Assembly: GCA_951406725.2 (NCBI GenBank)
Contig: OX597833.1
Span: 41,416,001-41,480,000 of the forward strand
Source of the DNA: Octopus vulgaris
Lineage: Eukaryota
Reading direction: 5' to 3'
Length of the DNA: 64,000 bases
Within the stretch, counting starts at the first letter, position 1. Each line of letters starts with the position of its first letter. The notes beneath the pieces were generated by a model. It was not told the DNA's origin. It did no database searches and saw only the letters and a program-made list of their open reading frames with translations. A program made the translations under genes and the position numbers. This document shows, piece by piece, positions 1 to 64,000 of the stretch.

Positions 1-362
1 AAACGTGGGTTTTATCTTTATGATGTCATTGCAATGAGTTGATCATCACCGCCACGACCAAAGAAAGACACGTCTGAGTTAGGCAGATGCTATACCGACA
101 CTATACCAAACATTATACCAAAAGAGCAAGCCACATCCAACGGCCACAGTTCCTTTGAGTCGTCGTCGTCGTCGTCATCGTCGTCCTCATCATCATCATC
201 ATCATCATCATCAACAACAACAAGGCGGTGACCTAGCTGAATTATTAGTACGCCGGGCAAAATGGGAAACATTGAAAACAGAGGAGGATATTTAAAAAAA
301 TTAAAACCGAAAGTTAAATGTTTGTTTTTTAAGTATATTTTGTTCACTCTTACTTTCATATA

Positions 363-875
363 TCTATATATATAAAACTGTAGTTGTGTGAGTGTCTGTC
401 CCCTTCGATTTAGATTCCTAACTACTCTCACATTTTGCGGTGCAGTTCAACCAAATTCGGGTATCTTATAGTTGTGATTCATATCGAGCCCGTCTGAGTA
501 TTAGCGCGCGTCTACGATGAGTCTACGATTTTTAAAATAATTTAACATCATTTTTTATTCCATTTTAATGCATAATTTTTCGTGTGTCGATGGCGGCGGA
601 GTTGGCGTCCATGGTCACACCTGCACCTGTTTGCTTCTTCCCCTTCTTCCCTCCCTCGTGAAGCTGTGGGGAAGGGAGTGTAAGGAAATCAACGTCGTAA
701 AGCGTTGTCAAGGAGACCAGCGTTCTTTTAGAACAACGACTTCGTGGCTTGAAGACACCAAAACAGAAATGGCTAAGAAAGCCCGATTTGGCATCTATAA
801 GGGAAGTAACTCTCTAAAAATGCTTATATAGTTATTTCCCTTACAAACCCGAGCAACGCCGGGCGATACTGCTAG
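363..875 (+). mobile_element. Non-autonomous Helitron (copy H1)
   Basis: 5' TCTATATATATAAA after A; 3' subterminal hairpin CCCGAGC-AAC-GCCGGG then GATACTGCTAG followed by T (A|TC...CTAG|T, no TSD), the canonical Helitron termini. Confidence 0.85.
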
Positions 876-1019
876 TATATCATATAAACATGTATATCTT
901 TTGGAACATTGTCATTTTATAAGATTTTGCTGGCAAATTTTTTAATTAACATAAACACCTATTTACAGGAAAGAAAATTACCAGATAATTTTCATCTAAT
1001 TCTTCCGAATCTTTCTCTT

Positions 1020-1512
1020 AAAAATTGTAACGTGCTTCTCGCATGTAACGTGTTATTTATCGCATTTGCATTAAATGCATATTGAATGCTTAAATGTTTG
1101 TTTACTCTTTTTTTTTTATCATTGAGCATTGGGGTGGTTGTGTTGTGGGCTAAAAATAACAGCCAAATAAGATTTTTAGATAAATCTTTTAAATTAACAT
1201 AAACATTTATTTACATGAAAAAAAATTACCGGAGATATAACACGTGTTGTTTACAAATATTAACAACACGTGCTATTTTCAGGATATTGACGACAAAATA
1301 TGCAGTCACGCACAAAATGTCAGCTTCCAAATCTTGTTTCCTGACAGGGTGAAAATGATCAAACTTTAAACCTCTATAACTTTTTAAAAACATTTTCTGC
1401 AAAAAAATTAAATAACTCCAGCAATTCAGTTTTGGCAAGTGTATTGTGGAAAATTTTAAATTTTCAGTAAACCTTAATTTTTGAAATGCTGGCAGCCAAA
1501 CCGACAAGATCC
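1020..1512 (-). mobile_element. One end of a non-autonomous Merlin-family element
   Basis: Reverse complement begins GGATCTTGTCGGTTTGGCTGCC and aligns by eye to the left ~530 bp of the Merlin element at 54696; spurious ORFs 1226-1507(-) and 54788-54982(+) are near-identical. It sits between the head (222-263) and body (1513-1600) of a family-B SINE. Confidence 0.75.
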
Positions 1513-1857
1513 AATTAAGTACCAGTTACGCACTGAGCTCGATGTAATCGACTGAATCCCTTCCCCCAAATCTGAGGCCTTGTGCTTCCAGTAAAAAGGA
1601 TTATTATTATTGTTGCTGTTGCTGCTGTTGTTGTTGTTGCTTTTCCTTCTTTCTTCAAAATTTTCTTCCATTTCTCGCCAAGTGTTTTCCATACACCTAG
1701 GGCAGAGAAGCTCATTGTATGCATTCCCAAATTACACACGCAAATTCACAGGTAAAATATGTATTTAAAAAAATTAATAAATAAATAAATTCGTGAATGG
1801 ATGTTGTTTTCACAGCGATAAACTCTTCTCAGTACATGAGTCGTTCCAGTTAACACG

Positions 1858-2017
<160 letters not shown>

Positions 2018-2557
2018 TTTAAGACCGTCGTTTATCATAAATAAGTTGCACGGAGTTTAACTTAAGTGGCGTTTGAGGGAGGTAGTGGGGAAGAAGTGCC
2101 CTGGAAAAGTGTACTACGATAACCCATCTGCTCACGCATAACTCTTTATCTGTGATTTATGGCAAAACACGAAATGACTCCCATCCCGCAGCCGCTTTAT
2201 TTTCCGAGTTTGGCCACTGTGAAATGTTTTGTCCCTATATTTGAAATCCATCATAAAGGCTGCTAATTTCAGAGAAAAGAAGCGATCGCGACCGGTGCAT
2301 TACTCCTCTGCGTTCCAGGACACATTTCAAAATTTTAAAAAGCTAACTTCTTTGTTCGGTTTGGTGTAATAACTGTGTGAGAAACTAAGAAACTATTCTG
2401 AAGGATCATGTCTAATTAGATTCTAATTAGATGTTTTCGTTTTTGTTTTTTTAAGGGCTGTTTCATTTAGGAGAGAGAGCGCGCGCGTGTGTTTGCGTGC
2501 GTGCTTACGTGTGTGCGTGCATGCGTGCGTGTGCGTGCATATGTTCGTACGTATGTA

Positions 2558-2972
2558 GGATCTTTTCGGTTTGAACGGCAGTTTTTAAAAATAATTTCCA
2601 CTTTTAAACTTCGTATACTGGTAGAATGTGATTATAAAACATCTTTTTCTCTTGGCTTTATTGAGAAAATTCTATTGTTTGTAAGATATTTGTTGTTTTT
2701 TTTCCTTCAATTTCTGCAATTTCAACCAACCAATGACGTCTATTGAGGTAAAAAAAACATTCTGTGCCATATGAATATGTCCCTCGTTTAAGAAACAGAT
2801 TGGGTTTATTTACATTTGTGAAGAAAAAAAGATACCCTTCCCCCACCCCTAACCCTAACCCTAACCCTAAAACAGCTTGAAATGCAATAGATCGATACTA
2901 GGGTCATAATTATGGGTGACAATTTCATATGACACCGCTAGAAAAAAACTGCCGTTCAAACCGAAAATATCC
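2558..2972. mobile_element. Merlin-type MITE containing (CCCTAA)4
   Basis: TIRs GGATCTTTTCGGTTTGAACGGCAGTTTTT / AAAAACTGCCGTTCAAACCGAAAATATCC; flanks CGTATGTA / TGTATGTA (8-bp TSD, 1 mismatch); TIR start matches the Merlin at 54696-56509; telomeric repeat at 2847-2870. Confidence 0.85.
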
Positions 2973-3249
2973 TGTATGTATGTATGTATGTATGTATGTA
3001 TGTATGTATGTATGTATGTATGTATGTATGTATGTATGTACGTTTGTACAATGACTGGTGACAGCTAAAAGCTCTGCCCAGCTGTCTTCTCAGATCATTT
3101 ATCATGTTAAAAAATATTTCATTTGAATCTTCATTTCGTGTTGGGTTCTATATCAGATAATGTTTAATCCCTGTCTAACATAGCGCTATATATGTCAAAC
3201 ACCTACGCCTACGCCTTTATATATGTATATATGTGAGTGTGAGTGAGTG

Positions 3250-3280
<31 letters not shown>

Positions 3281-3395
3281 CCTGTATGTACGTGCATATA
3301 TCTATACATTATGTAATACCTAGTTATCGATATTTATTTGTGCGCATGTAGGTATAATATTTATCTGTGTATATCTAAACCCACTTATCTATTTG

Positions 3396-3437
<42 letters not shown>

Positions 3438-3738
3438 CACACATACACGCACATTCACTCATACACACGCAGTCACATACATGGACACTACGAGGAAGTT
3501 GTTTGGTTGTTTATCTTAATCACGGATCACATTATCAAACTATTATCGCTATCGAATTAAATACTATCCGCTTATGAGAAACAAAATCTCAGAGCATTAA
3601 TATCATAATTTTCAAGTAACCCTTGAATAAGTCCCAACACGTGCGTATTTTGTCTTCCGGTTACCACAACCACCATCACCGTGCTCACTGTTACAACAAC
3701 AGACGACAATCACGACAGAACTGTATTCACATTTTCAA

Positions 3739-4125
3739 TCTTTATATATAAAGCTGAAGTAGTCTGTGTGTGGCAGGTTTGGTAGCCTTCAACTAACACT
3801 ATCTCCTCCGAGACCCTGCCGCGCAAGTTGACCAAAATTGAGAGTATGATAGAAGGCCTGCTCTTCCTTCCGTAAAAGAAAAACTTCAAATCGGACCATG
3901 TTAAGACCAAAAATTATTTACATCAAAAAGGTGCTTTTTTTCTATGAAAATCCCTATTTTTTACGATTTTTTGACTGCTGTGTCGCCATTTTTCGGTGTA
4001 TTTCAACCAGAAAAATGTTCACTTAAAGAGAATAACAAGCTACATAATGCAAAATTTTTACTTTTCAAAAATTCCAATTCTAAAGGGTCGAAACAAACCC
4101 GAGCAACGCCAGGCGATACTGCTAG
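3739..4125 (+). mobile_element. Non-autonomous Helitron (copy H2)
   Basis: A|TCTTTATATATAAAG start; same 3' hairpin and CTAG|T end as H1; different interior. Confidence 0.8.
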
Positions 4126-4450
4126 TAATTCTATACAGTCAACCTTACCTCCATGTTCATCAATTGTTACCACCGCTACTACATCTACAACTATTACCAC
4201 TACTATTATGTCTACCATTATCACTACTACTATTGCTACTAATGTGTTTTGGATGACGAATACGAAGATGATGACAAGACAAAAGCGAGAGGTGCAATAC
4301 CTATGAAGATGTAGTATTTGTAAGGTTATGATGATTAAGGACAATTATGATGATGAAATTCTTTGTATTGGCTATGATCGGCAGTAGTAGTTTGCTCATT
4401 TTTCGGTGTGGGTTAAGATATGTGTGTTCATACAAACATATATATATATA

Positions 4451-4775
4451 CTAGCACTATGACCCGGCAACGCCGGGTCATAGTGCTAGTGCATGCATAT
4501 ACAGCTGCGTGCGTATACAGTTAGCTGGCATTCAATTGGCGTATCAAGTTTCGGGCATTTTGATTGGGTTTGGGATAGAAAATTCACAAAAAAGTCGCTT
4601 CTATTGATTTTTTTAATGGCTTTGCGGGGTGACTGGGGAAATGTAAAGATGTGCACGACCACCCTTGGACGGTTTTGAATGACCATAGAAACTGCGAGCC
4701 CTCTAACTGAAAAATTGTGGATTTGTATAAAGGATACGCACACACACACACACACACACATTTTCCCGTTTATCG

Positions 4776-4780
<5 letters not shown>
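4451..4780 (-). mobile_element. Helitron-like element with a fully palindromic 3' end (H5)
   Basis: CTAG end at 4451 within a perfect 19-bp-arm hairpin (4450-4490) that has the same CCCGGC-AAC-GCCGGG core; 5' boundary approximate. Confidence 0.6.
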
Positions 4781-4808
<28 letters not shown>

Positions 4809-5654
4809 TGTATGTATGTATGTATGTACATGCGTGTGCGCGCTCACGTGCTTGTGTGTGTGCGTGCGTCAGAGAATGTAGAAAGTAATTTCAAAGATTT
4901 GCTGATGGGACCTTCGGACACTCATCAGTAAAATTTTTGAAGCAACAATCAATATTCTTAGAATAGATACTATATTTTACACATGGATTCAGTTTTCTAT
5001 CCGATTGATGTTTGTTGCTATAGAAATTATTTAAAAACACTAATTTTTATGTGTGTGCGTGTATACATACATACACACACATATATTTAAATTTAGGTCA
5101 GTTCAAATATGTTTGTGAGACACTTGATACTTGACCTATGAAAACGCCATTTTCACTGCAGTTTGCCATGGAGAAAATTCCCGTTTTAGATATTAAGTGT
5201 CTAAATAACGTCAATCATTTCGGGGCGCCCTCTATAGTAGACCGATAAATGCATTTCTAGCTATTTGGCTACCATCAGTACCGAACACTACAAAAGAGTG
5301 ATAACCATGAAGTGACTTTGGAAGGTATGGTTTCCTTTGTAGAAAATCAGCAAAACTATTTACTAGCTACGTGTGATCAACCGCCATGCTCGAATAAATT
5401 ATATAGTATGTATGCGAAGCTATATTATGAAGTAAGCAAACTTTTTCAACCATTTCAAATATGTTTGTGACATATTTGATCTGTAAAAACGCTATTTTCC
5501 CTAGGATCGCATATGAGGCGGAGATAACATAGAAAGATCTCCGGGTGGTGACATAAGACGCTTTGTTGGGATTCTTCGTTATTTGAGTACAACAGAAAGC
5601 TCTTTCAGGATCATTTTAAAATCCGGAAGAGACATAGCGTCACAACAGTGAGGC

Positions 5655-5852
5655 CAGTGGCGGATTTACCATTGTGCTTAGGTGTGCTTGAGCACAGGGC
5701 CTCGTTGACTGGGGGTTGGGGTCCATCTTCTCGCCCCCAAAAGTCTTCATGATAAACTTACTCTTTTACTCTGAGCATGTATGCCTGACTATCCAAGCAA
5801 GGCTTCATGACTTAACTAGCACAGGGCCTCATTTATCCTAAATCCGGCACTG
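5655..5852. mobile_element. hAT-like MITE
   Basis: TIRs CAGTGGCGGATTTA / TAAATCCGGCACTG; 8-bp flanks AGTGAGGC / GGTGAGAC (6/8); internal repeat AGCACAGGGCCTC twice. Confidence 0.75.
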
Positions 5853-7397
5853 GGTGAGACGCGTATAGCTATGGGAAAAAATGCATAATATAACATCAAT
5901 TAAGGATTACTGAAAAAAGTGACAACCTTACCTAAACAGAAGTAGGAGAATTATTCTGAAGAATTCACTCCACACAGAAGCTTTCTTGATCTCTGAAAGC
6001 GAAGTTTCCCTCTTGTCCTCATGGCTGGAAATATATTTTAGTCAATTATTCGGTTCCATCCTAGCTAAGGACTGGCTTTTGTTCGTTTGTAGAACTCTCG
6101 TTATAATACGGTATTCCCCCATTCACACACACGCATGCACACAACCCCAACACATTCACAGAGCCATGCATAGATATTAAAAAACGCTCCCTACATCTCC
6201 CCATTTTCTCTCTCTCTCCACCTTACTTTCACCCTTTCCTTTCCATAATCTCAGAATACAAGAATACAAAAAGCATAACTGCCACTTCAATGACTAAAAA
6301 GACCAATCTAAGCCGGCGTTTTTTCTTTCTTTCATTTTTTTTATAACTTCAGACATCCCTGGGTTTCGTTCCAGTATTTTTACATCTCTAATACTCGTAA
6401 ACCGGATGTGGTCTATTTAGACTTCTAGTACAAAAGATCCCAAGATCTCTTTTATCAAGCCATGTTTGATGACTGTTAAATTACAGTTACATATTAGGAA
6501 GTTCCTGAGCACGAAACCACTCGGTAACATGAATTGGCTGTTATGAAATTAAAATTATAATATCCTATGAATAATACACGCAGTTTATTACTGAATACAC
6601 CCTGTTTTTACTGACTCATGAAAACTTACTAAACGTTCTTTATTCCTGAATTTGTATGTACTTACTTTCATCGCTTCATTAACGCATTCCATGAACGGTA
6701 ATTCTAGTACTTGCAAAATCTGCCGAACACATTGTCTGTGACTATATAATGAAACTATTTACTATTTATAGCAGAGTCTGATGTTAACCTGTCATGAAAT
6801 GTGCATGTGGCCTCTTCGTTAAGTCACAGCATAATTATATTTATGGGTGTATATATATATATATATTCATTTATATGTATGTGACGGATCATGTAGCGTC
6901 GCTTATATAAATAACAGAGATTACGAAACAACTGTTTACAAATGGAATAAACGTCTACTCTATCACTTCACTTCTCTTATTTGCACCATTGCGATTCCTG
7001 GATTCAGAACGACAGTGAAATTCCATCCAACCCTTAACCACGGTCTTTCTCGATAGCTCTGCACCAGGCGGCGAGCTTACTGTGAGTCCTGTTTAGTTCT
7101 TTGAATCGCTATTCATATCGTGCGTGTGTGTGTGTGTAAATGTGTGTGTGTTTTGTGTGTATGTATGAATGTATGTATGTATATATGTATATATATATAT
7201 GTATGTATGTATAAAATGTATGTATTCTTATAATTTTATAGATAGATACATACATACATGCATACATACATACATACATACATACATACATACATACATA
7301 CATACATACATACATACACAAACAAGCATATATGCACACTGACACGCACATGCATATTTATATGCATCTTTCTACAAGAAACCAATATGTTAGCTTT

Positions 7398-7667
7398 TGA
7401 TACTCTTTTACTCTTTACTCTTTTACTTGTTTCAGTCATTTGACTGCGGCCATGCTGGAGCACCGCCTTTAGTCGAGCAAATCGACTTCCAGGACTTATT
7501 CTTTGTAAGTCTAGTACTTATTCTATTGGATCTCTTTTGCCGAACCGTTAAGTTACGGGGACGCAAACACACCAGCATCGGTTGTCAAGCGATGTTGGGG
7601 GGACAAACACAGACACACAAATACACACACATACACACATACACACACACACACGCACGCACGCACA

Positions 7668-7738
<71 letters not shown>

Positions 7739-7904
7739 TCATATACAGGACGGGCCTCTTTCAGTTTCCGTGTACCAAATCCACTCATAAGGCTTTGGTC
7801 GGCCCGAGGCTATAGTAGAAGACACTTGCCAAGGTGCCACGCAATGGGAATGAACCCGGGACCGTGTGGTTGGTAAGCAAGCTACTTACCACACAGCCAC
7901 TCCT
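7398..7904 (-). mobile_element. tRNA-derived SINE, family A (CORE-like CCTTGGGCAAGT motif, central (TG)n, GTAAAAGA tail)
   Basis: Near-identical to many other copies in the window; the head has A/B-box-like TGGCTGTGTGG ... GGTTCA motifs. Confidence 0.9.
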
Positions 7905-8039
7905 TTAGGAAATTATAAATTTATATATAAAATGCAATTAATTTATATTATCTTTTAAAATATCTGCAAATTATTTTGCATAAATAACGATTTATTTAAC
8001 TAATAAAGAATCCGTTTATTTTGAGAGTCTTGCTATCAA

Positions 8040-9400
8040 CATGTAACTCAACAGATATCCGAGTTATTCTTCAGCTGATAAAGTATGATAAAGTATGTTG
8101 TTGAACATAGTATTAGAGAAGTGACGAGACACTTTGGTGTGAATGGATGTAACATCAGATTATAGAGGCGAGTCCAAATTAAACTTGAAATGTGCCAAAA
8201 TTCAAACGAGCCCAAAGAGGTTAAAGACCTACTTCTTGCTTCGCGAAGTGGATGTATTGAAATTTATAAAGAACAAAAGGTGTGTTATCAATCCAAATCA
8301 CAATCCGTACTACAGTCTATTACTAGAAACTCCATCCGGATTCATATATAATAAATCCATTTAAAGCAAATACAAAGATGGTAGCTCCTTTTTAAGGATG
8401 GATATAGCTTTGCTTCAGAAAGCGCAGAATTTTCCCGAAAACAAGAAAGAGAAAGTTTTGAACTTTCCAGAAGTTCATTTATGACTAGCAGTATCGCCCG
8501 GCGTTGCTCGGGTTTGTAAGGGAAATAACTATAAAGCATTTTTAGAGAGTTATAGCCAAAAAATAGTTTTAAAAAATGGAAAAAAAATTATGGTAAATTT
8601 TTTTTAAGTTAAAAAGGTCGAGTTGCGTCCCCTAGACAGTCTGTGGTTTGTGTTTCTGATTCTCGACCCCATGTCGAATTTATCGATGTTTTTCAGAACT
8701 GGGGGAACTTTTCAAAATTTTCGCTGCGTTAGTTTTGAATTATGACATTGGGCTATGTGTGTGTCAAGTTTCATCAGAATCGGTTGAAAGCCGTGGTCAG
8801 GGTGAGGGTACAACCTAACAGACACACAGACACGCAGACAGACAAACTGCCGTTTATATAGAGAGATTTGTGAAAAAATATGGCTACTCCGCCATCAACA
8901 CAGGAAATGCTGACTAAATAACAGTGACGTTTTGTGTCCATATTACACTGATGTAATTCCCAGTAGTTGTAAGACAGGGTTTCTGGGCCATAATGGATAT
9001 GAACCAAAGCAGATTCACTGTTATATTCGACTGTTTAGCTAACGGTTCCAAGTTGCTGAAGTAACTTCAAAAGGAAAACTATACCATCCGCAGAGTTCCC
9101 TGCTGGCGAAATGCATTAAAAAAGTAGGGAGCACGACAAACTGGCCCTAAATTGGATTAAAATTGTTTGGGCAAAATAAAGATTGCTATAGCAGGAGAGT
9201 TACTGAATTTTGACGCTTTCAGATATCATCGCATGTATGTAAACGATGCCTCTTAAGAGGATCAAAAACAGATATGGCCTCATTCTCAGTGATATAATAT
9301 CATCATGCTGCAGGCCATAGATTTGGTGTCTTCAGCAAGTTATTCAACAGTTGTGGAATAAAAACGCATAGATTACCGATTATAGATCGGATAACTTCAT
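8040..9400 (+). pseudogene. Degenerate pogo-family (POGK-like) transposase relic, split by Helitron H3
   Basis: Broken-frame translations: YVVEHSIREVTRHFGVN (Brinker-type HTH-like), AQNFPENKKEKVLN(F)QKFI, RFTVIFDCLANGSKL..FKRKTIPSAEFPAG; many stops and frameshifts. Confidence 0.6.
8485..8866 (-). mobile_element. Non-autonomous Helitron (copy H3)
   Basis: On the minus strand A|TCTCTCTATATAAACGGC ... hairpin ... CTAG|T; near-identical to H4. Confidence 0.85.
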
Positions 9401-9464
9401 ATCTGTGGCTTGCGAGAGAACACTGATTACTATATTTGAGTGTTCACTATTTGGATAATACATC

Positions 9465-9532
<68 letters not shown>

Positions 9533-9573
9533 GTCTGTCTATCTGTCTGTCTATCTATCTATCTATCTATCTA

Positions 9574-10091
<518 letters not shown>

Positions 10092-10126
10092 TATATCTGT
10101 GTATGTGAATATGTGTGTATGTTTGT

Positions 10127-10222
<96 letters not shown>

Positions 10223-10421
10223 GGATATGGTCATGCAAACAGGAAAAATAAAACTCGAATAGAGTATATGAATATATTTATTAATATTTAACGAGGACAA
10301 CAGCCCAAGAGTTTCGGGTGCAGACACTTATCAAACGGGTTTGTTAAGTGCCAACGCCCGAAACTCTTGGCTCTTGAGTCACTTTATAGCTTTGCTATAT
10401 ATATATATACACACACACACA

Positions 10422-10834
10422 CACTCTTTTACTTGTTTCAGTCATTTGACTGCGGCCATGCTGGAGCACCGCCTTTAGTCGAGCAAATCGACCCCAGAGC
10501 TTATTCCTTGTAAGCCTAGTTCTTATTCTATTGGTCTTTTTTTGCCGAACCGCTAAGTTACGGGGACGTAAACACACTAGCATCGGTTGTCAAGCGTTGT
10601 TGGGGGGGTGGAGGTCTAACAGACACACAAACATATACACACACATACATATACATATATATATACATATACGACGGGCTTCTTCCAGTTTCCGTCTACC
10701 AAATCCACTCACAAGACTTTGTTCGGCCCGAAGTTATAGTAGAAGACACATGCCCAAAGTGCCACGCAGTGGGACTGACCCCAGGACCATGTGGTTGGTA
10801 AGCAAGCTACTTACCACACAGTCACTCCTGCGCC
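10422..10834 (-). mobile_element. SINE family A
   Basis: Full-length match to other copies. Confidence 0.9.
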
Positions 10835-10837
10835 TAT

Positions 10838-11070
10838 AACGTAAAGACAGACGAAATACCTATTTCTTTACTACCCACAAGGGGCTAAACATAGAGTGGA
10901 CAAACAAGGACAGAAAAAAGGGATTAAGTCGATTACATCGACCCCAGTGCATAACTGGTACTTAATTTATCGACCCCGAAAGGATGAAAGGCAAAGTCGA
11001 CCTCAGCGGAATTTGAACTCACAACGTAACGGCAAACGAAATACGGTTAAGAATTTCGCCCGGCGTGCTA
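10838..11070 (-). mobile_element. SINE family B (GCCTTTCATCCTTTCGGGGTCGATAAA central domain, Meta-domain-like from memory)
   Basis: Matches copies at 14950, 24053, 53431 and 57815; begins a second unit at the recurrent junction. Confidence 0.85.
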
Positions 11071-11375
11071 ATGGCCCAATGGTTAGGACAGCGGACTTGC
11101 GGTCGTAGTATCGCGGTTTCGATTCCCAGACCGGGCGTTGTGAGTGTTTATTGAGCAAAAACACCTAAAGCTCCACGAGACTCCGGCAGAGGGGTGGGGG
11201 TGGCGATCCCTGCTGTACTCTTTCGCCACAACTTTCTCTCACTCTTTCTTCCGTTAGCCTGCTCGCTTAGCCAGCGGGGTGGCGTCATTTGAAGGCTAAA
11301 ACAATGCGAAGCGCATTGAGACCAGCGATGTGCAGCAACATGTGATAGCCTGGTCGGTCACGGTGATCACGGTGA
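11071..11375 (+). mobile_element. tRNA-derived SINE, family C
   Basis: tRNA-like head TGGCCCAATGGTTAGG...GGTTTCGATTCCC; further copies at 21305-21470, 26712-27004 and 59265-59370 (all minus). Confidence 0.85.
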
Positions 11376-11580
11376 TATATATATATATATGTATGTATGT
11401 TAGGCGGGCGCACGTATGGCTGTGTGGTTAAGAAGCTTGCTTTGCATCTGCATATTTTGGGTCCCGTCCCACTGCGCGGCCCCATGGGCAAGTATTTGCT
11501 ACCGTAGCCCTTAGTCAACCAATGCCTTGTGAGTAAGCTTGGTGGACGGAGACTGAATGAAAGCTCGTTGCGCGTGTGCA

Positions 11581-11631
<51 letters not shown>

Positions 11632-11894
11632 ACAAGTATGTATATATGTATGTGTGTGTGTGTCTGTGTTTGTCCCCACTACCACATCACAACCGGGGCT
11701 GGTTTGTTTATGCCTCCGTCACTTATGCTCCGCACTTTACAAAATTAGTTATGGGGTCGATTTGTTTGACTAGAACCTTCAATGCATTGGACAAGCATAG
11801 CTGCAATCCAGTGACTGAAAGAAATGAAATATAATATGCATAGTATATATATATATACACGCGCACGCACACACAAATAGATAGACAGACAGAC

Positions 11895-11958
<64 letters not shown>

Positions 11959-11959
11959 T

Positions 11960-11997
<38 letters not shown>

Positions 11998-12224
11998 CAT
12001 ATGCATGTATATGTGTATACAGATGTTTGTGTAAGTATATGTTGATATATATTTATATATATATATATATATATATGTATACACACACACATACATTTAT
12101 ATATATGCCAAGTTTAGGTTAGTTAAAGTATGTCTGTGACATAACTGCTAAAAGGTAAATTCACTGCAGTTACCATGGCGAAAAATTCTTTCTTATGGCA
12201 AAAAGGTGTGAGAACGCCATATTA

Positions 12225-12640
12225 CGGTGCGAGCTGGCAGAAACGTTAGCACGCCGGGCGAAATGCTTAACTGTAGTTCGTCTGTCTTTATGTTCTGAGT
12301 TCAAATTCCGCCGAGGTCGACTTTGCTTTTCATCCTTTCAGGGTTCATAAATTAAGTACCAGTTGCGTATTGGGTTCGATCTAATCGACTGGCTCCCTCC
12401 CCAAAAATTTCGGCCCTTGTGCCTAGAGTAGAAAAGAGAGCTGGCAGAAATCGTAAGCATGACGGGCAAAATATTTTGCGGCATTTCGCCCGTCGCTACG
12501 TTCCGAGTTCAAATTCCGCCGAGGTTGACTTTGCTTTTCATTATTTGGGGTCAATAAATTTAGTACCAGTGAAACACTAGGGTCGATGTAATCTACTAGT
12601 CCCCTCATCACAAATTCCAGATCTTGTGCCTATAGTAGAA
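12225..12640 (+). mobile_element. Two tandem SINE family B copies
   Basis: GAGCTGGCAGAA head occurs twice, each followed by the central domain. Confidence 0.8.
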
Positions 12641-12643
12641 AAG

Positions 12644-12688
<45 letters not shown>

Positions 12689-13243
12689 GAGTGAGAGAGC
12701 AGTGCATGCCATCAAAGTGACACTGGGGTAAAATATACGAAGCCCAATATACCCATCATGACTACCCGTCTGATAAAGGTACACCAGGCACATGCATCAC
12801 AACCATATGTGCGCGACATGGTGATCTCATATCAAGATAAACAGCACATGACCTTGCAGGTGGGGGCCCAGTTAGAATTTTCTTCTGGTTGAGTAGCCCA
12901 TCCCGCTCAAAAGGTCCCTGAATAAGGGTTGTTTAAGGATGTTGAAAGAACCACCCATGTTTCCAGAGGTGAGTTATTCAAACCCCAAAGAATCCCTCTC
13001 AACACATGGCTATGATGCTCCCCCACTACTTCTGCTCGTGATCAGAGATGCACATATCGTCAGCCACTAAGGGACATGCTCAACTGGTTAAGGTCAAACA
13101 ACTGACAAGCAAATCTGTGGTATTGAGCAGAATATTTGCTGTAGCCCATCTTTTATACCAAGACAAAACAATGTACATGTTAACACCTCCAATCAGTTAA
13201 GATCAGAAGCCATGAGAGCCACTGCCTGGTACTGCATCAGGGC

Positions 13244-13247
<4 letters not shown>
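12689..13247 (-). mobile_element. ~560-bp non-coding interspersed element embedded in (TAA)n, with a partial second copy at 13287-13430
   Basis: Both copies share GAGTGAGAGAGCAGTGCATGCC... and are bounded on both sides by (TTA)n arrays; orientation inferred from the retained end carrying an (AAT)n tail. Confidence 0.65.
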
Positions 13248-13282
<35 letters not shown>

Positions 13283-13434
13283 TATTGAGTGAGAGAGCAG
13301 TGCATGCCATCAAAGTGACACTGGGGTAAAATATACGAAGCCCAATATACCCATCATGACAACCCGTCTGATAAGGGTACACCAGGCACATGCATCACAA
13401 CCATATCCAGGCACATGCATCACAACCATTATTA

Positions 13435-13472
<38 letters not shown>

Positions 13473-13519
13473 TCATTATTATCATTATTATTATTATTAT
13501 TATTTTATTATTATTATTA

Positions 13520-13564
<45 letters not shown>

Positions 13565-13608
13565 TCATTATTATCATTATTATTATTATTATTTTATTAT
13601 TATTATTA

Positions 13609-13679
<71 letters not shown>

Positions 13680-13681
<2 letters not shown>

Positions 13682-14090
13682 GGCATGAGCTGGCTGAATC
13701 GATAGCACGCCGGGCAATATGTTTAGCGGCATTTCGTTCGTCATTATCTTCGGTGTTCAAATTCCGGCGAGGTCTACTTCGCCTTTCACCCTTCCGAGTT
13801 CGATAAAATAAGGACCAGTGAAACCCTGGGGTCAATGTAATCGACTAGCTTCCTCTCCTAAAATTTCAGGCCATGTGTCTTTAGTGGAAAAGATTATTAT
13901 TAATATAATTAGGCGGCGAGCTGGCAGAATTGGTAGCACACCGGGCATCAATCTTAGCGGCATTTCGTCTTTACGCTCTGAGGTCAAATGTCACCAGGGT
14001 CGAGCTCACCTTTCATCCTTTCGGGGTCGATAAATTAAGTTCCAGTGCAACACTGGATTTCATGCCTTGTGCCTTTAGCAGAAGGGATTA
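13680..14090 (+). mobile_element. Two degenerate SINE family B copies
   Basis: Head and central domain recognisable twice. Confidence 0.7.
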
Positions 14091-14412
14091 TTATATATAT
14101 ATATATATATATAGGTATATATATATATAGGTATATAGGAATAAAGATATACATATGTGAATGTATGTATATGTGTGTGTGTGTGTGTGTATATATATAA
14201 TCTTTTACTCTCTTTTACTTGTTTCAGTCATTTGACTGCCGCCATGCTGGAGCACCACCTTTAGTCGAGCAAATCGACCCCCAAGACTTATTCTTTGTAA
14301 GCCTAGTTACTTATTCTAGCGGTGTCTTTTGCCGAACCGCTAAGTTACGGGGACGTAAACACACCATCATCGGTTGTCAAGAGATGTTGGGGGGACAAAC
14401 ATAGAGAGACAA

Positions 14413-14472
<60 letters not shown>

Positions 14473-14949
14473 TTATATTATATTAATTATATTATATTAT
14501 ATTATATTAATTATATTATATTAAATCATATTATATCATATTAGAGGAAAAATCAAAACCAAGGCAGAACGAGTATTTCAAGCCATTTAGAATTATTTAA
14601 GTACGGTAAGATGGATTTAGATTCATTTAGATCACAAGTGAACTAAACCTCTCATATTCTGTGGGGGGTGGGGATAAATGTGTGTATGCGTGAATGTGAG
14701 TGCGCGCAGGCACGCGTGTGAAAATTAGAAGTATAAAGTAAAAGTAAAAAAAGATATGCATGTATATCATACATTTTTCAAATATAGATTAGACGCAAGC
14801 ATGCCAGTATGTTGAAGAAAGCTCTCTTTTAATAACTACGTAATTTGGGGTTCGATCCCGCTTTACAGCATCTCATCGAGTTTCAATTATCACAGTTTCG
14901 ACTTGACCGTTAGTCTGTAAGTGGAATTTGTTTGGCAGAAACTGTGCAC

Positions 14950-15555
14950 AAGGCGGCGAGCTGGCAGAATCGTTAGCACGCCGGGCGAAATGCTTACCGG
15001 TATTTCGTCTGCCGTTACGTTGTGAGTTCAAATTCCGCCGAGGTCGACTTTGCCTTTCATCCTTTCGGAGTCGATAAATTAAGTACCAGTTAAGCACTGG
15101 GGTCGATATAATCGATTTAATACATATGTCTGTCCATGTTTGTCTCCTCTATGTTTAGCCCCTTGTGGGTAATAAAGAAATAGGTATTTCGTCTGCCGCT
15201 ACGTTCCGAGTTCAAATTCCACCGAGGTCGACTTTGCCTTTCATCCTTTCGGGGTCGATTAAATAAGTACCAGTTACACACTGTGGTCGATATAATCGAC
15301 TTACTCCGTTTGTCTGTCCTTGTTCGTCCTCTCTGTGTTTAGCCCCTTGTGGGTTGTTAAGAAATAGTTATTTTGTCTCCCGCAACGTTCTGAGTTCAAA
15401 TTCCGCCGAAGTAAACTTTGCCTTTCATCCTTTCGGGGTCGATAAATTAAGTACCAGTTACGCACTGGGGTCGATATAAATTGACTTAATCCGTTTGTCT
15501 GTCCTTGTTTGTCCCCTCTATGTTTAGCCCCTTGTGGGCAATAATGAAATAAGAA
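14950..15555 (+). mobile_element. Trimeric SINE family B array (184-bp period)
   Basis: Unit restarts at 15000, 15184 and 15368; only the first unit has the head. Confidence 0.9.
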
Positions 15556-15894
15556 ACAGTGCACATGCCTGTCCTGCACACACATACACACGCACGCACG
15601 CACGCCACACATGCGCGCGGGTGTATGAATGCATGTGTGTACGTCTGTACGCGCGTTTGCATGTTTCTTTGCGCGTGTGTACGTGATTAGTTCTGACCAG
15701 TTGAAAAACGGTATTTGACGAAGCGTGTGCGTTGTTTTGTGTTGGCTTGTATGAAATGGTAAGTATGTCTGGAAGGATGTATGCCACTATGAATGCTTGT
15801 GTGTGGGTGGTTGTGCAAATTGCAGTCAATATTAAAATGTGTACATGAAAGTTCGGGTGGCTAATTGTGCGTACGTGCGTGCATGTGAGTGTGC

Positions 15895-15930
<36 letters not shown>

Positions 15931-16079
15931 TTCAGTAAGTTTTGCGTGTGTGTATGTGTATAACATGCACGTGTCTCTGAGTCTGTATGTGCGTGCGTGT
16001 ATATATATCTCTCTGTATGGAGTGTATGTTGAAAACTTATCAGTTTAAAAACTTATCAGTATCCAAGTTTGAAAAAAAA

Positions 16080-16123
16080 AAGCAAGGCAGGCGTCAAATA
16101 GAGAGAGAGAGAGAGTGGGTGGA

Positions 16124-16163
<40 letters not shown>

Positions 16164-16234
16164 AGATGGAGAGAGAGAGAGAGAGAGAGAGTGGGTGGAG
16201 ATGGAGAGAGAGAGAGAGAGAGAGAGTGGGTGGA

Positions 16235-16274
<40 letters not shown>

Positions 16275-16525
16275 AAGAGATAGAGAGAGTAAGAGGGGAG
16301 AAGGCAAAGGGAAAAAAATGAAAGAAAGAAAGAAAAAAAGACATTGAGTCAGAGAGATAAAAGGCAGAAATGGAGAAAATGCAGATGGAAAATGAGAAAG
16401 AAAACAAAGGAAGAGGAAAATAAAGGGAAGAGACCAATAAAAGAAAGGAAGAAAGAATTAAATGTAAGCAAAAAGGAAAAAATTAGAGAAAGAGAGAAAA
16501 AAGAAAGGACGAAGGTGTTGAAATA
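16080..16525 (+). repeat. Polypurine tract: (GA)n with four GTGGGTGGAGATGGA units, then A/G-rich low complexity
   Basis: Directly visible. Confidence 0.9.
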
Positions 16526-17217
16526 GGAATTACTATTTAACTTATTTTTTATTAATATTTTTTATTCCTTTTTTAAATATTTTTTTGTTTAAATCAGATC
16601 CTGCCCAATATATTTTCACACACACGGAAGCACGCCCGCACGCACACACACACACAAACATATGCATGTATGTATGCATGCGTGCATATACACGCACGCA
16701 CAAATCTACACACACACATGCATACTTACATACATACATACATACATACTCTCTCACTCCCTCCCTCCATCACGTACACATACATACATATAGAAAGGTT
16801 GTTTGTGGATTAACTGTAATCCCTCGCCTTGTATATTACCGGTATTAGTTTATCATTTTTAACCACTTCTCACATACCAGCCTTCGAAGCTTTTTTGGGG
16901 GGAAGAGAAAAAACTTTTAAACAACAAAACAAACACGGCAATCAAACTATAACACGCATGCTAAGCTAAGATTCGATCTCACGACACCGAAAGTACTGAA
17001 ACAGATATTGTATACAAGGAAAGAGGGGGAAAAATTCATTAAATATTACACTCCAATAATCTTTGTGGTCTCTCCCACCACCCTAGCACAAATATTACTA
17101 ATATTACGACGATTCTTCACATTACTTCAGGTTACACATGCTTTAACAACAAATATATAATTTATAACCCGAATTTAACTTATTCTTTGCTGCCTGTATG
17201 TATATAAGAAAAGCAAC

Positions 17218-17519
17218 ATGGATTTTTTCTATAAATTTATATTTCTTACTGTTTCGTCTGGACTTAGCTGTTGGGGATTTCAACAGTTGACGGAAGAGGA
17301 AAGCACTAAGTTGGAAAGGTTTGTAGCCTTATCGGTCCAATGTTCTGGTGCTCACGCTGCCAGTGTGTCGCTTATACGTAACTCCACCGTACTTTACAGG
17401 AATGGTTACGGTCATGGAAGTCCGCCGATCGATAAGAACACGACTTTCTGTATTGGAGGTTTGACCAAGCTGTTCACAGCCGTCTTACTATCAAAACTTA
17501 TCGATGCTCGCAACAGCAG
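17218..17519 (+). CDS. First coding exon of a secreted beta-lactamase-related (PBP/serine hydrolase family) protein, SxxK replaced by GxxK
   Basis: Good start context CAACATGG; N-terminal hydrophobic signal-like peptide; family-typical segments SVSLIRN..VLYRNGYG and IDKNTTFCIGGLTKLFTAVLL; strong donor CAG|GTAAGC at 17519/17520 (phase 2). Later exons not found in the window. Confidence 0.85.
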
Positions 17520-17891
17520 GTAAGCAACGCATAAAAGTATTGGCTTTTGCATACACACAAACACACACACACACACAGTGTCTCTCTCACTATCTCTCTT
17601 TCTTTCTCTATCACAAACACGCACACACTTGTTCTCTCTCTCTCTCTTCTTTCTCGGGCCCCCACTTTTCCATTTATAAATATAATTTATTATGTATTCT
17701 AGCTATCGTTAAATTTCTTACTAATTACCTATCACACTACTTATCTCTCTATATATATATTTATATGTATATATATACATACACACACACACATATATAT
17801 ATGAATGAACAAAGACTTCTCTCTTTATATCTATCTATTCTTCCACCCATTTATCTATGTATGCTTATTTGTCTACCTATCTACATCTCTC

Positions 17892-17956
<65 letters not shown>

Positions 17957-18330
17957 CTATCTCTATCTTTCTTGAAATATTTTTTACAAGGTCTCCAAGT
18001 TCACAGATAAGAGCTAATAATTCGAGGTGTTGATTCTTTTGCCAACAGTATCGCTTTTGTTTTGCTGCAACTGTATTTCCAAAATTACTATTTACAATCG
18101 GAACGTATGCACGCGCGTGCTTGTGTGTAAGTCGTATGTGATAGGGAGAGAGAGAGAGAGAAAGAGAGGGGGGAGAAAAGAAAGAAAGAAAGAAAGAAAG
18201 AAAGCGGTAACTGGCATATCTCATTCTTTCTCTCACTCTCCACACACACAAATACACACACATCACACACATACGCAAACACGCATTCACACACACATTT
18301 GTTTATAATATATATAAATACATACATGCG

Positions 18331-18565
<235 letters not shown>

Positions 18566-18765
18566 GTGCGCGTGTGTGTGTGTGTGTGTGTGTGTATTCA
18601 TATGGCATCTTACTTTATAAATAGTATGAAAAGTAACAGAAAATATGTAACACTCGATGCAGAGCTGTGAAAATGTATTTGTACATATAAAGCTATGCGA
18701 GTAAACTTATCGTATAGATTACCATTGATTTTGCGGTCATGGTCTTCAAAGGCAACGTGTGTGTA

Positions 18766-18796
<31 letters not shown>

Positions 18797-20307
18797 ACAC
18801 ATACGTACGTGCATACATGCATATGCATGCGTATGGCTACGTATATTGCACAATGCTATTAGAAATTCAATGTGTATGTAATCTATACAAGAAAGCAGTT
18901 CATGAGCTAGCTTTTTTTAAAGTGAGAAAAAGAAACATAATTAATGCATTAAGCTACAAATGAAAGAAAGATATCTAGACGTTTCGGACAATTTGTCTTT
19001 CGTCAAGATAGAGTGATGAAGAAAAAGAGAAAGTTTTATTGCCCGATAAAAAGTGTGTTTGTGATTTTTGCTATTATATGGTTCTAAGAATATGGTTAAA
19101 ATGGTTTTAAAACACGATTTTCATTATCCAATTATTATCCAGGTTACAGACTCAGAGTAATTCATCTTTTTATGTTCTTTACGAAAATTAAAATTAACTC
19201 TGGTATGATTTAATCTCAAAAATGTGAACTGAAGGAACTAAATATTGCAAACTCTTTTCCTTGATATCATAACGATTCTGACAATCTTTGTTACCAAATT
19301 ACTGGTGCGTTAACAGCGTTTCCTTTCAATATATTGTATTACACTAGAGAATATATCTATAGATTCTAGCCAGCACTGTATGTGTACACAGGTATAAATA
19401 GCTTGTCATTGCATACAATATTTTAATAGCCAACTGAACTAATTTCGGTCTTTAATTGGGATTTCTTTAGCGACAGAGATACTGACCACCAACCCACTGT
19501 TATTAAGGGTGTAAGTAAATTGAATGACCCAATTGGCATATATGAATATACATACATGCATGCATGCATACATACATATTGTATGTATATACACCTGGAT
19601 CCTTGGATCTTACATTTACACGGCATTATATATATATGTGTGTGTGTGTGTGTGCATGTATGTATATATGTATGTATATGTGTATATATATATGTGTGTG
19701 TGTGTATATATATATATGTGTGTATATATGTATATGTGTATATGTATGTATATGTATATGTATATGTGTATATATGTGTATATGTATATATATGTGTGTG
19801 TGTGTATATATATATATATGCGGATGTATATATGTATATGTATATTTGTATATGTATATATATGTATGTATATATATATACACACACATGTATATACACA
19901 TATGTATATAGAGATAGATAGATATGTATGTATATATGCATACACACACACACACACATGCACACATGGTTCTTGACAGTTCGATTAACCAAATTACCGG
20001 CGCGTTAAGCGCGTTCCAAAGTTATCCTGCAGGGGTGTAGCGTGGACAGAGCAACTGGTATGAGTGCCCCCGGCACAAGACTCTTAGACGCGCAAAATTT
20101 CAAAACAAAAGATAAAGTAGTAATGATAAATGTTTATATCTACAGATTTTAGCCAATACTGTACCTAAGGTTTTATATACAATTTCTTCCTGGATGGAAA
20201 AAGAGAGATCCACCGTGTATAAAGGTGCACAAATATATTATCACACTGCGAAAATATTAGAAAAACAAAAATTGAAAATATATTTTAAACAAAATATAAA
20301 TATTATA

Positions 20308-20467
20308 GGCGCAGAAGTGGCTGTGTGGTAAGTAGCTTGCTTACCAACTACATGTTTCCGGGTTCAGTCCCACTGCGTGGCACCTTGGGCAAGTGTCCTC
20401 TACTATAGCCTCGAGCCGACCAAAGCCTTGTGAGTGGATTTGGTAGACGGAAACTGAAAGAAGCCCG

Positions 20468-20522
<55 letters not shown>

Positions 20523-21053
20523 TTCCCCCAACATCGCTTGGCAACCGATGCTGGTGTGTTCGGTATTTGAAGATATATAAAAGTCCTGAAAATATTTTGA
20601 AAAACTGGGTGCATTAAAATAATGATAAAAACAAACAAATCAAAATAGTTTTTATAAAAGTAGAAGATATAGGCGCAGGAGTGGCTGTGTGGTAAGTAGC
20701 TTGCTTACCAAGCACATGGTTCCGGGTTCAGTCCCACTGCGTGGCACCTTGGCAAGTGTCTTCTACTATAGCCTCGGGCCGACCAAAGCCTTGTGAGTGG
20801 ATTTGGTAGACGGAAACTGAAAGAAGCCCATCGTATATATGTATATACGTTTGTGTGTGTCTGTGTTTGTCCCCCCAATATCGCTTGACAACCGATGCTG
20901 GTGTGTTTACGTCCCCGTAACTTAGCGGTTCGGCAAAAGGGACTGATAGAATAAGTACTAGGCTTACAAAGAATAAGTCCCGGGTTCGATTTGCTCGACT
21001 AAAGGCGGTGCTCCAGCATGGCCGCAGTCAAATGACTGAAAACAGTAAAAGAG
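20308..21053 (+). mobile_element. Two SINE family A copies (20308-20560 3'-truncated; 20672-21053 full)
   Basis: GGCGCAGGAGTGGCTGTGTGG-type heads; second copy ends in the GTAAAAGAG tail. Confidence 0.9.
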
Positions 21054-21252
21054 TATATAAAAAATGTATTTTTTTAGAAAACCCTGAAAATATTTAAAAA
21101 AAAAAAAAAAAAGCAACCTGCTAAAAAAATTTTAAAACAACTGAAAATATAAAAATTCGTGCAGATAAAAAACAATCCTGAGAAGATAAAATCAAATTGA
21201 AAATAAAAATGACCCCACCCATGTCTTCTTACTATTTTTTTTTTTTTTTTTT

Positions 21253-21470
21253 TGTACTTGTTTCAGTCATTTGACTGCGGCCATGCTGGAGCACCGCCTT
21301 TAGAGTGGTGAAAGAGTACAGCAGGGATCACCACATCCCGCCGGAGCCTCGTGGAGCTTTTAGGTGTTTTTTCGCTCAATAAACACACACAACGCCCGGT
21401 CTGGGAATCGAAACCGCGATCCTCCGACCGCAAGTCCGCTGCCCTAACCACTAGGCCATTGCGCCTCCAC
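21253..21470 (-). mobile_element. Chimeric SINE: family C head joined to family A 3' end
   Basis: 21305-21470 matches family C; 21253-21303 matches the family A tail. Confidence 0.7.
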
Positions 21471-22083
21471 TATATTTAAAAATAGTAACTCTTACGTAGG
21501 GCTTTTTCCTTGAGCTTGTAAAATAATGTATTTCTTTTTTACGACCTTAAAAACCATCCGTTTACACACATACACACAGAGAAATCTAACAACACATCCA
21601 CTGAATATATTCAGAGTATTCCTCAGTAATCTCCCCTCGATACAAGGGGTTTCCTCATTTTCGATCTGCAAAAAGGCAGCTTCCACCACCACCATCACCA
21701 CCACACACGCACACACACGCTGTTTATTATGTGTTCTCCACACGTGTCCTCAATTTGTAAAAGACGGTCATCACAGCGCCAAAAATAAATCTGAACTCAA
21801 ATTGCTTATTCTTTTATTCATCCTAAAAGGTTTCACACTGTGTCGTGGCCATGCTACAATACCGAATATTCAAAAAAGATTTTGTTTCTTCATTTCGCAT
21901 AATGTATCTCCTCCTCCTCCTTCTTCTTCTTCTTCTTCTTCTTCTTTACTCCTAGGTGGCCCCCGCCCAACGACAAAAAGCATTCCAGCCATGACCCTCA
22001 CGTATTTTTTCTCAAGCATTGCGTATTTATTAGTTATAGATATGTTTTTGTGTTTGCGTGTGTGTTTTTATTTTATTTTTATA

Positions 22084-22475
22084 GGCGCAGGTGTGGGTGT
22101 GTAGTAAAAAACCTGCTTCCCAGCGACATGGTTCCGGGTTCAGTCCCATTGCATGGTACCTTGGTCTTCTACTATAGCCTCACCCTGACCAGAGCGCTGT
22201 GAGTGGATTTGGCAGACGGAAACTGAAAGAAGCCCGTATACATACATATATATATATATATATACATGTGTGTGTGTGTGCTCGTGTCAGTATTTGTCTC
22301 CTACCACCATTTGACAACCGGTGTCGGTTTGTTTACGTCTCCATAACAGCGGTTCGGCAAAAGAGACCTATATAATAAGAACTGGGGTTGATTAATTCGA
22401 CCAAAAATTCTTCAAGGCGGTGCCCCAGCTTGGCCGCAGTCTAATGACTGAAACAAGTAAAAGATAAAAGATAAA
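22084..22475 (+). mobile_element. SINE family A (older variant)
   Basis: Head to tail recognisable; a similar older copy lies at 23055-23450. Confidence 0.8.
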
Positions 22476-23197
22476 ATATTTTTTTAAGAGTGAGTATGAT
22501 TTAAGGAAAATTTGACTGCTATTTCTAGCCGTTCGAACGATCACGTAACAACAGCCCCTGAGTTGTCTTCTGCAAAGATTTATTGTTTGACATTCCGTAA
22601 GTTTCAGATGACAAACTGTATCCGGTACATTCGACTATAGACACCCATAATGATATTTCCAAATAACTCCCAACGTCATAACGGCCACAAATTTTTATAG
22701 GCTCTCTCTCGCTCGCGCGGAGCAGGAAGGATAATGCTGCCAAATCCCTCAAATCCCGCCCTTGCATTAGATAATGCAGTGACTTGATAGCTCGCACCAA
22801 TAAAAGAGGCAGGAAGGTCGCGGTTGAAATTCTTTTAATCATTGCTCAGTCAGCAACAACTCGGCTTCTATAGTTGACTAAGTAACTTACTCCTGCCGTG
22901 TAACTGATATTCGCGTTGTATGCTGGTGTTTATCCCCATATCAGCCCAGATTTAGCAGACCTATGATTAAAGGCGTTCCATCTGTGACATTCCTGTCCTT
23001 TAGAAAAATATATAATAAACAGTATATCTGACAGCATTATCTAATATTTCTATATGGTTGAGAAGTTCGCTTCCTAGCTTTCTGGTCTTGGGTTCAGTCC
23101 CACTACGCGACACCTTGGGCAGGTGTCTTCCGCTATAGCCACGGACTGACCAAATGCCTTGTGGGAGGAACTGTAGACGGAAACTGAAAGAAGCCCG

Positions 23198-23245
<48 letters not shown>

Positions 23246-24052
23246 TTGTGTTGTGTTTGCCCCACCACAGCTTGACAGTTGGTGTTGATTTGTTTACTTA
23301 CCCGTAACTTGGCAGTTCGGCAAAACTGCCTCGATAGAATAAGTACCAAACTTTAAAAATATGTTATGGGGTCAATTTGTTCGGCTAAAAACCCCTGAAG
23401 GCGGTATCCCAACATGGTCGTAATCCAGTGACTGAAACAAGTAAAAGATAAAAAAATAATGACGTTAGGGTGTGATTTGGAGTAGATTCAACTGCTATTT
23501 CTAACAAATCGAGTGAGCACATAGACGTTTTCTCATGTTTTGATATAGATGTTGTTGTTGTTTAGCCCCAGGTCAGCTATACTCCAGCAGACCTATGATT
23601 TAAAAAATGTTTCACCTGTAACAATACCGTTTTTTTTTCTTCTTTCATTTAGAAAGCAAATCTAGCTCTACATTATCAAATGTGTCCCCACCCCACCTCC
23701 CAACCTTTTTTAATGATTGAATGTAATTTGAGGGAGATTTGCTGTTATTTCAAGCCGAACAAGCAACCTCCTGAAGCTTAGTCTGAAGGATGAAGCTTAG
23801 ACTGAAGGATGATGCTAACTTCGGCAGTCTTTCCTAACACAGCACGCTCAAACTACCATGAGCCAACGAATGGCCCTCTACTTGGTTGTTGGCCTAGTAG
23901 AAACTATAGTCAAACCACCCAAGGAGAGACATACTGGATAATGAACTCCTGCATAGTGCCGAGAAGACGTGACTGGAACACCTTTCACTGTGTTCAATAA
24001 GAGCTGGCATGCAACAACAGCAAAATAAGACATCCTTATCAACTGTGTGTGT

Positions 24053-24288
24053 AAGGCGGCGAGCTGGCAGAAACGTTAGCACGCTGGGCGAAATGCTTAG
24101 CCGTATTTCGTCTGCCGCTACGTTCTGAGTTCAAATTCCGCCGAGGTTGACTTTGCCTTTCATCCTTTCGGGGTCGATAAATTAAGTACCAGTTACGCAC
24201 TGGGGTCGATATAATCGACTTAATCCGTTTGTCTGTCCTTGTTTGTCCCTTCTGTGTTTAGCCCCTTGTGAGTAGTAAAGAAACAGGT
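24053..24288 (+). mobile_element. SINE family B monomer
   Basis: AAGGCGGCGAGCTGGCAGAA head to AAAGAAACAG end. Confidence 0.9.
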
Positions 24289-25772
24289 AATCTTCTTAAC
24301 CACACAGCCATGCCTGCGCCTATGGCGATAATTTTATAATGAGCTTTAAATTAGTTTGTTTTAGAAGGTGAGGAAATAGCTTTTACAGTCTTACTCCCCT
24401 ATTTGTAAGATTGATTATGGTTGCTGTTCATACTTAAACATCTGTAGGAAAACTAGGAAACCTGTGAACAGTCAACTTGTTTCAAATTTCATTCATAAGG
24501 CTTTGGTCAACCACAGGCTGTGAATAGTAGAAAATGTTTGCCTAAGCATCGGGAGTAGGATCAGATCTATAACTATGCCGAAGCAAAGTGACAGAATTCT
24601 GGAAAGTCGTATTTCTAGGAGGGGTTTCCTTAGAGTGAAATTCGAGTAATGAGGGCGAGGTAGGTGTTGTCTTAGAGTTGCAATCCAGGTACCGAGTGGA
24701 TAGTAAAACGCAGTGTAGATGGAGGAGGCATAAAGCTTATAAAGTCTTGTTTTCTTTTCATCATTCTGATGTCACTAAAGTACCAGCTGTTTATCATTTG
24801 GTTCGGTTATGTAATTAAGAAGTTCACTTTGGATCTACGTTGCTTTCGATTCGATCTCACAGCGTAGTACATTAGGAAAGTGTCTTCTACAATAGCGACT
24901 AAAACCTTATGAGTGGAAGACCCATCTTGAGTGATAGACTTAATCCGTCAAGTGGGGTTACAAGACCATTTGGCTCATGGTTGCCTTAGTAGCATTATAG
25001 GTCTTCAGACAAATCAATGCGCTGGACCCTGTAGTACTTTATATTTTGTCAACAATAAGCTACAACATACGTAAATCAGAATTGGGCTCCTAGGCCCGTG
25101 AGTCCCCCGGACAACTACCCAGTGTGCCCAGGCCTTAACACGGCACCGGTTGCGTTTGCGGGAACCACTTTCTGTTGCAAACATTCAGATTGGGTCCCTA
25201 GACTAAGGATAATGTTTTACTTTCCTCCCACCAGTCTTCGAGACATTGAAAAGAATCAGACGCGGTCCCAGGAATTTTTCGAAGGAAGGTCAGAAGGGAA
25301 TACAATCCCAGAAGACAAGGGCGTAATAACATTATTTAGAAGGGCGCACTTCTTTTCTTGAGGGAGGGGGGCACGTGCTCCTCAAGCCCCACCTTGCGTT
25401 CGCCCCTGAGAATGATAGGTGCTACCCCCTTACTCATCTTAAGCTAAAGTTATTCAAAACAAAAACATCAACCCCAATAAAACAGAACAATGATTAAAGG
25501 CGTTCACTCTATGACTTTTTTTTATCTAATGTGTCCTTCCATCTTTTAAGTTTCAAGACGGTTTCAAAGATAAACTGGTTGCTACTTTTAGCAGGTCTTG
25601 CAACCACGATTTATATACTCTCTGACTTTAATAAATAGCACTAATATTAAGCAACACATTTTAATCGGCTACATTCTTTCCCTCGACACATGTGTGGCCT
25701 TGGGGGAATAGAAATAATTTTTTCAAGAACGATTCTCCTTTGGTGATATTTAATTTAGTTTGATAAATATCC

Positions 25773-25863
<91 letters not shown>

Positions 25864-25950
25864 GTTCTGTCTACATAAGAAATATCTGGGGGGGGGGGTA
25901 TTGTACTGTATTTTATACAAATAGTAGAAACCACAAATATAGATACAGAC

Positions 25951-26025
<75 letters not shown>

Positions 26026-26048
26026 TGTGTTCAGTTGAAACTACAAAT

Positions 26049-26091
<43 letters not shown>

Positions 26092-26094
<3 letters not shown>

Positions 26095-26319
26095 TAATCC
26101 CTCGACTATTGCCTGTGTTGGGTTCCAAAAACCCCTGCAATAGGTGAAAATCCGCGAAGTTGAAACGGTACTGTACTGTATATATTTTTTTATTATCTTT
26201 ATAATTTGTATATATTTATTTTGTTATAAATGCAAAACAACACCACAGAGGAAACAATGTCAGCTTAAATAATAAACTGCGATAGGTGAACCGTGATATG
26301 GCGAGGCACTACACTACTG
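26092..26319. mobile_element. Tigger/pogo-type MITE
   Basis: TA-flanked imperfect TIRs (T)AGTAATCCCTCG... / ...CGAGGCACTACACTACTG; subterminal CTGC(A/G)ATAGGTGAA repeated. Confidence 0.6.
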
Positions 26320-26354
26320 TATACATAAAATGGAAGTCACACACACACACAAAC

Positions 26355-26429
<75 letters not shown>

Positions 26430-26677
26430 AGCCAAGAATTGGGATCACTTTTGGATGGTATCTTTGAGTTAGCAATAATCGGGTAATAACATTAAGCGGA
26501 GGATATCACAATATCCTGAGTAAGTTTCAAATCCACAGACTATAACCAACATATTTATATATTTAGGTATTTAATCTACACATAATGAAGCTTTCTTTAA
26601 ATTTGTTCGTAGTTTGACCGTGTATATATAAGCACAACTCCCTCTCTATCTCTATCTCTCTCTCACTCTCTCTCTCA

Positions 26678-26711
<34 letters not shown>

Positions 26712-26719
<8 letters not shown>

Positions 26720-27004
26720 ATCACGTGACCGACCAGACCATCAGATGTTGCTACACAACGCTGGTCACAATGGGTTCGCATTGTTTTAGCCTTCGAATGA
26801 CGCCACCCCGCTGGCTAAGCGAACAGGCCAACAGAAGAAAGAGTGAGAGAAAGAGTGGTGAAAGAGTACAGCAGGGATCACCACCCCCTGCCGGAGCCTC
26901 GTGGAGCTTTTAGGTGTTTTCGCTCAATAAACACTCACAACGCCCGGTCTAGGAATCGAAACCGCGAGTCCGCTGCCCTAACCACTAGGCCATTGCGCCT
27001 CCAC
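26712..27004 (-). mobile_element. SINE family C
   Basis: Reverse complement of 11071-11375. Confidence 0.85.
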
Positions 27005-27013
27005 ATATATATA

Positions 27014-27190
27014 TAGTTAATCCAAACATGAAAACATAAAGAGAAAACACAACAACGCGCGGACGTGGAACAAGTATAGTGTCATTGGACGCTCAGGAAA
27101 GGAAAGAAAGGAGGATTCAACGTTTCGAGCGGAGCTCTTCGTCAGAAACATAGAAAAAAGAAAGATCCAAGGAAGGGAAGACGGATATAC
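27014..27190 (-). mobile_element. Penelope-like short repeat (family D) carrying a minimal hammerhead at ~27114-27149
   Basis: Minus strand GTTT-CTGACGA-A-GAGC-TCC-GCTC-GAAA-CG-TT-GAAT; other copies at 31270-31480 (-) and 41022-41232 (+); all end in (TA)n. Confidence 0.7.
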
Positions 27191-28859
27191 ACACACATAC
27201 ATACATACTGTATGGTAAGGTTTCAGCAAGAAGTATAGCACACGATCAGTTAAGAGAGTAAATATGTTATAATAAAAACCACAAGCCTTGTCATATGGTT
27301 ACCCAGTGTTTCTTGGCCGAAATATTAAATTATTTCGCCATTTATCAAACTGTTAAATACAAGACGGTCTGATAATCGTGTTCGATGCACTCGACGTTTG
27401 AGTGAGCACGGAGAAACACAGGGGAGATAATTAACTTCACAGTAAATATAACCAGTGTCTTACGGATATCAAAATTGCAAAACCAACACTGGAATGGTTT
27501 ATGATGTGTGATAGTTTTATCTTTAATTTCCGCTAAGATGTATTTTTTTAATTTTTAAATGATAAACTATAAATTTTTCATAGAAATCAGAGCTAGCACT
27601 GTAAGTTACAACGTTTCGTATACGTATACGTCTATGCAAACAACGCGATCGAAGATAGATAAAAATAGGTGTATATACGTATTTCAAGAGTTATTGCACT
27701 TCCATCAGCACCACATCCAACTCAACACCTCTCCACGAACGCATTGTTTAAATACTCATTAAGTTTAGCGGTGTAACACTATTGGATAGACCAATTTACA
27801 TATCAAACACATTCTTGGCAGCTGGTACATAAATATTAATTACTAGCAAGAACTCAGTAATTCGTTTTGCTTCCATAATATACTTCCAAATATATTAAAA
27901 GTTTAAAAATCAATATTCAGTCTTACGTTTTGTGTTGGAAGTTTTGACTTGGTTTGTGCTGCCTTGGTTTGTGCTGCACCTTGGCTCTGATGGGTGTTGA
28001 TAAGCAGGGTATATAAATGATCAATATACAAAACTTGTTTCTTTTTTGGCAATGATGATGAATGTGTAATTCGTGATTTGTGACAAGTACATCATTTCTG
28101 AATGTACTGAAATGAATCGGCGAAAGAAAGCCTAAACTCATTACAGATTTTTATTTAACTGTTATGTAATTCCACAACTGCGACCAGTTCGAAGAAAACA
28201 CAAAAGTCTGAACTATAGATGACGGTCTGTTTGCATGGAAAATCTCTTATTCAGTCCTTATAGTAATCTGCCACTAAGTGTATTGAAAGGGGAAGGTAAA
28301 GGGTTCAAAACCCGTGCGTGTGAAATTTGGGCTTAGGGGCTAGGACTGAGAAAATTAAGTGTGGACGAAATTGATTTGTGACTGCTGTAGGAAAACTGAC
28401 TAAAAGTGACAGAAATAAACTATCAAAAAGTGAAAGAATTGGCTGGGTTTTTTTACCTTTTTACAGGTATTGCGAATATATATACCTGAGTAAAATACAC
28501 ACTAAATCAGTGAAATTAAAATTGAGAGGATCTAGCTAGATTCAACTCTGTTAAACCTAAATGATAACGAAATTGATAGGCCACACAAATGGATTTTAAG
28601 TGCACCATCAGAGAACAAAGGAAACGAACACGAAGGTTAGGTTTAGTATAGATTGTTGAAACGAAAAAGCAATTTCAGCCATCAAAAAACCACAGAGTAA
28701 AGTTCTTGGCACAAACATACAGTGTCTTGAAAAATATAACAGTGTTTGGTTTATGCACCGCTTTTGCTGCGGTTTACGTTAATAACCAGAGCATACAAAC
28801 TAGAATTATGGAAAAACTCGCTCTTTTTTTTTCTTATAATCAACCAATCAAAATATTCC

Positions 28860-30888
28860 CACACGCAACATCCACATTCAACAACAATGAAAAGACTAGA
28901 GCTGGAAAAACTTCATCTGCAGACTAACATGAAAACCTCCATTGAAAATCAAAGAGCTGTGGAGGAACAATGGGTAATCAAAAACATCAAACAGAACCCA
29001 AAAGTGTTCTATTCTTATGCAAATAAGCATAGAACCACTGTCTCACCTATTGGGCCATTGATTGATGAAAACGGCATTCCCCAACACGATGCTAAAGAAA
29101 TGGCAGAAATACTGCAGAAACAATATTGCTCTGTCTTCAGTGTTCCCACTGATATTGATGTGAGGGAAACGAACGAAGCTGACTCCCAACACAAAATCGC
29201 AGACATAACCTTCACTGCCACCGACATCGTAGCAGCAATAAATGAGGTCAAACATTACTCCGCTGTAGGCCCTGATAGATTTCCCGCCAGTCTCCTGAAG
29301 GAATGTAGATATCAACTTGCAGTCCCTCTGACCAACCTCTGGAGAAACTCGTTAGACGCAGGTTATATACCGAATAAGTTTCTATCCCAGTCGGTCATCC
29401 CGGTTTTCAAACAGGGAAACAGATCCCTCGCAGTCAACTATCGCCCAATCTCACTCACCTCCCACATCATTAAAGTGTTTGAAAGAGTGTTAAGATCAAG
29501 GATAGCTGACTTCCTGGAGACCCACAAACTCCTAAATTCAAATCAACATGGCTTTCGCTGTGGCAGGGACTGTCTAACACAGCTCTTACACCACATTGAA
29601 GATGTACTCAAAGCCTTGGGAACAGGTTCGAACTCTGACGTCATATACCTTGACTTCAGTAAAGCGTTCGACAGGGTAGACCATAACATCCTACTCTCAA
29701 AATTGGCAAATGTTGGAATCCGTGGAAAAGTTCTACACTGGATTCAGTATTTCCTAGCGAATAGAACACAACATGTTGTAGTTGATGGAGTCCACTCAAA
29801 CCCAGCAAAAGTCACCAGCGGTGTTCCCCAGGGAACTGTTTTGGGTCCGCTACTCTTCATAATTTATGTAAACGACCTTTCCAGTGTCGTACATCACTGC
29901 AAAGTGAAAATATTCGCTGATGACACTAAGCTCCAGCAAATCGTCAATGAAGAAGCAGACCGAACTCAACTCCAGTCTGACCTATATGCTGTGAGTCAAT
30001 GGGCAGACAGAAACAAAATGCAACTGAATGAGGGAAAATTTGAGCTGATGCATTTTGGAAGAAATTCCTCACTAAAACAACCATACTCTCTTCCTTCAGG
30101 GGAACCGCTCACAGCCTCTAACAATATCAGAGACCTGGGTGTAATTGTTGATGACGATCTCAGTTGGAGTGCACACATCAACAAGAAGGTCGATACAGCT
30201 CGTAGGATGAGTTCCTGGATCTTAAGAACTTTCCGGTCCAGAGAACAAGGTGTCATCATACCACTTTTTTCATCCTTTGTACGGCCACACCTTGAATACT
30301 GCTGCCCACTGTGGTCTCCTCACACAAGACAAAACATCTCCAGAATTGAGTCACCCCAGAGGGCTCTCACTAAACAAATTGAAGGCATGGCTGCTCTCGA
30401 CTATTGGGATCGCCTTAAAGCCTTGAAACTTTACTCCCTCCAGCGTCGCCGTGAGCGGTACATCATTTGTACGATGTGGAAAATATACCGCCAACTTTGC
30501 CCAAACGACCTAAACATTAGCTTCAAGGTTCATCCGAGACTTGGACCACGGGCTATACGTCCCCTGCCAAATTCAAGATCACAACATACATGTACACTGC
30601 AACATAATTTCTTTTCCTCAACAGGCCCTGCCCTATTTAACATTGTCCCGAGGGAGATCAAAGAGGAAAAGGATCCCATCAACTTCAAACAGAGTCTGGA
30701 TAGATTCCTTCAAAGAATAACAGACAAGCCACCCATAATTGGATACAACTCACCCAACAAGAACTCACTACTTGAACAAAACTTGACTTAAACAGGATTC
30801 GAATAATCCTATCAGGTGGTGCTATTAAGTTAGACATGGCCTGGACCAATCTCTGGTCGAAACATATCTAAGTTTTATCTAAGTTTTT
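28860..30888 (+). mobile_element. 5'-truncated LINE with 3' UTR stem-loop and tandem-repeat tail
   Basis: After the stop: hairpin GACCA-ATCTC-TGGTC and tail (ATCTAAGTTTT)2; no TSD identified; 5' boundary approximate. Confidence 0.85.
28888..30791 (+). CDS. Reverse transcriptase ORF2 of a 5'-truncated CR1/L2-group non-LTR retrotransposon (no endonuclease domain)
   Basis: Motifs NPKVFYSY, GPD, NYRPISLTS, QHGFR, YLDFSKAFD, GVPQGTVLGP, IFADD, RDLGV, RPHLEY, SLQRRRERY; stop-free for >630 codons. Start given at the first in-frame ATG; the true 5' end is missing. Confidence 0.93.
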
Positions 30889-31115
30889 ATAGTGGTGATG
30901 AATGTAATATATATGCGTACATATTATTTTGATAGACATGTGTGAAAGATACGTAAATTTATGCGTGGATAAAAACGTAGCTATAGTTCCTTATGAATGC
31001 CAAGATTATTTTACATGCTTCATTTTCTGTGTTATACTATATTATAATTCTATTCAATATGTAGACATATATAATTGTACATAAGCATATATATCCATAT
31101 GTGTATACATACATA

Positions 31116-31171
<56 letters not shown>

Positions 31172-31239
31172 TATATACATACACACATGTGTGTATGCAT
31201 TTATATAAATGTATATATGTACGTATATGTAGATATGTA

Positions 31240-31275
<36 letters not shown>

Positions 31276-31477
31276 ATACAAACATGAACAAGCAAGAAAA
31301 AACAACAACGCGAGGACGTGGAATAAGTAGTGTTATTGGACGCTCAGGAAAAGAAAGAAAAGAAAGAGGATTTCATGTTTCGAGCGGAGCTCTTCGTCAG
31401 AAATAGAGAAAAAGTCTAAAGAAGAGAAGACGGAGAAAGAAAGTCGACAACGATACACGCGCGGTCACATATTGAAG

Positions 31478-31591
<114 letters not shown>

Positions 31592-31922
31592 TATATATAT
31601 ATATATATTCATATATATTTATTTCATTACTAATATAATGGTAAATAATTATTCATTTTAAAATTAATAATTATTACCAAGTAGTTTCGGTATGGAAAGA
31701 GAACCATTATCGGTAGGAATTTTTACAAAAAGTTTTATATATATATATATAAATTAGGGTGACGTATATTTGCCATCTCAATATGGCTACCCCTAAGGGT
31801 GGATGCTACTGTAGTTTTTATCCCCAGGGGGACACACTCCTCCAGCTGGCCATAGACACACTTTCTGTGTCCTGTCAGTATTTGCAAAGGGAAGTCATCC
31901 TTCCCGTCTTCAACTTATGATA

Positions 31923-31967
31923 CACACGGACTCGAGTTTCGAGGTATTGACCTCTCGTCAGCGTGTG
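31923..31967 (-). ncRNA. Minimal type I hammerhead ribozyme
   Basis: CACACG-CTGACGA-GAGGT(CAAT)ACCTC-GAAA-CTCGAG-TC-CGTGTG: 6-bp stem I, 5-bp stem II, palindromic stem III ACTCGAGT, GUC triplet. Confidence 0.9.
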
Positions 31968-32274
31968 ACAATCATAGTTGTCGGCGAGAATTAGATTTCC
32001 TTCACAAATACTTATACTTTTTCCAGCGTCCACTGTCGCTGATATTGAAAAAGTGAAATCAAACAATGATAAATATCAAAGTGAGTTATATACAGTAGCG
32101 GTAACACATCGTGACGTATATTTGCCATCTCAATATGGCTACCCCTAAGGGTGGATGCTACTGTAGTTTTTAGCCCCAAGGGGACACACTCCTCCAGCTG
32201 GCCATAGACACACTTTCTGTGTCCTGTCAGTATTTGCAATGGGAAGTCATCCTTCCCGTCTTCAACTTATGATA

Positions 32275-32319
32275 CACACGGACTCGAGTTTCGAGATATT
32301 GACCTCTCGTCAGCGTGTG
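32275..32319 (-). ncRNA. Minimal type I hammerhead ribozyme
   Basis: Same motif 352 bp away; one stem II G-C becomes G-U. Confidence 0.88.
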
Positions 32320-32607
32320 ACAATCATAGTTGTCGGCGAGAATTAGATTTCCTTCACAAATGCTTAGGGGTAGTCATATTGAGATGGCAAATATACGTCA
32401 CGATGTGTTACCGATACTGTATATAACTCACTTTGATATTTATCATTGTTTGATTTCATTGTTTGAGCGTCCAATAACACAGGGTGGATGCTACTGTAGT
32501 TTTTAGCCCCAAGGGGACACACTCCTCCAGCTGGCCATAGACACACTTTCTGTGTCCTGTCAGTATTTACAAAGGGAAGTCATCCTTCCCGTCTTCAACT
32601 TATGATA

Positions 32608-32652
32608 CACACGGACTCGAGTTTCGAGATATTGACCTCTCGTCAGCGTGTG
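32608..32652 (-). ncRNA. Minimal type I hammerhead ribozyme
   Basis: Identical to 32275-32319. Confidence 0.88.
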
Positions 32653-32877
32653 ACAATCATAGTTGTCGGCGAGAATTAGATTTCCTTCACAAATACTTAG
32701 GGGTAGTCATATTGAGATGGCAAATATACGTCACGATGTGTTACCGCTACTGTATATAACTCACTTTGATATTTATCATTGTTTGATTTCACTTTTTCAA
32801 TATCAGCGACAGTGGACGCTGGAAAAAGTATAAGTATTTGTGAAGGAAATCTAATTCTCGCCGACAACTATGATTGT

Positions 32878-32922
32878 CACACGCTGACGAGAGGTCAATA
32901 CCTCGAAACTCGAGTCCGTGTG
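32878..32922 (+). ncRNA. Minimal type I hammerhead ribozyme (opposite polarity)
   Basis: CACACG CTGACGA GAGGTCAATACCTC GAAA CTCGAG TC CGTGTG read directly on +. Confidence 0.9.
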
Positions 32923-33456
32923 TATCATAAGTTGAAGACGGGAAGGATGACTTCTCTTTGCAAATACTGACAGGACACAGAAAGTGTGTCTATGGCCAGC
33001 TGGAGGAGTGTGTCCCCCTGGGGATAAAAACTACAGTAGCATCCACCCTTAGGGGTAGCCATATTGAGATGGCAAATATACGTCACGATGTGTTACCGCT
33101 ACTGTATATAACTCACTTTGATATTTATCATTATATAAAATTTAGGAATAGCAGCCAAAAACCGCTTATTCCTATTTACTACAGATATAGTACCACATAT
33201 AACATTATTTGCAACTGACATAGGCAGAAGGAAAATAACGAAATTAAACAGTCTTTGGTCAATTGTGGACGAGTTTCTGGGTTAGAATTATAAAGAGCGC
33301 ATTCCCGTCATCAGCACAACAATCCAATCAATTATAGATTCGCAAATACTATTGACCAACCTCTTGCATCTCGATCCCGCGCCATCGGAGATTACAGAAG
33401 ATAGTCAGCACATCCAAATCCATATATCCATCGCTATTTTGTGACACACATGGTAA

Positions 33457-33861
33457 TCTTACTCTTTTACTTGTTTCAGTCATTTGACTGCGGCCATACT
33501 GGAGCACCACCTTTAGTCGAGCAAATCGACCCCGGGACTTATTCTTTGTAAGCCCAGTACTTATTCTATCGGTCTCTTTTTGCCGAACCGCTAGGTGACG
33601 GGGACGTAAGCACACCAGCATCGGTTGTCAAGCGATGTTGGGGGAACAAACACAGACACACAAACATATACACATACATACATATATATACATATATACG
33701 ACGGGCTTCTTTCAGTTTCCGTCTACCAAATCCACTCACAAGGCATTGGTCGGCCCGGGGTTAAAGCAGAAGACACTTGCCCAAGGTGTCACGTAGTGGG
33801 ACTGAACCCGGAACCGTGTGGTTGGTAAGCAAGCTACTTACCACACAGCCACTCCTGCGCC
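33457..33861 (-). mobile_element. SINE family A
   Basis: Full-length copy. Confidence 0.9.
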
Positions 33862-33864
33862 TAT

Positions 33865-34255
33865 CTTGGAGGGAAAATACGAATTCATTCGTCTATATGG
33901 GTGTAATGAAAGCATGGTCCATCTTTATCCAGTGCTTCATAATGCCAAGTTTGATACGAAGTGGAGGTAGGATAGCTTTTCCTAGTTGAACTAAATACTA
34001 TTCATCTACATTAAGAGACTCTGGAACTAATGTTTACTGCGACCATTCTTAGATCACCCAATATTTTCTACTGACTTTCTTATCCCACATGCATAAAAAG
34101 CATGGATATTTGGTGTAGCCACTTTTTTGTCTCGGGAGAAAATTGACCATCTTAAAGTCTACGCATATCACCTATTGATGACTGTGGTATTTCATTTTCT
34201 CTAGCGTTGCTTTCATAGCTTCGTATTTCTCTGCTAGTCTTGTAGAGTGAGTAAT
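33865..34255 (-). pseudogene. DNA transposase relic, Chapaev3-like (CMC superfamily)
   Basis: Minus-strand translation with frameshifts: HSTRLAEKYEAMKATLEKMKY..ICVDFKMVNFL..SGYTKYPCFLCMWD..ILPPLRIKLGIMK..ALDKDGPCF; family assignment is from my memory of the PPLHIKLGLMK motif. Confidence 0.65.
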
Positions 34256-35164
34256 TAAAACAGGGGTCAATGTAATACATAAATCATAATAAACACTCGT
34301 ATTAAATTTCACAGGTAAAAATGTTTTCTGAAAAATGAGGAAAATTGCAAAAATTGCAGATTTTGGGTACCTTAAAATCTAGACGTGATGATAAAAAATA
34401 AATTACATTTTGGTATCCAGTACATCAAAAAGCCTTCAAATCGGACAAAAATGTCCTAACATAAAAATACCTGTTGAGTTGTGTAATAACTGGAAACTGA
34501 AGATTCAAAATGTTACATTTTTATCGCCGAAGATCGGCCACAAGAAACTCAGAGTAATCTCTTGTGAGGATTCATCTTGCGACAATATATATATAGATAG
34601 ATAAAAACGGTAAGATAACAAAAGAAAGAAAGAGACCTCAATATTATGTAAATAGAGGAAATTCATCTGTAAAATAATATGTGACAATTATTCAATAGCC
34701 AAGATAAAACTCTGAGTTTCGGATGCCAAAGTGGAAATCCACAACACCATCTCTTCGGTTATAAGAAAAAGAAAATGGAGAAATTGATGTGCAGACATCA
34801 ATTTATTGAAACAAATGTAATTTTGAACAATATCAAACTCATAGATCCTACAATCGTTTCCATGACCAATTAATTCAAATTAGAAAAACTAAAAGATTCA
34901 TACTAAATACAGTTAACTGAACATTTCGTCAAGGTCAGAACTCGATAGAAAAAGGAACTGCATTTTCTTTTTCTTATACATAAATGGTAATATACCCATA
35001 TCCATTAATGTGAAGTTAATATCGTTTAGTATTTCACTGGTACACTGGATAAAACCGGGGAACCTGGATGCTGACATCCGTTTAAAAGGTATTTATATCC
35101 TTGAAATAATTATATGTATATATATATAAAAGATAACAAAGTTTACGTACGCCGCTATATATAT

Positions 35165-35490
35165 ATATATATAATACAAAATGGAACAGGTCGAAAGACA
35201 CCTGTTGTTATGTCCTGTTATTATTTTTATTGTATTTTTTATTGTATTTATATTTGTGTAACATTGTCCGTTTTTGTATACATTCGCTGCTTTCTTCCAA
35301 GGAATGTAATGCTCTTAGCTTAGTTTTTCCTTGAGGCTGGCCAGATTGGAGCAATCTCAAGAATAATCAGCCGAAATTGCGAGGATAATCTGGTTCTTGA
35401 CTGAAGATAGAAAACTTCGAATGACCCGTCCTTGTTTTCTTTGTATCACCTAGTTGTCCGGATGTCTTGCGTTCTTGCCCCATTTTGTAT

Positions 35491-35495
<5 letters not shown>
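35165..35495 (+). repeat. Interspersed repeat, second copy inverted at ~46040-46400
   Basis: Shared sequence including GGAGCAATCTCAAGA...GACTGAAGA...GAATGACCCGTCC...CCATTTTGTAT; lies next to (TA)n. Confidence 0.75.
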
Positions 35496-35546
<51 letters not shown>

Positions 35547-35740
35547 GTATGTGTTTCTGTGTGGTGTGTGACTGTGTGCATATGTATGTATGCACACACA
35601 CATACACTTTTTATGCTTGCATGTTGCTGGTAGACATAATTACTTAAATTCTTAAATGAATGCTGTTGTTTATGACTATTATCATAACAGACATTTATGA
35701 TACGAACACATACGTGTCGATCTCACTGTGCATAGTATTT

Positions 35741-35778
<38 letters not shown>

Positions 35779-37756
35779 CTGAGTGAGTCAGTCGCTGTAT
35801 GCTGTATGGACGATAAAACATACGTTTTAGGAAACTGGGGCGACAATCAGTATCGGTTGTAAGTCGGACTCCTGGAAATTTTAATCTATTCACAATGCTT
35901 CCTTCGTTTTATTTTACCAGAAAAGGAATCCAGTTTTCAAAAAAGTAAATAAATAGAACTTTCGTTGAAATTCAGTCAAAGTCAAAAACAAAAACAAAAA
36001 AACGGGAAAACACTCGCATTATGTGTCAAACTTTCGCCCTGAAAACTTGTGTTATCTTTTTCCTTTCTTCGTAGATTTTCGTCTTCAGATAAAAATTGGT
36101 CGTCCAAGATCAACGAGTTTTCTTACTATTGTTGCATAGGCGAGACCAGTTATCAAACAGACATCTGATCGAGGCATTCCTGATATGACCATCCAATTTT
36201 ATTTGCCAACAATGTTTCTAGGACATCCAGTAATATATTCGCTTTCTTGTCTTTGATTTGTTTTGTTTTGTTGCTGTTGTTGTTTTTTGGTTTTTGTTTT
36301 GAAGATGATAAGATATGATGGTACATGGAATTTTCACTGCTATTTTTAACAGAATTTACTATACACGGTTATTGTGTTTAACACCATGTCAACCCTTATC
36401 CAGCAGATCTAAAATCATAGACGTTATACATGTGATCATTCACTCTTATTTCTTTATTTATTATCGAAGACAATATTGTCCATTCTTTGCTTCGTTTTGT
36501 GAAAACGGCATGGCGTGATTGGAGTGAGCAAATCGATCAACCACTTACAATTTCCTTTGCTGGCTCGTTTACTATACGTGATAAGTACAGGCAATTAGCG
36601 ACAAAATAAATTATGAAAGTAATAAATCAGTAACGGGAAATTTCAAAATTAACTTTTAAACCGTATGTTGTTGCTGCTGCTGTTGTTGTTGTTGTTGTTA
36701 AGCAACAAGACGGGTAAGGGTGATTAGGTGATGGTCTAGGGCTTAGGGGCGGGAGGCCCCAGACCTTGGAGAAAAAAAACTTTGGTCGTCTTGTTGTAGT
36801 CGTGGGTTCTTCGTTGACGCCCGACACCACTGGAAGGTGACCCTCGAAGTCGCTGGAAATGGAGATCTCTAGGTCCAAATTCTTGGAAGGCTGTTGCTGC
36901 TGCTATTATTAAGAGCCAAACCGGAAATTATGTTACAGATGAACAGATATCACAAAAATTAAAACAATGATTGCCAGTAGCTTTTTGTGGTGCGGCACTT
37001 TTGGATCTGCTGTACGGGACGGTATAGGCTTAGAGCGGCAAACTTAAAGGCTGTCCTGAATAGCACATAGTTTGTTTGCGCCACTGGTTATTGCAAATGC
37101 TACTGATAAAGTTATCATTGTTGTCGTCGGCGTGGTCATCGTCGTCGTCGTCGATGTTATTCTTAGTCTCAGATCAGACTGACCGATATAAGCTGAGGCT
37201 GACTTAACCCCGTCACCCAGTTTAACACCACTATCCCCAACATGTCTGTGAGGTCTTTGGCTGCTTTTAGTGCTGTCCCATTGCCTTCCAGACTTTCGTG
37301 CCGGGTCCCTTGTCGGAAAATTAAACCACTTTCCTTCTGCCCACTAGTCTTACAAACTATGAAAAGATCAAAGAGCATTCTTGCCTTGATCATCTCACTT
37401 TTTGTTTGTTATGTTTTTGCTGTTGTTTTGTTTTGTTTTGTTTTTTTGTGGGTTTTTTTTATATATTCCCAACTATGTTGTCTGATGTATCCTGTTTAAT
37501 GACGACAAAATGTGTAATCTGAAGGAATTTGTCTGTTATTTTATAGCGGTTCAAATGTCGTTTCGGATATGTTTCAGTTTTATGACACTTCCTTAGTCAA
37601 GTTTATTTGAATTGTACTTACCAGAAACATATAACGACTAAGCAAATACGTTAATTGCCGAATTAGTGAATGCCTTATTTTTGTTTTTTTTTTTCCATTA
37701 AAATTCGGAACAATCTCACAATTATTCTAAAATTTGGTAAGTACGGATGAGATTAT

Positions 37757-37799
37757 ACTTTGCTGAAGAGGTTTGCTGTGACCGAAACATGTCCTGAGT
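37757..37799 (+). ncRNA. Isolated minimal hammerhead ribozyme
   Basis: ACTTTG-CTGAAGA-GGTT(TGCTGT)GACC-GAAA-CATG-TC-CTGAGT; palindromic ACATGT stem III, GUC triplet; stem I has one mismatch and one wobble. Confidence 0.65.
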
Positions 37800-38357
37800 T
37801 ATCCCCATACTTCATAAAGATTAGGACTACTCTCCATTGTAAACTCCACGCTAATTCAAATTTTGATCAATTTGGATTTCGGAATCACCTTCCTTGCAGT
37901 TCTTGACAAGAATTATCATTAACACTAATGGTTTTTATTTTATTTACGAATTAATCTTTTGCTCATTTCATATTAGCCCACACTTAACTATATGGGGTTT
38001 TTTTTTCGTGCAGACTCATCTCTGCATGACCCTTAAATATAGATATTTGCCAGCTGTTTTGTCTTTTTTTGTTTGTTTGTTTTTCGTTTTGTTTTGTTTT
38101 TTCGGTTGTTTAAGATATAGGAACGAATAATTTTGCTTGCAATTAACAATTAAGCCTTTGAGCATTTCGCGATCCTTCTTATAATAACATTGGAGCGTAT
38201 GTCCGTATGCTGTCACATTTAATGTTTAACAAAAGAAGTAAACAGCTTTTAATAGTATGTAGGCTTTTAACAACTAATCAGCTAGTAACAAATTCCTTAG
38301 CTACAGTGAGTAGCGCTTTTGTTTAGCAATTAGGAAAGAATTATAAAATAATACATA

Positions 38358-38765
38358 GGCGTAGGAGTGGCTGTGTGATAAGTAGCTTGTTTACCAACCA
38401 CATGGTTCCGGGTTCAGTCCCACTGCGTGGCACCTTGGGCAAGTGTTTTCTACTATAGCCTCGGGCCGACCAAAGCCTTGTGAGTGGATTTGGTAGACGG
38501 AAACTGAAAGAAGCCCGTCGTATATATGTATATATATATGTATGTGTGTGTATATGTTTGTGTGTCTGCGTTTGTCCCCCCCCCCCAACATCGCTTGACA
38601 ACCGATGCTGGTGTGTTTACGTCCCCGTAACTTAGCGGTTCGGCAAAAGAGACCGATAGAATAAGTACTAGGCTTACAAAGAACAAGTCCTGGGGTCGAT
38701 TTGCTCGACTAAAGGCGGTGCTCCAGCATGGCCACAGTCACATGACTGAAACAAGTAAAAAGTAA
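38358..38765 (+). mobile_element. SINE family A
   Basis: Full-length, near-consensus copy. Confidence 0.9.
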
Positions 38766-39460
38766 AAAAAAAAAAAGTAGGTTGGGAGATAGATAGGCAG
38801 ATGGACACACACCCAGAAACAAACACTGTCTGTGTGTGTGTGTGTGTGTGTGTAAATACATACATACTCATATGCATATATATGTGTGTGTTTGTATATG
38901 CGTACTTATGTGCGTATAACAGCAATAACAAAAAGCAGATCCTTGTACAAGATGTTTTAAACCTATGATAAACAAGTTAATTACAACCATAAATTCAGAA
39001 AGAATATTCTTGACCAGCCGAAAAAAATTTTATACTAAATGCAGAGTGACAAAGGTGAAAGTTATGTCCTAAATTCACGGATGACCAAATTAGTGTATCT
39101 TCTATTTATTGGTTTTTTTCCTTTTAGATTATTCAAATTGCAGATACATATCTATCTGGATATATATTTTGAGCATAATAATCATACATTTAATATCTAA
39201 ATTCCCCTGTGGTGTAGAGATCGCTTTTCCTATCAACTGACTTTCGTGCTAGTTTGGCCCTGTTTTTTACACTCACTTTCTAGACTTAGTGTAGTGACAG
39301 ACATAAAAAAGAAACAGATATGCTGTATGTGCATTACCGTAAAGCGAGGGAGCTACTTGATAGTTTTCAGTATCGGAATGATTTCATAGAAAGAGTGATA
39401 CGGCATCTATCAAGAACGCTGTTATGTTTCTAAAACAGTATGTTTTAACCTATATATATA

Positions 39461-40163
39461 TGTAGGAAATGTGTCACGTGTCTGAAAGAAAATAACTCCA
39501 CAGCCCTGATTATGACCGCGTAGTGTTGGTGTTAGTCTTTTTTCCTCTGACTTTATCGTTGCATCTCGATGTTGGATGAGAGAAATAGCGCGAGCATAGA
39601 CAGAAGTGTGTGATTTCGGCGTTAGTTGATGAGCTCCGTCTTTTCTTTCACCATTGTGAAAACGGCCGCTGGTTAGAGATTTGGCTGCTAATGTTCTCAG
39701 TTGGGGTCACCAATTGTAGGAAATGAGTTGGCACTGATTGGGTGCTTCACAATTCCACGCACAGTTCATAGAAGGAAAAGGGCGAGGACACGATCTCTTC
39801 GAACAAATAACAATAATAATTTATTTCGCATGAATAAACATTTCATCCCTGGACATCGGTAGCCTGGACGCCTTGGTGCGGAAGCAGCTGGGTTGGTAGT
39901 TAGACACAAAAATACAAAGGCATTTTCACAGACTCGCAATGTCGCTCGCCGTCAGAATTCCAGCTCCAAGGAGCTGGTCTAAGTTGCGTCCTATCTGGTC
40001 AGAAGCCGGGGCAGAAGAGGATGGATGGGTGGTCAAGCCTAGCTGCTGATGATGATTGCGCATGCGCATAACGGGCTTCCGTCAGATCTCCGGAAAGCTC
40101 TAATTCTATGCGTATGCGTGGATGAATGTTCCACAATGGCGTCTAGAACCAGGCGTTACTACA
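39461..40163 (-). mobile_element. LTR retrotransposon remnant: 449-bp LTR (39715-40163), tRNA-Trp-like PBS (39703-39712) and leader
   Basis: On minus the LTR starts TGTAGTAACG and ends TTTCCTACA, has an internal AATAAA, and is followed 2 nt later by TGGTGACCCC; the terminal 11 nt recur at 39461-39471. Confidence 0.8.
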
Positions 40164-40654
40164 AATATGTATCCGATAAAAACAACACCAAAAGCGAGCT
40201 GGTGTAAGCATGGCTGTTTTTTTTCCAAGACTCTTGCTTCTTAATCATGTAGTCTTGAGTTCAGTACCACTACGCAGCACCTCGTATAAGCGTCTTCTAT
40301 AATAGCCCTGGGTCGAACAGAGCCTTATGAGTGGAGTTAGTAGATAGAAACTGAAAGAAGCTCGTCGTGTGTGTTCTGCCACCATTTGACAAACGGTTTT
40401 GATTTGTTTACGTCCTTGACGTTAACTTAGCGGTTCGGAAAAAGCGATCCAAAAGAATAAGTACCAGGCTTTAAAAGAATACTAGGATCTATTTGTTCGG
40501 CTGAAACACTTCATGCTCCAGTTTGGCCGCAATCCAACGACTGAAACATGTAAAAGATAAAAGTATAATAAATATTTAAAATGTTTGATGACGTTTGGCA
40601 ACCCTAACTAATTGCTCTTTACAAATTGCGTTACATTTGACATTATAGTAATCT

Positions 40655-42011
<1,357 letters not shown>

Positions 42012-42173
42012 TATAGTAAAGAAATGTTTCAAATATTCAATGACGTATGATATCCAAAATTAATTGCTGTCTTCCCCCTCTATTACAGTCCTAAAAACAT
42101 AATTATAAATAATTACTTGAATATACAATTGTTTCTTGAGTATCCTCTACTGACAGAATCTTATCTTAACCAC

Positions 42174-42223
<50 letters not shown>

Positions 42224-42567
42224 GTTTAATTTCCTTATCTATTCATATAGAGGTCTCATTTGTATAGACACAACTTGTACTCATTCCTTATACGCTGGCC
42301 ACCATGGTAGTCACTACGTGGTTATACGACTTGTTAAATATAGCAGCCAAAATCTCCCTCAAATTTGTTCGTTCGCTCCTAAATAAAAACATATCGGATA
42401 ATGTTGTCCGATGTAGACTATTGGTTAAAATCAAAAAGGGAATAATTTTGATCAAAAGTCTGCTTGATCAAAACCGACTTGGAGCCAAACCACATCATCA
42501 TCATCACCACCACCACCAGCAACAACAATTTCTGGCCGTGTGCCTAAATTAGAAATAGTTATTATAG

Positions 42568-42955
42568 GCCTAAGAATGGCTGTGTGGTAAGTAGCTTGCT
42601 TACGAACTACATGGTTCCGGGTTCATTCCTACTGCGTGGCACCTTAGGCAAGTGTCTTCTACTATAGCCTCGGGACAACCAAAGCCTTGTGAGTGGATTT
42701 GGTAGACGGAAACTGAAAGAAGCCCGTCGTATATACGTGTGTGTGTGTATGTTTGTGTGTCTGTACTTGTCCCCCCAATATCGCTTGACAACCGATGCTG
42801 GAGTGTTTATGTCCCCTGTAACTTCGCGATTCGGCAAAAGAGACCGATAGAATAAGTACTAGGCTTACAAAGAATAAGTCCTGGGGGTCGATTTGGTCGA
42901 CTAAAGGCGGTGCTCCAGCATGGCCACAGTCAAATAACTGAAACAAGTAAAAAAA
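42568..42955 (+). mobile_element. SINE family A
   Basis: Full-length copy. Confidence 0.88.
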
Positions 42956-42989
42956 AATAAAATACATTCTCATAGACAGTGAATGCTTA

Positions 42990-43560
42990 CAGACGTCTCA
43001 TTAAGTTCCCGCTGTTTTTTTTTTTTTAATTAAATTTTGAAAGGTTTAATAAAAAAAATTAACAACTAATTAATCAATAATGTATTCACCCTTGTTGCTT
43101 ACAACTTCTCAACGTTCAACAAGATTTTCAATACCTCGTTGGTAGAAATCACTCGATTCCGACTCGAAAAATTGATCCAGCCAAGTTCTCAATTCTGCAT
43201 CAGTATTGAACGAAACTCCGCGCATAGCATTTGAAAGAAATCGAAAGAGGTGGAAATCCGTTGGTACCAAATCAAGAGAGTACGGCGGGTGTGGCAGCAC
43301 TTCCCAGCCATGCGTTTGAATGGCTTCCTTGGTCATATTGGCGATATGAGGGCAGGCATTGTCGTGCAGCAGAAGAACTCCATACTGACGATTAGGTATT
43401 TTCTCTTGAATAGCCGTGTTGGGTAGTTCTTTCTGTTGAACATAGAATTCCGCGTTGAACGTTTGATTCCGTTCAAGCAATTCGTAATGGATAATCCCTT
43501 CCCAGTCCCACCATATGCAGAACATCGTTTTACGCGGATCGAGGGTCAGATTCAACGTAA
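42990..43560 (-). mobile_element. mariner transposon 3' fragment
   Basis: KTMFCIWWDWEGIIHYELL, LLHDNACPH, HPPYSLDLVPTDFHLF, FYQRGIENLVER; TA-flanked probable TIR CAGACGTCTCATTAAGTTCCC at 42990. Confidence 0.9.
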
Positions 43561-43599
43561 TGAGTCGATAAGCATGGTGGTAATTAAAATAAAAAGCCA

Positions 43600-44770
43600 A
43601 ATTTTTTATGATGATTTGAAGAAAAAGGCGAAACTTCCAATATTTTTTTTTCTTTTTATAAATGACTGGTGAAGCTGCCACTTCTGATTTAGAGGCTGTT
43701 ATCCTTAACAGCTGAAAAAAATTGAAGGGAGCTACACACCAGAGCAAGTGTATAATGTTAATGAGCCTGAACTTTTCTGGAAGGTCATGCCTGCTAGACC
43801 TTCTAATCGCGAGAAAAATCAACACTATGATTTAAAGCTTCGGAAAATCCTCTGATGCGTTTCCCAGGAGGAAATACCCCTAATGATATAATGTCAAAGT
43901 CCCTACGCGTGTATCATTTCGAAAATCCGAAGACTATCAGGCTACGCAAAGTCAAATTTACTTCTGATTTGGCGTTAAAATAACAAGTTGTAGATGACTA
44001 AGAGCCTCTTCCAAGAGTGGTTTGCGCACATTTTATTTGTTCTACTGCAGCAAATTACAATACTAATCATAAGGCCATCAATGTAATGCTCCTTTTAGAT
44101 AATGTACTAAGCTATCCAATGAACTTAAGGGCTTTCAAATAATGTGAGAGTAGAATATACCCACTAGTAAACAACTTCTTTGCTCCAGCTAACTTGAAGG
44201 CATATTATCTAAGAAGTTTCAAACATCTTATGAAAGTGATTGACAGGGTAGACAAACCTAGAGTTAGAGACTTCTTAAAGAAGTTCATCATAATCGACAC
44301 TTTGGACAGCATCGCTGGTTCATAAGAAGTGCAACAATCAACTTTGAATGGTGCTTGGGAAACATTTGGCCAGGCTGTATCCGTGACCTTACAAGTTTTC
44401 CACAAGCAGAAAGTTTACATCAAATTCGGAAAGATATTGTGACACTTCCAAATAATGTAAGGTTTGAAGAAGTCATAAAGAATGATATTTTTGAGTTACG
44501 AGTGCCCCATGGAGAAAGTTAATCTAACGAGGAGCTGATGAACAAAAAATGAGAGTATGGAAATTCCATTAAATCTACTTAAATTTAGTGCAAAGAATAT
44601 TTCTAAAAATTTGGCAAGATTTTGTTGATAACAAGCATAATTGTGAACGTAACATTAAAATTACAACAGAAGCTTACAATGAGCAGAGGTCTGCTATAAA
44701 CTTCAAACAATTTTTAAATAAGTTTTTCGCTTCTAAAGTAGATGTTGATGAGGATAAACAAACAGATAGA
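43600..44770 (+). pseudogene. Tigger (TIGD1-like) transposase relic
   Basis: MTGEAATSDLEA, GSYTPEQVYNVNEPELFWKVMPAR, VYHFENPK, MTKSLFQEWF, LLDN, TTSLLQ in broken frames. Confidence 0.8.
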
Positions 44771-45138
44771 AGATAGCGTCCCTCATCTTCTTGGTAACTT
44801 TCATTCCACAATCACCAACCCTCACATAGTAACCATATTTTGGGGGTGAGAACTTATCCTATTATGATATTACAATTCTTATTTATCAAATATTTTTTTG
44901 ATACATATTGTACTTCGAAATTCTTATTTTCATAAATAAAAGTAGCCTGATTTGCAGTTTTTTTTCTTTTTTCTTTTCTTTTCTTGTTTCTTCTTTTTGT
45001 TTTCGAAAACATCCGTCAGAACGCATTATCACTTTAAGAATGAAAATCAATGGGAAAATAAGTTTCGCGTTACGGCAAGTTGTTCAGGGGACTATTGTGC
45101 CTGTGATGCAGAATTTTGTTGTACACAAACACACACAC

Positions 45139-45169
<31 letters not shown>

Positions 45170-45959
45170 GGTACAAACATACATAATATATACATACATA
45201 CCGTGTATATAAACTGATAAAGGCAGTGCCCCAGCATGACCACAGTCTATTGACTGAAACTAGTAAAAGAATACACACACAGACTCACACACACACAGAC
45301 ACACACACACACACACAGACACACACACACACATAATATGTGTGTATACATGTGCGAGTGAGTATGCGTGCCTGTGTATATGTGTCGGTTATGCGCGAAT
45401 TTGTGCCGCACTTGGCTGCTAGCCAGATAGTCTTTCAACAATCTAGACAAAAGAAACACACATGAAGTGTTCAAATTCTTTGTTTCATAAAAATGTCTTG
45501 ATTAAATCTGAAAATAAATTTTCACACTTCTATTCTCTCCTCCCTTGCTACCATCTTTTACAACCCTCTACCGACCAGCCGACCGACCGACCGACCGACC
45601 GACCTAAGCAGCCAATGGAATTCTTTTAATTAGGATATCATAATAAACAAAAAGAAATGTGTTTTAAGATGTGTGTTCCGGAATATATGGTAACATTGCT
45701 GTTGTTTTACTTCCGCTACTTTTTAGTTCTCTCTCTATATCACTTACAATATCTTTTATCTCTCTTTTACGTCTTTCAGCCATTGAACTGTGGTCACGCT
45801 GGGGCACCTCCCTGAAGGCTAAACAATCGACCTGCTATTTAATTTTAAGTCTGGGGTTTATTCTAAAGGTCACTTTTGTGTAACCGATTGATTACGGAGA
45901 ATTTAAACTAACCAGAAACAGTTGTAAAGCGGGGGGGCGGGGACAAAGACAAGCACGAA

Positions 45960-46008
<49 letters not shown>

Positions 46009-46303
46009 ACATATATGTACGTGTGTATTTATATATATATAAAAATACAAAATGGGACAAGAACGCAAAACATTCAAATAGACGATACAAAAAACACGGA
46101 CGGGTCATTCGAAGCCTCTAATCTTCAGTCAAGAACCGGATCATCCTCGCAATTTCGGTTGATTAATCTTGAGATTGCTCCGATTTGGCCAGCCCCAAGG
46201 AAAAACTAAGCTACGAGCATTAGATTTCTTGGGAAAAGGATCGAATGTATACGAAACAAGGACAGAAAAACGGACGATGTTACACGAATATAAATACAAA
46301 AAC

Positions 46304-46364
<61 letters not shown>

Positions 46365-46539
46365 GGACATAACAACAGGCGTCTTTCGACTTAGACGAAT
46401 TGAACTCAACTGGCGTACATCTGTATGTATTATCTATGTCACTATGTATTTATATGCATATGTATGAATCATTTATGCCACTCACGCGTATATATGTAAT
46501 CAAATGAATAATAACATACGATGGATAATTAATTGTCAG

Positions 46540-46624
46540 CTCATTACAGCTGTTTCGTACGTAATCTTTTAATAGAAGAATGAGAACATTACATCTTTAT
46601 AAAAGACCGTAATCATCAGATGAG
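46540..46624 (-). ncRNA. Hammerhead ribozyme with long stem II loop
   Basis: CTCAT-CTGATGA-TTACG...CGTAC-GAAA-CAGCTG-TA-ATGAG; palindromic ACAGCTGT stem III; the first stem II pair is mismatched. Confidence 0.65.
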
Positions 46625-46692
46625 AGGTAATTTATAAAACAAAAGAATATCCAAGAATACAGCAAGGATGTGTCTGTCGAGGCCTCGACAGA

Positions 46693-46774
46693 CATCTGAT
46701 GATTACGGTCTTTTATAATGATTTAATGTTCTTATTCTTCTGTTAAAATTTACGTAAGAAACAGGTGTAATGAG
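46693..46774 (+). ncRNA. Inverted second copy of the same hammerhead
   Basis: CAT-CTGATGA-TTACG...CGTAA-GAAA-CAGGTG-TA-ATG; stem I shortened, one stem III change. Confidence 0.55.
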
Positions 46775-47756
46775 CTGACAATTATCCATCATATGTCATT
46801 ATTCATTTGATTATAATACACCAAGGGACTTTACGACTTGTCGGACAGCCTAGAGTATACCTACAACGCACTGCTCAAAGTAAAGCGTAACTTGGACTAC
46901 CCCTTAGGCACTAAATACTCATAGGGTTGGTTTTCTTTGTGTACACAACCGAATTATCCTATCTCATATTTCGACTCTCACCAAGCATAGGCCAGAACCA
47001 TAAACATTACCCGACCCTACCTGGTGCATACCTGATTCTGTTGGAATCCTCATCTTACTGAGTGGATTTGGTAGACGGAAACTGAAAGAAGCCCGTCGTG
47101 TGTGCGTGTGTGTGTGTGTGTGTCCCACCACCGCTTGACAACCGGTTTAGGTGTATCTACGTCTCCGTAAGTTAGCAGTTCGGCAAAGGATATCGGTAGA
47201 ATAAGTGCTAGTCTTTAAAATAAATAAGTTCTGATGTCAATTTGTTCGACAAAAACACTTCAAGGCAGTGCCTCGGCATGGCCGCAGTCTAATGACTGAA
47301 ACAAGCAATAGATTTTTTAAAGTATTTAATGAGCATTTTCATAAACTGCTCCTCGAAAATAAATCTTCATGTAATTTGTTAGATAGTTGTTTATGAATGC
47401 GCCTCCTCAAATTTCAAATAACTCCTACGTATGAAGTTTACAAACATTAAAAATGTTGTATTTAGAGTAACGGCATATTCGTTACGGATCGTTTCGTTTC
47501 GCTTCATTTCCATATTATGAAAAACACATTTTGAAATAATTATGGCATGCATATTATAAATGATAATGGGAAATAGTTTTTTCTGCTGATGAACAATAAT
47601 GTTAAGAAGAGGAACTTAAGTTTTAATCAGAGTGAATATGTTTATTTACAATAATATATATTTTCATGTTTAGTCCCACTGTGTCATTTATTATAGCCTT
47701 GAGCTGACAAAAACGTTGTGAGTGGATTTGGTAGGCGGAAATTGAAAGAAGCCCGT

Positions 47757-47794
<38 letters not shown>

Positions 47795-47842
47795 CGTGCG
47801 TGTGTGTGTGTGTGCGTGCGCATGTGGTGTGTGTATGAGTGT

Positions 47843-47910
<68 letters not shown>

Positions 47911-48163
47911 TGTGGTGTGTGTGGGTGTGTGTCTTTGTGTATGTGTTTGTCCCCCACCGCCTCATGACAATCGCAACGTAGCGGTTCGGCAACAGAGACC
48001 CAACAGAATAAGTGGTGGATGATTAGAGTCCTTAATATGTATTGCTTTTCTCTTCTTGGATTTTGGTGGCGGAGTGCTTGTATTTAAATCTATTACATTA
48101 TCTAGAAGGCTTACTATTTTTTAAGTTTGTATTTGTTGTAATTTTTAGTCGAACTCCTTAAAT

Positions 48164-48672
48164 CAGGGGTGGGGAAACCCCCGCCTACGGGCACAATTGC
48201 TCCCGCAGGCTGGTATACTCGTATGTACAAAATACAGTAAATTTTTCAATTATAAAATTTATACAATATTCGTATGCCTCTTTGCGACATAGGTCGCGTT
48301 TCCACAACGACTTAAAACGGTTAGACTCGAACAAAAAATCGTCCGGCAATTTCCATTTGGATGGAAATTTTATTTTCACAATAAGACACATATTGCTAGG
48401 TTTGTACCACCCACTTGAGACCCAACTACACTCTAGCTGAAAAATATAGAATACCTCATAAGTAATATAAACATCCTAAATTCAATGGCGGCGTTAATGA
48501 AAATGTTACGTGTTAATTTAATGTTTTAAACTTATCTTTATTAATGTATATCGAATTATACATAGATATATACAAGATTTACACAGATTTAAGAGTTAGA
48601 ACTTGTGATCCGCCCGCGGATCTTTGTTTGAGAAATTTTTGGCCGCCGCACTAAAAAGTTTCCCCAGCCTTA
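48164..48672. mobile_element. hAT (Charlie-like) MITE
   Basis: TIRs CAGGGGTGGGGAAAC / GTTTCCCCAGCCTTA; exact 8-bp TSD CCTTAAAT (48156-48163, 48673-48680). Confidence 0.9.
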
Positions 48673-51600
48673 CCTTAAATATACTAGTTAGTGTTTTGCT
48701 AATTAGTGTCAGTGCTGTATCCGCTCATATTGCAGGATCAAGCTAACCCGTCATCTCTGTATATTCCTATATAGTGGATTGTATTCTAGTTTTTGCATGT
48801 GTAGTATATATAATACTCTTAAATTACGTTTTTTTCCTTCGTATCTACGTACGCATGCTTGAAAATAAATATGCATGTATATATACATTTAAAGAAAGAC
48901 AAAGAGAAACACTGTATTATAGTGATTTGTTTCTTTCGCTTTCTTTCTCTGTTCCGCTATAATTTTTGAAGAGGATTCTTTGGAGTAGAAAATTTATTAA
49001 AGATATATTAAAACTATTTTATTAAAACTGCATTGTCATAGCTTTCAAATGTGTGTGTCTGACTCTATGTTTAGGTGTGTCTGTGTTTGTATGTACGTAC
49101 GTACGTACGTATGTATGTATGTGTGTATGTATGTATGTATGTATGTATGTATGTATAATTCCCCTGGGGCAGATCTCCATTGCCAGCACTGTGGCATTGT
49201 TTCCTAAGTGTGGTTTATTTTTAATCACAGAAGGATATTGAGTAACCAGAGAATTTATAAATAACAAACAAGAAATATTCTTTTTATAGACAGCGAAAAT
49301 TAAGAGGTCAGCTATCGACTAAAGAAACATGCAAATCAGTTTCGTTTTCCCATTGTTTTTCTTCCTTTACATTGCTAATGCCATTGGAATATGACTCCGT
49401 AGGGGGCTATATACTTCAACACAAATCTTTCTTATGTCTTCATTATTTTCTCTGATTATTCCTCCCTTTCACCATCTCCATCAAAAGCCTTTGTACGCTC
49501 GCTAAACCTACTAGTAAATAACAGCCAGATCTCCTTCTAATCATACCCTGCTATTTCAAAAATAGTGCAGTTTACTTAAGAATAAGACAAGACGGCTAAG
49601 GCTAGAAGGCCTTTGATCATAGACCTGTTCAATTATTGATAACTTGGGGCTAAACATCAACACACTACCAAAGATCTCAGGTTGAGTGTCTCTGTTAGAA
49701 ATGATATAACATGTATGTTTCACCACTATCACTTGGTGGTGGTGGGGTGATGTTAGTGATGGTGATAATGATGATAGTGGTAGTGGTGGTGGTGGTGGTG
49801 GTGGTGGTGGTGGTGGTGGCAATAATGTTTTGCAATGAAATTTCGACTTCTAGTTGATGCGTTTCACTTACCTTGTTCTTTGAGTGTTTTTTTTTCTCTT
49901 GTGCTCGAGAATGTTGACACCTCTCACGTAACTGGAATGTGACATACATGAAACTGAAAGCCTCCAAGTGTTTGGCAACGCGACAGTTCTTCGTGAATAA
50001 GTGTTCGCTGTTACATGCCTCTCAGAGAATTGTGCCAATGGTAAGGAACTGGCGGAACAGTCAGATTAGCTTTCTGAATAATTGCTTCAAATTTTTGGCA
50101 CAAGGTCAGCTATATTTTTTGTGGGAGGGAATAAGTCGATTACACTGACACCAGTATTTGACTGATTTTTTATTTTATCGATCGCAAAAGGATGAAAGGC
50201 GCAATTGGCCATGGCAGAATTAGAACTCAGAACGCAAAGGGTTGGTACTGATGCTCTCAAGCATTTTATCCGACGCACTTTACGATTCTGCAAGCTCGCT
50301 GCTTTAGTTTCTTTGAATAACACAAGAACAATACGTCGTATTTTATGGTGCCTGTACGGTTAAGAAGTTCACTTCGTATCTATGCGTTTCCGGATTTGAT
50401 CCAACCGCTCGGTAGCGTGAGTAAGTGTATTCTACCATAGCTTCGGGTCGACCAAAGCATTTTGAGTGAAATTTGCAAGACGGAAAATGACGGAAGCCCG
50501 TCGGAGTTAGCGTTCCCGTTTTGCGGATGCTTTTAGCTGAAACTACTCCATTGCAAGCATACAGGTCAGGTTTTCGGTGTGAGAATAACTTATTCCTTCC
50601 TTCCACTGGTCTCGAAGGTCCAAAAATGTCAAGGGCGCTAACCTTTACTAAGCTATTCAAAAAGTAATGTGGAATAACTATAGTTGTAATTGACAGGGTG
50701 AATTAGATTATCGATTAACCAACCGAATAATTCACAGTTCGAATTCGCTATATGGTTGCACTACCTGCCAAAAATATCATATTCTATCTTCTTAGAAATT
50801 TGGAACGACACGTTGAATGATGTAGACCTATGTACACTATGTCTGGAGAAAGAAAAAGCAGACGGACATTTCACGGGTGAAACGTCTTTGCTGGACCAGA
50901 GCTGGCCTAAGGCTGAAAAACGAAGAAATATTCAATTGTATTCCAGCCATTAAATGCGTTATAGAGGTTATCATTAACTACTTTAGACTTTACAGTGATA
51001 GCAACAAGTTTACAAAATGAACTAGATGAACTACAACTATTACTAAATAAATAACTAAAAACTACAGCCCTACTTCATTCCACGAAAGTAAAAAAATTTG
51101 AAGGAAAGTAGTTTATAGGATCGCGTGCACTAAATATCAACCCTTAAATTCCGACCTTAATATCAACACTAAAATTCCGACCTTAATTCAGATTCAAATA
51201 GCATTATTGTTTTAAAACATTCTACTGACGGTGAAACTAAAGACAGTATAGGTAGATAAATAAGCAAACTAATGACTTCCAGATTTTGCTTTGCAGACGA
51301 CAGTTTCTTGTCTGTACGAACCACACATGTGTGTTATTAAACTGATATTTATAACATGATACAATTCGAAGCTCGGAAATACTTTTACTTATTCGCATTC
51401 TGCACAATTGACATTTTGTCTGGAATTTTTCAGAAGAAGCAACATGGCCATCTTCGGTTGAGATACAAGAAGTATATCTGGATTATCTAAAATAAACTAA
51501 TTGAAAGCAGAGTAAGAATCAAGGATCAAGAATCTCAAGCTAATCTACGAAAATATCTGGGGAAAAATTACTTGAAACTGTTTCTTTGTTTCCTTTCATT

Positions 51601-52959
51601 ATCTTTTATGCTGCTTTTTTGTTTATCTTTGTTTACTGATCACATGATTATCGTTAAATCCCTGCTGACAATCATGTTTTTTGTTTGGGCTGCTTGTTTG
51701 TTTGTTTGTTTGTTTATTTGTTCGTTTGGATTTTTTTTTCGGTGAAGGAGGCGTCCAATAGGCAAACCGTTCTATATATCTTTGAATATATACAGGATAT
51801 CCTGGAGTTGAAGCAAGAAAAAAAATGGCTAAATAAAATAAACATTTAAAATATGTTACAAATGAATGTAACGAATAGCTAGCAGAATCAATAAGATGTA
51901 GGTTAGGAACAGAGAGAGAAAGAGAGAGAGAGAGAGAGAAATTCCATTGTCTGTGTCTTATGGCAGAACACACGTATTACTCTTCGAAATCTTCCAATAG
52001 TACTTTACATTTGAACTAGAATTGGAAGCAGAAGATGTACGTGAATGTTGTTTTGCCGTGAGGTAAAGTAGGAAGAAACAGAAAGCATTAAAAATAACAT
52101 AAGTTTTTTTCGTATTGCTGATCTAGCGAAATCAGGACAAACATATACATTTCGAACAATTTATCAAGACATTTTAAGTTACGGATTCTATTTCACAGTA
52201 ATTATGACTGTGCAAGTAATTCTATACCCATCAAACTAAGTAGTTAACTGCGGGTGTAATATCTGAAACCCTTAATTTTTATTTTTTTATTTTTATTTTA
52301 AACGTTTATTTTCGTTATTTTAAGTCTTATGTCCCCTTCAGAAAATGTGAGAATTTAACTCTATAAATACATCATCGGTGCACTTTTTTTTTTTTAAATT
52401 GGTTCTACGTCTCTCATTCTTATCATTCTTCTCACTCAGCAACATTTCCCTGTAACTCCTTCCACTTACTTAAGAAACTGTTCTAATTTACCATCTAATT
52501 TATTTTGTTTATCCAATTTATAGCCGACTTTCACTTTATTTATATAAGTTATATTGTATACTTTATTTTATTCAATATTATAAGCGGTGGATTAACAGAA
52601 TAGTTTAGAGCGACGGACAAAATTCTTTGCAATATTTCGTTTCAGCACTTTATGTTAAGCTCGAATTACATTGTGGTCAACTTAGCAACATATTTTCGGG
52701 ATCAAAATATATAATTATATATAATTATACCAATCCAGTTGCTTTAAGACACTATAGTGGTGCCTCCTAGCCACTTTTTCCAATCCAAACAAGAGACTAC
52801 GGCTGAGAACCTCGAAGATATATTTTTAGTGTTGCCTAAACGAATGTGGACGTAAAGCCAAACGGCTACAGTATTCCTGTGAAGAGCAGCGATCATTATT
52901 AGCTTATCAAAGATGTCACAGCAATCCTACAAGGTCTGTCGATAAAAGATAACGAACAT

Positions 52960-54450
52960 TATCACTTTTCGTTCGAAATAACCATATTTATTTCTATCAA
53001 AATAGTTCCTTCCATTGTTGAGACACGGCTACGAAGGAGTGAGATGGAGGGAATTCCAGTTATGGAACACGTCCTCAAATGAGTCTTTAGAAGTTGTATG
53101 CGGTTCTTGTTGTGAATTTTTCTTCGATCTTTTCTATCATCTGAAACTGGTGACATCTAAAGGTGAATTTCAACTTTAGGAACAAAAGACAATCCACAGA
53201 ATCGGACGTCTTGGATGAGAATCATCTTGTGCTTCGCTAAGAAGTCTTGCATGATCAGATATTTTGTTGTGATGCAGTATCGTGGTTTTGTTTGTCTTTG
53301 TCTTGTCTTTGTCTCAGGCCCAGAAGTTACGAGAGGGTAACTGCTCAGGCATCTTCATTTCCACTACTCCCTCAAATGCGTCTGGGACATTCAAGTAAAA
53401 CTTTTTATTGATTGACAATATGGAACAAAATCTTATTTCTTTATTGCCCACAAGGGGCTAAACACAGAAGGGACAAACAAGGACAGACAAAGGGATTAAG
53501 TTGATTACATCGACCCCAGTGCGTAACTGGTACTTAATTTATTGACCCCGAAAGGATGAAAGGCAAAGTCGACCTCGGCGGAATTTGAACTCAGAACGTA
53601 ACGGCAGACGAAATACCTATTTCTTTACTACCCACAAGGGGCTAAACACAGAGAGGACAAACAAGGACAGACAAATGGATTAAGTCGATTACATCGACCC
53701 CAGTGCGTAACTGGTACTTATTTAATCGACCCCGAAAGGATGAAAGGCAAAGTCGACCTCGGCGGAATTTGAACTCAAAACGTAGCGGGCAGACGAAATA
53801 CGGCTAAGCATTTCGCCCGACGTGCTAACGTTTCTGCCAGCTCGACGCCTTGATAGACGACATCCTTCTAATAAGAATAAGACGAACAACATCACCTTTA
53901 CATTTGAGCGACTCTGATGTGCTTCTTTTCTTTCTATCGCTGCGACCACGACCCAACCTTTTTTTTTTTTTTTTTTTTGTCACCATAACCATACACCTAC
54001 GTTTAGGTTATGTCTGTTATGACATTTTGCATGAAGTGCTCATCAGCATTTGAACAATCAAACCACTCCTAGCTGTTTTATTGTTCCTGCAATACTAGAT
54101 GACTTCAATTTTTTTTTTTTTAATCTTGACATACACGTTTACAGACGCCTACTTCGTCAAAAACTTCAAGGACAATCAAGCGATGACTTTCAGAGATCAC
54201 AGACTGTATACTGCAATCTGATCGGCGTCTGCTGTGGTGGAAGGACCAGATTTGCGGTTGTCTTGGGTGAATGTTGTTCCAAATTTGAAAGGTTAATTCC
54301 ACTCGTGACATTGTGCGTATTGCAAATAATCCTCCCCTAAAAATGTCACCGAAAAAACAAAAGAAGTTTTTTTTTTCTCAATTTGAAACAAAATTTCAAA
54401 TAAAAATGTAACTCGATTATGTCTTTCATAGTTTAACTTGTGAAAATTTG
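52960..54450 (-). pseudogene. Degenerate mariner transposase interrupted by a SINE dimer
   Basis: KEAHQSRSNVKVML, ILHHN, QDFLAKHK, DCLLFLKLK, FEDVFHNW in broken minus frames; boundaries approximate. Confidence 0.65.
53431..53830 (-). mobile_element. Dimeric SINE family B
   Basis: Two units ~185 bp apart with the same junction as at 15184 and 58048. Confidence 0.9.
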
Positions 54451-54695
54451 CAAAATACGTTATATATATATTTCCACTTTGGCACACGAAGATTGATGAC
54501 TAACTGTTGTGTTTTGATGTGGCTATCATTAGATTGAATATCACAGAGCTGTAGTCGCTAGCTAGTTGACGAGCAGTTTTAAAAATCCGGTTTCTTTTTG
54601 GACAAACTTCGCATTTTAACAGCATTTTTTACAAGTCTCTCATCTGCTTCACGCAAGTTGAAAAAAGTTGAATTTTATTTTATAAATCAAATATA

Positions 54696-56509
54696 AGATT
54701 TTTTCTATTTGGCTGCCAGCATTTCAAACATTAAAGTTTATCGAAAATTTTAAAATTTGGCACATTAATGTACTTTTCCAAGTTGAATTGCTGAAGTTAT
54801 TTTACTTTTTCCAGAAAAATGTTTTAAAAAGTTATAAAGGCTTAAAGTTTGATCGTTTTCACCCAGTTAGGAAACAGGGTTTGGGAGCTGTCATTTTGTG
54901 CGTGACTGCACATTTTCTTGTCAAAATCCTGAAAATAGCACGTGTTGTCAATATTTGTATTCTACACGGGGAAAACGAGTAAACAACACTTCTTTTGTAG
55001 TTTGAAGCGTTCAATATGTATTTAATGCGATAGCACGAACTTAAAAGATTTATCTAAAAACGTTATTTAGCCGTTATTTTTGGCACATCTCACAACCACC
55101 TTAAAGACAAAAAAAAAAACAGAAAGAGTAAACAACACGTCTTTTGTAGTTTTAAGCATTCAATATGTGTTAAATGCGATAAACGACACATTACATCCGA
55201 TAAGAAGCAACACATTACAAATTAGATATGCTTAAAAAAAACATTTAAGCATTACTACGAACTTAAAAGATTTATCTAAAAACAAAATAGCGAATTATAA
55301 ATTAAATATTTTAAAAATTGAAAACGAAAATTAGAAATGCATTCAATCAATTTCTTGAACAAATCACGATTTTCATAGTTCCTACGCCACATAAATCCAC
55401 AGAGATATGAATCTACCATAGAACGGTGAGTTCCACAGCGTCTTGAGCGCCTCGCTTTACAGAGGGCCGTGTACTCTCCACTTTTTTAGTGTGGGTACCA
55501 TCTTTCGAGTTAACAAAGCCAGCGTTGTGGTTCACCGTTCTGTGCTCAAAATTGTAACCATCAATTTCAGAAATGTACGCCAGCCGTAAATCGCTGAAAA
55601 TTGTTGTTCCTGGAAGAAACGAGTGACGTATACATTCTTCTAGAGTGTCACTATTCCGACATAGCACCGCATACAGAAAAACTTGTCTGGTCTCGCGACA
55701 CTCTCCTCCGAAGACCCACTGCTCAGGTAGGACCCTTCCTCGGTTGTACTTCTGTCTTGAGAAGACTGTTTCGTCGATTTCAACAATCTTACCAGGACCA
55801 CCCATTTGAATTGGATGACGGAGCAAGTCCTCCGCACATACTTCCCTAGCATAGCTGTTATAATCATCCTCAGTTCTTTAACACAAAACCGAAGTGAAGT
55901 CAATTCCTTAACCCATGAGTAAAGGAAAAGCACTACAGTCCTAAAAAGAAAGGTCCCTCCTTCAAACCAAGTGTTTTTACTCACTAACAAAGACTGCATC
56001 CATTCTCGGCGCGAGCATCACCAGTACACATTCCCACCACGTCTTTTTGTAATCATAATATACTTCGTCCTAGTACATAATTTTCTTTTGGGTACAACAC
56101 TCTTTTCTTGTAGGTACGACACAGCATTCTACTCTAACTTCAGTGTTTCCATCATAGACGCGAGGTCACCGGAGCTTGCTGTCATAATCATCTAGGTAGA
56201 ACAGTAGAACACAGCGTCAACAAGTGGTTTCAGTTTCAATATATCTGTCAACACGTGCTTTCTCGCAGACAAAAGAGTTCTCGTGTTCCGCTTGGAAACA
56301 GGCATGAATGTGTCTGTGGCTTACGATTGACTAAAATTACCCAAAATTTTCAAAGTTTAATCGCTAATAACTCTTTATTTATTGATTTAAACAAAAATGA
56401 TTTTAATGACATTCATTAGTCTATAAAACTGTATCTTTACACTGAATATGAAATTAATTCGAACAGAAATTGATGCTGATTGACGCAGGGAGCCAAACAG
56501 AAAAGATCC
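54696..56509 (-). mobile_element. Full-length, decayed Merlin (IS1016/IS1595-like) DNA transposon
   Basis: Imperfect TIRs AGATTTTTTCTATTTGGCTGCC / GGGAGCCAAACAGAAAAGATCC; exact 8-bp TSD CAAATATA (54688-54695, 56510-56517). Confidence 0.92.
55325..56192 (-). pseudogene. Merlin/ISXO2-type DDE transposase pseudogene
   Basis: KNTWFEG, GGPGKIVEIDET, KYNRGR, WVFGG, PGTTIFSD, HRTVNH, FVNSKDGTHT, DSYLCGFMWRR; stops and frameshifts present. Confidence 0.92.
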
Positions 56510-57814
56510 CAAATATATAATTTTATCATGTGTATGTGTGTGTGTGTGTGTGGTGCATTCGTGTTCCATTTTAATTCCTCAAAACTATTTCCTTATTTCT
56601 ATCAGAAGACCAGAGTAGCTCGCATGTAGCGAGATGTTCGTATTACTTTCTTGTTGTGACCTTGTATTCATATCCTCACCACCCCATTCCTCCACCAAAA
56701 ATCTCAATGAAATTGAACTAACGACGGCGCCTCAACGCGATCACACGACCTTCTACGAGTAGCTGCCATGTCTTATCACATCCTGCCGTCATAATTCTTT
56801 GAACGTGAAAAGTGGATGTATCCACTCAAAATTTTTTTACGGTTAACTGCGGAAAGCAATTTTACTGACAGAGCTTTGAAAAAATAACTCACTTCTTATG
56901 AGAGACGATTTTTTCAAATTTCCTAAATTTTTTTTCTCAAATATTTCCTCAAATATTTCTTTACAGAGCATCTTTAACAAACATCTTTAATGGTGTATAT
57001 ATGCAAAAATTGTAGTTACAGGAGATACCGAAAAAATAATGCAGAAGCAGAAAATATCAGTTCTATTATTTGGTGGATAATTAACATCGTTTCAAAAATG
57101 ACCATGAAAATTTTAATTACATGTACAAAGAGTTAAATAAATAACGATACAGAAAACTTTGTTGTCAGAAAGATGGAATAGTCGCACGATTGCTGCGAGT
57201 GAAAGTGGCCACATGAGCACGCTATGAGTTAGCTGCCGAGTTTCAGTGGGAAAAGTAGGGCTCGTGGGGACGGCAATCCTGGTTTTCCCACTTCATGTGT
57301 CATTTTATGTTGTGTTGTAAAATTGTAATATCATCCGATTTCTTCGATTTTTTCGATTTTGTGTAAATTTTTAAAGATCATTTTTGTGTAATCTCCATTC
57401 GTTTCTCATGAGCCCAAATCATGATGTATTGTCCAACTCTATGTTAGCCCCTTGTGGGCAATAAAGAAATAAGAAAGATGGAATAGTCACAAGCGGAACG
57501 CCTTTAATCATAAAAGTGCTCAATGCTAAAAAAAACTAAAGAACAATAAGAATTTTCGAAATAAGTGAAGCACTTAGTTGTAAATAATGATAAGAATTCC
57601 TGGAATGCTGTAAATTTCAATTGCTCTGAGAATTAGACTTTAGCCTCCTCTCAGTAAAATAAATTCCACAAACTTATTTTTGATAAAGTGTTACCGTCAC
57701 AGTCCTTCGCCTGTTTCCTCGGATTCTGAATTTTGCACAGTAAATGATGCCACTTCAGTGGGCAGTCTACTTCTTCTACAAGAGCTTTATACTGCAAGAT
57801 TATAAAAACAAGTT

Positions 57815-58430
57815 AGGCGGCGTGCTGGCAGAAACGTTAGCATGCCGGGCGAAATGCGTAGCCGTATTTCGTCTGCCGCTACGTTCTGAGTTCAAATTCC
57901 GCCGAGGTCGACTTTGCCTTTCATCCTTTCGGGGTCGATTAAATAAGTACCAGTTACGCACTGGGGTTGATATAATCGACTTAATCCGTGTGTCTGTCCT
58001 TGTTTGTCCTCTCTGTGTTTAGCCCCTTGTGGGTAGTAAAGAAATAGGTATTTCATCTGCCGCTACGTTCTGAGTTCAAATTCCACCGAGGTCGACTTTG
58101 CCTTTCATCCTTTCGGGGTCGATTAAATAAGTACCAGTTCGCATTGGGGTCGATATAATAGACTTAATCCGTTTGTCTGTCCTTGTTTTCTCCTCTGTGT
58201 GTAGCCCCTTGGGGGCAGTAAAGAAATAAGAATCGTTAGCACGCCGTGCAAAATGTTTAGCGGTTTTCGTCTGTCTTTATGCTCCGAGTTCAGATTCCAC
58301 CGGGGTTGACTTTACCTTTCATCCTTTCAGGGTCGATAAAATAAGTACCAGTTGAACACTGGAGTCGATTTAACCGACTTAACCCCTCTCCCAAAGCTGT
58401 TGGCCTTGTGTCAATTTGAAACCAATATTA
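57815..58430 (+). mobile_element. Trimeric SINE family B array
   Basis: Units restart at 57864 and 58048 (184-bp period); third unit joined at GAATCGTTAGC (~58230). Confidence 0.88.
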
Positions 58431-58918
58431 GAAAAACAGTTGAATAATGATTTATTATTAATGACATGAATAACTGATACAAACAATTTACAGTTAAATC
58501 ATTTAATGATGCACGCTTCGTATGGCATTTAGGAATGCCACAAACAAATCGACAGCATCTTTTCTCAGTACTTTCCAGCAAATGTTATCAAGCTATGACT
58601 GGAAAAGCTCACTACTAACCCGAATCCTAAGCACATGTAATAAATTCAAATCATGAAAGGCCACAAAACCAGCTGAGGTCTCAGTAGACTGATCAGGTAG
58701 ACTACCGATAGTGTGGCAGATCGTACTCTAAAGTAGCTCCAAAAATATGGTTATTTAGAGTATGAATATTCAACTATTGTACTATGCGATGCTTGTTACT
58801 AAAATTTGGTCTTCTAAATTTATAGAATATGGAAATAAGAGTTGTAACGTGCATTTCTAAAAGCGTCCATCGCTTTCCGAATAACTTTAATCAGAAATCT
58901 AAAATGTTATAGATTTCT

Positions 58919-59069
58919 GGCGCAGGAGTGGCTGTGTGGTAAGTAGCTTGCTTACCAACCACATAGTTCCGGATTCAGTCCCACTGCGTAGCACCTTGGG
59001 CCGACCAAAGCCTTGTGAGAGGAATTGGTAGACGGAAACTGAAAGAAGCCCGTCGTATATATGTATATA

Positions 59070-59117
<48 letters not shown>

Positions 59118-59225
59118 TATGTTTGTCCCCCCAACATCGCTTGACAACCGATACTGGTGTGGTTGTGTCCCCGTAACTTAGCGGTTCGGCAAAAGAGACC
59201 GATAGAAATAAGTACTAGGCTTACA
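58919..59225 (+). mobile_element. SINE family A (internally deleted, 3'-truncated)
   Basis: Match to family consensus. Confidence 0.85.
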
Positions 59226-59978
59226 CACACTCATATATATATATATGTGTGCGTGATCAGGTAGATTCGTGGAGCTTTAAGTGTTTTCGCTCAATAAACA
59301 CACACAACGCCCAATCTGGGAATCGAAACCTCGAGTCCGCTACCCTAACCACTGGGCCAGTGCGCCTCCACTGCTGCTGCTGATGATGATAATGACGATG
59401 ACGATGATGACGATGACGATAATGATGATGACGATGTTGCTGTTGTTATTTAGCCATAGACTAAATATATTTCTTTATTGCCCACAGGGGGGTAAACATA
59501 GAGGGGACAAACACTGACAGACAAAGGGATTAAGTCGCTTACATCGACTCTAGTGCGTAATTGATACTTATTTAATTGACCCTGATGATGAAAGGATGAA
59601 AGGCAAAGTTGACCTTGGCGGAATTTGAACTCAATGATCAAAGCGATCAATTCGATGTTATCCTGACCTTAAAAAAATAATAAATCAAACACCACATTAT
59701 CTATTGTTTCTCCTTTTTCAAAGACGGTCGGATGTGTCATGAGGAGGACTTAAGCTGCTGTTTCTAGCTGTTGGCATGACCACTTAAAGGCTCTTTCGTT
59801 GGTTATAGTGGCTTTGATTTAGTTCACTATTGGATGTGGATAAGGGTTTGCCTCAACTTGGCTCGCTTCACAACGTCAATGGGATGCTAGAGATAATTAT
59901 CGAACACATTGTCATTGCGTAGAGAACCAAGGAAAATACGTCTGACGAAGACCATCATTTTAAAGGATCTTAACTATA

Positions 59979-60335
59979 GGCGTAGGAGTGACTGTGTGGT
60001 AAGTAGCTTGCTTACGAACCACATGGTTCCGGGTTCAGTCCCACTGCGCGGTACTTTGGGCAAGTGAATGGATTTGGTAGGCGGAAACTGAAAGAAGCAC
60101 GTCGTATATATGTGTGTGTGTGTCCGTGTCCGTGTTTGTCCCCCCAACATCGCTTGACAACCGATGCTGGTGTGTTTACATCCCCATAACTTAGCAGTTC
60201 GGCAAAAGAGACCGATAGAAATAAGTGCTAGGCTTACAAAGAATAAGTCCTGGGGGTGGGGTCGATTTGCTCCACTAAAGGCGGTGCTCCAGCATGGCCA
60301 CAGCCAAATGACTGAAACAAGTAAAAGAGTAGAGT
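59979..60335 (+). mobile_element. SINE family A (internally deleted)
   Basis: Match to family consensus. Confidence 0.85.
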
Positions 60336-60974
60336 AAGACTGATAATTGCAAGTACAGGGAATAAATAAAAACAGCTCAGCTAAGAATCGAACTTGTATT
60401 TGTACGGCGCGTGCATCACCATCGACGGTGTGTATAGCAAGGTCAGACAATAAGCATGTATGCTCGTGAGAGATATTTTTTTACAGACTCAATACTGTTA
60501 TAGTGTCAGCCAACGACAATGTGTGGAGGCGTTATTACAGTAGTAACCTGATCGGTACATAGAAAGCTAAAATAGTATGGTATTCCCCTTAGATATTCGA
60601 TTCTTATACTCAGTCTCCATCTGTGTCAGTTATGTCAGCCTGCTTATAGACTTCATGCAAGTGAGAATTCAACATGTTCCCACCAGTTTTTCTTCTTTTT
60701 TTGTTTGTTTGTTTTTTTTTTTGTTTTTCGAGTCATTTCGTTTTTATATTTATTTATTTGTTATTTTTTGTCTTCGTATATTGTTTCCATAATACATATC
60801 TCGTATCATCACTGCGCATGTTCAACCTTCTCAACTTTGATCAGACGATTAATCACAGATAAATTTATTCATTGCCATTAATATGACCCAATCTCAGTAT
60901 TACACATGAGAAAAGCATGAATCATACTCTCCCCCTTATTCTAGCCACACCCCTAACAATATATATATATATAT

Positions 60975-61122
<148 letters not shown>

Positions 61123-61451
61123 ACACGATCCTTTGTGTCTGGCCAAGAGAAATCATAATAATGATATGTGTTTTACTTCTTGTACACCACTAATACTCTT
61201 GGGAACCTTATGACTATCACAGTATCTCAGTTTCCTTCATCTAAAAAATATGACTTAATGATTTAGCAACAGAAATCAATTTTGTAATCTCAGCTTTTCT
61301 TTTCTTACGCTGCTATCGCCCTTAAAACAACATGAATGTCTCGACTTCCCAACGAACGTAGCACACAAGGGTAAGCTGCAAACAAATGAGGAAGCCTCTG
61401 CGTAATCTCTCGACCTGCTAGAAACAGTAATCGTACCTCCCTTAAATTATT

Positions 61452-61870
61452 ATCTTACTTACATAAGCCCTTCGCTCCCTATGGAGCAGAGGTTATCGAT
61501 GACTTCACTTCACTGTTCTGGATTCTAGGTTGTCTTTATCAAGGTCACTTTTGTTTTGTAGGGAGAGAGAGACCTTAATTTGTGTATCTAGATGTTTTCC
61601 TGAGAAAAGGTCTTTCCCTCCTGAGTCTTGAATTTGAATTGTTATCGATGCTGCTGTAACTTTACTGTTTTTCTAGGTAAGGGTGTTGGCCCTATACAAA
61701 CCCATTTTTACCTCAGAAAAGGGGTGATCCCTATTAATTTTATTCTAACCCTGTAATCTTTCCAGCATGTGGGGAGCCCTACAGCGAGATTGAGCTCCGA
61801 TGGCATAGCTCTCAGGATCTTTGAGGCACGTAAGCCCCCATACCGTAACAACAACTGGACCTTGTGATAG
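61452..61870 (-). mobile_element. Short RTE-derived non-autonomous retroelement (RTE-like 5' leader + RTE-like 3' tail)
   Basis: Minus strand GGGGGCTTACGTGCCTCAAAGATCCTGAGAGCTATGCC resembles RTE/BovB 5' ends; ends GCTCCATAGGGAGCGAAGGGCTTATGTAAGTAAG; possible TSD TAAATTA. Confidence 0.55.
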
Positions 61871-62630
61871 TAAATTACTCTCTACCGTCTATATAAAGAG
61901 AACACATGGGATGAAGAAGTCCTAGCTACAACATGTCTGAATAAATGATGAGACGATTATGGTTTAGAGCATCGTTGGTCATAGTTCTTCTTATTGAGGG
62001 ATGACCTTTCCACCGATGTATTGTCTTATGCATATATTTTCTGTTATCATGACTGCAGTTGCCTTGACAGTGACAGAAGAGACAATAAATTGTATGACAA
62101 CAAACGCAACGAAATCCAACAGATCCACTTGCCTCTCCTCTTGTCGTCATCCTTACTCTACAAACTTTGTACAAAACACTATTTAATCTTTATTTCCCTA
62201 GAGCTGTAACATTCAATTTTATTCCACGTTTACCCTATAATTTTTGGTAGAAGCAAATCTGCGTTGTGGCATTTGTTCGTTTCTTATTGTTGACAGTCAT
62301 TGAGACTACAAGTGACAATTTATTTTAATTTCTCATTCATTTTATTTCTCTAATCAGATTATTAAAGTCATTGTAATTTATGGCTGGTTTTTACACTTAC
62401 GTTTATCTTTATTCTCACACGTACTGTACAGACTGTTACAGACGAGAGTATTGGGTACTGGTTAAGCTGGCACGTGAATTATTAGTTCAATTACCCTGCA
62501 AGCATTTCATTGTGTTCTCAGACAGACCACTTAGTCCTACATGTCTCCAATCATCGTCTAAGTTAAAAGATAAGTTACCAGAACGGTTCTAGAATAGAGA
62601 TTTTATCGTTCATCTGGTTAACGCTACATA

Positions 62631-63815
62631 CAAGGGTCGGCTGAAAAGTTATAGGGTGACCAAGATACTCTGTGACCAACCGAGTTTTATTTTTCAACAT
62701 AGTTACCCCGTACGGTCCATACACTTCTTCTATTGGTGTTGCAGTGCTTGGATCCCATTGGTGAAGAAGTGTTGGTCAAAAAAGTCATCATCACTGCGAT
62801 ACTGGTTCCCAACCAAGTGTTTTTTCATGATGAGGAACTGGTGATTGTCAGATGGGGGCCAAATCAGGAGAATAAGGAGTCTGATAAACCAGTTCAAAGC
62901 CACAGTCACGTACAGCAGCCATTTAAACCAAGGACTTGCGTGCTGGAGCATGAAACAAGACCTCTTTCGTCAGTTTTCCCGAGTGTTTGGTCTTGATAGT
63001 CGTTTGCAGTTGTCTCAGCAAGTTGGTATAGTACTCTCCATTGATGGTGTGACCCTTTTGAAAATAGTCAATGCTTTTTTGCATTCCAAAGAATTCCCTG
63101 CCGATAAAATAATCTTGGCCTTCTTTGGAGCAGGTGGGGAGTGGGTTGTCTCTTTGTCTCTGGCACAAAGTGATGAACCTAACACTCAACCTAGATTAGG
63201 AAACGTTCAAGGAAACCAGCTGGATGTGCCTCAAACAATGTCAGATTTTACCGTGGTACGATCAACCTGGTACGCTTTTGATCAGGTGTCAGTCACTGAG
63301 CAGAAACCTTTTTTCATGCCAAGTATTCTCAACTCTCTCATGAGATATGCTAATAACATTGCCTATTTGAGTTATAGTCAATCGCCTGTCATCCATCTCC
63401 ATGTAGTGAACATGATCAATGTTTTCCTCGGTGGTGGCAGTTTCAGGACGGCCAGACCTTAGATCGTCTTCAAGACTCTCCCTTCTACTCCTAAATTCAG
63501 TTGCCCACTTTTTCATTGTTGATATAAAGCTGGAGCGTCACCGCCCAAGGTAACAGCCATGTCAGCATGAATGTTCTTGGTGATTAAACCCTTTTTCTGC
63601 TGGTACTTGATAGCACGACGATGCCAAATTTTGTCCATTTTCAAGAGAAGTTGCTATTTGTTACTTTTGAAGTCTTCTTTGAAGAGTCAGATATCAGTTT
63701 TCCTGGAAAGAAACAATGCAATTATTGTTAAGAAGAATTAAAATTAATGCTTGCATTTCATCGCTCTGACATCAATCCTTCATAGTCAGCCTATGAACTT
63801 TCCAGCTTACTCTCG
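62631..63815 (-). mobile_element. Full-length decayed mariner transposon (irritans-like)
   Basis: TA-flanked imperfect TIRs CAAGGGTCGGCTGAAAAGTT / AACTTTCCAGCTTACTCTCG; relic ORF MDKIWHRRAIKY, KKWATEF..ESLEDDLRSGRP, IDYFQKGHTINGEYY, GKLTKEVLFH, FFTNGIQALQH. Confidence 0.9.
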
Positions 63816-64000
63816 TATGAGCACTGATCTTGTGGTGAGTTGGTGAGGCGATTAATTTAGCTTCAAGGTTAACTTATACAAGTATCGTAAACATTGGAGT
63901 AAGCTCTCGGTATGCTGTTAAATCTTATGAAACTGGAGGTTGATTTCCGGTTAACATATTTTTCACTTCACTTACTTTCCTAGTTACAATGATATTCTAG

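Follow-up and report, generated by a model that had tools for sequence, protein, structure and literature searches.

A hammerhead array on both strands of Octopus vulgaris DNA, probably a young retrozyme copy with a Penelope-type insertion footprint

Why would a short stretch of octopus DNA carry hammerhead ribozymes on both of its strands? The window, by which we mean the whole 64-kb stretch analysed here, is animal DNA with many microsatellites. One locus in it holds four type I hammerheads, located through their cores in the sequence and through Rfam. Three are on the minus strand and one is on the plus strand. The original prediction read this as a unit, arrayed in tandem and inverted, that yields ribozymes in both polarities. 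The answer offered here is a different one: the array is probably a young copy of a non-LTR retrozyme, written in trans by a Penelope-like RT-endonuclease, with a junction that was later duplicated.

The four motifs are these:

31923..31967, minus strand: hammerhead 1, core CUGACGA...GAAA at 31937-31961, predicted cut at 31929/31928
32275..32319, minus strand: hammerhead 2, core at 32289-32313, G-U in stem II, predicted cut at 32281/32280
32608..32652, minus strand: hammerhead 3, core at 32622-32646, G-U in stem II, predicted cut at 32614/32613
32878..32922, plus strand: hammerhead 4, core at 32884-32908, predicted cut at 32916/32917

The number of motifs, their strands and their intact cores are as originally predicted, and Rfam model RF00163 matches four out of four over model positions 1-45. 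The scores are 32.2, 32.2, 30.5 and 30.5 bits, all below the gathering score of 34, with E-values of 1e-5 to 4e-5 for the 1.5 kb searched. At the gathering level, Rfam returns no matches in the whole 64-kb window, and none of 7 Rfam matches is a ribozyme other than the hammerhead. The minus-strand cut sites are spaced by 333 and 352 nucleotides. The 352-bp distance claimed for the first two motifs is the distance between 32281/32280 and 31929/31928, and the change in stem II does keep pairing, from G-C to G-U.

A pattern scan of the 64 kb gives five core-like sites, which are the four motifs of the array and one at 37763. The latter (37763-37787, plus strand) looks like a hammerhead core with a GUC downstream, has no convincing stem I or III, and is probably there by chance. 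The exact 33-letter hammerhead pattern was found at no loci in metagenome contigs.

Each motif has the CUGACGA/GAAA core, a GUC triplet and a stem II of 4-5 bp. Stem I consists of 6 bp, an internal loop and then a distal helix, while stem III is 2 bp with a palindromic loop of 4 nt. The word 'minimal', which had been applied to these hammerheads, does not fit, since stems of these sizes, with a tetraloop on stem III, are canonical. The min-HHR, as described in PMC4209133, has no stem III, a stem II of 7-8 bp and a stem I of 4-5 bp. Judged by its sequence, the octopus motif is the canonical metazoan type I form of that paper, without the min-HHR traits. It resembles the axolotl HHR_Amex2 (PMC7229834).

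Folding predictions agree with the idea that the palindromic stem III acts in dimers. Stem III forms no stable hairpin as a monomer, and its self-duplex is predicted at -12.1 kcal/mol. The active fold of a single hammerhead is predicted to lie 5.9 kcal/mol above the minimum free energy (MFE). For a minus-strand RNA from 32660 to 31890, motif 3 is predicted to pair with motif 1 as a double hammerhead.

The sequence that carries the motif is a repeat of 352 nt. Positions in it are given as U1-352, where the reference unit is 32696-33047 on the plus strand, in ribozyme sense, with U1 at 32696. The unit has a GC content of 42.3%. Its trimer has no stop-free stretch longer than 84 codons in any of the six frames, so it is non-coding. 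As a circle it is predicted to fold at an MFE of -109.7 kcal/mol, compared with -82.5 +/- 5.2 for 100 dinucleotide shuffles (z -5.2).

The unit is present in 20 of 24 sequencing runs among those listed, which come from 10 studies with 6 organism labels. None of these 20 is on record as RNA; eight are guessed to be RNA runs, with 0.49-0.59 of the words, a figure that has no bearing on expression. In each of the four DNA runs analysed by contig the unit is very abundant, with a summed contig depth of around 1e4-1e6. In run X2 it exceeds the depth of two near-identical flank contigs by a factor of roughly 3,000-8,000, which serves as a rough guide and not as a copy number. Among the 11 unit variants listed, only one falls within the motif, at N7, which is a free core position.

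These are the traits by which non-LTR retrozymes are recognised (PMC7229834): a head-to-tail unit of 150-450 bp, a GC content under 50%, no coding capacity, high abundance and a self-paired circle. From its sequence, the locus is one copy of a 352-nt hammerhead repeat that is abundant and encodes no protein. The repeat is a non-LTR retrozyme for which self-cleavage is predicted. It had been proposed that such a unit would be mobilised in trans, with no RT/GIY-YIG ORF of its own, and the analysis supports this. No such ORF lies in or beside the array, and the sole RT in a Pfam scan of 5 proteins (4 window ORFs plus the host protein) is an RVT_1 domain. Mobility in trans is thus consistent with what is found at the array.

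The two polarities are another matter. The antisense strand of the unit, examined as a dimer, has no hammerhead core, so a ribozyme on each strand of one monomer, a viroid-like trait, is absent. The unit carries its ribozyme in one polarity; hammerheads occur on both strands of the locus because the DNA is inverted, and two polarities as a design are not supported.

How the inversion is built can be read from the segments of the array:

31759..32366, minus strand: arm A, 608 nt, 1.73 units (U136-352, U1-352, U1-39), 3' end U39 at the left flank
32363..32458, plus strand: segment B, U1-96, duplicates the start of arm D and has D's U12 T allele
32459..32480, no strand: filler, 22 nt at the duplication breakpoint, with short snippets also found in the unit
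32481..32699, minus strand: segment C, U136-354; segment B, the filler and C make up the duplication that spans the inversion junction
32696..32699, no strand: head-to-head junction U136/U1, 4-nt overlap CTTA, repeated at 32363-32366
32696..33132, plus strand: arm D, 437 nt, U1-352 plus U1-85

The inverted arms at 31759-32149 and 32696-33086 span 391 nt with 2 differences, close to the 390 bp originally given. The joints between A and B and between C and D are one and the same head-to-head joint, U136/U1 with a 4-nt overlap. If one junction-spanning block is removed, what remains is a plain two-armed insertion of A and D. The two blocks differ from each other at 4 of 311 sites. The U12 T allele is common to B and to the first lap of D and is absent from A, so B was copied from D after the change at U12. 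Four independent insertions are ruled out by the identical junctions and the shared alleles. The array thus likely reduces, on this reading of its sequence, to one head-to-head insertion followed by a local duplication across the junction.

Snippets of 7-8 letters from the unit tile 15 of the 22 letters of the filler (P 0.045 against window stretches, 0.023 against shuffles). A filler made of unit snippets is suggestive of templated repair.

The third minus-strand hammerhead and the 333-bp period follow as products of this local duplication. The period is made up of 219 nt of sense unit, the filler of 22 nt and a 96-nt piece of antisense unit, minus the 4-nt overlap. Of the 333-nt unit in the original prediction, the spacing survives, while the separate unit or circle does not, being a chimera of the duplication at one locus. 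As a family unit, the 333-nt sequence was rejected: it is chimeric, and it folds at -81.4 versus -110.6 kcal/mol.

The two arms point outwards and end differently, with 3' ends at U39 on the left and at U85 on the right. Arm D consequently has a 46-nt extension. Two features at the ends matter here:

31745..31758, plus strand: left flank, AT-rich candidate target-site duplication, 12 of 14 letters matching 33133-33146
33087..33132, plus strand: extension U40-85, 46 nt, which arm D has at its 3' end and arm A lacks, candidate tail of Penelope type

A flank match as good as this one is found at 72 of 3000 random starts (P 0.024) and at 623 of 3000 AT-rich starts (P 0.21). No informative second copy of the flanks is present within the window. 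The one-sided extension measures 46 nt where 30-40 is usual, and U39 and U85 are end positions known from one locus alone. U39 lies within a predicted stem-loop, and U85 directly follows a small predicted one. U1 sits within a short near-palindrome. At most 10 nt before the left end a short (TA)n run stops, and the right flank is AT-rich.

The surroundings hold some further repeats. Some 80 nt to the left of the insertion there is a 41-nt AT-rich near-palindrome (31639-31679). The right flank, 33133-33447, is a diverged repeat of lower abundance, and an older element may have been the target of the array's insertion. From about 33448-33640 and beyond runs an extremely abundant interspersed repeat, probably a SINE. 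Its summed depth exceeds 1e7 in 3 of 4 runs, and text related to it is found again at many sites in the window.

Layouts of this type are known from Penelope-like elements (PLEs). As described in PMC8557442, their insertions have an inverted, 5'-truncated copy, partial tandems, a tail of 30-40 bp at one end and microsatellite targets. In Adineta, PLE copies lie head-to-head, and their junctions show overlap and palindromes (PMC3846280). The PAc protein of the anole cuts and extends both target strands in vitro, in AT-rich DNA; two adjacent internal start sites bound the tail, and mainly unprocessed RNA is used (PMC11167929). The octopus array has the inverted, 5'-truncated head-to-head copy and an AT-rich, microsatellite target.

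The proposed course of events runs as follows. Each unit has one type I hammerhead in a single polarity and no ORF, which is observed. By analogy with known retrozymes, tandem loci would give multimeric RNA that cleaves itself through double hammerheads and may circularise. Going by the layout and by PMC11167929, both target strands would then be cut and two cDNAs primed, at U39 and U85, and the two nearby start sites would give rise to the 46-nt tail. The cDNAs would have met and annealed over 4 nt at U136/U1, which would put arms A and D head-to-head. Later, some 311-317 bp across the junction would have been duplicated with a 22-nt filler. The duplicated pattern is observed, and such an event would add the third minus-strand hammerhead and the 333-bp period. 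Today the copy would be a passenger in a plus-strand intron, able to form a duplex of around 390 bp and releasing nothing.

In O. vulgaris, 31 Penelope-like families have been active recently (PMC13282606). On cleavage, a 2026 preprint reports that only 1 of 9 Xenopus dimers was cleaved in vitro (bioRxiv 10.64898/2026.07.22.740005).

There is also a reverse transcriptase closer by. An RVT_1 open frame of 683 codons (28740-30791, plus strand, E 5e-32) ends around 1 kb upstream of the array. We take it to belong to a young, 5'-truncated LINE of CR1/L2 type. As the helper it was set aside, having no GIY-YIG in the Pfam scan and an end that resembles those of CR1/L2-type LINEs. It is possibly a second source of plus-strand read-through.

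Elsewhere in the window, tandem units of 184 bp and 207 bp with shared sequence lie at 14999-15551, 53434-53801 and 12231-12644, probably a head-to-tail SINE family. Remnants of DNA transposons are seen on the minus strand at 43109-43831 (mariner-type Transposase_1) and 55413-55877 (ISXO2-like DDE_Tnp_IS1595).

What did the enzyme copy, a circle or a longer RNA? With one RNA circle as template, all laps would start out identical. The inner lap of A and segment C share their alleles at U206, U323 and U329, and the outer lap of A and arm D differ from them there. At U329 some 99% of the family's depth, in each of 4 runs, carries the letter of the inner lap, so the A that the outer lap and D have in common is a rare allele. 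If a single template is assumed, the inner lineage would have 5 changes in 217 nt, compared with 2 in 828 nt in the outer lap and D taken together (Fisher P 0.005), and segment C would have 4 in 217 nt (P 0.019); these comparisons are based on three sites picked after seeing the data, with a family frequency given for U329 only.

Taken from the sequence, the lap differences weakly favour, over one circle, an uncut multimer whose tandem source had diverged slightly. The same pattern would be expected from fold-back copying, from conversion between inverted arms or from assembly polishing. That a Penelope-type enzyme, working from both target strands, copied a retrozyme transcript that was multimeric, heterogeneous and uncut, and not one circle, is a tentative idea with the balance leaning against it. 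Should the multimer reading hold across copies, then in at least some families of octopus retrozymes the circles would be a by-product, and genome sequence alone would suffice to test the circle-template model.

The passenger role depends on the host gene, whose start is seen upstream:

17218..17519, plus strand: first coding exon of a gene with a beta-lactamase domain (PF00144), GT donor at 17520

The ORF 17218-17517 matches Octopus sinensis LOC115221601, a predicted gene model of 589 aa, at 100% identity over residues 1-100. The exon is also present in Argonauta, at 75% identity. A search of the window at E 0.01 did not recover residues 101-589, and no further exon was found in the next 46 kb. 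If the predicted gene model is followed, the array is therefore likely to lie in the first intron of a gene on the plus strand, and this intron would be longer than 46 kb. The sole host transcription that can be inferred at the locus is from the plus strand.

A plus-strand pre-mRNA would have one hammerhead in sense orientation, and the predicted MFE structure buries it in a 389-bp duplex with arm A. The long dsRNA foreseen for a read-through transcript is thus recovered in the prediction, as 389 bp in the register of the outer arms. A duplex of around 390 bp would likely be a substrate for ADAR or Dicer. A plus-strand transcript would offer no cleavage pair and would release no monomer. For the 352- and 333-nt pieces to be set free, a minus-strand transcript with its start inside the array would be needed.

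Other explanations deserve weighing. The hammerheads facing both ways might form a selected cassette, either for viroid-like symmetric processing or as a dsRNA regulator of the host gene. Arms that would form a 389-bp duplex fit this, and the likely intronic position would supply the read-through. The coreless antisense of the unit speaks against it, as do the single plus-strand motif, predicted to be buried, and the youth and generic PLE layout of the locus, and we regard the cassette as extremely improbable. The back-to-back layout is likely an ordinary Penelope-type footprint with a local duplication, and no new two-strand ribozyme system. The unit might also be the pLTR of an autonomous PLE, which would make the locus a 5'-truncated, partly tandem and inverted stump without a retrozyme life. 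PLE insertions do have this same architecture, and HHRs do occur in pLTRs (PMC4209133). Yet arm A runs head-to-tail through 1.73 units without any ORF sequence, no frame of the unit exceeds 84 codons, the whole unit is predicted to fold as a self-paired circle, and the hammerhead is of the canonical retrozyme type and not the min-HHR of metazoan PLEs; a stump of this kind is quite unlikely. The original prediction had kept in reserve a rearranged PLE-type remnant that is not a new system. This much of it agrees with the present reading; the pLTR stump does not, the unit behaving as a retrozyme monomer.

Two further doubts concern parts of the proposed course of events. The head-to-head junction could stem from one cDNA that folded back and primed itself, instead of two target-primed cDNAs: the cDNA end would anneal to a 4-nt match in the U1 hairpin, and the tail would reflect trimming by the endonuclease. 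Self-priming has been proposed for palindromic head-to-head junctions of PLEs (PMC3846280), and the short near-palindrome around U1 fits this. It would explain the near-identity of A's outer lap and D (2/391) and their shared A at U329, and the end of C and the start of D fall within 2 nt of one unit position. An extra trimming step is needed, however, and PAc in vitro cuts and extends both strands, with two adjacent start sites that match the tail (PMC11167929). We consider fold-back rather unlikely. As to the inner duplication, with segments B and C, the filler, the 333-bp period and hammerhead 3, it might be an assembly or polishing artefact in a high-copy repeat. Tandem and inverted PLE structures do trouble assemblies (PMC8557442), and contig coverage reached the right unit and flank only, no contig spanning the array. 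Private alleles on both copies (4/311) and a unique 22-nt filler would be unusual for collapse errors, which makes an artefact very unlikely. A young retrozyme copy written by a Penelope-like enzyme, and duplicated at its junction afterwards, is the reading we retain.

Hammerheads on opposite strands are not new. Pairs of them, and head-to-head copies, are already known for PLEs (PMC4209133, PMC8557442, PMC3846280). In Schistosoma mansoni, opposite-strand hammerheads lie 100-700 bp apart, much as here, and are ascribed to truncated PLEs (PMC4209133); those are min-HHRs without stem III, unlike the octopus motif. For the giant squid, 235 Hammerhead_1 hits are listed (PMC6962438). The literature searched yielded no paper that deals with retrozymes in cephalopods or with retrozymes inserted head-to-head.

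The closest relatives are the metazoan non-LTR retrozymes of PMC7229834, which include those of mussel (350-390 bp) and the axolotl Rtz_353 with HHR_Amex2. The octopus unit shares with them a non-coding tandem unit of around 350 nt, a GC content below 50%, a single type I hammerhead whose stem III has 2 bp and a tetraloop, a self-paired circular fold, high abundance and, for some, a mollusc host. It differs in that the octopus copy is head-to-head with a one-sided tail, and in that its cleavage and circles are putative. The terms 'inverted' and 'polarit' do not occur in the main text of PMC7229834, as far as that text was available.

Compared with insertions of EN+ PLEs (PMC8557442; Adineta Pen2a, PMC3846280; PAc, PMC11167929), the likenesses are a partial tandem, an inverted and 5'-truncated head-to-head copy, a short overlap at the junction, an extension at one end and an AT-rich target. 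The differences are the lack of an RT/GIY-YIG ORF, a tail of 46 nt versus 30-40, a canonical and not a minimal hammerhead, and an extra local duplication.

Li, Clavereau and Pollet propose in their preprint (bioRxiv 10.64898/2026.07.22.740005) that animal retrozymes derive from PLEs as non-autonomous elements. In the part of the preprint available, they argue from co-occurrence and from pLTR phylogeny in vertebrates, with no mollusc sampled. The octopus locus counts as an 'active' retrozyme by their standard, which asks for two units in a row with an HHR, and is consistent with the PLE dependence they propose. Insertion footprints are read here and not in that part of the preprint.

As a member of its kind the array is nothing unusual and adds one more retrozyme family from a mollusc. 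The differences between its laps have a bearing on the choice between a circle and an uncut multimer, from one locus with three informative sites. The literature proposes the link between retrozymes and PLEs mainly from co-occurrence; the clean footprint seen here, with its head-to-head arms and tail, links a protein-less hammerhead repeat to Penelope-type insertion.
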